Assembly: GCA_964016885.1 (NCBI GenBank)
Contig: OZ024741.1
Location: 200,694,001 to 200,758,000 of the forward strand
DNA length: 64,000 bases
DNA from: Eledone cirrhosa
Taxonomy: Eukaryota
Reading direction: 5' to 3'
Below the pieces are notes generated by a model, which saw only the letters and a list, made by a program, of their open reading frames with translations, was not told the DNA's origin and did no database searches. Of the stretch, positions 1-64,000 are shown piece after piece (position 1 is the stretch's first letter; every line of letters starts with the position of its first letter). The position numbers and the translations under genes were made by a program.

Positions 1-79
1 GGAAAATTTTAAAATATTCCTTGTTACTTTTCCTGGAGAATTTTCTCGCATTCGTCGGTGGTGATTGTCAAACTGAGAT

Positions 80-140
<61 letters not shown>

Positions 141-145
<5 letters not shown>

Positions 146-411
146 AACCAGTAAGACCCCGACGGCTGAGCTCAAGCCGTTTCGACGGCTAATTCTGGAC
201 TAAATGAAAATTTATCCTGGTATTTAAATAGCCGAGCTTCTCGGCTATTTAAATACCAGGATAAATTTTCATTTAGTCCAGAATTAGCCGTCGAAACGGC
301 TTGAGCTCAGCCGTCGGGGTCTTACTGGTTCCTATTACCCACTCTACTACCCTAAGTATTGAGTACTTTGGTGCGTTATGGTCCACCTGGTTCCTTACCA
401 CATTTCCTTCG

Positions 412-412
<1 letters not shown>
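141..412 (+). mobile_element. Fold-back PLE-type mini-insertion in (TA)n: 96-bp inverted arms plus about 77-nt tail
   Basis: 141-236 is the reverse complement of 240-335 with a 3-nt loop. The right arm has an HHR 3' half (GAAACGGCT-tgagctc-AGCCGTC). Tail 336-412 recurs inverted at about 61830-61905. Confidence 0.75.
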
Positions 413-445
<33 letters not shown>

Positions 446-548
446 GAAGTAACAGGAGGCAAGACTGGTGTAAATCCTTGAAAGGTTTATTATACTATGA
501 TCATTTCAATGATTAGTTCTATCCAGTGGTGAACCAACAAACCTTAAG

Positions 549-602
<54 letters not shown>

Positions 603-755
603 TGATAGTTTTCCTCAGTTTATCATTACTAATCTGTGACAAACATATTCTCTCTTCTGCCTCCATCAATTTCAAAGGTTCACATTTTTTAACACGATAG
701 CTTACTTTGTTCTTCTTGCCTTTTTTCCTTCCTTTTTCAACTTTGTTTTACACAG

Positions 756-826
756 AAGAAGACATAGATTCAAAAATAATAATGGAATTAGTCACAACTG
801 ATCGCATTCAAGCGGAAGATTCTCAG
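756..826 (+). CDS. Candidate internal host exon (EDIDSKIIMELVTTDRIQAEDSQ), gene unknown
   Basis: Long polypyrimidine tract and CAG acceptor at 753-755; CAG|GTTTGT donor after 826; only the frame starting at 758 is open. Confidence 0.4.
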
Positions 827-1694
827 GTTTGTATATTTGAAGTTTGTTAGAAAATCATGTTATCTGCGACGGCCTGGCATACAGAAAGTTCACCACAAAA
901 GTCGATGTTAAAAAAGCTGTATTGTTGTAACCTATTATAGGTACATGCATGCTACCTAATCATAAATTCTCAGATGTCAATGACCGGCAGTTGCAGTTTG
1001 TAGCATGCAGTATGTTGTTTTTGTTCAGAAAATAAGAAAGTTTTAATACTTAGCAAGCGGTGAAATTCGCGCCTGGCAACTTTAATTAGTAGACTGTTAG
1101 CAGAGAATGGTGAATTATTGTAGGTAGGCTTGACAGCTTGGAGAGCAGTGCTCTGTCAATTGCTGGGGGCATTCTGTGTCGACTCTGATTAAACTTGAGT
1201 TGATATTGTTATTGATTTTACAGCTAAGGAGACAAGTGATTCGTGTTTTTAATGAGTTCTAATTCCAGATCTGGGATTAGATAAATCCTCATATATAATA
1301 CCGCTTTGGCGGACATCTGAGTTTTCCGAAGGAGGAAGGATATCAAAAGATGACAGCACATACTTACTCCTTCCTTTGAGCTATTATTTCTGAGCGTTTT
1401 TAAAAATTATTTTGCTTTAATTATGCGATTTACCCTTAGCCAACATTGTTCTCAACTCACTTTCACTACTTTCTATGTGCTCGATTTATCTTTTTAAATA
1501 AATTATGAATTTATCATGTATGGCATTATATACATCGCATTGCATTGACTTTGTCATATAATTTGATTTTCTCTTAGTAACTCCTTTCTGTTACTATATA
1601 TCTAGGAACGATCGACTTTCGTCAAATCGGACCGAGGGAACAATGTTTCCGTTGGTCTTTCCAATTGCTAATACTATCTATCGGTCGCAACTCC

Positions 1695-1812
1695 AGGTAG
1701 AAGGAGCAACGTGAAATAAAGTGTCTTGCTCAAGGACATAACGCAGCGCCTGGTCCAGGAATCGAACTCACAACCTTACGATTGCGAATCCAATTCTATA
1801 ACCACTCAGCCA
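1695..1812 (-). mobile_element. tRNA-derived CORE-like SINE, partial
   Basis: Minus strand has a tRNA-like head with B-box GAGTTCGATTCC, followed by tccttgagcaagacactttatttcacgttgctcc. Confidence 0.7.
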
Positions 1813-1877
1813 CACATACATATATATGAATTATTAATTGCTCAAAATACCTCTGTCGCATAAGACTATGCGACACG

Positions 1878-1924
<47 letters not shown>

Positions 1925-2089
1925 TCATCATACGTCCGCTTTCTCCCTGCTTGCAAGGGTGGGACAGGCACTATTCTGGCTTGATTTCTACAGCTAGATG
2001 CCCTTCCTAACACCAACCTCATTTACAGTGAGTGCTGGGTGCTTTTTTTGCTGTGGCACCTGCACGACCACTTTGCTGTGGAATGATAT

Positions 2090-2252
2090 AGACCCCAGTC
2101 CCTATCATCTCATTTTTACAGCTGAGTAAACTGGAGCAATGTGAAATAAAGTGTCTTGCTCAAGGACACAACACATCACCCGGTCTGAGAATTGAACTCA
2201 CAACCTTTCGATTGCAAGGCCAATGCTCTAACCACTAAGCCATGTGCCTCCA
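2090..2252 (-). mobile_element. tRNA-derived CORE-like SINE
   Basis: Same family as 1695-1812. ccttgagcaagacactttatttcacattgctccagtttactcagctgtaaaaatg resembles the CORE domain. Confidence 0.7.
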
Positions 2253-2364
2253 TTATATATATATATATATAATTTTTTTCTTTTAAAGTAGACAGAGAAG
2301 AAAAGAACAAAAAACAAAAGAACGTGGAAGCGAAGAGGCAGTACAAATGTTATTATTACTATGG

Positions 2365-2655
2365 AAGGTTAACTTTGCCTTTCATCCTTACGGAGTCGAT
2401 AAAATAAAGTACCAGTAATGTACTGAGTAATTGCTGGCCTTGTGCCAAAAGTAGAAACAATTATTATGGATTGGCAGTATCGGTAGAGGGTCAGCCGCCA
2501 TGCTTTGCAACAAAGAGTTACGGCCCTTTGTGGTCTGAGTTCAAATCCCGCCGAGGTTAACTTTGCCTTTCATCCTTACGGGGTCGATAAAATAAAGTAC
2601 CAGTAATACACTGGGATAATTGCTGGCCTTGTGCCAAAAGTAGAAACAATTATTA
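2365..2655 (+). mobile_element. tRNA-derived SINE family A: 3' partial copy followed by a full copy
   Basis: A-box TGGCAGTATCGG and B-box GAGTTCAAATCC; body ctttcatccttacggggtcgataaaataaagtaccag...gtagaaacaatta repeated across the window. Confidence 0.85.
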
Positions 2656-2686
2656 TCAGTTTCACGCTTGAGAGTGGGGTGTGGGG

Positions 2687-2720
2687 GACGAGCTTTCGGG
2701 TATAAGTCCTTCATCAGGAG
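2687..2720 (-). ncRNA. Degenerate hammerhead ribozyme core, probably from a PLE 3' end
   Basis: Minus strand CTGATGA-aggacttataccc-GAAA-gctc; stem I is poor. Confidence 0.35.
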
Positions 2721-3067
2721 AAAAGTGGGTAGGAAGAGAGTTCCGAGGGTGTGTGGGGGTGTGCTGAAAAGACATTTAAAAAAATGATTTTAAAAAAGGG
2801 GGGAGAAAGGGGAGGAAAACATTTTTTTTAGAGAGTAAAAAAATGTTTTAAAAATAAAAAGAAACAAGTGGTGAACGTGTGTGAGGCGTGTAGGGGTGGT
2901 GGTGGGTGGAGAGGGGAGAGGGATACGGGGGTCCGAGCGGGGAGGGCGAAGGTAGTGTGTGTATGTGTGTAGGTGTACGTGTGTATGTGCGTGTCGATGG
3001 AGAGGGATCAGATGGGTGGGGGAGAGGGGGCGTGTGGAGTCCGGAGGCTGAGTGTGTGTAATGTGAG

Positions 3068-3140
<73 letters not shown>

Positions 3141-3338
3141 GAAAAATTGAACAGGGACAGAACAGAGAGGCAGTACGATAAATGTTTATTAAATTCACGC
3201 TCAGGAGAGTGGGGGGTATATATATATATATATAGTTCAACTACACAACGTGTGTTTTCGTCCATCATGCGGTCTCGACAAAGAAAGAGTATTTATAATT
3301 TCTTAGTCATTATACCCTTATTTTTTGAAGAATTAAAA

Positions 3339-3420
3339 CTCCCCTGAAGAGTATTGCTGATTCTTCAATTATTGGTTATTCTAATAATAGGTTCTTCCGC
3401 AAATGAAACCATGGTAGAGA
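3339..3420 (+). ncRNA. Hammerhead-like motif with long stem II
   Basis: CTGAAGA (3344-3350)...GAAA-CCATGG-TA with palindromic stem III; stem I imperfect; lies between TA tracts. Confidence 0.5.
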
Positions 3421-3574
3421 AATCTTTATACAAGCGAATATAGATAGAATATGTTTTTGTCTATCTGGCGTGTTACCCCATAAGAGTTTTTTCTCACTTA
3501 AATTTAATGTACAATATTGCTTTTCTGAGTGATTCCACCCAGTGAGATGTTTAAGTATTAGAGACTAATTCACC

Positions 3575-3641
<67 letters not shown>

Positions 3642-6087
3642 AACTCAATTAGAAGTATTCACCGTATTTTTTACTACAGAAAATAGTCTAATAACAGTGA
3701 ATATAAGACCCGAGGACGGAAGAAATTTGTATCAGCAAGCGTGGGAAATATTAAAGCTAGTTGTGCATTAGTTTGGAAAATGGGATAGTCGTGGTTGGAC
3801 CACCTTTTAACGTAGGTCAGCTCAAGTAGGATTCAGTATTGGAATCAACGCAAACACTTCATATTTCTGCACTCTCACACCATTATACTAAATAGAACAG
3901 GTTTATCACTCATCAATATGTGCTGTCTATATGGATCGGAAATTTGACAGGTTTGGTATAATGTTGGTGAGAAATGTCCTGTAGTATATTTAGTTGCATA
4001 CTTTTACGTTCTGAGTTTAAATCCCACCCAAGTCAACGTTACCTTCCCTCTTCTTGAGATTGTTGAAATATAATACCACTCGAGCAATCGGCTTTATCTA
4101 ATCGACTATACCCTCTCCCCCCACATACATACCCAACAAAATTGTGTCCTAGCATCTATGTTAGAAACCTACATTTCTAAATTATAAAAGCGCTGCGAAA
4201 TGTTAGAAACGGTGAATCAAAGAACTAAACAACTTAAAATATTTAATTTTCCCTCTTTACATTCTCAGTTCAAATCCCTACCTCATCTTCCATCCATTTT
4301 TTTGGTGAGGCCGAGGTCGGCAAAATAAATATTTCAAGCAAAAATAAAATTCAGTAACAATGTGAACCGATTGAATTTGATGTACTTCAACACAAAATAA
4401 TTTGCCTTACGTCTAGTTAAAAAGAAACCTTTATTTCCCATTTTTGAAAGTGTTTACGAAAATAATAACATAACTAGCATCAGAAGTAACAGTAACATTC
4501 GTGGCAACAATAAACTCGGGAAAAGCAAAGCAGAAACAATAACATAAGCACCAGAAATAATAAATACCAGCAATTTTGATTATGGCAATAACAACAAAAA
4601 AACAACAGCAACAACATAATTACAATTTGTGTAATCAGCGACACGGCCGAACGCCAATGAAAGTTGCCGCTACTTTTATCAGTCATTTGACGTCAGAGTT
4701 AAAACGTCTGGGAAGTTGATTAAATATTAATTCTACTCTTCGAAATTTCTAAACCTCTTGCATTCAAGATATCTCTTCATTTATTTGTTTGTCGGTTTCT
4801 TCAAATGCTTTTAACCTCGCTAGTCTACCGACTCGAACTTTGATCCGTTTATCTCTAATTATTTCGTCTTCCGCAGCTATTTTTAGTTTAATCAGAAACA
4901 TAATATTATTTTAAGTCGTCAGCCTTCTGCTTTGATATTGCTGAAGAGTCAGATCAGATAAATGCCAGGATGCAATTACGTTATCACATTAATATAAATT
5001 TGCCTCGACACCTGATACAATTGGCTTGCAAGAAGTAAACTATATACAAGTACATTTAAGTACACACGTATACATACTTATGTGAAAATCAAAATGTAAC
5101 AGCCACCTCTATCGGTATCGAACACATACTAAATGTTGTATAAGGCTAACACTACTAGTTTCACTATAAATTTAAGCTTAATCTTGAGAACTTTTAAACT
5201 TAAATAATCAATAATTTAACCAGAAAATTACGAGTAACTGTGTTAAGTATATTAATCATTTTTCATTTGTGTAAACGAGAATTGGAAGTTCGATGAAAAA
5301 TGCTAACATCAGTCTTGCAATAATAAATCAAATCTACTCAGCGATTGACAATAATACCCTTCCAGTTATCTTCAATAGTACGGTGAGGACCACAACACGC
5401 ATGAATATGGGAACATCATTTGAGTACAACACTTCATTAAGGATCAAGAAAGGCAACGCAAACTTTGGACTGGATTTTCTTAAGAAAGATAAAGAGGAGA
5501 AAAAACTCCTATTTATCAGGATGCTTATTCATATAAATTAGACTCTATAACAAGCTAACATGATAAAAAACCTCAAACAGGATCCGGCCTATACAAGCTG
5601 GGGTCGAAACTAAATGAAACTGTAAAGTCGAAAATAACTAAGCTACACAATAGGTGTGAAATCCTTTTAATATCCTGAAGTATCACGTTACAAATGAGTC
5701 GTCATTTACGGGCTTTGACTAAAAGTAAGCAAATATAATATATAAAACAGTCAGTGTCACGTCGAGATTTATGATATACATTTTGTTTTATTTTTTACAT
5801 TAATAATTCCAATCTTCGCTTAGAACTTATTCTAGGAAGCAACACTGATAGTCATTTGAGAAGGAAAAAGACTCAAGATTCTTAATTGCACAAACTAAGA
5901 GTCACTGCTCTCTAAAAAAGTAAAATTTCAAAATTTTGACAACTTACGCAGCGTTATATCTTTTATCAATGACATTTGATTGGCACCATGTACTTTGATG
6001 CAAAGAGAATTCTTTAAAATAACTTAGACCTCCGTTATCTTTATGGCAGAATTTTATGTATTATTATACTTTAAATTTATTAGAGAA

Positions 6088-8240
6088 CTAGCAGAGGTAC
6101 CCGGCAATACCCAGGTATTTTATGGAAGTAACAATAAAGTTTTGCACAAATTACAAAATATTTGACCATTGAAATATGATTGCTGAATTTTAATTGAAGT
6201 AGGAATTATAGCAGAATATTTATTGTCACTCGTTCAAAGCAAATCATCGAGATAAATATATCATTAGTTTTGTCCAGTGGAGCTTTTTTTAAAAATATTA
6301 CTCCCTATTACAGCCAGCATATATAATGCTTCACACTTGGAAGAATCATTAGGCATGTTGTCAGTGAAAAGGACATGGCCAAAAATACATTTGGATGTTT
6401 TTTTTATTTATCTTTTTGTTTTGCACAATCATAACCTCTGAAATTCAAATAACATGTGAAGACTATTTTAAAAACCATAAATAAAATAAAATAAAAAATA
6501 GACTTAGCATTGGTTTAAGAATGAATGAAGCATTTACTTCCTCATTCCTGTAATTCAGGAAAGTGTATTTAAATTTTTACACTGTATCTTTCACCAACAT
6601 TTGCCTCTATGGCAGTAGGATCATGTTTGAGAGAGATTTGTTTTCTATTTCTTTTAGGTACACCTTTTAGGTACACCTACACAGTTATAGTGGCTCCCAT
6701 GACATACATACACATGCATGTGTGTGTGCGTGTGTTTGTGTGTGTACGACTGTTGGCTGTGATTTAAAATGGATTTAGCTAATATTTCTAGTAGATTGAG
6801 GTATCACATAGAACCTTTCAATTTTGCTTCATACATAAATTTAGCTTAGCTGACATAAACAGATCTCACTTCTGCTATTTTATATAACAGGAATGTCTGC
6901 ATATTCTTCCCAAGTAACACTATGTAGTAAAGGTCCGACTTTAGAATTCTTTACTATATGACTAGGGAATCAAGATCTATTGTCATTGAATGAGGAATTG
7001 CGATATTGCAATTCCAAAGCCTCTGGATAAACAACATTCTTGGTTTTGCCCTGTGGTGCTACAAGAAAGAGACAATCAGGAGCATCGATGAAGAAAAGTC
7101 CTCCCCTGTCATTTTCAATGTTGTCCATGATGTTGTGGTAGGCGTATTTCTGGTCATCCAACAATCGAGGTTCATTTTTATCCACAAACTTACGGAAGGT
7201 TTAAATATGCTAGTTTGTCTCATGAAAAACTTCTTGTGCTACCTCCATTTCTTCATATGGTTCTAGAATCCGGCAGTTAGCTAATGTGCTATTCATTACC
7301 TGAACTCGATAGGAGAAGTCGCAAAGGGCTTGATTTTAAATCCTGAGGATATATTCCATATACCCCCCCATGATGTCTTCGGGCTAGTTGTAGATAGTCG
7401 TCCGACACATTGTTTTTGTACTCCTGCCTGAGTAGGTGAGCTTTATCAATTCCACATGCTGTGGTTATAGTAGCAAGCAACTGTCTTATTTGACTGGTTA
7501 CTTGAGCGACTGCTGCTGCTTCTTGGCTCTTCTTCCAAAGACTATTGTCATGCAAGAATCCATGCTCTTTAGATGCGTCTCAGTATGTTGCGCACATTCT
7601 TCCCCCAAAGCATCTGAGATCCCCAAATGACGTAGGTCCTTGAACAATATGCAGATGTAGCCGTAAATAAAAATGCTCCCTGTTGTTGTGGTGGTCATTG
7701 TAAACCTGCCCAATAGCATCACTTGCCTTGACTTCATGACCTACCACTAGATGACTCTGATTCCAGGTCTTGCAATTGGTCCAGGTGTATGTTGGTATGT
7801 CAGCATATAGGAGGGATGGAGTAAATTCATCATTCTGGTAAAGTTTTTAAAAAGCAGTTAGAGTAGTGTCAGATCGTGCTTGTGCCAACTGATAAACAGT
7901 AGTCTCAGTGAAGTGCACTGTCAGTCCATTTTCTAAATGGACTGAGAGGTTGACCACTGTTGGATGGCGTTGGTGGATATCAAATCCAAAGATCTGCCAA
8001 ATAACTTCATTGCTGGAGATTTATCGACCTGTCTGATACTGTTTGACCTCAACCAGCCCACCATAATTGAATTCCTGGTCAGAATCAAAGGTAGCCATGT
8101 CACTACTCTTGTTGATATATTTTGTGACATATAGAATTACTTTGACACAGCTGCAATACTCAACGTTGATATGAGCTTTTAGAAGTTTACATAACATTTT
8201 GTTTTGTGGGACCACCGATCGATTTTCTTTGGTCAGCTCT
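6088..8240 (-). mobile_element. Decayed, internally deleted Helitron (Rep/Pif1 helicase remnants)
   Basis: Minus-strand peptides NRSVVPQNKMLCKLLKAHINVEYC..YVTKYINK, EAAAVAQVTSQIRQLL, GGLFFIDAP and APQGKTKNVVYPEAL. The 3' end reads tacctgggtattgccgggta-cctctg-CTAG-t, a Helitron-type hairpin plus CTAG. Confidence 0.85.
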
Positions 8241-8304
8241 AAGTCGAATAACAGTAGAAAAAAAAATAACGCAAACATTTATCCGATAATATGATTTTCT
8301 CAGG

Positions 8305-8750
8305 TATTATTATGTTTGGGGAGGGTCATGTTATCCTAATTGTGCCAAAATATTAATTTAGTTCGCAATCAATGTTTATCATTGATTGACCAACAGTTAA
8401 AAATATAAATATGAATATAATTTCTCAAAGTTTCTCAAAGTTCTTTCAGCACACTTATTTTTTTCTGTGACATCTTCAGTGATTTCCTCCCGTAGTGTTT
8501 CTATAAAGTTTCTTTTTGTTTGTTTTTGATTGTTAGCTAAATGATTTATAAATGATTTATAAAAGTATAAAGATATACTTAACTCATGTGAAAACCAAAC
8601 CAAACCAAACAGTGGGTGTGTTTTATTATTATTTTGGTCAACATGACCCTCCCCAAATATAACAATATGTGTTACACACGATTTCATATAAAGAAAACCT
8701 TGCAAAACAAATACATCGATTTCCCTAGGGTTTATTTGTATTATATATAT
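8305..8750. mobile_element. Inverted PLE-end insertion related to the 22371-24196 family
   Basis: ggggagggtcatgtt (about 8318) is inverted to aacatgaccctcccc (about 8640), which carries a tail. Minus-strand HHR at 8435-8482: tca-CTGAAGA-tgtcaca..tgtgct-GAAA-gaac-TT-tga. Confidence 0.7.
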
Positions 8751-8786
8751 CGTTAACTATAGAGAGAAGAACAGTTGAAGAACGTC

Positions 8787-8890
<104 letters not shown>

Positions 8891-9083
8891 TCTAACTTAA
8901 GAACGGTGACACACATATATACACACACATGTCTCTAATTTAAAAACGCCGCCACATTCACGCGCGTACACATACACACACGTGCGCACACATACACTGT
9001 CCTATTACCACTTTTGTGAGAGAGAGAAAAAAAGAAAAGTAATATTAAGAATGGGAACAGTTAAAATGTGTGTAAAGAATATA

Positions 9084-9395
9084 TAATTGTTTCTACTTTA
9101 GGCACAGGGCCAGCAATTACCTAGTGTATTACTGGTACTTTATTTTATCGACCCCGTAAGGATGAAAGGCAAAGTTAACCTCGGCGGATTTGAACTCAGA
9201 TTATGAAGGACCGTAGCTCTTTGCTTCAAAGCATGGCGTTCGAACCTCTACCGATACTGCCAATCCACCGTGTAAAGAATCTATAATTGTTTCTACGTTA
9301 GGCACAAGGCCAGCAATTACCCAGTGTATTACTGGTACTTTATTTTATCGACCCCATAAGGATGAAAGGCAAAGTTAACCTCGGCGGGATTTGTA
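9084..9395 (-). mobile_element. SINE family A: full copy plus 3' partial copy
   Basis: Reverse complement of 2469-2652; tgtaaagaat appears three times (about 9071, 9271, 9392), resembling target-site duplications. Confidence 0.85.
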
Positions 9396-9472
9396 AAGAA
9401 TAAATAATAAAAGTTATACTTCAGTATCTTACCTCCCATCCCCAATTTATCGAACACTGTTATCATTTTTTT

Positions 9473-9515
<43 letters not shown>

Positions 9516-9794
9516 CCTCTCTCTCATCCCTCTCTCACCCCTCTCTCATTTTTTCTCTCTCTCCCTCATCCTCTCTGTCTCTTTCTCTACAGAATGGAAA
9601 ACAAAAATCAAAATGAGTTCTTTCAATATTCATAAGAAAATAAGAAAAATTGAATTGCAATCAATTGCTTGCTTTGCAAAGTAAAACTTTGGTTACCATT
9701 ACCTTTCCAAGGCTCTAGTAAATATGTATATGTAATTCTGAGGGGTCGATCCACTAGTTACTGAGTTTTAGGCGGACACACAAAATCGAAATCT

Positions 9795-9842
<48 letters not shown>

Positions 9843-9847
<5 letters not shown>

Positions 9848-9955
9848 ATAATAATAAAATTGAAGACTAAAATCCAAAGAGGGCTCGATAAGGAAAATAT
9901 ATATCAAATATATAAGAACCGTAGAGCAAATATTTATTAAAATAATGTTATTTTA

Positions 9956-9962
<7 letters not shown>
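9843..9962 (-). mobile_element. Minimal copy of the 3' end of the 14768-18833 PLE with a tiny fold-back
   Basis: Reverse complement of about 18730-18833; ends in tatttattaaaataa-tg-ttattttaataaata; flanked by (TA)n. Confidence 0.8.
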
Positions 9963-10010
<48 letters not shown>

Positions 10011-10015
<5 letters not shown>

Positions 10016-10385
10016 GATATTAACAAATGGAAACTATATTTATAAAACCATATTTATTTCATTATACATATTTCAAGGATACCAAGTTAAATTATGGTAT
10101 GCCTTCATCAGACAAAATACAATATATATCAGTTTTATAAATAAACATTGACGTACCCTTTCAAAATGCAACCGTTACTTTTGGAAGACATCATTTTGTC
10201 TGATGAAGGCATACCATAATTTAACTTGGTATCCTTGAAATATGTATAATGAAATAAATATGGTTTTATAAATATAGTTTCCATTTGTTAATATCGTATA
10301 TCTACTCCAAATACTTATCGAGTGCTTTATATCAGTTATAAAAATATTTGCTTGTTGTATCCCAACAATTTAAATAGAACTTTTG

Positions 10386-10387
<2 letters not shown>
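10011..10387 (+). mobile_element. Fold-back PLE-type mini-insertion: 108-bp arms, 74-nt spacer, tail
   Basis: 10011-10118 is inverted to 10193-10300; tail 10301-10387; flanked by TA tracts. Confidence 0.8.
10193..10255 (+). ncRNA. Minimal type I hammerhead ribozyme
   Basis: attttgt-CTGATGA-aggcatacca..tggtatcctt-GAAA-tatgta-TA-atgaaat; stem I is 7 bp with two G-U pairs. Confidence 0.7.
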
Positions 10388-10418
<31 letters not shown>

Positions 10419-10678
10419 TGATAGAGAGATATAGATATATAGAAAGATAACAAAACATTATGTTTATGTGTATCATAATTAATTCCCTGTATAAAAATAT
10501 ATTCTAGCTTTGAAATACATTGTTGTTTACAACAATAAGAGCTACGGTGCGTGGTGCAATGAAAGCAAGGAACATTGTCAAGTCAAATAAAGTATATATA
10601 CACAGTTTATCTGTCTGTCTCTCCGCCCGTTTCTCTCTCACTCACTTTATCTATCTTTCTCTCGCTCTCACTCTCACA

Positions 10679-10735
<57 letters not shown>

Positions 10736-11159
10736 AAGAATTACAATTTAGCATCGGCGTAGCTGTATTCATACATGTAAGTGAATTTCCTATATCTAAA
10801 GATACACGGTGTTTAATAAATAAACATTTTGAAATCCAAGCTATGATTTGAAAGGCTGACGGCCAGCGCCGTCTAGCAGATTGCAGTAGAAGCAGTGGGG
10901 GATAACTGTCTATGCATTTCGAGCTCTGGCCCTCATGGAACTTGAAACGGGCGAAAATATATAGTGTTTTCGCCTGTGTAGGTGGGCTGATTAGCCCCAT
11001 TTTTATACGAAGTACACATATACATATGTTAGAGATCACCTTCCAACGAGTTAAGTACGTTATTTGCAAATTCCATCCGACTGATCCTATACCCGCCAGT
11101 TTTTAAATCACTCCCGACCCAGCTGCACATGTCAATTCTTGGTGGAGCCTGAACTCACA

Positions 11160-11512
11160 ACGAATAGATTCATCTTAACATCAATTTATCGAAACACAAC
11201 TACTTATAGAGACATAAGGGCGACAAAAATCTGTCCGTCAATCTCATACTCCAGAAAATTTCCAGTGGACCGCAATTTTCGAGGTCTAGAAAACAAGGAT
11301 TCCTCTCTTGGCAATATTCCCAAAATTTCTTGAAGATCTGCCGTAGTGTTGGTTGGTCCTGCTACGCCCGAGGTAAAAACCATAATATTCCTCTTTGCCA
11401 AGAACTTAACATACTGAGGAGGCTTAACGGGGAGAATTCTTCTATAATTAGAAGGATCTTTTTTGTGTCCCCTTTCCCTTTTGAATATCTGGATAATTAC
11501 TGCTGAAGCATC
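11160..11512 (-). pseudogene. Highly decayed non-LTR RT fragment
   Basis: IIQIFKRERGHKKDPSNYRRILP resembles the LINE RT motif IPIFKKG..DPSNYRPISL. Confidence 0.5.
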
Positions 11513-11595
<83 letters not shown>

Positions 11596-11718
11596 GGAGG
11601 TGAGTTTTATTGTAGTACAATAAAGCAATGCAGATATCGGATAAGTAGCACTCTACAGTTTGTAGGAATGGAGTATAAATAATATATAAGATCAAAAGAT
11701 GGTTAAAAGAGTTCCATG

Positions 11719-11789
11719 TATTTTATTATGCGCATTTCAAAAACAAATATCATCATGCAATAACATTTGCGTTTTCGTCAGATAAAATA
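11719..11789 (-). ncRNA. Minimal type I hammerhead ribozyme within a TA-flanked PLE-end fragment (about 11592-11850)
   Basis: tattttat-CTGACGA-(gcaaatgtta/tgatatttgt stem)-GAAA-TGCGCA-TA-ataaaata: 8-bp stem I and palindromic stem III. Confidence 0.8.
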
Positions 11790-11874
11790 GGGAGACATGA
11801 TATGAAGGTTAAAACACACTTGTGAATAGTGCAGTTTTAAATCAACATATCATATTATATATTATATTATATAT

Positions 11875-11943
<69 letters not shown>

Positions 11944-12139
11944 TGGTTGTTTTTCTTTGTGACCGGATTTTGGCGATCAACAAAGTATTATTTCCACCTC
12001 ACGAGGATGGGCGTCTCTTCGAAGAGCAGAACACCATAATCAGAAGAATATTCGAAGAGCAGAACACCGTAATCAGAAGAAGGTTCGTGCTTAACCTTAC
12101 CTATGCTTAACCTTAGCTATAGTCATGAATAATGAGTAA

Positions 12140-12430
12140 TGGCCGATCACTTCACAGTTAATGAAAATGATGGAATAACGTTGTGTATAATATGTGCAAA
12201 GAAAATTCTCAGAAAGTAAAAATATAAATAAGAATCTTAGCGCATCATATTGAAATGTAACCTCCAGTGGCCTGCATCTTGCCCTATAGGGTTGGAACTT
12301 TCGGTGTATTTTGTCATATTTTCTGATTATTTTTGCTTCTGAAGAAGTTTAGCCACATTTTTTTTGCATATGTTATACACAATTTTATTCCATCTTTTTA
12401 AAGTTTTGAATTACTGTGTAATAATCGGTG
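12140..12430. repeat. Degenerate inverted repeat, MITE-like
   Basis: gatggaataacgttgtgtataatatgtgcaaag is inverted to tttgcatatgttatacacaattttattccatc. Confidence 0.4.
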
Positions 12431-12646
12431 AAAAGGCCAAAACTATTTTAAGGCATTATTCTTTCTTTTTCTTTGATTAGATATGCTGTGTTTACATCTA
12501 TTTTTCAGTATCTTTTACCTAAAAATATTTCTCATATCTTCCACCTATAACGGCATAAACATATTGTGCTTTATATATAACTATTTGGCAATTATACATC
12601 CTCCTATATAACTCTCTACATACAAACAGATATATTTTTAACCACG

Positions 12647-12700
<54 letters not shown>

Positions 12701-13198
12701 AGAGAGAGAGGGACGGAGGGGAAGAAAATTACAAAGTTATAATTAAAAACAGCATAATCCAGATGAGTGGGAATAACGTTTATTGCGTAACACTTACACA
12801 TGTTTCATCATATGTATTACATATAAGTCTTTCCACTTTGAAAATTCTACATATCTAAGTAGTTGGACGCGAGTCAACTTGATTAAAATAATGAAATAAT
12901 CAAAAATTAGCGCTCCAAGACTTATATGTAATACATATGATGAGACACGTGTAACCCCCCCCCCCATCTTGATTAAGGTGTTTTTAATAATAGTTTAGTA
13001 AATTTGCATATACACACTGTAAATTGTTACACTTGGAAACTATATAACTAAAACAGGAACTACCAATTGGAATAATTCGTACGTTGAGTAAACACTGCTG
13101 TAAGCGGCCTTTGATTCTTGTTGAATAATAAATTTAATTGATTACACAAACGGAATTTGAATAATCCCCCCTCTCTCTCTGTATATATATATATATAC

Positions 13199-13248
<50 letters not shown>

Positions 13249-13269
13249 AAGAGAGAGAGAGAGAGAGAA

Positions 13270-14700
13270 CGAAATCCTCTAACAATGACCCATTCGATGT
13301 GCTGATGATGGGATCATTTGACAGTGCTGATATATGCGATTTGGTGGGCATTTTTATCTTAGATACACAACGGAAGAAATTCCCTGATTTCCATACGGGT
13401 CTATATCGTGATGATGGTCTGGAACTATCGGGCCATAAAAATGGCCATGACCTTGAAACATTTAGAAAAAAACGTGATTACTGCCTTCAGTAGCCGAGAC
13501 CTTAAAAAAATTACAATACCTACAAACTTCACCAGAGTAAACTTCCTGGGCGTTAATTTAGATCTACGTACACGCACATACAGACCATTCAACAAACCCA
13601 GTTAGACTCTAGCCACACACTATAGTTTTAAAACATCTTATAAATAACATCAGTAAGAGAGTATCCAACCTCTCTTCTAACAAAGCCATCATTGATAGGG
13701 CAGCACCCTACTACAACTAAGCACTGAACAACCGCGACTTCTCCGAAAGAATCAGTTACTCTCCAGATCACCACCCTACACCAAGCAAGAAAAAAACTAG
13801 GCATAAAGACGTCGTATGGTTCGCACCACCATTCGCACTTAATGTGAAGACCAATATAGGTAGAATATTCTTAGCCCTCCTAGATCTTCACTTCCCAGTA
13901 GGTCATAAATACCGACAGCTATTCAATCGTCATTCTGTGAAAATAGGCTACTCTTGAACGAATAACATTAAAGCCCACATCAATAGCAAACGCATACGGA
14001 TACTCATGCAGAAGGCCAGAGGCATGCCCACTAGATCAACAGTGCAACACTCCAGCGGTGATATATCAAACAGAAGTGACCTCCATCAACCAGAACCACC
14101 AAACTGAAGTCTGGACTTATGTTGGAATGTTCGAGAGCCGATTCAAAGGCCGGTACCTGAACCACGAAACACACTTCAGGCTTCCCGACAAAAATACATG
14201 CCATCCAGGCCGCGAACCATGCGCGAAACCTCAAAAATAACGACACACAATTGGAGTATATTAGGAAAATCAACCCCTATGCAAATGGGACGAAATTTTG
14301 CCGGCTATGTAACTCGGAAAAGTGGAATATACTCTCGCAACTACCTTCAGAGAAACATTGGTTAAATACCCACCTCGACCGGTTTAGTTGCTCTCCACAC
14401 GAAGCGAAATCCATATTGAGAAAATGGTATAGATCAGACTTACTGATTTTAATTTTAGGGAATCAATTTCTTTTAATAACTAACTTTGCACAAGTCACTT
14501 CCCCATTTGTAGTCTCTTTTGATAGTTACCTCCCTTTACATTATCTAAAAGACGTGTTTATTATTAGTTAAATTCGAAATTATCTGCCCTTGAAGAACTC
14601 ACGTGTATTTTGTAAATTCTTAAATCAATCTGTGCAAAGCCTTTCCTCACTTAAAAAAGCTTTAAGCACAGGCATTGCTTGATATGTGACATTTTTTTCG
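13270..14700 (+). mobile_element. 5'-truncated decayed PLE (RT C-half + GIY-YIG)
   Basis: MMGSFDSADICDLVG, GLYRDDGL, VNFLGVNLDL..YRPFNKP, VIYQ..YVG..FKGRYLNH, CRLCNSEK. A related 3' end lies inverted at about 19365-19420. Confidence 0.85.
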
Positions 14701-14705
14701 ATGAA

Positions 14706-14774
<69 letters not shown>

Positions 14775-15645
14775 TAACAGATTAAAGTTTAAGCAAAGAA
14801 TCGCTGCTTTCACCCTTAACGGGATCTTCTGAAACTAAAAAAGTCAATCTGTGAACGCAGAAGTAAGTATTTCAGAAAACGTTGCAACCGAATGAAGACA
14901 GGAAGACGATACTTTGGTTCGTGGAAACGTTCCCTGGCAAAGAACGGGAAAAAAACGAAGATAATACGTCATTATTTGGTGCGGTGAAACACTATTACAC
15001 GCAAAGACAAAACCACATTTATGGTATAAATGAAGTCGTAGACTAATATTCTGTTAGGTGGTCATGGAGACGTTCCCTGGCATTGGACGGAAATAATACG
15101 TCATTATGTGGAGCGGTGAGAACAATTACACGCAAAGACAAAATCACGTAAATGGTAGAACAGAAGTTGTAGACTAAAATTCTATTTAGGAAACCGAAAG
15201 ATTCTCGGCTACAGAGTTAAGAATAAAGTAAATAAAATACAGAGGTAATTGAAATTAAATATATGCATACACGCATCCATAAACGTACATACAAAAGTAT
15301 ACGCGAAAACACTCGTCATGGTTATGCAAATACAAGCACGTACACAAAAAACATGCACGCACATACAGAACCCACGCAACACCAGTACCCGCACACATAC
15401 GAATTTATACACCAAATACACATAAAAATATATATAAAATATATATATATGTGTGTGTGTGCACATATAATTAAATAAACGTCTATAAATATATATCTGT
15501 TATTTTAATAAATATTTGCTCTACAGCTCTTATATATTTGATATATATTTATCCTTATCGAGCCATCTTTGGATTTTTGTCTTCAAATTTATTATTATTA
15601 CTATTTGGCTCCCTCGGTTGAGCAATCTATTGACTTATATTCATC

Positions 15646-17710
15646 ATGCAGAAACAACATCTGAATATTTCTACAAAGAACATACCCGTACCTAGCAGGA
15701 AAACAAACCTAAAATTATTGAAACAGAACACAGAGGCGTTCATTAAAAGGTTGCGTTGGCGTGCCTTTTATTTCGATAATCAGGGAAAACCAGACAACAA
15801 ACAGGATAAATTTGGGTTTAAAACTTATAATAACCCTCCGAGTAACCCAGCATTGCTACCCTTCGAAAAGGATGTCTTGGAACTCATACGGAGTATCAAA
15901 TTTCGGAATAGGAGCAATTCCTTCCAGCAGGACCTGAAGAATAGGATTCGTTCTATTAAGGATTCTAATGCCGTGCACGTCCACTCCGACAAAACTGGCA
16001 ATCTATATCAAGTGGAACGCAGTACTTATCATCAACTGCTACATAATGCTGTAATTAAGGATTACCGTAAAACTAATCGGAGCGTCATTAATGAAATCAA
16101 TGATGCTGGGTTTAAAATCACCTCTGATTTCAACATCCTGGACCGGTCTGAACCTCTGGACCGTATTTCTCCCCACTTTACCCTGCAGGATCACAAATCC
16201 AATTTCCCGAACAACCCCTCTATTCGGCTTATTAACCCTACGAAGTCCGATTTAGGTAGACTTAGTAAAAGGATTTTAGATAGAATTATACCTGAAATTA
16301 GAAGTTTGGCCCCTCTTGCACCGTGGAACAATTCTTTCGCGGTGATTGATTGCTTCAACGACATATGCAACAAGGAACATTGCCGTTTTATCCAATTCGA
16401 CATCAATAATTACTACTCCTCCATCACTTTACCTCTTCTTCTTAGAGCTATCGATTTCGCTAAAACACTCACAGTGGTTAAGGATTTCGAAGTTGATGTC
16501 ATCCTCAATGCCCGTAAGTCGGTGATTAATTTCGACGACTTTATTTGGATTAAACAATCTAATTCGACGTGAGTATGGGCGCCAACGATTCTGCGGAGGT
16601 TACTGATCTTATCGGCCTTTTCCTTCTTTTCTCTATCAAGGAAGAATTCCCCAACGTGGGCGGTGGTTTGTACCGTGATGACGTTCTTTTGACCATGACT
16701 AAGTGTGGCCCACGTGCTTGCGACAGGTTCAGAAAAGAACTCGCCGACTTTTTTTTAAATCTTCAACCTCTCCATACAGGTTGAGGCCAACCTCTCGGTC
16801 GTTAATTACCTCGACGTTACCCTCAATTTGTCGAATGGCTTTCACTACCCGTATAGAAAGCCGAATGATACGCTTAATTACATAAGTAAGCATTCTAACC
16901 ATCCTGCTAGCATAACCAAGAACCTGGCAAGAAACGTTTCTTTGAGGCTTTCCCATCTATCTACAAACGAGCATATTTTCAACGACCATTCCACATATTA
17001 CAATGAAGCTCTTGCTCGGAGTGGATTTGTCGATAAGGTAGCATATACAGAGTACGAGATTAGACATAGGAAAAATAGATCCCGACACATTATATGGTAT
17101 AACCCACCGTATAATATGGAGGTGGCTACACCATTAGCTAAGATATTTCTCTCCCTTATTATGAAGCATTTCCCCCAGCACATAAATATAGTAAAATATT
17201 TAATAGAAAGATTAAGATGTCTTACTCTACGACTCCTAACCTTGCACATAACACCACAGCTTCAAATTTAGCTAAATTACCTAGCCGTAGGAACACGTGC
17301 AACCCTGTAGTTAGTACTAACTGTAATTGTAGGAATAGGGTTGACTGCCCCCTACCCGGGAAATGCCTCTCTAGTAACATTGTCTACAAATGTAAGGTTG
17401 AAACACCCACGTCCGTAGGGCCTACATAGGGGTAACCGCTAATAGATTCAAGCAGCGTCTTTACATGCATACCCATTCTTTTCTTAACCCTTTAAGAAGG
17501 AATATGACGTCACTTTCAGCTTATATCTGGAGTCTAAAAGACAACCACACCCAATATAAGTTACGCTGGGAGATCCTAGTTAAGGCCCTGGAAATACTCT
17601 ACGCCAAAGACCACATCTTAAACAAAAAATCTGACGCAATTTCGGCTTGTAAACATAAATTGCACAAAACTTTCCTGTATTACAGCCCCACATTATACCC
17701 TAACGGATAG
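15646..17710 (+). pseudogene. Frameshifted PLE ORF: reverse transcriptase + GIY-YIG endonuclease
   Basis: FIKRLRWRA, SDKTGNLY, QFDINNYYSSI, SMGANDSAE, GLYRDD, IIWYNPPY, CNCRNRVDCPLPGKCLSSNIVY, HSF..TSLSAYIWSLK, spread over about 5 ORF pieces. Confidence 0.9.
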
Positions 17711-18670
17711 TACGAACTATATGCGGATATTTTACGTCTTGATGTGTTGCTAAGTATATGTTATGTTTATACCATTACTTATTTGTATAGGTAAGTATGT
17801 ATTACCTGTATGTTTAGTGAAAGTATGTATACTTTCTCGTACGTATATTTGCTTGTATATGTTATGGCGTATATTTTATATATACTGGTACATGTGCATT
17901 TGGTTCTGTGAATACGTGAGTTTGTCGTCTGTGTGAGTATGCGGGTTCGTACGTATTTAGGGTGTGTGTATATGTGTACTTTGTGTTTTGTTTGACGTAT
18001 GCCTGCGAACATATGTATGTTTACATGTAGGTATGTATGCGCTTGTTATATACGTATTTATGTGTGTATATTTATAGATGTTTATATAATTATATGTACA
18101 CACACACACATATATATATATATTTTTAATATATATTTTTATGTGTATTTTGTGTATAAATTCGTATGTGTGCGGGTACTGGTGTTGCGTGGGTTCTGTA
18201 TGTGCGTGTTCTTTGTGTACGTGCTTGTATTTGCATACCCATGTCGAGTGTTTTCGCGTATGCTTGTGTATGTACGTTTATGGATGCGTGTATGTATATA
18301 TTTAATTTCAATTACCTCTGTATTTTATTTACTTTATTCTTAACTCTGTAGCCGATAATCTTTCGGTTTCCTAAATAGAATTTTAGTCTACGACTTCTGC
18401 CCTACCATTTACGTGGTTTTGTCATTGCCAGAGAACGGCTCCATGAACCACCTAATAAAATATTAGTCTACGACTTCATTTATACCATAAACGTGGTTTC
18501 GTCTTTGCGTGTAATAGTTTTTCACCGCTCCAAATAATGACGTATTATCTTCGTTTTTTTCCGTTCTTTGCCAGGGAACGTTTCCAAGAACCAATGTATC
18601 GTCTTCCTGTCTTCATTCGGTTGCAACGTTTTTTGAAATATTTACTCTGCGTTCACATATTGACATTTTT

Positions 18671-18721
18671 AGTTTCAGAAGATCCCGTTAAAGGTGAAAG
18701 CAGCTATTCTTTGCTTAAACT
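18671..18721 (+). ncRNA. Variant hammerhead ribozyme (CAGAAGA core)
   Basis: agttt-CAGAAGA-tcccgttaaaggt-GAAA-gcag..ttgc-TT-aaact. Further copies on the minus strand at about 14787-14837 and 62330-62380. Confidence 0.65.
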
Positions 18722-18828
18722 TTAATCTGTTATTTTAATAAATATTTGCTCTACGTTTCTTATATATTTGATATATATTTATCCTTATCGGGCCCTCTTT
18801 GGATTTTAGTCTTCAAATTTTTTATTAT

Positions 18829-18874
<46 letters not shown>

Positions 18875-18886
<12 letters not shown>

Positions 18887-19237
18887 AGTACAGCATAGAC
18901 GAAGCTCTAGTATACGGCCAAGCTAGCGTGTATGCTTATTCGGTTTGTAGCTTTAGCACTCAGATGAGGTAAGACCCCAGAGTATAACATTATGTTCAGA
19001 CAGTTTAGCAAATTAGATATAGCAGTCGGCAGTCCGACCGCATTACCAGAGCAACGAAAATACAGGACCCAGGAAAAGATTTTTTACTGACCCGGACATA
19101 ACGCTGAGGCTGAGTGTAAAATATATAATCCACATGGTGTTTCCACAATATAGATCGCAATATCGCACGCAACGACAGCGCTAAGTTTCTGCAAATCCAT
19201 GATCGACAAAATCCTATATAAATTTTAGTACAGCATA
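18875..19237. repeat. About 340-bp unit bounded by a 23-bp direct repeat
   Basis: tatataaattttagtacagcata occurs at about 18875 and 19215. Confidence 0.55.
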
Positions 19238-19603
19238 TATATATATGATGGCTGCAACTCGATTTCGAGTAATGCTATCGCTTGATACTTAAGCATGAGC
19301 ATAATGGACGCAGCTTTCTATTCTTGCTAGGGACTTACCTACGGCCAGCAATATCATGCATCGCAAAAATATCACATATCAAGCTTAAACCTTTTTTAAG
19401 TAAGGAAAGGCTTTGCATGTGACCAATCCCACTCTCTGAACATCGAATGCATTTGCTCCAAAAGGAGAACTGGTCTACATCATTGGATGTAAACGAAGTC
19501 ACAGGTTTCTCCTAGAGAGATGTCTTAATGAAGACTAGGAGTCTCTCATCCCCTCCCCTGAGTTCCCCAGCCTTATATAGGTAAGAAAAGTATATACTTT
19601 CAG

Positions 19604-19936
19604 ACGTTCAACCATCTGGCAGGAAGGTATACGATGCTGACGATAGCTAATAAGCTTGAAACTAGTACATCGTTCCTGTGTCAGTGTTGAACAAAAAGGT
19701 GACGTAGTTGCCTAAACACTGTACGGCGTAATTCGGGCTGTTTGTTTGTTTACAAACGAACAAACCGAGCATTATAATAAATGTTCGGTAAACCGATACG
19801 TGCATATATATATGTGTGCATGTATGTATATATACACATACTACTGTACGTCTGTATACATATATGTATGTACGTATACATACATACTTACATTTAAGTG
19901 GCCAATATGAGTGAGAAATGAAATTTCGTTTCATTC
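19604..19936 (+). mobile_element. Short HHR-bearing non-coding element (PLE-end or retrozyme-like)
   Basis: Homologous to 24532-24935; contains the HHR at 19631-19673. Confidence 0.7.
19631..19673 (+). ncRNA. Canonical minimal type I hammerhead ribozyme
   Basis: acgatg-CTGACGA-tagctaataagctt-GAAA-CTAG-TA-catcgt: 6-bp stem I, stem II agct/agct, palindromic stem III, GUA cleavage triplet. Confidence 0.88.
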
Positions 19937-19948
19937 TATTCCATTCGC

Positions 19949-20036
<88 letters not shown>

Positions 20037-21013
20037 GTTTAGACGAGTTGAAAATACAACTATTGGACATCGGCGGTAAATAATTGTTATTTGTGTTGTT
20101 TACCGGATTCTGAAGAAATCTGTACAAAAGAATAACGGAAATTATTTCTGTATTGATATAAACGTTCGTAAATCAATTAAATAAAATAATATAAATTATT
20201 CCTGGTTATTGTATTCATATATATATATATCACATATATACATATATATATTTATATATATGTATGTATATATATATTAATATTCACTCGCGCTCACAGA
20301 TACACATATGCATATATACATAGATAAGTGTGTCTGTGCTAGTGTGTGTGTGCGTGCATGTGCGCACGTATGTGTGACTGTGTGTCTGTGTGTGTGTGTG
20401 TATAAAGCAATAAGTCAAGGGGTATCCGGTTGAGTGCGTGAGAAGACGTGTTGTTGGGTGGTAGCCAACCATGCAGAGCATTGAGTGGCTTCTGTTTGTC
20501 CAATTCTGTCTAATGCTACCTAATTGATTGTCGTCTTTCAGTGCTAGCGGCGACAAAAAACGAGACAGTAGCTTTGTCAATGGCGGCAGCACTTACAATA
20601 GAAGGACTTTCGCCTCACCGGAAATAAACTGTCAAACTACTATAATACTTCCGTTCTTTTTCGGTTTATACAAACATTTGGCAATTGTTTTCGGGAGCAA
20701 TCATTGTATATAGCAATGAATGGTATAATATTTTTATGGAGTTATTGTTGTTAGGAGAACCGGGTTAAGTGTTCGTTATTTTCCGTTTCTTCATTTCTAT
20801 ATCAATCACTCACTCATTCGTTCCCCCTTTATCACTTTAGCTCTATTTCGTCTTTGTATATAAATTGCCACTATTATACACTTAAATATATCTGTCAGTG
20901 TATATGTATAGGGACATATTTTTCATTTTCATTTTCCAATTACATATGTATACTTAATAACACACAAACACACACATACATACATGGATACACACACATA
21001 TATATAATATATA

Positions 21014-21173
<160 letters not shown>

Positions 21174-21417
21174 TAAGATATTTTTTATGAGAAATTCAAA
21201 CTTATTACATTAATACACGCAAAATATGACGGTGAAATGTAACAGAACCGCTGACGATAATCGAACCATGCAAATGTAGACCTGACAACAACACTAACCA
21301 TTACCCTCAGGTGACCTATTAACTTTGCAACGTAAATAGTACTGTTTTCAAATGTCTAACTGGATTAACAGCTATTGTTTTATCTCGAATTATATCGCAT
21401 GGTTATCGACGAATAAC

Positions 21418-21732
21418 TTTTATTACTGCAAACACTATGCATATTTCAGTGACATCGTCAGGTGTACAATTGCATAAAAGTTAAGAAGAAACAGAGAATG
21501 AAAAAAAAACAAGAATGAAAAAATAAATGTTTCTTTGTTTTTGACTCAGAGGTAATTGAATGCTCTGTTGAGAGAATCCACCCAAATGACACTTTTTTTT
21601 TTCATTCTCGATTTTTTCCTTTGCCGTTTCACTGTTTCTTCCTAACTATTATGGAATTATACACTTGGTGATGTCGCTAGTTTCATACGCAACCTTACCA
21701 CTGAAATGTGCATAGTGTTTGCAGTAATAAAA
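21418..21732. mobile_element. MITE/foldback-like element with long imperfect inverted repeats
   Basis: tttattactgcaaacactatgcatatttcagtg is inverted to cactgaaatgtgcatagtgtttgcagtaataaa; a second inner pair gacatc..gaagaaacag / ctgtttcttc..gatgtc. Confidence 0.6.
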
Positions 21733-21801
21733 ATTTAATGGAATACAACCTCTCCGGCCTCCTCATTTTACCCTATAATATATATATATATATACATATA
21801 T

Positions 21802-22334
21802 GGGTCCAAACGGGTTGCAAAGTCGGGGTGGTAGTGGGGATAAGCTCCCGCTTCCTACAAAATGCCCCATACGGCGCGCGTTTCAAATAGCCTCTGACAA
21901 CCTTCTCGTGGCTTAGTCTCTAAGCCCGGTAGTCCTGTTTTAAACCGACAGGACCAGTTGCTTCGGGCAGATGGGACTCGTCAACCTCATCTAGGGGAAG
22001 GAGAACTCTGATTTTAAAACCACTGCTGCCTTGTGGTATACCCAGTCTTGGGAAAGGCTAAGGGAGTAAACCCCGACAGAAAATAAGGAGCCGGAGTCCC
22101 GAAGGCGGTCTGTCATCCTAACGTCATTCCGTCAACCCCTGCAACGCCGCTGATGCCAAGCTGTATCGACATCCGACATTCCCTTGGGGGTCATCAGCCG
22201 CGAGGAGAAGAGGGGGTCTGCTGCCTGGACAACAGCTTGCCCTCTTGAACGTATCTGTCCAGGCCATGTAGCTCCACTGGAGAGGAGACTCCAGCGTCAC
22301 CGCAAGGTGCACCAGGGACTGCTACTCATGGGTT

Positions 22335-22338
<4 letters not shown>
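21802..22338 (+). mobile_element. Probable orphan 5' region of an RTE-type LINE
   Basis: GC-rich island between TA runs; ctaggggaaggagaactctgattttaaaacc resembles RTE 5' UTRs (recognised from memory). Confidence 0.45.
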
Positions 22339-22373
<35 letters not shown>

Positions 22374-22813
22374 TTTCTGAATTTGTTTAGCAAGATTCTT
22401 TATCTGAAATCGTGTGTTGAAACCGATATTGTTATACTTTGGGAGGGTCATGTTGCCAATAAGAAACACACGCACCAGTTGCTTTCACTTCAATTTAATT
22501 TATTATATATTTATAAATTTACAAATTTATAAATTTCTGGTTGGTTGGTTGGTTCCACAACCAGATAGTTGTTTATATATATATAGTCATAGTTCTTTCG
22601 TCACACACTCTGTGACCTCTTCAGTGACTGGGGATTTCTTTCTTCGTTTCTGTGCCTTTCCTTTCTTCTATCCTACGCCATTTTGTTTGTGTGTGGGTTG
22701 CGTGCTCAGTTTGCGCATGCGCCACATCCGGGTGTCTGTGTGTGTTTGTGTTCATTTTTCTATTTTTCTATTTATATTTGTTTGTTTATTTATTTATTTT
22801 TTGTTGGTTGGTT

Positions 22814-23289
22814 GAAACATAATCTCAATATTAAGATAGTAGAAAGACCTGGTACCTCCGTAAAAACACTTATTAGCAAGACATACCCGTTCCAAAGACC
22901 CTCATGTATAGATAAGAAATGTATAACCTGTAAAATAAGCCCCCCATATTAACTGTAAAACTAGAAATGTAGTATATAGCATAAGATGTACTGAAGGACA
23001 ATGTAGAAACAAAAATATAGTGTACATAGGTGAGACAGCTCGTAGTATAGGGGAACGAATAAATGAACACTGGCGAGACCTCCAAGATAGTAAAGAATCA
23101 TCTGTGCTCTACCAACATGCTAAGATAGAACACAGGGGTAACTTAGAGAGCATAGAAATAAAAATAGAATCCACACACAAGAAAGACGCAATGTTTAGGC
23201 AAATTACAGAGGCAGTAAGCATAAAAGAATTAAAACCAAAATTAAATAGAAAATATGAGTGGAACAGCAACATCACAACTTACAATTAA
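22814..23289 (+). pseudogene. PLE Cys-linker + GIY-YIG endonuclease fragment
   Basis: KIVERPG..CIDKKCITC, then VYIGETARSIGERINEH..VLYQHAKIEH..RQITEAVSI..LNRKYE. Confidence 0.9.
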
Positions 23290-23586
23290 GGACAAAATGA
23301 AAACACACACACACATAGAACAAACAACTTACAATTGAAAACACACACAAAATGAAAACACACACAAGACAAAATGAAAACACACACACACATAGAACAA
23401 ACAACCAACCAACAAAAAATAAATAAATAAACAAACAAATATAAATAGAAAAATAGAAAAATGAACACAAACACACACAGACACCCGGATGTGGCGCATG
23501 CGCAAACTGAGCACGCAACCCACACACAAACAAAATGGCGTAGGATAGAAGAAAGGAAAGGCACAGAAACGAAGAAAGAAATCCCC

Positions 23587-23631
23587 AGTCACTGAAGAGG
23601 TCACAGAGTGTGTGACGAAAGAACTATGACT
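23587..23631 (+). ncRNA. Minimal hammerhead ribozyme in the PLE 3' repeat (mirror copy 22585-22629 on minus)
   Basis: agtca-CTGAAGA-g-gtcaca-gagtg-tgtgac-GAAA-gaac-TA-tgact. Confidence 0.82.
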
Positions 23632-23766
23632 ATATATATATAAACAACTATCTGGTTGTGGAACCAACCAACCAACCAGAAATTTATAAATATATAATAA
23701 ATTAAATTGAAGTGAAAGCAGCTGGTGCGTGTGTTTCTTATTGGCAACATGACCCTCCCAAAGTAT

Positions 23767-24196
<430 letters not shown>

Positions 24197-24443
24197 ATAT
24201 ATATATATGTATATGAAATAACAACACAATCAGTAATCTTTGATTACAACATTCTATGTAAAGATGCTAGAACCCTCGTTTTCCCTTGACCTTCTCTCTC
24301 ATGCCACTCCAGCCATTGTCGTATCTCTTTTTACATTAATCTAAATCAATCGAAACAATTTTCTTCCATATTTTCCTTAATCAATATCAAACGTATATAA
24401 AGTTACGATGACTTTGTTCTATCTATCTATTTATCTGTGTGTC

Positions 24444-24531
<88 letters not shown>

Positions 24532-24535
<4 letters not shown>

Positions 24536-24935
24536 AGTATGCATGTATACGTACATACATATATGTATACAGACGTACAGTAGCATGCACATATATATAT
24601 ATATATACATATATACATACATATGCATACAGGTACACATACATATATGCACGTATCAGTTTAGCGGCGCTAACGTCGCTTTGTTCGTTTGTAAACAAAC
24701 TGAACAGCCTGAATTTATGCCATACGGTGTTAAGGCAACCACGTCACCTTTTTGTTCAACACTGACACAGGAACGATGTACTAGTTTCAAGCTTGTTAGC
24801 TATCATCAGCACCGTTTACCCATCTGCCAGATAGTTGAACGTATACATATATGTATGTACGTATACATGCATACTTACATTTAAGTAAGTGCCATACTAA
24901 GAGTGAGAAATGAAATTTCGTTTTCATTTTGTTTC
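24532..24935. mobile_element. Inverted copy of the 19604 element, with HHR at 24773-24815 on minus
   Basis: Minus arm 24532-24842 lacks the tail; the plus piece 24843-24935 carries it. HHR reads acggtg-CTGATGA-tagctaacaagctt-GAAA-CTAG-TA-catcgt. Confidence 0.8.
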
Positions 24936-24936
24936 A

Positions 24937-24977
<41 letters not shown>

Positions 24978-25001
24978 TATATATACACACACACACACAC
25001 G

Positions 25002-25043
<42 letters not shown>

Positions 25044-25080
25044 TATATATACACACACACACACACGCACACACACACAC

Positions 25081-25119
<39 letters not shown>

Positions 25120-25200
25120 ATTAAAAGAGAGAGAGAGGGAGAGAGGGAGAGAGAGGGAGAGAGGGTGGGAGAGAGAGAGAGACAGAGAGAGAGAGAGGGT

Positions 25201-25258
<58 letters not shown>

Positions 25259-25439
25259 CTGTATGTCCCAATAAATATTAGTCAGAAACCGTGGGTGAGA
25301 ATACGGAAGACACAAACACAAGGACGATTCCCTGGTCATTGGCTGTCTTCTGTGAGCCACTAAAGTCTCAAATGTATTAAAGACAGGATATGTGTGTGTC
25401 TGTCCGTCTATTGTATTGTTGTTCTTGTCAGATGATAGA

Positions 25440-25746
25440 TAATTTTCTTTTTATTTGCCACGAGGGCATCAAAAAGTGGGACAAGTACAATGGGGGTAGT
25501 TTACATAACAAGGCGTCCTCAATAAGGAGGAGGCAATAACAAAATATAAAAATAAAATAAAATATAACAAGATAAAATTTATAACAAAATCCTCAATAGA
25601 GAGGAGGCGCCTTGGGGGGTCGCACACATTCCCGAAAAAAGTGTGCAACCCTTCTCCTCAGGAGCACGGAGAGGGGGTGCTCCCTTGGTCTTTCATCTTC
25701 CTCACCTATAGTCTGATGTAGAGTGAAGGCCCATTCACACGGGCCA
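25440..25746 (-). mobile_element. 3' end fragment of a Tx1-like LINE
   Basis: Minus strand ggcccgtgtgaatgggcc...ccctcgtggcaaataaaaagaaa matches the 3' ends at 53820-54170 and 59790-60110. Confidence 0.7.
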
Positions 25747-26283
25747 GATAGATAGACGGATAATTAGATAGAGAGATATATAGAGAGATACAGTTAGGTA
25801 AATAGTTAATTAGTTAGATAGATTGGTAGGTAGCTATAGACAGTTGTTGTTCCCACTGCTACCCATCTTGCCAACGTTGTGTTTGGGAATGAAAGGTAGA
25901 GAGGAAGACATCAACTTACCATTTCCCAAACGAAATTAGCACAAAATGGTCGTTACTCGACACTAGTGTTTTATTATATAGTAGACCACCCTTGACCCGG
26001 TGGGTCACGTTCACTGCAAAAGGTTTTTTTTTAAAATAATGTTCACTTAGAAATAATTTTTAAATAATTAAAATATACACAGACATGTATATAATGAAAC
26101 TGGAAGGCCCATATATATACGTGTGTGTGTGTATATATATATATAAATGTGTGTGTGTGTGTATACATACATATATAGAGAGAATATGGTGACTGTGTGT
26201 GTATATATACATATATGTGGGTGTCTGTGATCTATATACACTGGGCATAGACACCCACACACATATATATACACACACACACT

Positions 26284-26333
<50 letters not shown>

Positions 26334-26451
26334 GGAACACCCACCACCAGCTCTCTCACTTCCATTCTCCTTCTCTGTCTCCTCTCCCTCTCTTTCAATC
26401 TACTCTCTCACAACAACTATCTCTTTGTCTCTATCATTCTCTCTTTCTCTC

Positions 26452-26707
26452 TCTATATATATATATTTATTAAGGTACCCGAAAAAAACCCGTATCTCGG
26501 GAACCCGTGCTTCGATTTACGCGAAACTTGCTTTATTCCATTTTTATTCCCATTTCAGGGGCAACTTCCTTTCAAAGTATTTTCCCATTATGCGCCGTTT
26601 TGGTTGTATTACATTACAGACAAACAAGCAAGCAATCACAGAGGTAAATCAAACAGGTAAATAACCCATTCATCGGTTAGTTTAGTAACCGGGTGTGCTT
26701 GTTTAGT
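26452..26707 (+). mobile_element. Possible non-autonomous Helitron-like element
   Basis: Starts tctatatat; subterminal hairpin cggttag-tttag-taaccg followed by ttagt. Confidence 0.3.
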
Positions 26708-26876
26708 TGTCATATTTGATTGTCAAAGTTCTCTCTGTAACAATTTCAATAACTTTTCTTACTCCTCTGTTTCTCCCCTTTGCCCTGATTTATTTATATC
26801 TATTCCAATTTGTCTTTCTGTTGTGTGTATGTGGTATGCGCATGGGTGTGTGTGTGTATGTGGTATGCGCATGGGT

Positions 26877-26936
<60 letters not shown>

Positions 26937-27438
26937 CTTTATATACTGTTCTTCCCCATGTTTTTCTGTGTTTACTTTTATTAATATGCATATATTGTGT
27001 ATTTGTATTTGAGTATGATCAGGTAAATTCCACACCAGATTTTCCGTATTTTCACTTACCTATGTGCATGTATATATGTTTGAACTCGCCCACATCTATA
27101 CACTTGTTTCCCTGTTTGTGTCCATTCTTTTTCTCTCTCTTTCACTCGTCATGTACGATTGAGAATGGGATTTTGCAGTCAGCTCATGTAGACAGATATT
27201 GTACAGGAACATATGTTAAGGAATGAACTCTCAATAAATTTCTCCTTTTGACCAATTCTTCCTGGCTAGATATTCCTGCTTTTCCTGGTTCCATACTTAT
27301 CTGTTTCGATGGCCAGATAGGAAATTAATTAAACGGATTCATTTCAGTCAGATTATACGTTGTTCGACAGGTGGAGGGGCTTACGATGTTGTAGTTAAAA
27401 TACAATCCAAACCAAAATCAAAATATAAATCATTGAAA

Positions 27439-27497
27439 TGGTTCAAAGTGCCTAGCCAGTATCTAGGAGATTCAGGGTTCGATTCCTAGTAGCGGCC
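27439..27497 (+). pseudogene. tRNA-derived fragment (Thr-AGT-like arm), probably a SINE head
   Basis: Anticodon-like arm cctag-ccAGTat-ctagg and B-box GGTTCGATTCC; no intact acceptor stem. Confidence 0.5.
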
Positions 27498-27734
27498 GAT
27501 GGCAACTTCTGTTTTTAAGGGTCTTCAACTTATTTTATAAGCTATTTTATTGCATCTTCACGTATGAGCACAGCATTCTTTATATTAACTTTATCCCCTT
27601 AACGCTTCATAAAAGTCCAAGAGACCAGCTACGTACATGTGTGTTTAAAAATAATAAAAATAGAAATTAGAATATATGGGATTTTGGTATTCTGGTGATG
27701 AGTAAGAACATGACAAGACAATCATATAGTTAGT

Positions 27735-28014
27735 CACTAAGAACAAGAATTGTTCCTCCTACAGGTTTCCACATAGTTTCCGACTACCAAATTCCACATT
27801 TACAAAAAATAAAAATAAAAATAAAATTTATACCTCTCGAGTATTTGAACCACTGAAACCTGATCCTGAATCTTAAGTAATGACCGACAGCGGATAGAAG
27901 CGGCCGAAATGGAATCCATCTGAAGAGTCTTTGAAGTAACGTTACTCGCAGCTCGGAGATAAGGCAGTCGCTCCAGGTTGAGCTGCTACTCCTGTAAATG
28001 TCTAAGAAAAGAAT
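27735..28014. mobile_element. About 280-bp dispersed repeat with a 25-bp target-site duplication
   Basis: atgacaagacaatcatatagttagt at 27710-27734 and 28015-28039; second copy at about 31395-31678. Confidence 0.75.
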
Positions 28015-28159
28015 ATGACAAGACAATCATATAGTTAGTGTACTTTCGGTTATTTTTTATGAGAGTTAAGATGATGTATTTTTTCCCCTGATCATTAACC
28101 AAAATTGTGTTTTATGAGTCTGTGTTGCTAAGTAATTGTGTCTCCGGCTAGCTTGTGCT

Positions 28160-29200
28160 TGTGCCTGTGTTTAGTTTTGTTGGTGGATCTAGGTTGATGT
28201 TAGTGTCTTTTGATTAATGTCGGTACAGTTTAAAAGAGGGGCGGGGAAGGAAGAAAGAAGACAGGGAGACTTTAAGTGTAGATATACATTTTTGTGGGTG
28301 TAAGTGTGGGCGTTATGTTGGCGTTGTGTAATGTGATGGTTTCCTGTATTTGGTATATTATGTATTTATGTCATAAGAGTGGGGTGTCTTCTGTGTAAAT
28401 TATTTCATTCGTATTGTGCGTTTAAGGTGTTATAAGTGTGGGTGTTGTGTAAACATAGCTTAATGGAGTGGTTCTCTAAGGTATGTGCATTTGGATGAGT
28501 TATTTCATTAGCACTTTAGGAGGAGGGGTGAAAATTTATGTCTGGTTATGTAGTATCAGGATATTTGTCATTACGTATGCGTGAACCTACGGTAGTATAG
28601 CTGGCGCATTGGTGTATTTTTTATGTGGGGCTATGCTTTTTTTTCTTGTATGTTGTGGTTGTGGTAGTGAGGTGGTTTTCACTTAGGTGCCATCTATGAT
28701 GTTGAATGTGTGTTAACTGCGCTGTCAGTTGAGGCGAGTGTTATATAACTGGTATGACTTTTTGAGGTGTATATCGTTTTTGTTTAAGAGTGATTCCTTA
28801 GCGGGAACTACATGCATGATTTCACCGGCGTCTACCGGTGTAAGATTTGGCCTCGGTTATGATACTCAACTTGTAACTTGAAAGATGTATTTTTCTCACT
28901 CGCGTGTCATATGTGGGTCGAAGGTGTCGTAGGGTTTTTTCCGAGCTGGGTTGCATAAGCTGTATTGATGTTAGTAAAATCTTATTTCGAATTAACGCGC
29001 TGTGAGATCTATATAGATTTTGTTTCAGTGGTCGATAATAACATTGCATTAATATACAAAGTGTTTTTCATAACAATGTATTAAGCGTGTTGTTTGTTTT
29101 ATTAGAGTAAGTGCATTGCTTTCCTGTGTAAGTGTTCTGGTTTGTTTGTGTTCTTCTAGAATTAAGTTCTGTTAAATGTGATTTTTACCTCAATGTTTTT
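28160..29200 (-). mobile_element. Very old decayed retroelement, possibly PLE
   Basis: Strand-skewed composition and scattered peptide remnants only. Confidence 0.25.
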
Positions 29201-29599
29201 TCGTGAGCCACCATATTCTAGAACACTGAGGAAATTTTCTTGACTTTGAGTTTCCACCAGTGCACTTTCATCCGTCCGTCTATACTACGAGTCATTTCAC
29301 CTTCGTACCGAGAGAAAAAGGATGAAGGCGCATTAGCAAGAACTGATCAGTGTTCTACCAGCATGTCAAACAAGAACAAGGTAGTTCACTAGAAAATATT
29401 GAAGTATAAATCATATCTGCGCACAGAACTGATGGAATGCTCAGACAGATTAAGGAAGCCATCCATATAATAAAAAATAAACCCACTCTCAATAAAAAGC
29501 AAAAATGGAATAGCAACAATCCTACAGCCTACAAGCAAGTAACCTAGTGACTGATGACAAAAAATATTATGTCACATAAGACCAATGAGAAAAGTTGTA

Positions 29600-30570
29600 T
29601 TTGTGAGTGGGGTTTAGAAAGAGGAGGGATTACCGCTGATCAAAACCTACTTAATTTACGTATTGTGGGTAGGGGAAAAAGGGGTGAGGGGGAAGATGAG
29701 AAAATATGGGAGAAGTAGAAAGGAAAGAAGTTAGAGAGAAGGAACTCGGGCCAGAGCGACCAGATATAAGATATGGATGAAAGGTAATAAATTAACTTGG
29801 GGAGCGAGGGGGGCAGTATCAGTTTTATCTAACAGAGGTTTACTTTAAGATGCCGAAAGGAACCGATACAAAGTAGGGGCGGCTCGAGGTAGGGTATTGT
29901 AAGGGGTAGGAATTAAAAGTAGAGTAGATAGAGAGATATAAGATCAGATCTAGTCGGAGTGGTATTTAGCGAAGGTTTCTAATGTCTTATATTGACAGTT
30001 AAATATTCTAGGAGGAGGGGTGTTGTAAGGGTGGATACCTAGATACAGGATCAAACCCTATGTTAGTAAGGATGATATTAAGCGAAGGTTCGTAAAGCTT
30101 TACGTTGGCAGTTAAAGATTCTATCATAACGAGAGTTCAACAGATCTGAACCACTCATAATCACTAGTACTTCCACCAGACAAAGATTACAGGAGCGTCT
30201 TTCATTTTTGTATGGGCGGGCGAAACTTAATACTGACCCGGAGAGTGTATAGCCCATATTATTCTGTTTTAAGTCCCAAATTCTTTTGGCGAAGGCGGTT
30301 GATTAGCGTAGCCCGAGATTCGTGAATGAATGTGTGTGCAAGTATCACCTTCTTTTCAAAATGTTGGATGTGGCACCCACATACTTATATATCCCAAAAT
30401 TTGTTATGACCGCACACTAGTAAATTGTGTTTTTTTTACAAGCAATTTCCATTTAAAGGACAATTGTTGGGTTGCCTGCAGTTGCACTGTGTCCTCGCAT
30501 AATGTATGGGATCGTTATTTGTACTTTATTTGGGGTGTTGTACGAGGTATGGAGAGGTTGTGTTAGAATC
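29600..30570 (-). mobile_element. PLE 3' fragment (GIY-YIG and 3' UTR) of the same type as 15646-17710
   Basis: Minus translation: QCNCRQPNNCPLNGNCL..YKYVGATSNILKRR*YLHTHSF..AKRIWDLK..RPYKNERRSCNLCLVE. Confidence 0.8.
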
Positions 30571-30598
30571 GCATGCACATTATGCCAAAAGTAGAAAC

Positions 30599-30652
<54 letters not shown>

Positions 30653-30812
30653 CTGTGTGTGTGTATAGGTATAGGCACACACACAGATACAAACACCCTT
30701 ATATGTGCATCTAAATATATTTTTCTGATAAAACTCGATGACACGCTAATTTATATGAGCGTGTCATTGAATTGTATAGTATCTGAGACCAAGACACTTG
30801 ACACATGTCACC

Positions 30813-31127
30813 TACTCTCAGGTCTTGTATAATCGTCACCACCACCCCCGCCTATTAAATTGTGCTAATCTATCTCAGGGGAAATTTTATTGTGATTCAT
30901 ATCGATACAGCAGCTGGATAATCCGATAATAGTTTTATTTTATATTAAAAAAAACATTGTATATGACAAAAAAAAGACCATTTCAAGAAATCCCATATTT
31001 ACGAACGTACACTACTGATCCCCCACCGTTTATTCCACCCCTACCCCCCACCCCCCAGTCATAAGAATTTAAACAAGTACCCCGCCCGCTTAACCTCCTC
31101 CTCCTATTATTTGGGACTCGAGAATAG
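30813..31127. mobile_element. Possible MITE of a DNA transposon
   Basis: Imperfect termini tactctcaggtcttgtataat and attatttgggactcgagaata, with internal C-rich subrepeats. Confidence 0.35.
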
Positions 31128-31394
31128 CTGAAAGTAGATACAGTAAGGTAGGAACAGCTAATTGATATAAGCAACAAGAGGTGTGAAAAACCAACAATTG
31201 ATGTTATTATAATTTAATCAAAGCTGAAAACGCAATTCCCATAACCCTTTCATGTCCTCTGTGACTGGTGGGGGTGAACAGAGAAGTTATCTGTAAATCT
31301 GGAACCTGATCGAATTACTTGCAATAAACTCTACTAAACAAACTCAGAAACGAGACAGAGATGGTATTAAACCACCAAACAGATAAAATCTACT

Positions 31395-31678
31395 CACTAA
31401 GAACAAGAGTTGTTCCTCCTACAGGTTTCCACATAGTTTCCGACTACCACATTTCCCATTAACAAAAAAAGAAAGGAAAAGAAAAAGAAATTTACACCTC
31501 TCGAGTATTTGATCCACTGAGACCTGATCATGAATCTTAAGTAATGACCGACAGCGAATAGAAGCGGCCGAAATGGCATCCATCTGAAGAGTCTTTGAGA
31601 TAATGTTACTCATAGCTAGGAGATAAGGCAGTCGTTCCAGTTTGAGCTGCTACTCCCGTAAATGTCTAAGAAAAGAAT
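31395..31678. mobile_element. Second copy of the 27735-28014 repeat
   Basis: Colinear match in the same orientation. Confidence 0.75.
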
Positions 31679-32861
31679 CACTCGACTCTCCCAGGAATAT
31701 ATTACAGAAGAAGAAGAAGAAGAAGAAGAAGAAGAAGAAGAAGAAGGGGGGGGGGGGTGCAGAATCACTAGAGTATTGGACAAAACGCTTTCCGGTATTT
31801 GTAGTGGATGTAAATCCCACTGAGTTTAACTTTCATCCTCACTGAGGTTGATAAAATAAAGTACAATAAAGTAATGGGGTCAATTATATCGACTTTCCCC
31901 TCATCTTTAAAAGACAGTATGCCTAAATTAGTGAAACGATTTAAAGAAACGTTATATCAAAGCTGGGCATACTGTTATCTAATGTTCCTTTGAAAACTAG
32001 GGTGAAGTAATTTGAGTCCCAGGCTTCGCTGGCTTCGGCTGACAGTACCTAAAGTGGGCCCCTACTCATGGTTATGGACGCCCCGTATTTTTGTCCTCTA
32101 GAAGCTAGGTTAATTTTCGACCTGTTAAGAAGCGAGGAGGGAGAGAGCGACTGCGAGGCTAGCAAACATACCCCCATTAATCAAAATTGCTACAGAAACA
32201 GATACCTGACCTGGAAGCAGGCCCGTGACAAGGATTGCAATCGTGCGGAATGGAGATCTCTCGTTATCCAATGCTCTATAGGGTGCAAAAGGAACTAAAG
32301 ATGATGAATCTGTAACCAGCTCCCCGTACAAAATATCTCATCATTAAGAAGCACGTCCCAATGAAGGTGAGTCATAGGCTGTCAATATATTATCATTTCG
32401 TTGCTGAAACTTGCATGATATAAATCTGGGTTACTAGTAAATTCGTTCACTGCTAAATCTTCCAACCAACGCAATTTTGTAGTGTTCTGATGTGCATGTG
32501 TAAATATGTGCATGTTTATGTTTGTTCGTATGTGTATGGTTGTGATGAATAATACTTCCCGCAAGTGGTTCTATGTCACGTCTACATTATCTTTCTTTAA
32601 TTTGGATATCTGATAAGTTATTTGGCAAATTTTGGCATATTGTACGGCAAACTGTCTTCCCACAACTGCCAGAGCTGTATGGAAGTTCATGTTCATGATC
32701 ATCGTCATCCCCATCGTCATCATTATCTGTCACGGATCTGATGATGAAACATGATGAACGTGATACTGATGGTGATGATGATGATAATCATTATCATCAT
32801 CATCACATACATCTTCTTTTAATCGCAGATATAAAAACGTTATTTAAATTTTTTTTTGTAC

Positions 32862-33010
32862 ATAATTGTTTCTACTTTTGAAACAAGCCCAGCAATTACC
32901 CAGTGCATTACTGGTACTTTATTTTATCGACCCCCGTAAGGATGAAAGGAAAAGTTAACCTCGACGGGATTTGAACTCAGACGGTAAAGGGACGTAACTA
33001 TGCTAGAGAC
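32862..33010 (-). mobile_element. SINE family A, 5'-truncated; more diverged relatives at about 3990-4170, 31760-31890, 33305-33440 and 34920-35295
   Basis: Family body and B-box are recognisable. Confidence 0.75.
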
Positions 33011-36000
33011 CTCTACACAAATGCCTAATTTTCAATTCCTTGTATGTTAGCTTTGAAACTAAGTCAACAAAGATAAACCGTATCTGGATACAAGTACTTT
33101 ATAGATGATATGAGAGTTAGGTTACATTGTGTTTTTTTAGTTAAACCACGCGTTGTCGATTTTACAATATTACAATTTATCGTCTTGTAGCTGCTAGAAC
33201 TGGGTTGAGGCTCTAATACACACTCTCCTCTAATGTAGCTCGACTTGTGTTCAAAAACGCACTATAACAGTCATAACGTCACAGACTCTTGTTAATTTGA
33301 CACAGTCGCTAGAGCTTCCGGACAAAATGTCTACTTTATTTAGTTATGGCTCTTTACGTTCTAAGTTCAAATTCTACCGATGTTCACATTCCCTTTCCTT
33401 TTTTTTTTCCCCAGGGTCGATAACATAAGGTACCACTTAATTATCGGAGTAAAGTCTTGAATTGAAACCTAGATGGGAATGGAATTATAATAGAAATAAA
33501 TACTCTAAGTTAGCGAGATATTCGTTATTATAGCAACTACTTAAAATATTGTTATCGAGACCTCAAGCATTCGTAGTGCATAGAACCTAAATAGGTTTAG
33601 AATAAAATAGCTCACGATAAAACATAAGAAGCATCTTTAGCTGACAGATTTATATAGTATCCTCAGATACTTTTTTAATTCTTGTGCAATTTAAACAATA
33701 TGCACTACATGTAAACGTGTGTTTTAAATTATGATGTAACATATTTAGATTCATCCACTACATCTGACGTAATGTATACAAGTTAAGACTGTTGTGCAAT
33801 GTATATAACTGCACTTAAATAAAGTTCATAATCTGCTAAGAAAAGTATACATACGTGCATGAATGATTCAGTATGTGTTTCTATGTATGTGTACGCATAT
33901 TCGTGATTTTATTGTGAAGTCTATATATGTTAAGATCATTGCTGAAGTAACTCTGTGCCAAATATGTCAATATACTGTTCAGGTAATTGTATATATGTGT
34001 CAAATATTTTCCCTTATTGTGAACAGCAGTATGTTTACAATAGCAATTCATATCCACCCATACGTATGTGACTCATTATTAGATTTTCTGCACCCACAAG
34101 TTGAGTGTTACTAATTCCACTGTGGCAAAGAATGATAAAATAACTTCCTATTCCATTCCACTACATTATATCTATGAGACACCGTCTAAATGACGTAATT
34201 GGAAAATTATTTATACTAACCAGGATAGCGGAAGAAATCAAATAAAACTAGGAATTGTTATTTATTCTATCCAATCAAAAAGTATCATAAATAGTGTTTA
34301 CTAGCTTCAGTTCTGTTTTGCAGATCTTTATTTGAAAGGTGTCGTTCCCACTCTTAGAAAATCGCTCCAAAAAGAAGTAAATTACTTGACACATCAAATA
34401 AATGTTTAAATACGCTTCATATTCGAGCTGCTTTTTCAAATTGTTATATAAACAAAGTATTTGCACGAAGTGTGCATCACTCGTGTTGAAAATGGAGCAT
34501 GTAGAAAAACCAAGTTCTGTTCTAGATAGCGACGTAAATAACTATGCATCCGACTGTTGTGTTAAGTGTAATATGACAAAATAAATAAAAATCATTTATC
34601 AGCTGCAGCTACATAATCGAAATCTTCCTCTTCTTTTAAACTACATACATTTCAGCAGCTGCAACGTGAACTCCAAGTATTCATCTTCTCAACGAAAATG
34701 TAGGTTAGTGACCTTATATATATTTTGGAAAACACGTGAAAGCCGTGCCTCAATATGGCCGCAGTCTGATGAGTGAGACAAATATAAGAATAGAAGAAAC
34801 CAGTCCCAATCACACTAATTAATCTTGAGATTTTAGAATAAGGTGAAACTAAATATCGTTGATCAATACCGCTCCAGCCGATTCATCTTTTAAACTTTAA
34901 GTGATATAAGAATGAACCAGTGGATTGGTGCAATTGTTAAAGCATCGGATAAAATACCATGTGGTAGTTCTTCCGGCTCTTTACGTTCTGAGTTCAAATC
35001 CTACCAAGGTCAACTTTGCTTATCTTCCCAGGGAAGGTAAAATGGAGTACCGGCCAAGTACTGAAGTTGATTTTATCGGCTAGTCCTTCACCTCAAATCT
35101 TTTGTGTTTATGGCAGGGTCATTAGAGCGTCGGATGAAATGCTTCTTTGTGTTCTGAGTACAAATTCTGTTGCAGTCAACTTTGACTTTCATCCCTCCGG
35201 GGGCGATAAAATAAAGTACCAGACAAGTACTGATGTTGATTTAATCAACTTTGCCTTTTCCATAGATTTGCTGGCTTTGTGTCTAAATTAGAAATCTACA
35301 TGTAGGATATATCTGGAATAGCATAATACTATACTCACAATTTCCTTTTTGTCCGGCCATATTAACCCCCCTAGTCAAATTCTCTTTAATTGTGTACATT
35401 GTTTCACGGTTTCTATCTTTCATGATATTTTATTTTTATTTCTGTTTTTGTATTTCCCCACTTTATCCTTGTCTCAGTGTCATCGAGGAAGGCATAAGGG
35501 GTAAGCAGGTTCATTCTCTTATATCCAAAACATACAAATATGTATGTGCTTAAATGGAAATTCAATATTTCTAAGAGATCAGTTGCGATCAGTATGTATT
35601 GCTATATCTTGTAGCATTATCATAACTAGTCGGATATATTTTCTAGAACTTTAAAGTTGATGGCGTTCAGAATGTTTTTCATCTTTTATGAGGGCTTTAG
35701 AATTCTCTTAAATTCCACACCATAAACCATATAAAACAAATAAAGTAGGAAGTGACTTTATTTCAAACAAATATTTTTAGAAGAACGCAACACAGGAATG
35801 CTTCAAATTCTTGTTAGTAGGCCCATAAAAATTTATATCATTGGTATTATTTTCACTAATGCAGCTCATGTGCAACTATAATTAATTATGAACAAATGTT
35901 TAAAAAAATGAGACTATATAAACCATCTCAATTTCATTATTTGACATTCAAAATGAAACAGCGGTGAAATAAACAATTCTAATATCAACACCAAAAACGG

Positions 36001-36049
36001 TTTTAAATATTCAACAAAATATTTCATTCTCGGCAGAGCTGTTCTGCTA

Positions 36050-39000
36050 GAGAATGGGTCGCAGGTGGCGGATAGCGATATGGCAACCAGATATGATGGC
36101 TAGTTGCGATATAAGCAGGCAACTGCCGGACGAATAAACAACCCCGGACCAAGAACGGTAAAACTACTCAGGAAGGCGGAGCAATGGGTGACACATGTAG
36201 CTCCCAAGAAAACTCTCACAGCTCAGTGACGTAGCTAGGACGAGGCGAGTAAAGGCCGTCTCTAAAAACAGCCTAGTCTTTGCGGGTTTGACAAAGTACC
36301 AGATTGGTGATTGGCACAAATAAGATCACCAAAACTAAAACTGCAATACGATAAGGAAAACAAAGAAGAACCATACCGCATCGTCCTTTGTGCGGGATAA
36401 CAAGGAACGAGTTCAGGCCTTAAGTAGAAGGGCCTGTTCGAAAAATATATTGTAGTCTCCATTTTATGCCGCCAAGACTGGCGATGTGCCTGTGACATGT
36501 CCTAGGAGGCGTGAGATGGGTGCACAAAGTTTGTGTATCCCGAGACCACAAAGAGGGGTCGGAAGGGAACAAACTTTGACAATTGGAACCAGGAACATCA
36601 CAACTCTTACATGTAAGGAGCAAGAATTAGTGGAGGTGGGTAGATGCTACCGGCTAGATATAGTCAGGGTTTTCTCAACAAAGTTACGTGACTCTAACAC
36701 TGTAGATTTGGATGGAGGATAGAAACTCCACTATTCAGGCGTGGTACCAGAAATGACTGCACAGGTGGGAGTGGAGATACTCACAAGCCCTCAACTGTCA
36801 GAATGTCTTATGACCTGGATCCCATTATGAGGGAAGATTTGCCTCTTGAAGCTAAGGTTGAAAGATAGGTGTCTGTACGTGGTGCTAGTTTATGCACAAA
36901 ACAAGGAGTCCGAATGCAGGTCCTTCCTTGATGAAGTCACTGCAGCGTTAGATGTAGCTAAGACTGCCATATATATGGGAGACTTCAATGCACATGTTGG
37001 CACTGCAATCTGATATGGAAAGCAGTGATTAGAAAGAATGGCGACCCCGATCTAAAAACGAATGGAGAGGTCTTACTAGACTTCTGTTCTAGCAATGGAC
37101 TCTCTATTATAAATACCTTCTTCCAGCACAGAGACATCCATAAATATACATGGTACAAGGAGAATCATGTAGAGAGATCAATAATTTATTTTTTTATTGT
37201 CTCTGATCTCTTTGATTCTGATCTGGATGTTCGTGTTAAGAGAGAGAGGTTGAGCTGTCAACTGATCACCATCTAGTTATCTGCAACTTGAGACTAAGTA
37301 AAACCAAGGAAGCCCACAAAACTGACAGATCCAGGGCGAACCACAGGATAATGTAGGAAGCATTGGTGGATACAGAAGTCAGGACCAGGTATGCAGATAT
37401 TATTGTATCGAAATTCAAAGACCCCCTGAACAAACTGAGGAAGTTGAGACAGAGTGGAGATTGTTCAGTGCAGCAGCTTCAACTTCTGCTGTGAGAAAAA
37501 GAGGCTTGGTGTGGGGTTGGATAGCAGCAATACCCCTTGGTTTAATCAAGAGGTCAAAGATGCCATCCAAGCAAAGGACACTTACAAATCTTGGCTTGGA
37601 AATAAGTCCTCCCTTTTGCACTTGCGGTACAAGCAGAGGCAGTAAAGGCGTCCAACGTTAAGACATGGGAGGACTTTGAGGTTAAGCTGAAATCCGACTC
37701 CAGATCAGCAAATGAAATGATCTGACAGACCATCCGCCTACCTCGTAATAAGAAGCCCTCATCCACTCCTGCTATCAAGAACGCATCTGGGATTCTCTCT
37801 CCAGAGATATGCATTCTCGCGAGATGGAAGGAATACTTTGCTGATCCCTTAAACCCGATCACAAAAGCATCTTCTGATGTACATGAAGTGCATCTGGGAG
37901 CAGTGGCTAACCCATCAGAAGCTGAGGTCACAAGAGCAGTTAAAGAGCTCAAATGTGGCAAAGCCGCCGGGGAAGATGAAATCCGGCATAAAATATTAAA
38001 AGCCTCAAATAGAGAAGGATTACTTTGACTGACTTGTGTGTACCGAGTGGCCTGGATCTCTGGAAAGGCACCTAAGCAATGACAATCAAGAGAAATAATC
38101 CAAATTTTCAAAAGAGAGAAGAGAGATTGTTCCTATTACAGAGGGATCTACTTGCTGAGCCTCCTCGGTAAAGTCTATGCCAAGTGTCTGGCAAAGAGAT
38201 GCAGCGAGATTGGCTTGTCCAAGCCAGCTGATGAACAGCGTGGTTTTCTCCCCGGGCGCAGCACAGCCGACCAAATATTCACACTACAGCAGGTCTTCGA
38301 GAAATCGTGGGAGTATTGCCTAGAGGTATATTCTTGTTTTGTTTTGTAGACCTCGAAAAGGCATATGACCACGTTTCTCGGCACTTGCTGTGGAAAGTGG
38401 TGCTGGAGTATGGGATCGATGGTTAGCTTCTTGCTGTTCTAATGTCTTTATACGAATGCCCAAGTATTTGTATTTGGATAAAGGGTGCTAAATAGAAACC
38501 ATTCAATGAGGAAGCCGGACCCTGTCATTTCTGTTCATTATTTAATGAACAGGATTGATATGCGCAACCAGGCTGTAAGTGGTATTATGACTGACGGGTG
38601 TATAATCAGTCGGTTGGAATTTGCAAATGACATGGTGTTACTTAACTCGACAGACGATGATTTCCGACTTGCAGTTGATAGGTTTGATACCGAGTCCTGC
38701 GTGGCTGGAATGAAAATCAGTGCTGCAAAAACTCTCAAGGAACCCCGCGCACTGCACTCTACATGTAAATGGAGTTCTACTGAAGCAGGTTGAGAAGTTC
38801 AAGTATCTGAGGGCCGTGTTCACGAGTGATGGAAGGCAGGAGGCTGAATTAAGTTCAAGAATTGCAAAAGCTGGTGCATTACTGCACTAGTTTCAGCATC
38901 CAGTAATCAGAAGATGTAAATCAGAAATCAGAAGGTGTAAAAGACAAACTCGCTATCTTCAATTCTGTATTTGTGCCAACCGTTACCTATGGTCATGAAT

Positions 39001-39444
39001 CTTGGGTAATGATCGAAAGAATACGATCGGGAATATAAGCGGCCTAAATGGGGTTACTCCGAAGGATTTTGGCGTAACGTTACTCGATAGTGTGCGTAGT
39101 TCAGAGACCAGAGAGTCACTCTAGGTAGAGCCGCTACTTCTCTGAATTGAGCGATCACAGCTCCGATACTATGGGCATATGGTTAGAATATCTCAGGAAA
39201 GAATCGCTGCACATATTTTACGGACAAAACCAACTGGCAGGAGACCCCAAGAGTAGACTTCGAGCGACAGGGTTGGGGGACATCCATGAGCTTGGTTAGT
39301 CTCACTTAGAGATCCAGCCGGATCTGTTGGAGACGGTCACTTCTGACAGGACCAGCTAGAAGGAGTGTTTGATAACTCTGCCCCCACAACCCTCTCAAGA
39401 AGAAGAAGAAGAAGAAGAAGAAGAAGAAGAAGAAGAAGAAGAAG
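36050..39444 (+). mobile_element. Apparently full-length, decayed RTE-clade LINE (APE + RT) with (GAA)n tail
   Basis: RTE-like 5' UTR; LTIGTRNITTL, MGDFNAHVG, NTFFQHRDIHKYTW, EQRGFLPGRSTADQIF, LEFAND; many stops; (AAG)n at 39397-39444. Confidence 0.88.
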
Positions 39445-39759
39445 ATATCTATAGGGTTGTTAAGCTCGATAAGGTATATTTACTCCTCGGTTAGGTATTT
39501 CATTGCAGTTATTTAGCTGATCTACATACCTTCTGAAGAGAAACCCAAAACACAGTTACGCTGTCTCGATTACCGCTATACTGTATATGTACAGATATAC
39601 ATTTATCCCATACACACACACACACTAGTATTGAAGCAAAACGACTAATAAATTAGTAAAATATCAATCGAAATAGTTGCCAAGAATGCGAGTCAGTGTA
39701 TATGCCAGTCAGACATTCCGATTTATTTTATTATTTTAAATGTTACTAGTCGTAGTCGT

Positions 39760-39803
<44 letters not shown>

Positions 39804-39807
39804 TAAT

Positions 39808-40234
<427 letters not shown>

Positions 40235-40321
40235 CAGTGTTTATGTAGATAGTTAAAAACGTTATTTAGTGTCTCATGAAATTCCAATACCTTATTGAAA
40301 CCAGTCTCCACAAAAATATCA

Positions 40322-40516
40322 ATAATTGTTTCTACTTTTGGGACAAGGCAAGCAATTATCCCAGTGCATTTCTGCTACTTTATTTTATCGACCCCGTAAG
40401 GATGAAAGGCAAAGTTAACCTCGGCAGGATTTGAAATCAGACGGTAAAGGGTGGTAACACTATGTTGCAAAGCATGGCGTCCGACTCTCTACCGACACTG
40501 CCAATCAAAGCGCCTA
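40322..40516 (-). mobile_element. SINE family A full copy with TSD
   Basis: acaaaaatatcaataat on both sides (about 40309 and 40517). Confidence 0.88.
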
Positions 40517-40714
40517 ACAAAAATATCAATAATAAAGAGAAGATTCGATCATCTATGTATACATAATAACTAAAAAATCTTTAGATATATTTTCTGGTAC
40601 ATTATGTATAAATAACATTGAAACAAAACACTGTCAACGTCCCAGCAATATCCTTATTTGAGTCTATCGTGTTTGTGGAAAATAATTATATCAGGATATG
40701 CACTTTATACAATT

Positions 40715-41820
40715 AAAAGTCGGTGGGTCTCTGGCTCGGCACCTGGAAAGGCTGTCCAACACCTGGAGAGGCCGTCCATGCCGTCCATCAGCGTCATCGG
40801 ACGCTGGACGGACGGTTCGGTTAAATTACTAGGGGTGTGGTTCGGTCCAGACCTGCAGACGGACAAAAACTGGGATGACGTGACGAGCAAGGTGGCCGCT
40901 CTCACCCAGAAATGGGCCGAGAGGAAGCTATCCCTGAAAGGTCGAGCGGAGGTGGCGAACACGTACATCGCGTCCGTTATTTACTACCGCCTGACCATCG
41001 TGCCTTGTCCTAAGCCTCGCCTGACTGCGATGACGCCCTCATTAACTTTTTTAGGTTTTACCTGAAAAAGTTAATGGGGGGGGGGGTCATCGAAGAGGAA
41101 AGTGTCCTGGTTAAAGGAGAGCGGTGGGGCAATCTTCACGATGGACTCAGCTGATAGTCGGATCCGTCTTACACACGACAGCAGATGTTCGACATAAACC
41201 CACAAGTCAGTGATGCTTGGACACCGGACGAGTGCGTGCATGACGGTTTCGTCGCCTTGCGTGCATCTCGGACAGGCCCGCCTGACGGCACTTCCATGCC
41301 TGTAGAATTTACTCTGGACTGGCAAAGCTCCTTGGTAGCACCTCCAGACCAGGGATTTCTGAAAGTTGTTCATGGGGCCCCAGTCCGAAAGTTCTCCCGA
41401 AGAGATTGGCTAGCTGATTTTCGTCGACGCCCAGAGTCTCCTCAAGGAAAAATCAGGGTGGCAAGGGAAATGCTGGCTTCCAGACAGTTTGTTGAAAGGT
41501 GGGTGAGAGAGGCAAGAATGGCCCGTGTGAGTGGGCCTGCCCTGAGCGTGTGCCTATAGTATTGTAGGAGGAAAATTGGAAGAGGGCGCCTGCCCTAGCG
41601 GTCACGGTAACCGTGACCTTTTTGTGGGCTTTCTCCACGAGTGACCCTCAGAAGTCTCACCCCTATTGGGGAATTTTTCCTTTTTTTTGTTACATCCTTT
41701 GTTTTTGTTTTTTATACATACAATTTTGTTTTTGTTTTTTACTTTCAGAAATGCTCATTTGTACCGTTTCTGTACTGTCCTTAATGTTATACTTTATGTC
41801 AACCCTTGTGGTTAATAAAG
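40715..41820. mobile_element. Rearranged 3' fragment of a Tx1-like LINE (+/-/+)
   Basis: Plus: VKLLGVWFGPDL..LKGRAEVAN. Minus 41066-41390: NFQKSLVWRCY..CPRC..HALVRC. Plus 41440-41820: ORF end and AATAAA. Confidence 0.85.
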
Positions 41821-42527
41821 AATGCTAATGGCTGCGCAAGAGCAAGACCTCAGAACGAAGTGGGTGAAACACCATATTGACAAAGAGGTGGCTAACTCAC
41901 ATTGTAAGATCTGTGGAGGGAGAGAGGAGGCTGTGGCTCACATTGCATCTGAGTGTAAACACCTAGCCCAGACTTACTGTAAAGGCTGGAGACATGATGT
42001 GATAGGCAGGGAGATCCACTGGCATCTATGCAAAGTAAACAATTTATCACATTCTGAGAAGTGGTATGAGCATAAGCCAGAGTCAGGTGATAGAAAACGA
42101 TCAGGTGAAGGTGCTATGAGATACAGACGGACAAGAAATTAGAACACAATAGGCCTGACCTGTGCCTGATTGTGGATGTAGCATCACCCTTTGACACAAG
42201 ATAGCAAGAAAAGGAGAAGGAGAAAATTAACCGATACCAGGATTTAAAGTGGGAGTTAAAAATGATTTGGAACTGCCATGAGATCAAGGTCATCCCGATT
42301 GTCATAGGACTAGGTACTATCTCAAAGAATTTCCAAGGATGGTTAAAGAAGATTAGTCCAGCCCCGTTTTTTTTTTTTGGAACACTTCAAAAGGCATGCT
42401 TGTTGGGAACAGCAAGAACCCTCCGATACGTCCTGGGTGTGTGAGGCTGCTGGTAGTGGCTTTATATTTATTTCAACAAACTTTCCAGTTAAATAACATC
42501 AATGACTGAGACTCAAATAATAATAAT
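41821..42527 (+). mobile_element. R4/Dong-type LINE 3' end (CCHC + restriction-like endonuclease), ending in (AAT)n
   Basis: LMAAQEQ, CKICGGREEAVAHIASEC, RHD, HNRPDL, VIPIVIGLG, LQKACLLGTARTLR. Confidence 0.88.
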
Positions 42528-42716
42528 AATTGTTTTTACTTTTGACACAAGGCCAGCAATTACCCAGTGCATTACTGGTACTTTATTTTATCGACCCCGT
42601 AAGGATGAAAGGTAAAGTTAACCTCGGCGGGATTTGAACTCAGAATAGCAAGGGCCGTAACTTTATGCGTTAAAGCAAGGTGTCCGACCCTCTACCATTA
42701 CTGCCAATCATCCGCC
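42527..42716 (-). mobile_element. SINE family A inserted in an (AAT)n tract
   Basis: Family match; TAA repeats on both sides. Confidence 0.85.
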
Positions 42717-42754
<38 letters not shown>

Positions 42755-43114
42755 TGTGTGTGTATATACATACGTGTGCATAAGTATGCACATGTGTATA
42801 GAGCCCACATAAAGGACAAAACAAAGGGGAAGGGAAAAAAGAATACTAGTACCCCATTTACACCTCAAACTCAAAATAGACAGAAAATAACATCGGAGAA
42901 GCAACTCCTATAAGCTACAATGTCACCATACCCACTACCACGCCCAGCACCCCACCCACCCCAGCATTAATCTCCCTGCCACCACCACCAACATCACTCA
43001 CACCACAAGAACAGTTGAGAAAATTCTCGTACACCTCTTACAGCTGCAACCATAACAATATCACCTCAATCAACAACAGCAATGACCATAACTATACTGT
43101 TATAATAGTAATAA

Positions 43115-46100
43115 TGATCTCAGTGCCAGCCAGCAAATGCACTACCCAAAGAGCCGGGCAACTTTCCATGTACGTCCAATACCATGCGTAACGCAAGCAT
43201 GTAGTGCGAGATGAACAAATAAAAATTAATACACAATACCAAATCGCTTTTCCTATGGTTAATCAGGAAGTGCGTCCCTCAGGAAGGTGCCAACCTGAGA
43301 TCGAAAAGTCCTCCTCTGACACAAACTCTTCTCCAATTATGGACCTGGATGGTCACTTGATCGGGGATTGCTCCAACTCGAGCCCTCCAGATCCACCACC
43401 CAAACCACCTCAAAAAGATAAACCTAAAAGGATGAAATGGACCCGAGAAGAGTATAAAGAAGTAATATATGCATATTACTATGCATTAGGTAAGCCATCA
43501 CAAGACAGACATTCTTTAAACTCCTACAAAATCTCGGAATCAAGCTAGCAGACGTGATATGGATGGAAATAAGTTGGCAAATGTAAGGAGGTATATGTTC
43601 AGAAATAATAGACTCACAGAAACTGAACTAACTGCGATCAAGCAGGCTGTGGAGAATGACATAAATATAAATGATGAAAGAACTGAAGAATCTCCTGGAG
43701 ATAGTAACCAGTCACAAGTCTTTACTGAAAGACCTCCATCTGACCAAATCACAAATAGATTTGTAGAAATGAGAAGCCCTATTGAACTCGCTGAAAATAG
43801 CCAGGAGAGGGACTTAGAAACAGTAATTGAAAACCAAACATCTGTTGAAGAACACAGGGAGACTATGAAGGAATTAAAGCAAAAAATACTGAATGAGCTT
43901 GCAGTAGTAAGACATTCTAGTATACATTATAGAGAGCCACTTCAAAAACTCCCAAATACAATCCAAAATAGAAAACAAATAATGATTGGTAATTCTGTGA
44001 CAAAAGAAATCATAGAAGAACTAGAATCTGATCTTACTGAGTTAAATGAAATCATTTATGCATCTGCTAGAGTAATTGAAACAAGTTGTTTACCACCAAA
44101 AAAACAATAAAGTCGAACCTTCGAGGTAAACCAATTTGGAGGAGTAGAATCGAAAAGGAGATTGACGTAATGAGAGGAGAAATATCTTTATTGAGTGAGT
44201 TAACCGCTGGAAATGATATACGATCCAAGAAGGTAAGAAAGCTAAAGAGAAAATATGGACTGTCTTCTAGAGAAGCAATAGTTTCAACAAAGAATCTCTG
44301 AAACAAAAAGTCCAAGTAAAAGACCAACGAATTCGTAGATTCGAGAAGCGAAACAACTTCTACAGGCAAAATAAGTTGTTCTCATCCAATGCCAAGTCAT
44401 TTTATAGAGAAGTAGGGAAGAAAAAAATAATTATTGAAGAAGTTGAAAACTTCTGGAGTAAGATTTGGAGTGATGAGAAGACATATAATTTTAATGTAGA
44501 TTGGATTAGTCGCCTAGAAAAATCCTACACAAATTTAGAAGAACAGGCGTGGGAAGACATTTCTATAGCGGACTTAAGGACAGCACTCAATAAATCTCAT
44601 AAATGGAAATCTCCTGGTAGAGACAGGGTGCCAAATTTCTGGCTTTCCTCACTCCCGTGCACTCACAATATATTGGTCAAGCTGTTTAATGGAATTATGA
44701 AAGATCCAGAAAATACACCTGATTGGATAGCAAGTGGCATTACTTACCTTCTACCAAAGAACAACGAAACCAAAGATCCAAAAAACTATCGGCCCATAAC
44801 CTGCTTGTCCACCACTTATAAACTATTAACCTCTATTCTCATGGAAAAAGCATACGTGTTTTTGGAGGAGAACAATCTTTTCCCCATTGAACAAAAATGG
44901 TGCCGACGAGGTTCATATGGTTGTAAAGATCAACTTTTGATTAATCGTATGATCCTTGAGAACTGTCATATTAAACACAGAAATCTCAGTTCTGCATGGA
45001 TCGATTATAAAAAAGCCTTTCACAGCATACCACACTCATGGATTCTGAGATCACTGGACATCTTCAAAATCTCAAACTTCCTGAAACACAATATGTCATT
45101 ATGGAACACAAATCTCCAATTGTCTCATTCTACTGGGGTACTGTTCTCTAGGAATATAAACATCAACTGTGGTATATTCCAGGGTGACTCACTTTCACCC
45201 TTACTTTTCTGCATAGCTTACATCCGAACTTAATAGAACAGGGTACGGTTATAGAATTGACAACAAATAAATAATCCACCTATTTTATATGGATGATTTG
45301 AAGCTATATTGCAAAGATAATGACGAACTGGAAGGCCTTTTACGGACAGTAAAAACGTTTAGCGATGACATCAGGATGGAGTTTGGACTTGACAAGTGTG
45401 CCAAAGCCACTTTCAAGAAGGGGAAGCTTGTCAACTCAGACTCAGTTGAATTGGATGCTGAAACAATCATAAAGGAACTTGAGCAGGAACAAACCTATAA
45501 ATACTTCGGGATTAATGAGGGCTCTGGCATACATCATGCAAGTATGAAAAAGAGGATAAGGAAAGAATGTTACAGGAGAGTATGTGCAGTTCTGAGATCA
45601 GAACTAAACGCTCGTAACAAGGTGCTAGCCATAAATTCCTTGGCAGTCCCAGTTGTCACTTATAGCTTCGGTGTGTTGAACTGAAATATGAGTGAAATCA
45701 AAAGAATCGACACCAAAGTCCGTAAGCTACTGATCTGTAATAGGATTCACCACCCAAAAGCAGATGTGGATCGTCTTTACCTTCCTAGAACTCAAGGAGG
45801 CCGTGACCTGATCCAATTTGAACTTGCTTACAAGACCACCATCATTGGACTGGTCAAATACCTTGAAACAACTAGCGACTGTATGCTGAAACTTGTTGAA
45901 AAGCATGAGAGAAGTAAGAAGCTTCATTCTATCTTGAAGGAGAGCAAAAAATATGCTACTGCTCTCATGCTTGATACCCAGGCTGGACAGACTAAAGAAA
46001 CTGTTGCAACTGATGCTGCTAGACACATAAAATCACTGGCAAAAGCAAAAGGGCAAGGACAATTAGCATCAAATTGGGAGCAGAAACCTCTGCATGGCAA

Positions 46101-46320
46101 ATATGTGGCCCGTAGCAAACAAGCTTATGTTGACCAAAATCACACTCATCAGTGGCTACGTAGTTCAGGGCTAAAGGCGGAGAGTGAAGGCTTCATCTTA
46201 GCTGCCCAAGATCAAAGCTTATTGACACGTAATTACCAGGGCAATGTGATGAGAAACGGAATAAGCCCAAAGTGCCGATTCTGCAATGCTGAGGTTGAAA
46301 CAGTGGCTCACTTAGTCTGC
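43115..46320 (+). mobile_element. R4/Dong-type RLE LINE, 3'-truncated within the CCHC finger
   Basis: KWTREE N-terminus, KSPGRD, YRPITCL, WIDYKKAF, GIFQGDSLSPLLF, YMDD, DVDRLYLPR, AAQDQSL, CRFC..H; several stops and frameshifts. Confidence 0.9.
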
Positions 46321-46571
46321 ACACGTATTGATAAGAGCACTATCGCTGTAAGATTGATATCCCTCCTTGTATTTACATATGCATGTGCACATGTGTATAT
46401 ATGTATACTGTTTTTTTTGTTTGTTTGTTTTTTAAATTATAATCAATGTGCTGTATTAACTGGCTTACCAATGCACACTGTGAATTTATTTGCCCTAGGT
46501 GTCAGGAAGACACTCGGTATATATCTCAGAAACAATAATGAAAGAAAATAAAAATAATTATAATAATAATA

Positions 46572-46893
46572 ATCATTTCATTTATTAGCCACGAGAGCCG
46601 ATATGTAGGGGACAATACAAAAACAGGGACAGTCGGGGTTTACAATAAGGTCAAGTAAAAGTGCACAATGGCAAGACTAATTTAACAATGAAGATATTCA
46701 AATATAAAATAAACTATGTATAAATATAACAAAATAAATAAATTCCCCTATAGGGGGTGAACGACCCATGGCTGACTCAGGTACCCCACCAATCCTGAAC
46801 CACCCTGCGCTTCAAGGGCACCCAGGGAGAGCACCCCTCTCCTCAAATTAGCTAGCCTATAGGCGCATGGTCAGAGTAGGCCCATTCACACGG
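46572..46893 (-). mobile_element. 3' end of a Tx1-like LINE close to the 54199-60110 element, in (ATT)n
   Basis: The reverse complement matches 59790-60110, e.g. ttttgtattgtcccctacatatcggc..ggctaataaatgaaat. Confidence 0.85.
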
Positions 46894-47835
46894 GTCTCCT
46901 CTTTTTAACCAGTTCATGTCTGTGGATCTCAGAATTCCGTTTTCTTAAAGAAAGTGCTATGAAGGGATTTTTCATGAAGGTTGCTCTTCCTCTTTGTTGT
47001 TATTTCTTCCTTGGACATCCCCTGGTCTATTGTCTTCTCCTTCAGTACAATTTTGAGCATTGGCTCCCTACTGTCAGCCACATATTTGTGCAGGCTGTTT
47101 TCTATGCTGGTAAGACCTCTTCCACCTTCATATCTCTTTAAGTAGAGTCTATCGACATCACTCCTCTTGTGGAACATGTAGATAGTCAATAGCTTCCTAG
47201 TCTTCCTATCCATTTCTTTTTGTTCAGTAACTTTCCATTTCAGAATTCCCGCACTGTACCTAATAATAGACACAGCTCGGGAATTTACTGCAATTATGAC
47301 ATTCCTACTATTTAGATGTGATTTTAATACGTTCCTTACACTCCTGATGTATTCAGATCTTATCAATTCCTTCATTTTTTTTGTTCTTGATGTCATCAGC
47401 CTCCAGAACACCCAAATATTTGTATCCCTCTTCAGTGTCAATTTCCTTTATCATCTCACCAGTTGGTACCTGGATTCCATTGCTTCTGCTCAATTTACCC
47501 CTCTTCATCACTAGGACTCCTCGCTTATTAACACCAAATTCCATACATATATCATTGCTGAAAATACGGACAGTGTCAACAAGTACATCCAAATCCTTCT
47601 CACTTTTCCCAAAGAGTTTTAGATCATCCATGAAGAGGGGGTGGTTGTCGATGGTAAACTCTCCTCTTCCCAGCTTGTATCCTGTTCTCACTTTTCGTAA
47701 TATGAGGGACAAGGGTATGACGGTAAGGACAAACAACAAAGGGGATAAACTATGTATCTCCCTGGAAGATACCTCTCTTGATCTTCACGCCTCCCAAGGA
47801 TTCTCTACCTGATGTTAGCTCTGTTTCCCAGGAAT
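46894..47835 (-). mobile_element. R4/Dong-type RT fragment (second family)
   Basis: FMDDLKLFGK, YKYLGVLE, SDVDRLYLKRYEGGRGL; ends NWLKRGD. Confidence 0.88.
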
Positions 47836-48343
47836 TTTGTAACACGGAACTTCTTTCAGCATCCTTTCTGTTCGTCCGGTAACATGTTGCTTCTGTGGAG
47901 GTGATAGTAGATTTCCTCAGACACAATGCTTGTTAACAGTTTCCGCATTACGGACAGATATGTGATAGGCCTACAGTTGGTAACCTAATTACCCTTGATT
48001 CGGTCTTTCATTACCAGAACTGTGGTACATTTTGTCGACCACTCTGGTACTTCACCCGATATCTGTCAGTTTTGGGAGGAGGGATGTTATATATTATTAA
48101 AAGTAGAAACAATTATTATTATTATTATTATTATTGAATGCCATGGTTGGCGGAGGCTCGGCTCTGTAAGGTATTGTAATTTTTAACCGTTATAACAATT
48201 GTAAATTATTTAAAACTTCAACCAAATTGTAGACACCCTCATCCTCGTAAGAGGGGTCTTTCTGCCCGTTATTTGGCCCTTCGGGTTTAAATAGCCAGTT
48301 ATTGGGGATTTGTTCCCAATATTTATTTTAAACCGTAAAAAAC

Positions 48344-48707
48344 ATGGCTACAAATAAGAATTTTCAGAAGTCACTCCCACTCCTTCTGTCTTCTTCTTCC
48401 CCAATCGTCATTACGTCAGAGAAAAGATTGTCTCTGTCCCTCCCTTCTCTAAATGTGGTGTCTCCTCTGTCACCTCTTTCGCAAGCGACACCATTAAAGA
48501 AAAAGAAAAATGTAGTTTCTCGTAGCGTTCTTCATCAAGAGAAAGCACGTGCCGTGGAACATTTCTCCACGACGACAACAACAACAAAAGATGTTCGTCT
48601 AACGTCATGAAGAATAGCAGCAGCAGCCGTAATAACAGCATCAGCAGCACAGCAACAGTGGCGAGGAAAATACTAGTAGCAGCCGCAACAACATCAGCAG
48701 CAGCATA

Positions 48708-48738
<31 letters not shown>

Positions 48739-50423
48739 GCAGCAGCAGCAACAGCAACAACAACAACAGCAACAGCGGCGGCGGCGGTCGTAGTACCAGC
48801 AGCAACAACAAAAGTAACAGCAGCTCTGACGACAACAAGAACAAGAAAGAAAAACCAATCCCGTTTGCAGGTATCGCAAAGAACCTGGAAACCATCCTTA
48901 TAACAAATGAGGAATTACAGGAAGCAAGGAAGATGATGACGAAAACCGGACACCGACCAATCTGCAAGGCAGCCGAAGAATTTTTCGAAACCCAACAGCA
49001 CTGTACGGTCACGTACCGTACATTAAGCACAAAACCACGTAGGGTTGAAAGAGCCACAGAGGGTCAAATACAAAAAGCCTTAGGGTCTGTGTGGGAAGCG
49101 GAAAACACATATCAACCGAGGCAAGAAATATGCCACCGTGGACGGGCTTTTTTCCAACCCCAGGAGGCAAAGGCTCAATCCTTAGTAACCCTAAGGAGCG
49201 AGGAAATGGTGTTGGTGCACTCCTACTGCGGGCAAAAAATTGTGAGGGTCAAACTGACCCAAGTGCCCCCCCGGGATGGCCCCTTCTTGGCTGGCCGCGT
49301 CTGTCCTCGTCGGAATCGAGGACAAAACAACCGTACTGCAAGTACAGAAAAAAGTACGAGAAGATTGGGTCGGCGCCTCCATTGAGATATTAATTCAAAC
49401 CAACCAGGACTGCATCGAAGCTATCCTGGATGTGATAGACTTCGATAACGGCACTCAACTTCCCATAAGTGTTGAGGGAAAACGTCCGAAATGCTTTCGC
49501 TGTGGGTCGAAGACTCACCTCAGGGCCTTCTGCAATGAGAAGAACCTAAGTAAGGAGAAAACCCCCCTCCTACCGAAACCGGCTCCACAACTACCAACAA
49601 CAGGACAGGCGGCAAGCAGGAAGGATAGGTCCGTGGCACCCATACCCACGCCACGGAAATCAAGAACAGCAGCAGCAGTGGAAGTATTAACAACAACAAC
49701 AGTAAAACCAACTACAGCTGCAACCATCACCAACAAGAACAAGTGAAAGAGTGGAGCTGGTACCCCCTCCCCGACCTCACAGAATCGGACATGGAGTGTG
49801 AGGTGGGAGAGGGATGGCAAAAGGTCGCAAGAAGGCACAAACGCAGAAGCAGCGCATCGTCGTCTTCGAAAAGGGAGGGAAGAAATTAAAAAAGGGTGAA
49901 GGCTACTGCAAAGAGGCTTACAGCAGCAACACCACCAACACCATAACCACCTACACTAGAAGTACCATCACCACCGGCGACAACACCACCGCCAACAACA
50001 ACAACACCTTCAACAACACCACCACAAGCACCAACATCGCAAACACAACAACAAAACACACACACCCAGCAACAACGACAAGAAAATACCAGAACCACAC
50101 CCCACCCCCAGAAAAAGAAATGCACAGCAATAAATACACACAACAAGAAACTAATGACTCACATAATTGAACACACAGACATTTCACAGCACGACTACAT
50201 GATACCAGCACCAATCAAAACACCAACGAACATAAGACTGGTAAGAATATCACAGAAACAATACACAAACATTAAAATGAAATTCCCCAACGCAGTTAGT
50301 GATTTCAGAGACCTAGGAGGGACACTCAACCGGAGTGTATACTCGGATATACTCACAGAAGAGCCGACGACCAGCCGAAGGGACGATTCAACGGTCCCTT
50401 CACCAGACGATCAAGGTAAGTGA
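48344..50423 (+). pseudogene. Element 1 ORF1 (gag-like, CCHC knuckle), frameshifted
   Basis: VEGKRPKCFRCGSKTHLRAFC; low-complexity S/N and T-rich segments. Confidence 0.75.
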
Positions 50424-50455
50424 TCCTTTCTCACTTGGCCCGTTCCTCACCCAAC

Positions 50456-53400
50456 ATGGCCGTATTCAGGATCGGAAGTGTAAACGTGTGTAGCTTGAGC
50501 TCGGTTTGGAAGCAGTGTCACTTGCTTAACGACCTCAGGTCACTAAACATAGATGCGGTGGCCATCAGCGAGACGAGAATCTCCGAAACGTAAGCTTTCG
50601 CATCGGTCTTCGACGGTTACGAGGTGTACACATCTCCAAGCCGTCTGGGAGCGGGGGGCGGAGTGGCTGTGTTGTTTCGGAAAGGCTTGGGTCTCGCCAT
50701 ACGGACCATATTCCTGGACCCAGAAGGTAAGTCAGTAGTGCTGGACATAAGCGGCACCGAAGGCAACGTTTTCAGGCTAGTAGCCGTCTACGCCCCGACA
50801 GGGACAGGACGGCCAGATTTCTTCAGACGTTTAGAGACCTTTCTTGGAACGTCCCGCTCTTTAGTGTTAGTGGGGGACTGGAACGGTATCTTGGATGCAC
50901 GCTGGGATTGTGTGGGGCTAGTGGGTAGAGGAGGGTGCAAGAGCCTCACCAACCTGCTCAGACGTTTTGAACTGTCTGACAGGTATCGACTGGATCAACC
51001 GAATGTGCCAATGTGGACAAACCGCATCGGGTCATCCAGATCGTATCTCGATAGGGTATTCTGCAGAGAACTAGATAAGGCTGGTATAAGTTGTCCACAA
51101 TTTAAAATAGTCGACTACACAGACCACAAATTTGTGATCTGTGAGATCAACATAGACAGACTTCATAGACAAAGACCCGGTTATTGGAAGCTGAACGCGT
51201 CTTTCCCGGCGCGCAAAGCCTACAGAGACCGGGTTAGCGTATCAGTTAAGCGGGCGTTGACGGGAGCAGTCGTCAACAACAGGTGGTGGTTCGCCCTGAA
51301 AAGGGCAATTAAAGTAGAGTCGATTAGGTTTAGCAAAGGACTAGTGATAGAGGAAAATAGAGTAGCGGGAGAGCTAGTCAGAAAGCTAGAAGAGGCGTTT
51401 AGGTCACGCATCGCAACCGACGTGCTTGCAGTGAGATTGGCACTCGACCAATTCTTCAACGCAAAGCACGAATGCTGCATTGTCAGAGCTAGAGCGCGTG
51501 CTCTGAAACACGAGGGGACAAAAGCCGTCCAATGGGCCCGGGTGGCAGAGGCGCGACGTGGCAACAAAACCACAATTCGGTCTTTGTCTGACCAAAACGG
51601 GTGCATGATGCTCGAACCCGAGCGGATGTGTGAAGCTTTTCAGCAGCACTTTGCTGAACTATTCGGGAGCGGCGGCGGGCCAGACGGGGGTGTGGACTTC
51701 AGTGCATACCTCGACGGACTGCCTCGGCTCTCGACGACCGCAGCACAGTGTTGCGAAAAGCCAATAACAGCCGGTGAAATACGGGAAGCGATGACTAACT
51801 GCACAAGGAGTAAATCGCCAGGTTTGGATGGTCTGCCCTACAAGCTTTATGCATTTATTCCAGACTTGTTCGGTGACCTCTTGGCAGACGTCTACTGCAA
51901 CTGGCAGCAGAACGGGAGCATTCCCAGTTTTGTGAGCCGGGGAGCAGTGGCGCTGCTGAGAAAAGACCCGAACAAGGGGGATGTTATCGATAATTTCAGG
52001 CCCATAACCCTGCTAAACGCAGAGTTCAAGATTTTGGCCAAGATGTTAGCAACGAGGTTGGCACTTGTCGTGAAGGGTCTGGTGGGAGAGGCACAGACAT
52101 GCGCCATTCCGGACAGATCCATACACGACAACCTCCACCTCATGCGATACATCATAGAGAGGGTGGTTAAGGAACCTGGCACGGGTGTGGCCCTGATCAA
52201 CTTGGATCAATCAAAAGCATTCGATAGGGTCGACCATCGGTACCTGGCGGCGGTCCTCGAGGCAGCCGGTTTCGGGCCCGTTTTCAGGGGTTGGATCGCT
52301 GCGATGTACAGCGATATCTGCTTAGTTGTAAGGGTGAACGGTCACCTGTCCCAGCCGTTCAGCATCATGCGCTCAGTCCGCCAGGGTTGTCCCCTCTCGT
52401 CCCTCTTGTACGTATTGACTCTCGAGCCGTTACTGCACAAACTGGAGACGATGAGGTGCGTCCCACGCGAACTAGGATGCGAGAAATCCGAGTGGGCTTA
52501 CGCTGACGACGCCACCGTGGTAGTGTCGAGCACCAGACACGTCCAGATGCTCGGCACCGCTCTCAAGGAATACGAAGCGGTGACAGGAGCAAAGATAAAC
52601 CAGGAAAAGTCGGTGGGCTTGCAGCTCGGCACCTGGAGAGGCAAGTCCATGCCGTCCGACAGCGTCGTGGGGCGTTGTACGGACGGACCGGTTAAATTGC
52701 TCGGGGTCTGGTTCGGACCGGACCTCCAGATGGAGAAAAACTGGAACGAGGTGACGAGCAGGGTGGCCTCCCTCACCAAGAAATGGGCCGAGAGGAAGCT
52801 GTCCCTGAAAGGCCGGGCGGAGGTGGCGAATGCGTACATCGCATCCGTCATCTGCTACCGCCTCACCGTCATCCCTTGCTCCAACACAACTCTCACCAAA
52901 ATGGAGCGCCTCCTCTTCCGCTTTTTGCGGAAGGGACGCGCTCCCATGGTCAGACGATCCATCTGCTGTCAACACCCGTTGCGTGGAGGACTGGGCATGC
53001 CATGGCTGATGATGCGCAAATATGCGCTGAGGCTGCGACATCTATGGTGCTTCCTTGATGGTGAACAGGTGTGGTCGCCGTTCGCCAGGCACGTTTTCCC
53101 ACAGCTCGTCTCCTTGACGGAGCTGCAGTCCTGGGTCAGAAAAAGACCGAGGGATAGCGCTTGGAAACTGGAATGTCTACAGGCGCTCATTGCCCTCTGC
53201 TAGCTGGGCACCAGTATCGGTGGAACATCCACCTCGGCGTTCTATAGAGGACTAGTGGAGGGGAAGAGCGACGACATTCTCGGAGAGATCCTGGGGGTCG
53301 AAGAAGATCAGTTGTTTGCTCTCTTCCGGAGAACTTTCAGCTCGGGACTTTTGGATAACTTCCAAAAAACCCTGGCCTGGCAGTGCTACCGGGGAGCGTT

Positions 53401-53864
53401 GCCGGTTCGAGATAAGCTCTACAGGCACGGAAGTGCCGTCAGCCGAGCCTGTCCGAGATGCGCGCAGAACGACGAAACCGTCGTGAACGCACTCGTTCAG
53501 TGCCCGAGCATTGCTGACTTTTGGAGCTATGTCGAACAGTTGTTGTCGCGTGTAGGACTGATCCGGTTGTCGACTGAGTCCATTGAGCAGATGGTCTCGC
53601 CGTCTTCCTTCGAGGATAAAGGGCAGGCGATTTTCATCTGCCTGGTGGCCATGGCGAAAGAGATTGTGTGGTGGACAAGGTTAAAAGGGTTAAAGACAGA
53701 CTTTCCTCTTCGGTGAATCCCTAATTAACTTTTTCAAGTTTCACTTGAAGAGGAAAATCAGGGTGGAGAGGCAAGTGCTGCCTTCTAGCAAGTTTGTTGA
53801 AAGGTGGGTGAATGTAGCGAGAATGGTCCGAGTGAACGGGACCACTCTGAATATACGTCTGTAG
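50456..53864 (+). pseudogene. Element 1 ORF2 (APE endonuclease + RT + C-terminal CCHC)
   Basis: VGDWN, YTDH, KSPGLDGLP, FRPITLLN, LDQSKAFDRVDH, VRQGCPLS, AYADD, CPRC; in-frame stops at 50591 and 53201 and a frameshift near 53712. Confidence 0.93.
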
Positions 53865-54401
53865 TTTGAGAGATGGAAACATTGAGAGAGGGCGCTTGCC
53901 CTGGTGGTCAGTGTGGCCGTAGTCTTTTGTGTCGTTTTCGCCACGAGTAACCCTTGGAGGTTTCCCCCCTATTGGGGAATTTTTCATTGTTTCAATTTTC
54001 ATTTTTATTGTTTATATATATATATATGTTTTTATGTCCTTTTTTTTCCTTTTCTTATATAAATAATAAAAATATTTACACGCACAAAACCCACATCGTA
54101 CCGTCCTGTACCGTCCTGTGCCGTTTGTAATGTTTTTCTTGATGTCAGCCCTTGCGGCCAATAAAGCAATCATTATTATTATTATTATTATTATTATTGG
54201 TCTAAGCGGACGTATTTTGCTCGCTCACAGTAAGTCGCTTTATTTGCCTGTTAAAATTATTTGTTGTTAAATATTTCTTGTTGTGTAAGGGATATAAGCC
54301 CTTAGACGTTGCCCCGTGAAGGGGAAAGTATAATATTTGGGCCTTTTGGCCCAAATATTTGAACTTTTTTTACATGTTAAAAATTTACGAAGAAAAAAAA
54401 C

Positions 54402-56394
54402 ATGGCTGAGCCACGCCCCCCCCCCCCCCCCCCCCAGCGATATGTCGGCTGTCGTGCGACAACAACGTAGAAGTTGAGAGGAACGCTACAGCGAAATTAA
54501 CACACATTGATAACACAAACACCACCACAAACAATGTAAACAAAGACACCAATGATACCAATGAGAACTCTAATTTTGAAAAAAATGAGAGTAACAGCGA
54601 CAACGAAAATACAGATAACAAAAAGAAAATAACAAATACAACAACAATATCAACTCCACTAACATGAAAACAAATAGCGACAACATCAACAGCAACAATA
54701 CCAACTCCACCGAGAACAACGGTGGCAACAAAGACAACAATGATAACAGCGACAGTGCTAACAACAACACCAACAAGAACAACGACAACAACACCCCCAA
54801 TGAAAACAAGAAGAACACTTTCGCTGCGGCAGCAGCAAAAAAGAGGCCATGCTTCAACATGGACCTCTCAATCAAAGATGAAAAGTTGGCCCAAGCATGG
54901 AAGCTCATCAAGCAAGAGCAAACTTGGGCCAACTTAACTGTCCCGGTAGAAGCTATTGAGGCAGTGGAGCGCAAAACGGTGCATTATAGATGCATCTCAG
55001 CACAAACCAAAAGGACAGCTTTAATCCCACAAGAAGATGTCGAAGTCGCGCTGAGGTGCATCAGAGAAGACACCCAGTACATAGAGAGGGGCAGACAGTA
55101 CGGCACCATTTCGGTGTTGTTCAAGTCAGAAGCCCTCGCTATGAAACACGCTATGACTCCTTGAAAAACAAGCAAGGTCATAATGTACCGCTCCCACATG
55201 GGAAAAAGAACGGCCCGTCTGCGCATTCCCAGAATCCCACCAGGACTTGACATGAGGTGGCTTCTGGGATGTGTGATTGTGGAGGGGACGGATACAGTCC
55301 CTATAGAAGTGACCAGAACGGCCAGAGAGGACTGGTCCGGGGTTGACCTGGAGATCCTTCTCGAGATCAGGCCCGAGAATGTGGAGACAATCCCGGACCA
55401 CATCCGCCTTCAGAATGGGACGGTCATTCACATTATGACCGAAGGCAAAAGGCCGCAGTGTTTTGTTTGTGGGGAAAAAACCCATTTGCGAGCCTTCTGC
55501 CCTCAACTGCTGAAAGAGGCAAGGGGTCGAAAGGCTCCACTGCTGCCGACGCCGGGGCGAGGACCACAACCAACACCAGCACCGGCAAAACCACCAACAA
55601 CAACACCAATAGAAAGACCACCACCAACATTGACCACCCAGGGGGGAAACGAGGAAAGCTGTCAAATTAACCCTCCCTCCCAAAATACACACACCAATAA
55701 AACCTTAAACATACATACAGACACACTTACAGACACAGACCCATCATCTACCAGTAGTGAAAATGAGGGAAATCCCAAATCCCCCAAAATACAAAAAAGG
55801 AAACACAAAAAGAAAAAAAAAACTCAACAAAGCACAAAATCACCCACAATAAAAAACGCAGACACCACCCACGCAAACATCTCTCCAATAACACCAACAT
55901 CATCACCACCATCACCATCACCAGAATCCCCCAAACGCAAACAACCGAAACAGACGCAAGAACAAATATACACACAAACATCTGAAACCACAGACACCGC
56001 ACTCACAACAAACACAGATACAACCGAAACAACACCACCAAAACCATCACCACCATAGCCACGCAAACAAATAAAATCACACCAACAAAACATACAAAAC
56101 TTCGTGCTCGTCAGGAGCGCCAACAAGGCATTGATGGCCCTCGTAGCACAAAGTGAAAATATACAAAAAGAGGGGGAAATTTTTAAATCGAGCACATTTC
56201 GCGTGCCGGAAGATTTGGTTCTGGTGCGAATGTCGCTCGACATATTCAAAGAAATATGGGACAGCTTTCCTCGGGACGTGGGAACCCCGAACGTAAAACC
56301 CATTTCAAGAATTTTAAAGGGGTTCCCAAAAGAAACCCCACTAACTATGGAGGTCGAACAACCCGACCTTCACAAGAGCCCGGAAGGTAAGTAA
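54402..56394 (+). pseudogene. Element 2 ORF1 (Asn-rich N-terminus, CCHC)
   Basis: TEGKRPQCFVCGEKTHLRAFC; stops at 55162 and 56056. Confidence 0.78.
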
Positions 56395-56425
56395 ACCTTC
56401 CTCTCTCTCTGTTTAACCTGCCAAC

Positions 56426-59400
56426 ATGGCCGTATTAAGAGTAGGATGTTTAAATGTTCGAGGCCTGGGATCTTCCTGGAAGCAGGGTCACCTGCTCAAC
56501 GACCTCAGGTCTATAGAAATGGATGTAATTGCAGTCAGCGAGACCAGGATTTCCGACACGCGCGCACTAGCCCCCATTTTCGACGACTATCAGATCTTTG
56601 CATCTATTAGCCGGCTGGGAATGGGAGGCGGGGTGGCAGTGCTGTTTAGGAAAGGCCTGGATCTCGAGGTAAGGTCGATCTTCTGGGATCCGGACGGGAA
56701 GTTGGTGTTCCTGGACGTGAACAATAATGAAGGCGGTGCCTTTAGACTGGTGGCCGTCTATGCTCCTACTGGGGCAGGACGGCCGGACTTCTTTAGACGC
56801 CTGGAAGCCTTTCTGGGTACGTCTCGCCCTTTACTGTTAGCGGGGGACTGGAACGGCATCTTAGACGCACGCTGGGACTGTGTGGGAGTATCTGATAGGA
56901 GTGGTGGGTGCAAAAGCCTCAAGAACCTGATCAGCCAGTTCCAACTGTCTGACAGGTACCGACTAGATTTCCCTAATGCGCCAGTGTGGACCTGGGCTAA
57001 CCGCATAGGGTCATCTAGATCGTATATAGACAGGATATTAATTAGGAAAATAGACAGAAATAGTGTAAGCTGTCCACGTTTTGAAACGGTCGCCTATTCA
57101 GATCACAAGTTTGTGATCTGTATGGTCGACCTAGATAAGACGCGTAGGTTAGGGCCTGGTTACTGTAAGCTAAACATGTGATTTCCGGCACGTAAGGCTT
57201 ACAGGGACCAAGTCAACAATTTAGTTAAGAAAAAGTTGACGGGGAATCGTCAACAATAGATGGTGGGGGCTCTCAAAAGAGAGATTAGAGTAATGTCGAT
57301 AGAGTTTAGCAAAGAAGTAGCATTAGAGAAAAATAGAAAGGAGGAGGAGTTGGTAGATAAGTTAGACGAGGCTATTGGTAGTGGCATTGCAACTGATGTG
57401 CTAGCGGCGAGAATGGCATTAGACCATTTCTTCAATGCGAAACACGAAGGTTGCATTGTCAGAGCTAAGGCGCGTGCTCTGAGAAACGAGGGAACCAAAG
57501 CTGTTCGATGGGCCCGCGTGGCAGAGGCGCAGAGTGGTAATAAAACCACGATTCGGTCTTTGACGGACCGAGACGGGCACGAGCTGAGCGATTCCAAGAG
57601 GATGTGTGAGGCCTTTCGCCAACATTTTGCTCAGTTGTTCAGAGATGATGACGGACTTCAGTCCCTACCGTGATGGCTTGCCGCAACTCTCGACGGCTGA
57701 CGCTGGGCGCTGCGAAAGGCCAATTACTTCAGCCGAGCTTCAGGATGCCCTTGTCGGCTGCATGAGGCGCAAGTCACCCGGTTTGGGTGGTCTACCCTAC
57801 GAGCTTTACGTAAATATGCCAGACTTGTTCTCCAATCTCTTCGAAGCCCTCAACTGCAACTGGCAGCAAAACGGGAGTATTCCCAGTTCTGTGAGCCGGG
57901 GCGTAGTGACGCTGATAAAAGACGAGGAAAGACGAGAACAAGAGGGACACATTAGACAATTTCAGGCCCATAACTCTGCTCAACACAGAGTTTAAGATTT
58001 TGGCCAGGGTGTTAGCGAAGAGGTGGCGCTTGTCGTCGGGGATTTGGTTGGGGAGGCGCAAAATTGCGCAATCCCAACCAGGTCCATACACGACAACCTC
58101 CACCTAATGCGATACATCATAGAGAGGGTAGGGTGTACACCTGGCTTCGGTGAGGCTCTGATCAATTTAGATCAATCGAAAGCATTCGATAGGGTCGACT
58201 ATCGGTACCTGGAGGCTGTCCTCAAGGCGGCTGGCTTCGGCCCCGTCTTCAGAAGCTGGATCGCTGCAATGCACAGCGGCACCTGCTCGATGGTCAAAAT
58301 TAATGGCCACCTCTCGGAACCGTTTCAGGTCTCCCGATCGGTCCGTTAAGGGTTCCCTCTCTCCTCCCTTCTGTACGTATTGACTCTCGAGCCTTTACTG
58401 CGGAAGCTGGAGCTGTTGCAGGGCATCCCACTCGAACCGGGACGCGGAAAGGCTGCGTCGGCTTATGCGGACGACATCACCGTGATGGTGTCGGACACCT
58501 CAGAAATCGAGGTGGTCGGCAACTTATTGGAGGAATATGAAAGGTTGACGGGAGCAAAACTTAACCCGGAAAAGTCAATGGACTTGCAACTCGGCACCTG
58601 GAGAGGCAAGTTCATGCCGTCCAACAGCGTCGTTAGGCGCTGGACGGACGGACCGGTAAAATTGCTAGGGGTTTGGTTCGGCCCACACCTCCAGGTGGAT
58701 AAGAATTGGGACGAGGTGACGGGCAGGGTAGTCAGTCTCACCCATAAATGGGCTGGGATGAAGCTATCACTGAAAGGTCGGGCGGAGGTGGCGAACGCGT
58801 ACATCGCGTCCGTCATCCACTACCGTCTGACTGTCGTCCCTTGCCCCCGTTCGCGCCTCGCCATCTTGGAGCGGCTCCTCTTCAAATTCTTGTGGAGGGT
58901 CAGGTTCGGCTGGTGAGGCGGTCCATCTGCTGCCAGCACCCTCTACGTAGAGGGCTGGGCATGCCGTGGCTAATGATGCGCAGGCACGCGCTGAGGCTGC
59001 GGCATCTCCAGATATTCTGCCTAAACGGTGAACAGGTGTGGTCGCCGTTTGTCAGACGGGCCTTTCCGCAACTCGTTTCTTTGACTGAGTTGCAGTCCTG
59101 GGTCAAGAAGAGACCGAGCCTGGGTGACTGGCATCTGCAATGTTGCCAGGCACTCACTGCCCTCTATCAGGCGGGCAATGCGGTCAGTGGAACTTCCACT
59201 CTCGAGTTCTATAGAGGATTAGTGGTGGGCAAGTGCGACGACGCACTCGGAGAGGCTCTGGGAGTCAACGAAGTCGAACTAACCAGTCTGTACCGGAGGA
59301 CTTTCGAGCCGGGGACGATGGATAATTTCCAAAAATCCCTCGCTTGGCAGTGTTACCGGGGGGCACTGCCGGTTCGAGATAAACTTTACAGGCACGGAAG

Positions 59401-59829
59401 TGCTGTCAGACGGACCTGCCCGAGATGCGCGCAGAGCGACGAAACCGTTCTGCACGCACTCGTCCAGTGTCCGTGCATTACTGACTTGTGGAGTTATGTT
59501 GAACAGCTGTTGTCGCTTGTAGAACGGATCCGGCTATCGGCCGAGTCCATAGTGAAGTTCGACCAGCCGCCTTCTTTTGGCCAGGAAGGGCAATTTTCCT
59601 CTGTCTGGTGGCAGTAGCGAAAGAGGTTGTATGGTGGACGAGGTTGAAAGGACTGAAGACAGATACTTTTCTCTTCGGCCAATCCCTCATCAACTTTTTC
59701 AAGTTTCACTTGGAAAGGAAGGTGAGGGTGGAGAGAGAAGTGCTTCCCCCCAGTACATTTGCTGAAAAGTGGGTGAATGTGGCGAGAATGGCCCGTGTGA
59801 GTGGGCCTACTCTGGTCATGCGGTTGTAG
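56426..59829 (+). pseudogene. Element 2 ORF2 (APE + RT), multiply disrupted
   Basis: LRVGCLNVRGL, VSET, AGDWN, YSDH, LDQSKAFDRV, AYADD, CPRC..HALVQC. Confidence 0.92.
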
Positions 59830-60110
59830 GTAGGTAAATTTGAAGAGGAGAGGGGTGCCCTTCCAGTGTGCTCTCGAAGCGTCGGGTCGTTCAGGCAGGA
59901 CTGGTGGGGTACCTGAGCGAACCCTAGGTGGTCATCCCCCCTATTGGGGAATTTTTTCTTGTAATTTTCTTGTTACTTTATTGTTACTTTGTTATTGTTA
60001 CTTTGTTATTGTTATTCATATTGTTTACTCGATTTTTCTGTAAAACCCCACTGTCCCAGGCTTTTGTATTGTCCCCTATATGTCGGCCCTTGTGGCCAAT
60101 AAATGAAATC

Positions 60111-60566
<456 letters not shown>

Positions 60567-61367
60567 GAAATGAAGCGGAAATGACAATACTGATTGAAGC
60601 GCAAACATTGACGCAAATCAATGCTGCTACATAGGTGGAAAGTCGATTTTGAAAAAAAGGTGAATAAAAACGAATATCGATTTAAATAGAACCTATATAT
60701 TGTTCAATCTAAATGCCATAAAATAGATAACAAAACAAAACAATAAAAAGATTCAGTTCGTCTATCACTGTCCCAACCCCAACCACGGGCCATACTTAAG
60801 CCACTTATTGGTGCGCTATCAACAGAGCAATGTTATATGGAACATCAAACAGAATTCTCTCCGACACTACTCGAAATTTAGTGACTTTCTCTCATATAAC
60901 CGGAAACTATACTTAGATGTATGAGGCATAAAGCAGAATGGGGTAAAACATATTAGGAAATGTTATTCATTTTTTCTTTTAAATTACTTTTCTTTAATGA
61001 CTATTTTACTTGAGGATTTATTTTTATTATTTCGTTGTTTTAAGATTTTTATTACGGAGATTATCACGACTGCAACATTTATTTGTTACAGTCTGAAACT
61101 GAGATGATTTTTTTTTCACAGTCATTAACAAGGAGATTTTATTTAATGAATTGCGAGAAACTAATGTGACAAAATATAATTTTCGACAGTAATTATAAAG
61201 TTTTTGTGGTGTCTCGAAGCGAATTGAATAATTCTTTATAACACCAACATGTGTAAGTAAACATGTTTTAATGTTGGTGTATGGATCCGGTTTCGAATAA
61301 GTGGGATTAAATTTCCTTCTAAGTAAGTATATTTAACGTCAAGTGTGAAGTAGGGAAACACACACAC

Positions 61368-61406
<39 letters not shown>

Positions 61407-61433
61407 CACACATATATACACATATATATATAT

Positions 61434-61466
<33 letters not shown>

Positions 61467-61662
61467 GTTTTAATATAGATGAGATTCTACAGGACTAGAA
61501 CTGTTTCATTCTTTAGAAATCATCAGGAATCCTGATGATTTCTAAAGAATGAAACAGTTCTAGTCCTGTAGAATCTCGTCTATATTAAAACGTTTATACT
61601 CTGCGATGTATTGAGTACCTTACTTACTGTGGTTACCTCCGATTCAACCCGGAATAACGTAC

Positions 61663-61663
<1 letters not shown>
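61467..61663 (+). mobile_element. Fold-back mini-insertion: 62-bp arms with an HHR, plus tail
   Basis: 61467-61528 is inverted to 61530-61591. tc-CTGATGA-tttctaaagaat-GAAA-CAG-ttctagtc-CTG-TA-ga. Flanked by TA tracts. Confidence 0.8.
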
Positions 61664-61714
<51 letters not shown>

Positions 61715-61765
61715 ATGTATGTATATGTATGTATGTATGTGTATGTATATGTATGTATGTATGTG

Positions 61766-61825
<60 letters not shown>

Positions 61826-61832
<7 letters not shown>

Positions 61833-61935
61833 AAGAAGGTGTGGTAAGATACCAGGTGGACCATAACGCACCAGAGTACTCGATACTTAGGGTAGTAGAG
61901 TCAGTAATATGTCGAAACAGCCGGAGCCCAGCCTT
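61826..61935 (-). mobile_element. Tail of the 141-412 family
   Basis: ccaggtggaccataacgcaccagagtactcgatacttagggtagtagagt is the inverse of 341-390. Confidence 0.75.
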
Positions 61936-62219
61936 AAAAATGTGAGGAGACAAACCAACATTTGTTGGTTCTTAAAGGAACATGTTAGTATTGCTTATGG
62001 TGCCTTTCCCGGCCCCTACCACATAAGTAAAATTTTACGCTAATTAAATTTTATATATTTAAATGAAGTTCAGATATAAAAAAATAAGCTTAAAAAGAAT
62101 TTATTATATCAAATAAACAAAAAATAAAACATGGACGGTTGAAAAAGTGGGGTGGGGGGATTTGTTCCCTGGTACCCTTCTGAAACAAGGCCGTTATATA
62201 TATATATATATATATATAT

Positions 62220-62600
62220 AGTAATAATAAATATGAAGTCTTAAATCCGAAAAGGCCACGATAAGGATTATATATATATAATATATATATAAACCCGTAG
62301 AGCAAATATTTATTATAAGAACAGATTAAGCTTTAAGCAAAGAATCGCTACTTTCATCCATACCGGGATCTTCTGAAACTAAAAAAAAAATCAATCTGTG
62401 AACGCAGAAGTAAATATTTCGAGAAACGTTACAACCGAAGGAAAACAGGAAGACGATACTTTGGTTCGTGAAGACGTTCCCTGGCAATGAACGGAAAAAA
62501 AGCGAAGATAATTACGCCGTTATGTGGATTGATGAGAACAAAATCTTGCTAAGACAAAAACCTATTTATGCTATAAATGGAGTCATAGACTAATATTTAA
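62220..62600 (-). mobile_element. Diverged 3' end of the 14768-18833 PLE family
   Basis: Colinear inverse of about 18460-18833; abuts (TA)n. Confidence 0.85.
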
Positions 62601-62693
62601 TAACCGAATAATTTCCAGCTCTGGAGTTTGAGAATAATGTAAATAAAATTATTAAACAAAAATGACAGAGGTTATTAAAATAAGTAAAAGTAA

Positions 62694-62875
62694 ATAATTG
62701 TTTCTACTTTAGGCACAAGGCCAGCAATTACCCAGTACATTACTGGTACTTTATTTTATCGACCCCGTAAGGATGAAGGGCAAAGTTAACCTCGGCGGGA
62801 TTTGAACTCAGACTGTAAAGGGACGTAACTATGCTAGAAAGCATGGCGTCCAACCCTCTACCGATGCTGCCAATA
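62694..62875 (-). mobile_element. SINE family A full copy
   Basis: Family match with A and B boxes. Confidence 0.85.
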
Positions 62876-63128
62876 ATAGTTAAGATTTAGGCCAGTGCAT
62901 AAGTATGCGACAACGCATACATATACATATACATACGCACACGCAAATGCACACAGACACACATGCACATATATATATATGCATACATATACACACATAA
63001 ACACGCACGCATACACACACACATACACATATATACACACATACATATATACATATATATACACACATATACACGTATACATATATACATATATATACAT
63101 ACATATATACATTTACATGCGGACACGT

Positions 63129-63274
<146 letters not shown>

Positions 63275-63339
63275 TCACATACACACATATATATCTATCT
63301 AGGGCGGGTAAAATTCCCCCCGAGATCCATCGACGAGTT

Positions 63340-63920
63340 CTCTCCAGCGGTTTCTGTCCCTCATTATCGCTGCCATGTCCTGCATCTCCAACAGACCAGT
63401 GTCTGTCCTTAGGGCATCAACATATGTTAACTTTGGTCTTCCTCTTCCAGTGTGTCAATGCAGGGGCTCCCACAGGAGCACTGAGTGCAGTGTCAACTCT
63501 GGATGTCGGTGAGCATGTCCAGCTAACCTCAGTCATCTCTGTGTCACTTTTGAGCTGACTTTTGGGAGGCTCCCGTACAGCTCTGAGTTCTTCATCCTAA
63601 TGACAAGAGTTCTTTGAGATACTGGCTGGAATGCTCCAGGTAAATACATTGGCTCCCTACCTTTTTATCATCGCAGTGGACTATTGTATGCACCTTGCGC
63701 TGGAGAAACACCAGGACTCTGGCTTTACTGTAACACCGGCTCAGAGCAGGAGAGTTAAGGCAAAAAAGATATCGGATGCTGAATTTGCCGACGGCATAGT
63801 TTTGGTGACAAATACAGTGAAGGAGGCAGAGGATTTGATGCAGGAGGTGGAGACTGTGTCGATGAGTGTGAGGCTGAGAATGAATGATATTAAGACAAAA
63901 TATCTGCCAGAGAAGATTAC
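63340..63920. mobile_element. RTE-like LINE fragment with internal inversion
   Basis: Minus 63340-63595: RLAGHAHRHPE..LLWEP..GRGRPKLTYVD. Plus 63680-63905: DAEFADGIVLV..LRMNDIKTKY. Confidence 0.7.
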
Positions 63921-64000
63921 ATACATATATATATATATACATATATACATACCTACACCTACATATACATGCATATACATATATACATTACATACATATA

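Follow-up and report, generated by a model that had tools for sequence, protein, structure and literature searches.

The Penelope-like element and its surroundings

The analysed window, a stretch of 64,000 nucleotides from contig OZ024741.1 of Eledone cirrhosa (assembly GCA_964016885.1, forward-strand positions 200,694,001 to 200,758,000), contains a Penelope-like element (PLE) of about 3.2 kb that has an inverted arm plus a direct stub and lies, together with both, in (TA)n. Its open reading frame (15646–17710, + strand) encodes a reverse transcriptase (RT) with a C-terminal GIY-YIG domain of the Hydra-clade type. In-frame stops and two frameshifts interrupt the window copy, and stop-free frames of 713 aa are found in many other genomic copies of the element. 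The direct 5′ stub (15495–15602, + strand) is a partial tandem equivalent to 18725–18832, and the inverted arm (14770–15494, − strand) is 5′-truncated. A short 3′ stub of the same element (9842–9945, − strand), equivalent to 18730–18831, lacks the motif described below. At the 3′ end of the element (18732–18832, + strand), copies end either near 18737–45 or at 18832 in (TA)n, and these two positions likely represent two starts of reverse transcription, with a one-sided tail. Three DNA contigs (X1–X3), which come from a single sample and may be the source of the window itself, were not counted as independent evidence.

The proteins of three stop-free copies (L175, L183 and L189) contain an RWK-like motif, DKT, a CxCX5C linker and, at the C-terminus, a GIY-YIG domain that has CxxC and CxH but no CCHH. 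Hydra-clade PLEs with type I hammerheads were described by Craig et al. (2021; PMC8557442), and the available parts of that account list RWR (here RWK-like), DKT, the CxCX5C linker, a C-terminal GIY-YIG domain without CCHH and insertion into (TA)n as features of the clade, together with a near-palindromic stem III and a hammerhead about 100–200 nt from the 3′ end. The Eledone element likewise lies in (TA)n as a tandem and inverted structure with a tail, and 115 nt separate its hammerhead motif from the unit's 3′ end. Two features depart from the clade description: the unit of about 3.2 kb is longer than the ‘generally’ stated length of under 3 kb, and the hammerhead core is not canonical, with A at position 4 (A4). 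Judged by its protein motifs, which were compared with the published proteins by eye, the element is a Hydra-clade PLE. A protein search returned nine relatives, the best at 53% identity, a Pfam scan of the protein fragments assigned no family, and metagenome scans for relatives had no match. Decayed ORF remnants of more distant Hydra-type PLEs, 32–56% identical in pieces, occur at 13272–14083 (+) and 30069–30492 (−), and a loose scan of the adjoining sequence found no hammerhead.

Architecture and folding of the hammerhead motif

The minimal motif occupies 18671–18721 (+ strand) and comprises stem I, a CAGAAGA core, stem II, GAAA, a 5-bp stem III and a CUU cleavage triplet, with a predicted cut between 18716 and 18717, where no class of genomic copies begins. 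An earlier note on this DNA had reported these parts and the cut after 18716, and all were found as described. The three helices surround the core and are open at stem I, as in type I hammerheads, and C3, G5, A6, G8, A9, G12, A13, A14, the A15.1–U16.1 pair and H17 are all present; the motif corresponds position by position with the Hydra-clade rows in File S2 of PMC8557442. The exception is U4 of the CUGA turn, which canonical hammerheads carry and which is replaced by A at 18677. Stem II has only 3 bp and is closed by a U.U pair. In File S2, read by eye, a U.U closing pair (10.1/11.1) is present in 14 of the 26 Hydra-clade rows and U at the cleavage position in 10 of 26 (PMC8557442), and U10.1–U11.1 is described as tolerated in hammerheads in the available text of Perreault et al. 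(2011; PMC3088659). From its sequence and predicted fold, the motif is a homolog of the type I hammerhead, carried by a Hydra-clade PLE.

The limits first given, 18671–18721, hold for the minimal motif but are too short for the whole, since a 9-bp extension of stem I (18655–63 paired with 18722–30) and a 7-nt bulge (18664–70) bring the full motif to 18655–18730. This full form requires an RNA transcribed through from upstream. A second copy of the motif in the inverted arm was confirmed at 14786–14836 (− strand), with the majority sequence and A4.

The window copy at 18671–18721 has three private changes (18658, 18692 and 18705), and its hammerhead fold is predicted at −6.7 kcal/mol, against −13.0 kcal/mol for the majority copy; the window 51-mer folds no better than its shuffles (z 0.58). 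Even in the majority copy, another fold is predicted to be more stable than the hammerhead (−15.1 vs −13.0 kcal/mol). A4 adds a rival helix between the 5′ strand of stem I and GAAA, with a pair probability of 0.39 compared to 0.00 with U, and in the 51-mer that begins at 18671 this helix is dominant (pair probability 0.70 with A4). Pairing of stem III between two molecules is feasible (−12.9 kcal/mol). Across 27 natural copies, 92% of cells are paired in the hammerhead helices, versus 21–58% for partners slid out of register. The covariation that the earlier note had proposed to look for did not appear in these 27 copies: one pair had changed on both sides, against 1.2 in shuffles, and the stems are nearly invariant. 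The helices are kept by not changing, that is, the sequence itself is held. The Rfam hammerhead models matched neither an A4 copy nor a natural U4 copy, so that the failure to match is not peculiar to A4. Searches with a strict CUGANGA descriptor would overlook the motif, as had been pointed out.

A4 as the state of the family

Exact matches to a 14-mer of the motif in the E. cirrhosa genome number 30,213 with A at position 4 and 199 with T, giving A in 30,213 of 30,412 (99.3%); a reversed control 14-mer matched once, and the matches are therefore not due to chance. A4 was also present in 140 of 142 copies selected by patterns outside the motif. A family consensus of CUGAAGA, the outcome that would have told against the earlier note, was thus not observed, and its view of CAGAAGA as a family trait and not decay is borne out by these counts and by the older subfamilies of the element. 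It had drawn that view partly from a supposedly diverged copy near 62330. The copy (62329–62380, − strand) belongs to an intermediate subfamily and does carry the same core, but it is weak evidence because its differences, in loop 2 and stem I, are private and its nearest relatives have the majority motif; genuinely older subfamilies provide the support in its place.

A pattern with a 6-nt loop 2 and position 4 left free had 326 matches genome-wide, and three older subfamilies were recognised among 70 of these loci plus one other. A4 is present in 44 of their 47 non-junction motifs. Survival of U4 as the ancestral state was considered and rejected, as eight of the nine T4 cases in the older-subfamily loci are inversion junctions at a TTC-N-GAA palindrome. 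Such inversions within the core (e.g., L292, L319 and L346) create an accidental CTGAAGA box, from which the original stem I is absent. The oldest subfamily, with 168 matches, was retrieved by a stem III pattern that placed no restriction on the 5′ core, stem II or GAAA; 14 of 30 loci could be aligned, the remaining ones breaking upstream, and A4 was found in 13 of the 14, in a core the same as that of the young family. Copies of this subfamily differ from their own majority by 14.7%, compared to 4.8% in the young family. A4 is fixed through at least four successive subfamilies.

The majority sequences of the oldest and youngest subfamilies were compared using 15 old copies, chosen by eye for intact upstream sequence, and 23 young copies. 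None of 15 core positions had changed, versus 8 of 19 loop positions (p 0.0045) and 42 of 102 flank positions (p 0.001). For paired and core positions together, the script scored 3 changes in 60, namely one A–U to G.U change that keeps the pair and two single-base insertions at helix edges. The core has thus stood still as loops and flanks diverged, from which it follows that A4 is of long standing and that the core is under constraint. In young copies picked irrespective of the motif and scored for lineage-level variants, sites varying at 5% or more amount to 0 of 56 in paired or core positions and 2 of 16 in loops, against 22 of 158 upstream (p 0.0014 relative to paired and core positions). 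In the 100 nt downstream of the motif, only 3 of 89 sites vary, which does not differ significantly from the motif. Since this downstream sequence is equally constant and the motif lies at the front (+1 to +51) of the likely transcript, a promoter or protein-binding constraint could also explain the conservation. A T-run and GAAATAT block at 18627–18644, about 32–44 nt upstream of 18671, was kept from oldest to youngest subfamily while the flanks changed; in the older subfamilies it is followed by a TATA-like hexamer, a candidate promoter element.

A further lineage, with 339 matches, has lost stem II and often has a changed C3. It represents an old end fragment of the PLE (L229–L258) that travels as a passenger in another mobile repeat, most of 30 loci sharing 1–2 kb of non-PLE flank. 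Its abundance was therefore rejected as proof that the element can move without the fold, and as a passenger it is uninformative on the element's own needs.

A canonical-core family and other window elements

A second family, represented at 61480–61530, has a canonical CUGAUGA core in a similar build and is about as abundant (28,397 matches). High copy number thus does not depend on A4, and A4 as its cause was not supported. The window holds an inverted stub pair of this family (61480–61590, − strand) with a U.U closing pair and a long stem III, and in several loci a TATA box lies about 30 nt upstream of the motif. Its structure suggests that this family too is a PLE; 20 loci gave no protein match. 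A third hammerhead with a canonical core and a long stem II occurs in an inverted pair in (TA)n at 10055–10290.

The window also contains two related elements (50594–53716 and 56417–59617), LINE-like by their motifs, with APE endonuclease and RT frames; in front of each lies a gag-like ORF that has a zinc knuckle. Broken reverse transcriptase frames at 43520–47447 are RTE/R4-like by their motifs.

Where genomic copies begin

The direct stub of the window copy does start at the equivalent of 18725, 8 nt past the predicted cut, and this had been read as a sign that self-cleavage defines the 5′ end of the RNA. The stub start itself is correct; its agreement with the cut is coincidental. There were 411 copies with a 5′ junction, and among the first 70, read for breakpoints, four broke within 18707–18730, where 3.7 were expected. 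In the same set, 36 full-length copies continue upstream across an intact motif, and the stub starts are scattered, with no excess at the cut. Among 90 of the 23,019 genome-wide matches to the 3′ end, four breakpoints fell in 18707–18730 (7.1 expected) and 14 in 18670–82 (3.0 expected), the latter interval having been picked post hoc and two of the 14 being misaligned. The earlier note had itself held that 5′ ends unrelated to the cut would speak against its proposal, and for the 5′-end claim this is what the copies show.

A sharp end is found instead at A18671, the first base of stem I. Genome-wide, a non-template base precedes A18671 (template T) in 2,919 of 21,970 copies (13.3%), while a non-template base precedes the cut-site A18717 in 820 of 40,409 (2.0%), a value near the level of mutation plus ordinary truncation. 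The break is exactly at A18671 in 28 of 30 loci with a non-template base. In the first 100 such copies the base is G in 58, against 28% expected from the window composition; at A18717 the preceding base is G in 42 of the first 100, to which microhomology in stem I contributes. That microhomology alone yields the extra G at A18671 was rejected, since by eye it can explain 5 of 19 G cases and in some inversions (L424/425 and L439) each of the two arms stops at 18671 and carries a G of its own. The A18671 context (18669–18675, + strand), TTAGTT or in older subfamilies TCAGTT, is initiator-like, and in the copies that begin at A18671 the extra G mostly precedes it.

A18671 is likely a capped transcription start, and the extra G may be the reverse-transcribed cap, by analogy with what is known for the L1 and retroviral enzymes. 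Untemplated addition without a cap is a possible source of the G as well. An HDV-like ribozyme cutting at its own 5′ end was also considered for the 18671 end, with the P1.1 pseudoknot and a conserved L3 compared by eye, and was rejected because the would-be L3 loop varies freely among subfamilies. The G-marked 5′ end maps the likely transcription start from DNA alone.

Comparison with known hammerheads

All 26 Hydra rows in the consulted part of PMC8557442 read ctga, the descriptor used there having demanded CUGANGA, whereas the Eledone family carries A4. The stem III arms also differ: 8 nt and closable as a monomer in the Eledone family, against 3–4 nt in Hydra-clade hammerheads. Hydra-1_oBim has a canonical core and is not the family described here. 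As in known PLE type I hammerheads, the motif lies within the terminal repeat and low activity would be expected; unlike the terminal-repeat hammerheads compared, helix III is well formed. The circular-template model for known PLE hammerheads predicts copies that read through the site, as the Eledone copies do.

Among core variants, the fixed U3–A8 of Schistosoma is a compensatory pair swap, whereas U4A changes the U-turn with no evident partner. Rare natural core variants with low but real activity are known, including a U4C viroid variant that stays infectious and retains sufficient activity in vivo (PMC3088659, Perreault et al., 2011). In the available text of that paper the variants are single isolates and U4A is not named, while A4 in Eledone is fixed in about 30,000 copies. 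According to the portion of a pairwise mutagenesis study available, every CUGA-region mutant, single or double, was low in activity except the C3–G8 swap (PMC9901934). A literature search for U4A or CAGAAGA hammerheads returned nothing relevant; likely key papers lie outside that search, and absence from print is not established by it.

A PLE hammerhead described in the accessible part of PMC11167929 was protein-assisted and dispensable for insertion in vitro. The Anolis PAc Poseidon element treated there shares two internal RT starts, a one-sided tail, uncut RNA as the main template and a lack of reads at the cut with the Eledone element, but its core is canonical and its hammerhead overlaps the ORF start, neither of which applies here (PMC11167929).

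Possible roles of the A4 motif

The reading preferred here, held at about even confidence and resting on comparative evidence, is that the A4 hammerhead is a slow, protein-assisted self-cleaving ribozyme that does not make the RNA 5′ end. Capped transcription would start at A18671. A start at this base leaves out the bulge and the long stem I's upstream strand, so that the extension has no way to form and the motif's 5′ copy would be a weak form. The downstream copy, to which transcription would run on from the ORF, would have stem I complete and might cut now and then; no other copy has the long stem I, and that this is the main working site is predicted at about an even chance. Such a cut would trim the 3′ end of the transcript or yield unit-length RNA. 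Reverse transcription would begin past the cut, 20 or 115 nt downstream, with a template RNA that is uncut there or re-joined, and nearly all copies would keep an intact motif for that reason. The unchanged core and stems, next to drifting loops and flanks, count in favour of a slow ribozyme, as do the 99.3% share of A4, the tolerated U.U pair and the infectious U4C viroid variant (PMC3088659), the protein-assisted PLE hammerhead of PMC11167929, and the broken stem II and the often changed C3 of the passenger lineage in another repeat. Counted against it are the lack of compensatory pairs, the rival fold, the constant downstream 100 nt, the abundance of the canonical-core family and the low activity of CUGA-region mutants in the part of PMC9901934 consulted. 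A more elaborate form of the proposal, which is rather doubtful, is an asymmetric design in which the capped start disarms the 5′ copy and the long stem I and bulge rescue A4 in the read-through 3′ copy. This would give a one-sided, rate-tuned switch of translation or termination versus reverse transcription.

A substantial but lesser probability attaches to a motif that has lost cleavage and is retained for a role in structure or as DNA, for instance as an internal promoter (+1 to +50) or as a scaffold to which the RT-endonuclease binds. The low activity of U-turn mutants in the accessible data of PMC9901934, the rival fold favoured by A4, the lack of covariation and the start of the motif at the likely transcription start all agree with such a role, and an internal promoter is described for Drosophila Penelope in the available text of PMC2377424. 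Naiad PLEs also proliferate without hammerheads. In the sections of PMC11167929 available, cleavage was dispensable for insertion in vitro. Against this role, the remaining core bases, G8, G12 and the unpaired U17 among them, are fixed although loop bases in between changed, and the stem I extension, whose 5′ strand lies upstream of the start site, is kept too. At the other extreme, A4 might be fully tolerated, with the long stem I and bulge, A7 or a stem III dimer allowing cleavage at the usual rates of PLE hammerheads. The strong constraint and the pairing of two molecules through the near-palindromic stem III (−12.9 kcal/mol) would suit this, but it is unlikely given the rival fold and the failure of second mutations to rescue CUGA-region mutants in the one hammerhead studied in the available part of PMC9901934. 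The genomic copies do not report on activity here: the canonical-core family equally lacks copies at its cut, a non-template base preceding it in only 51 of 3,898, and absence at the A4 cut therefore neither proves nor excludes cleavage.

A neutral relic, in which the ribozyme died with the change to A4 and decay of the sequence has simply yet to follow, would account for the lack of covariation, but is very improbable beside 0 of 15 core changes when about 40% of loop and flank positions changed between subfamilies. Least probable of all is a template RNA whose 5′ end is made by self-cleavage, with full copies beginning at the cut: the window stub 8 nt past the cut and the four of 70 breakpoints in 18707–18730 are what would speak for it, and these are offset by the chance expectations in both sets of copies and by the genome-wide 2.0% at the cut against 13.3% at A18671. 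For genomic copies the breakpoint counts refute it; cut RNAs could still exist, as a class that is not copied.

Significance for Penelope-like elements

The A4 motif is a real, constrained core variant of a known hammerhead kind. The role of PLE hammerheads is treated as an open question in the available parts of PMC8557442 and PMC11167929, and the Eledone family offers a natural test system, since the element is young, codes for protein and has about 30,000 copies of the motif, with the U-turn change fixed and older subfamilies dated, in a genome where a canonical-core family of similar size serves as a built-in control. Should the A4 form cut, hammerheads can do without U4, and ribozymes are being undercounted by CUGANGA descriptors, perhaps also in PLE families reported to have none. 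If it does not cut, a PLE keeps the hammerhead fold for a non-catalytic job, and a large autonomous PLE family would be moving without its ribozyme.
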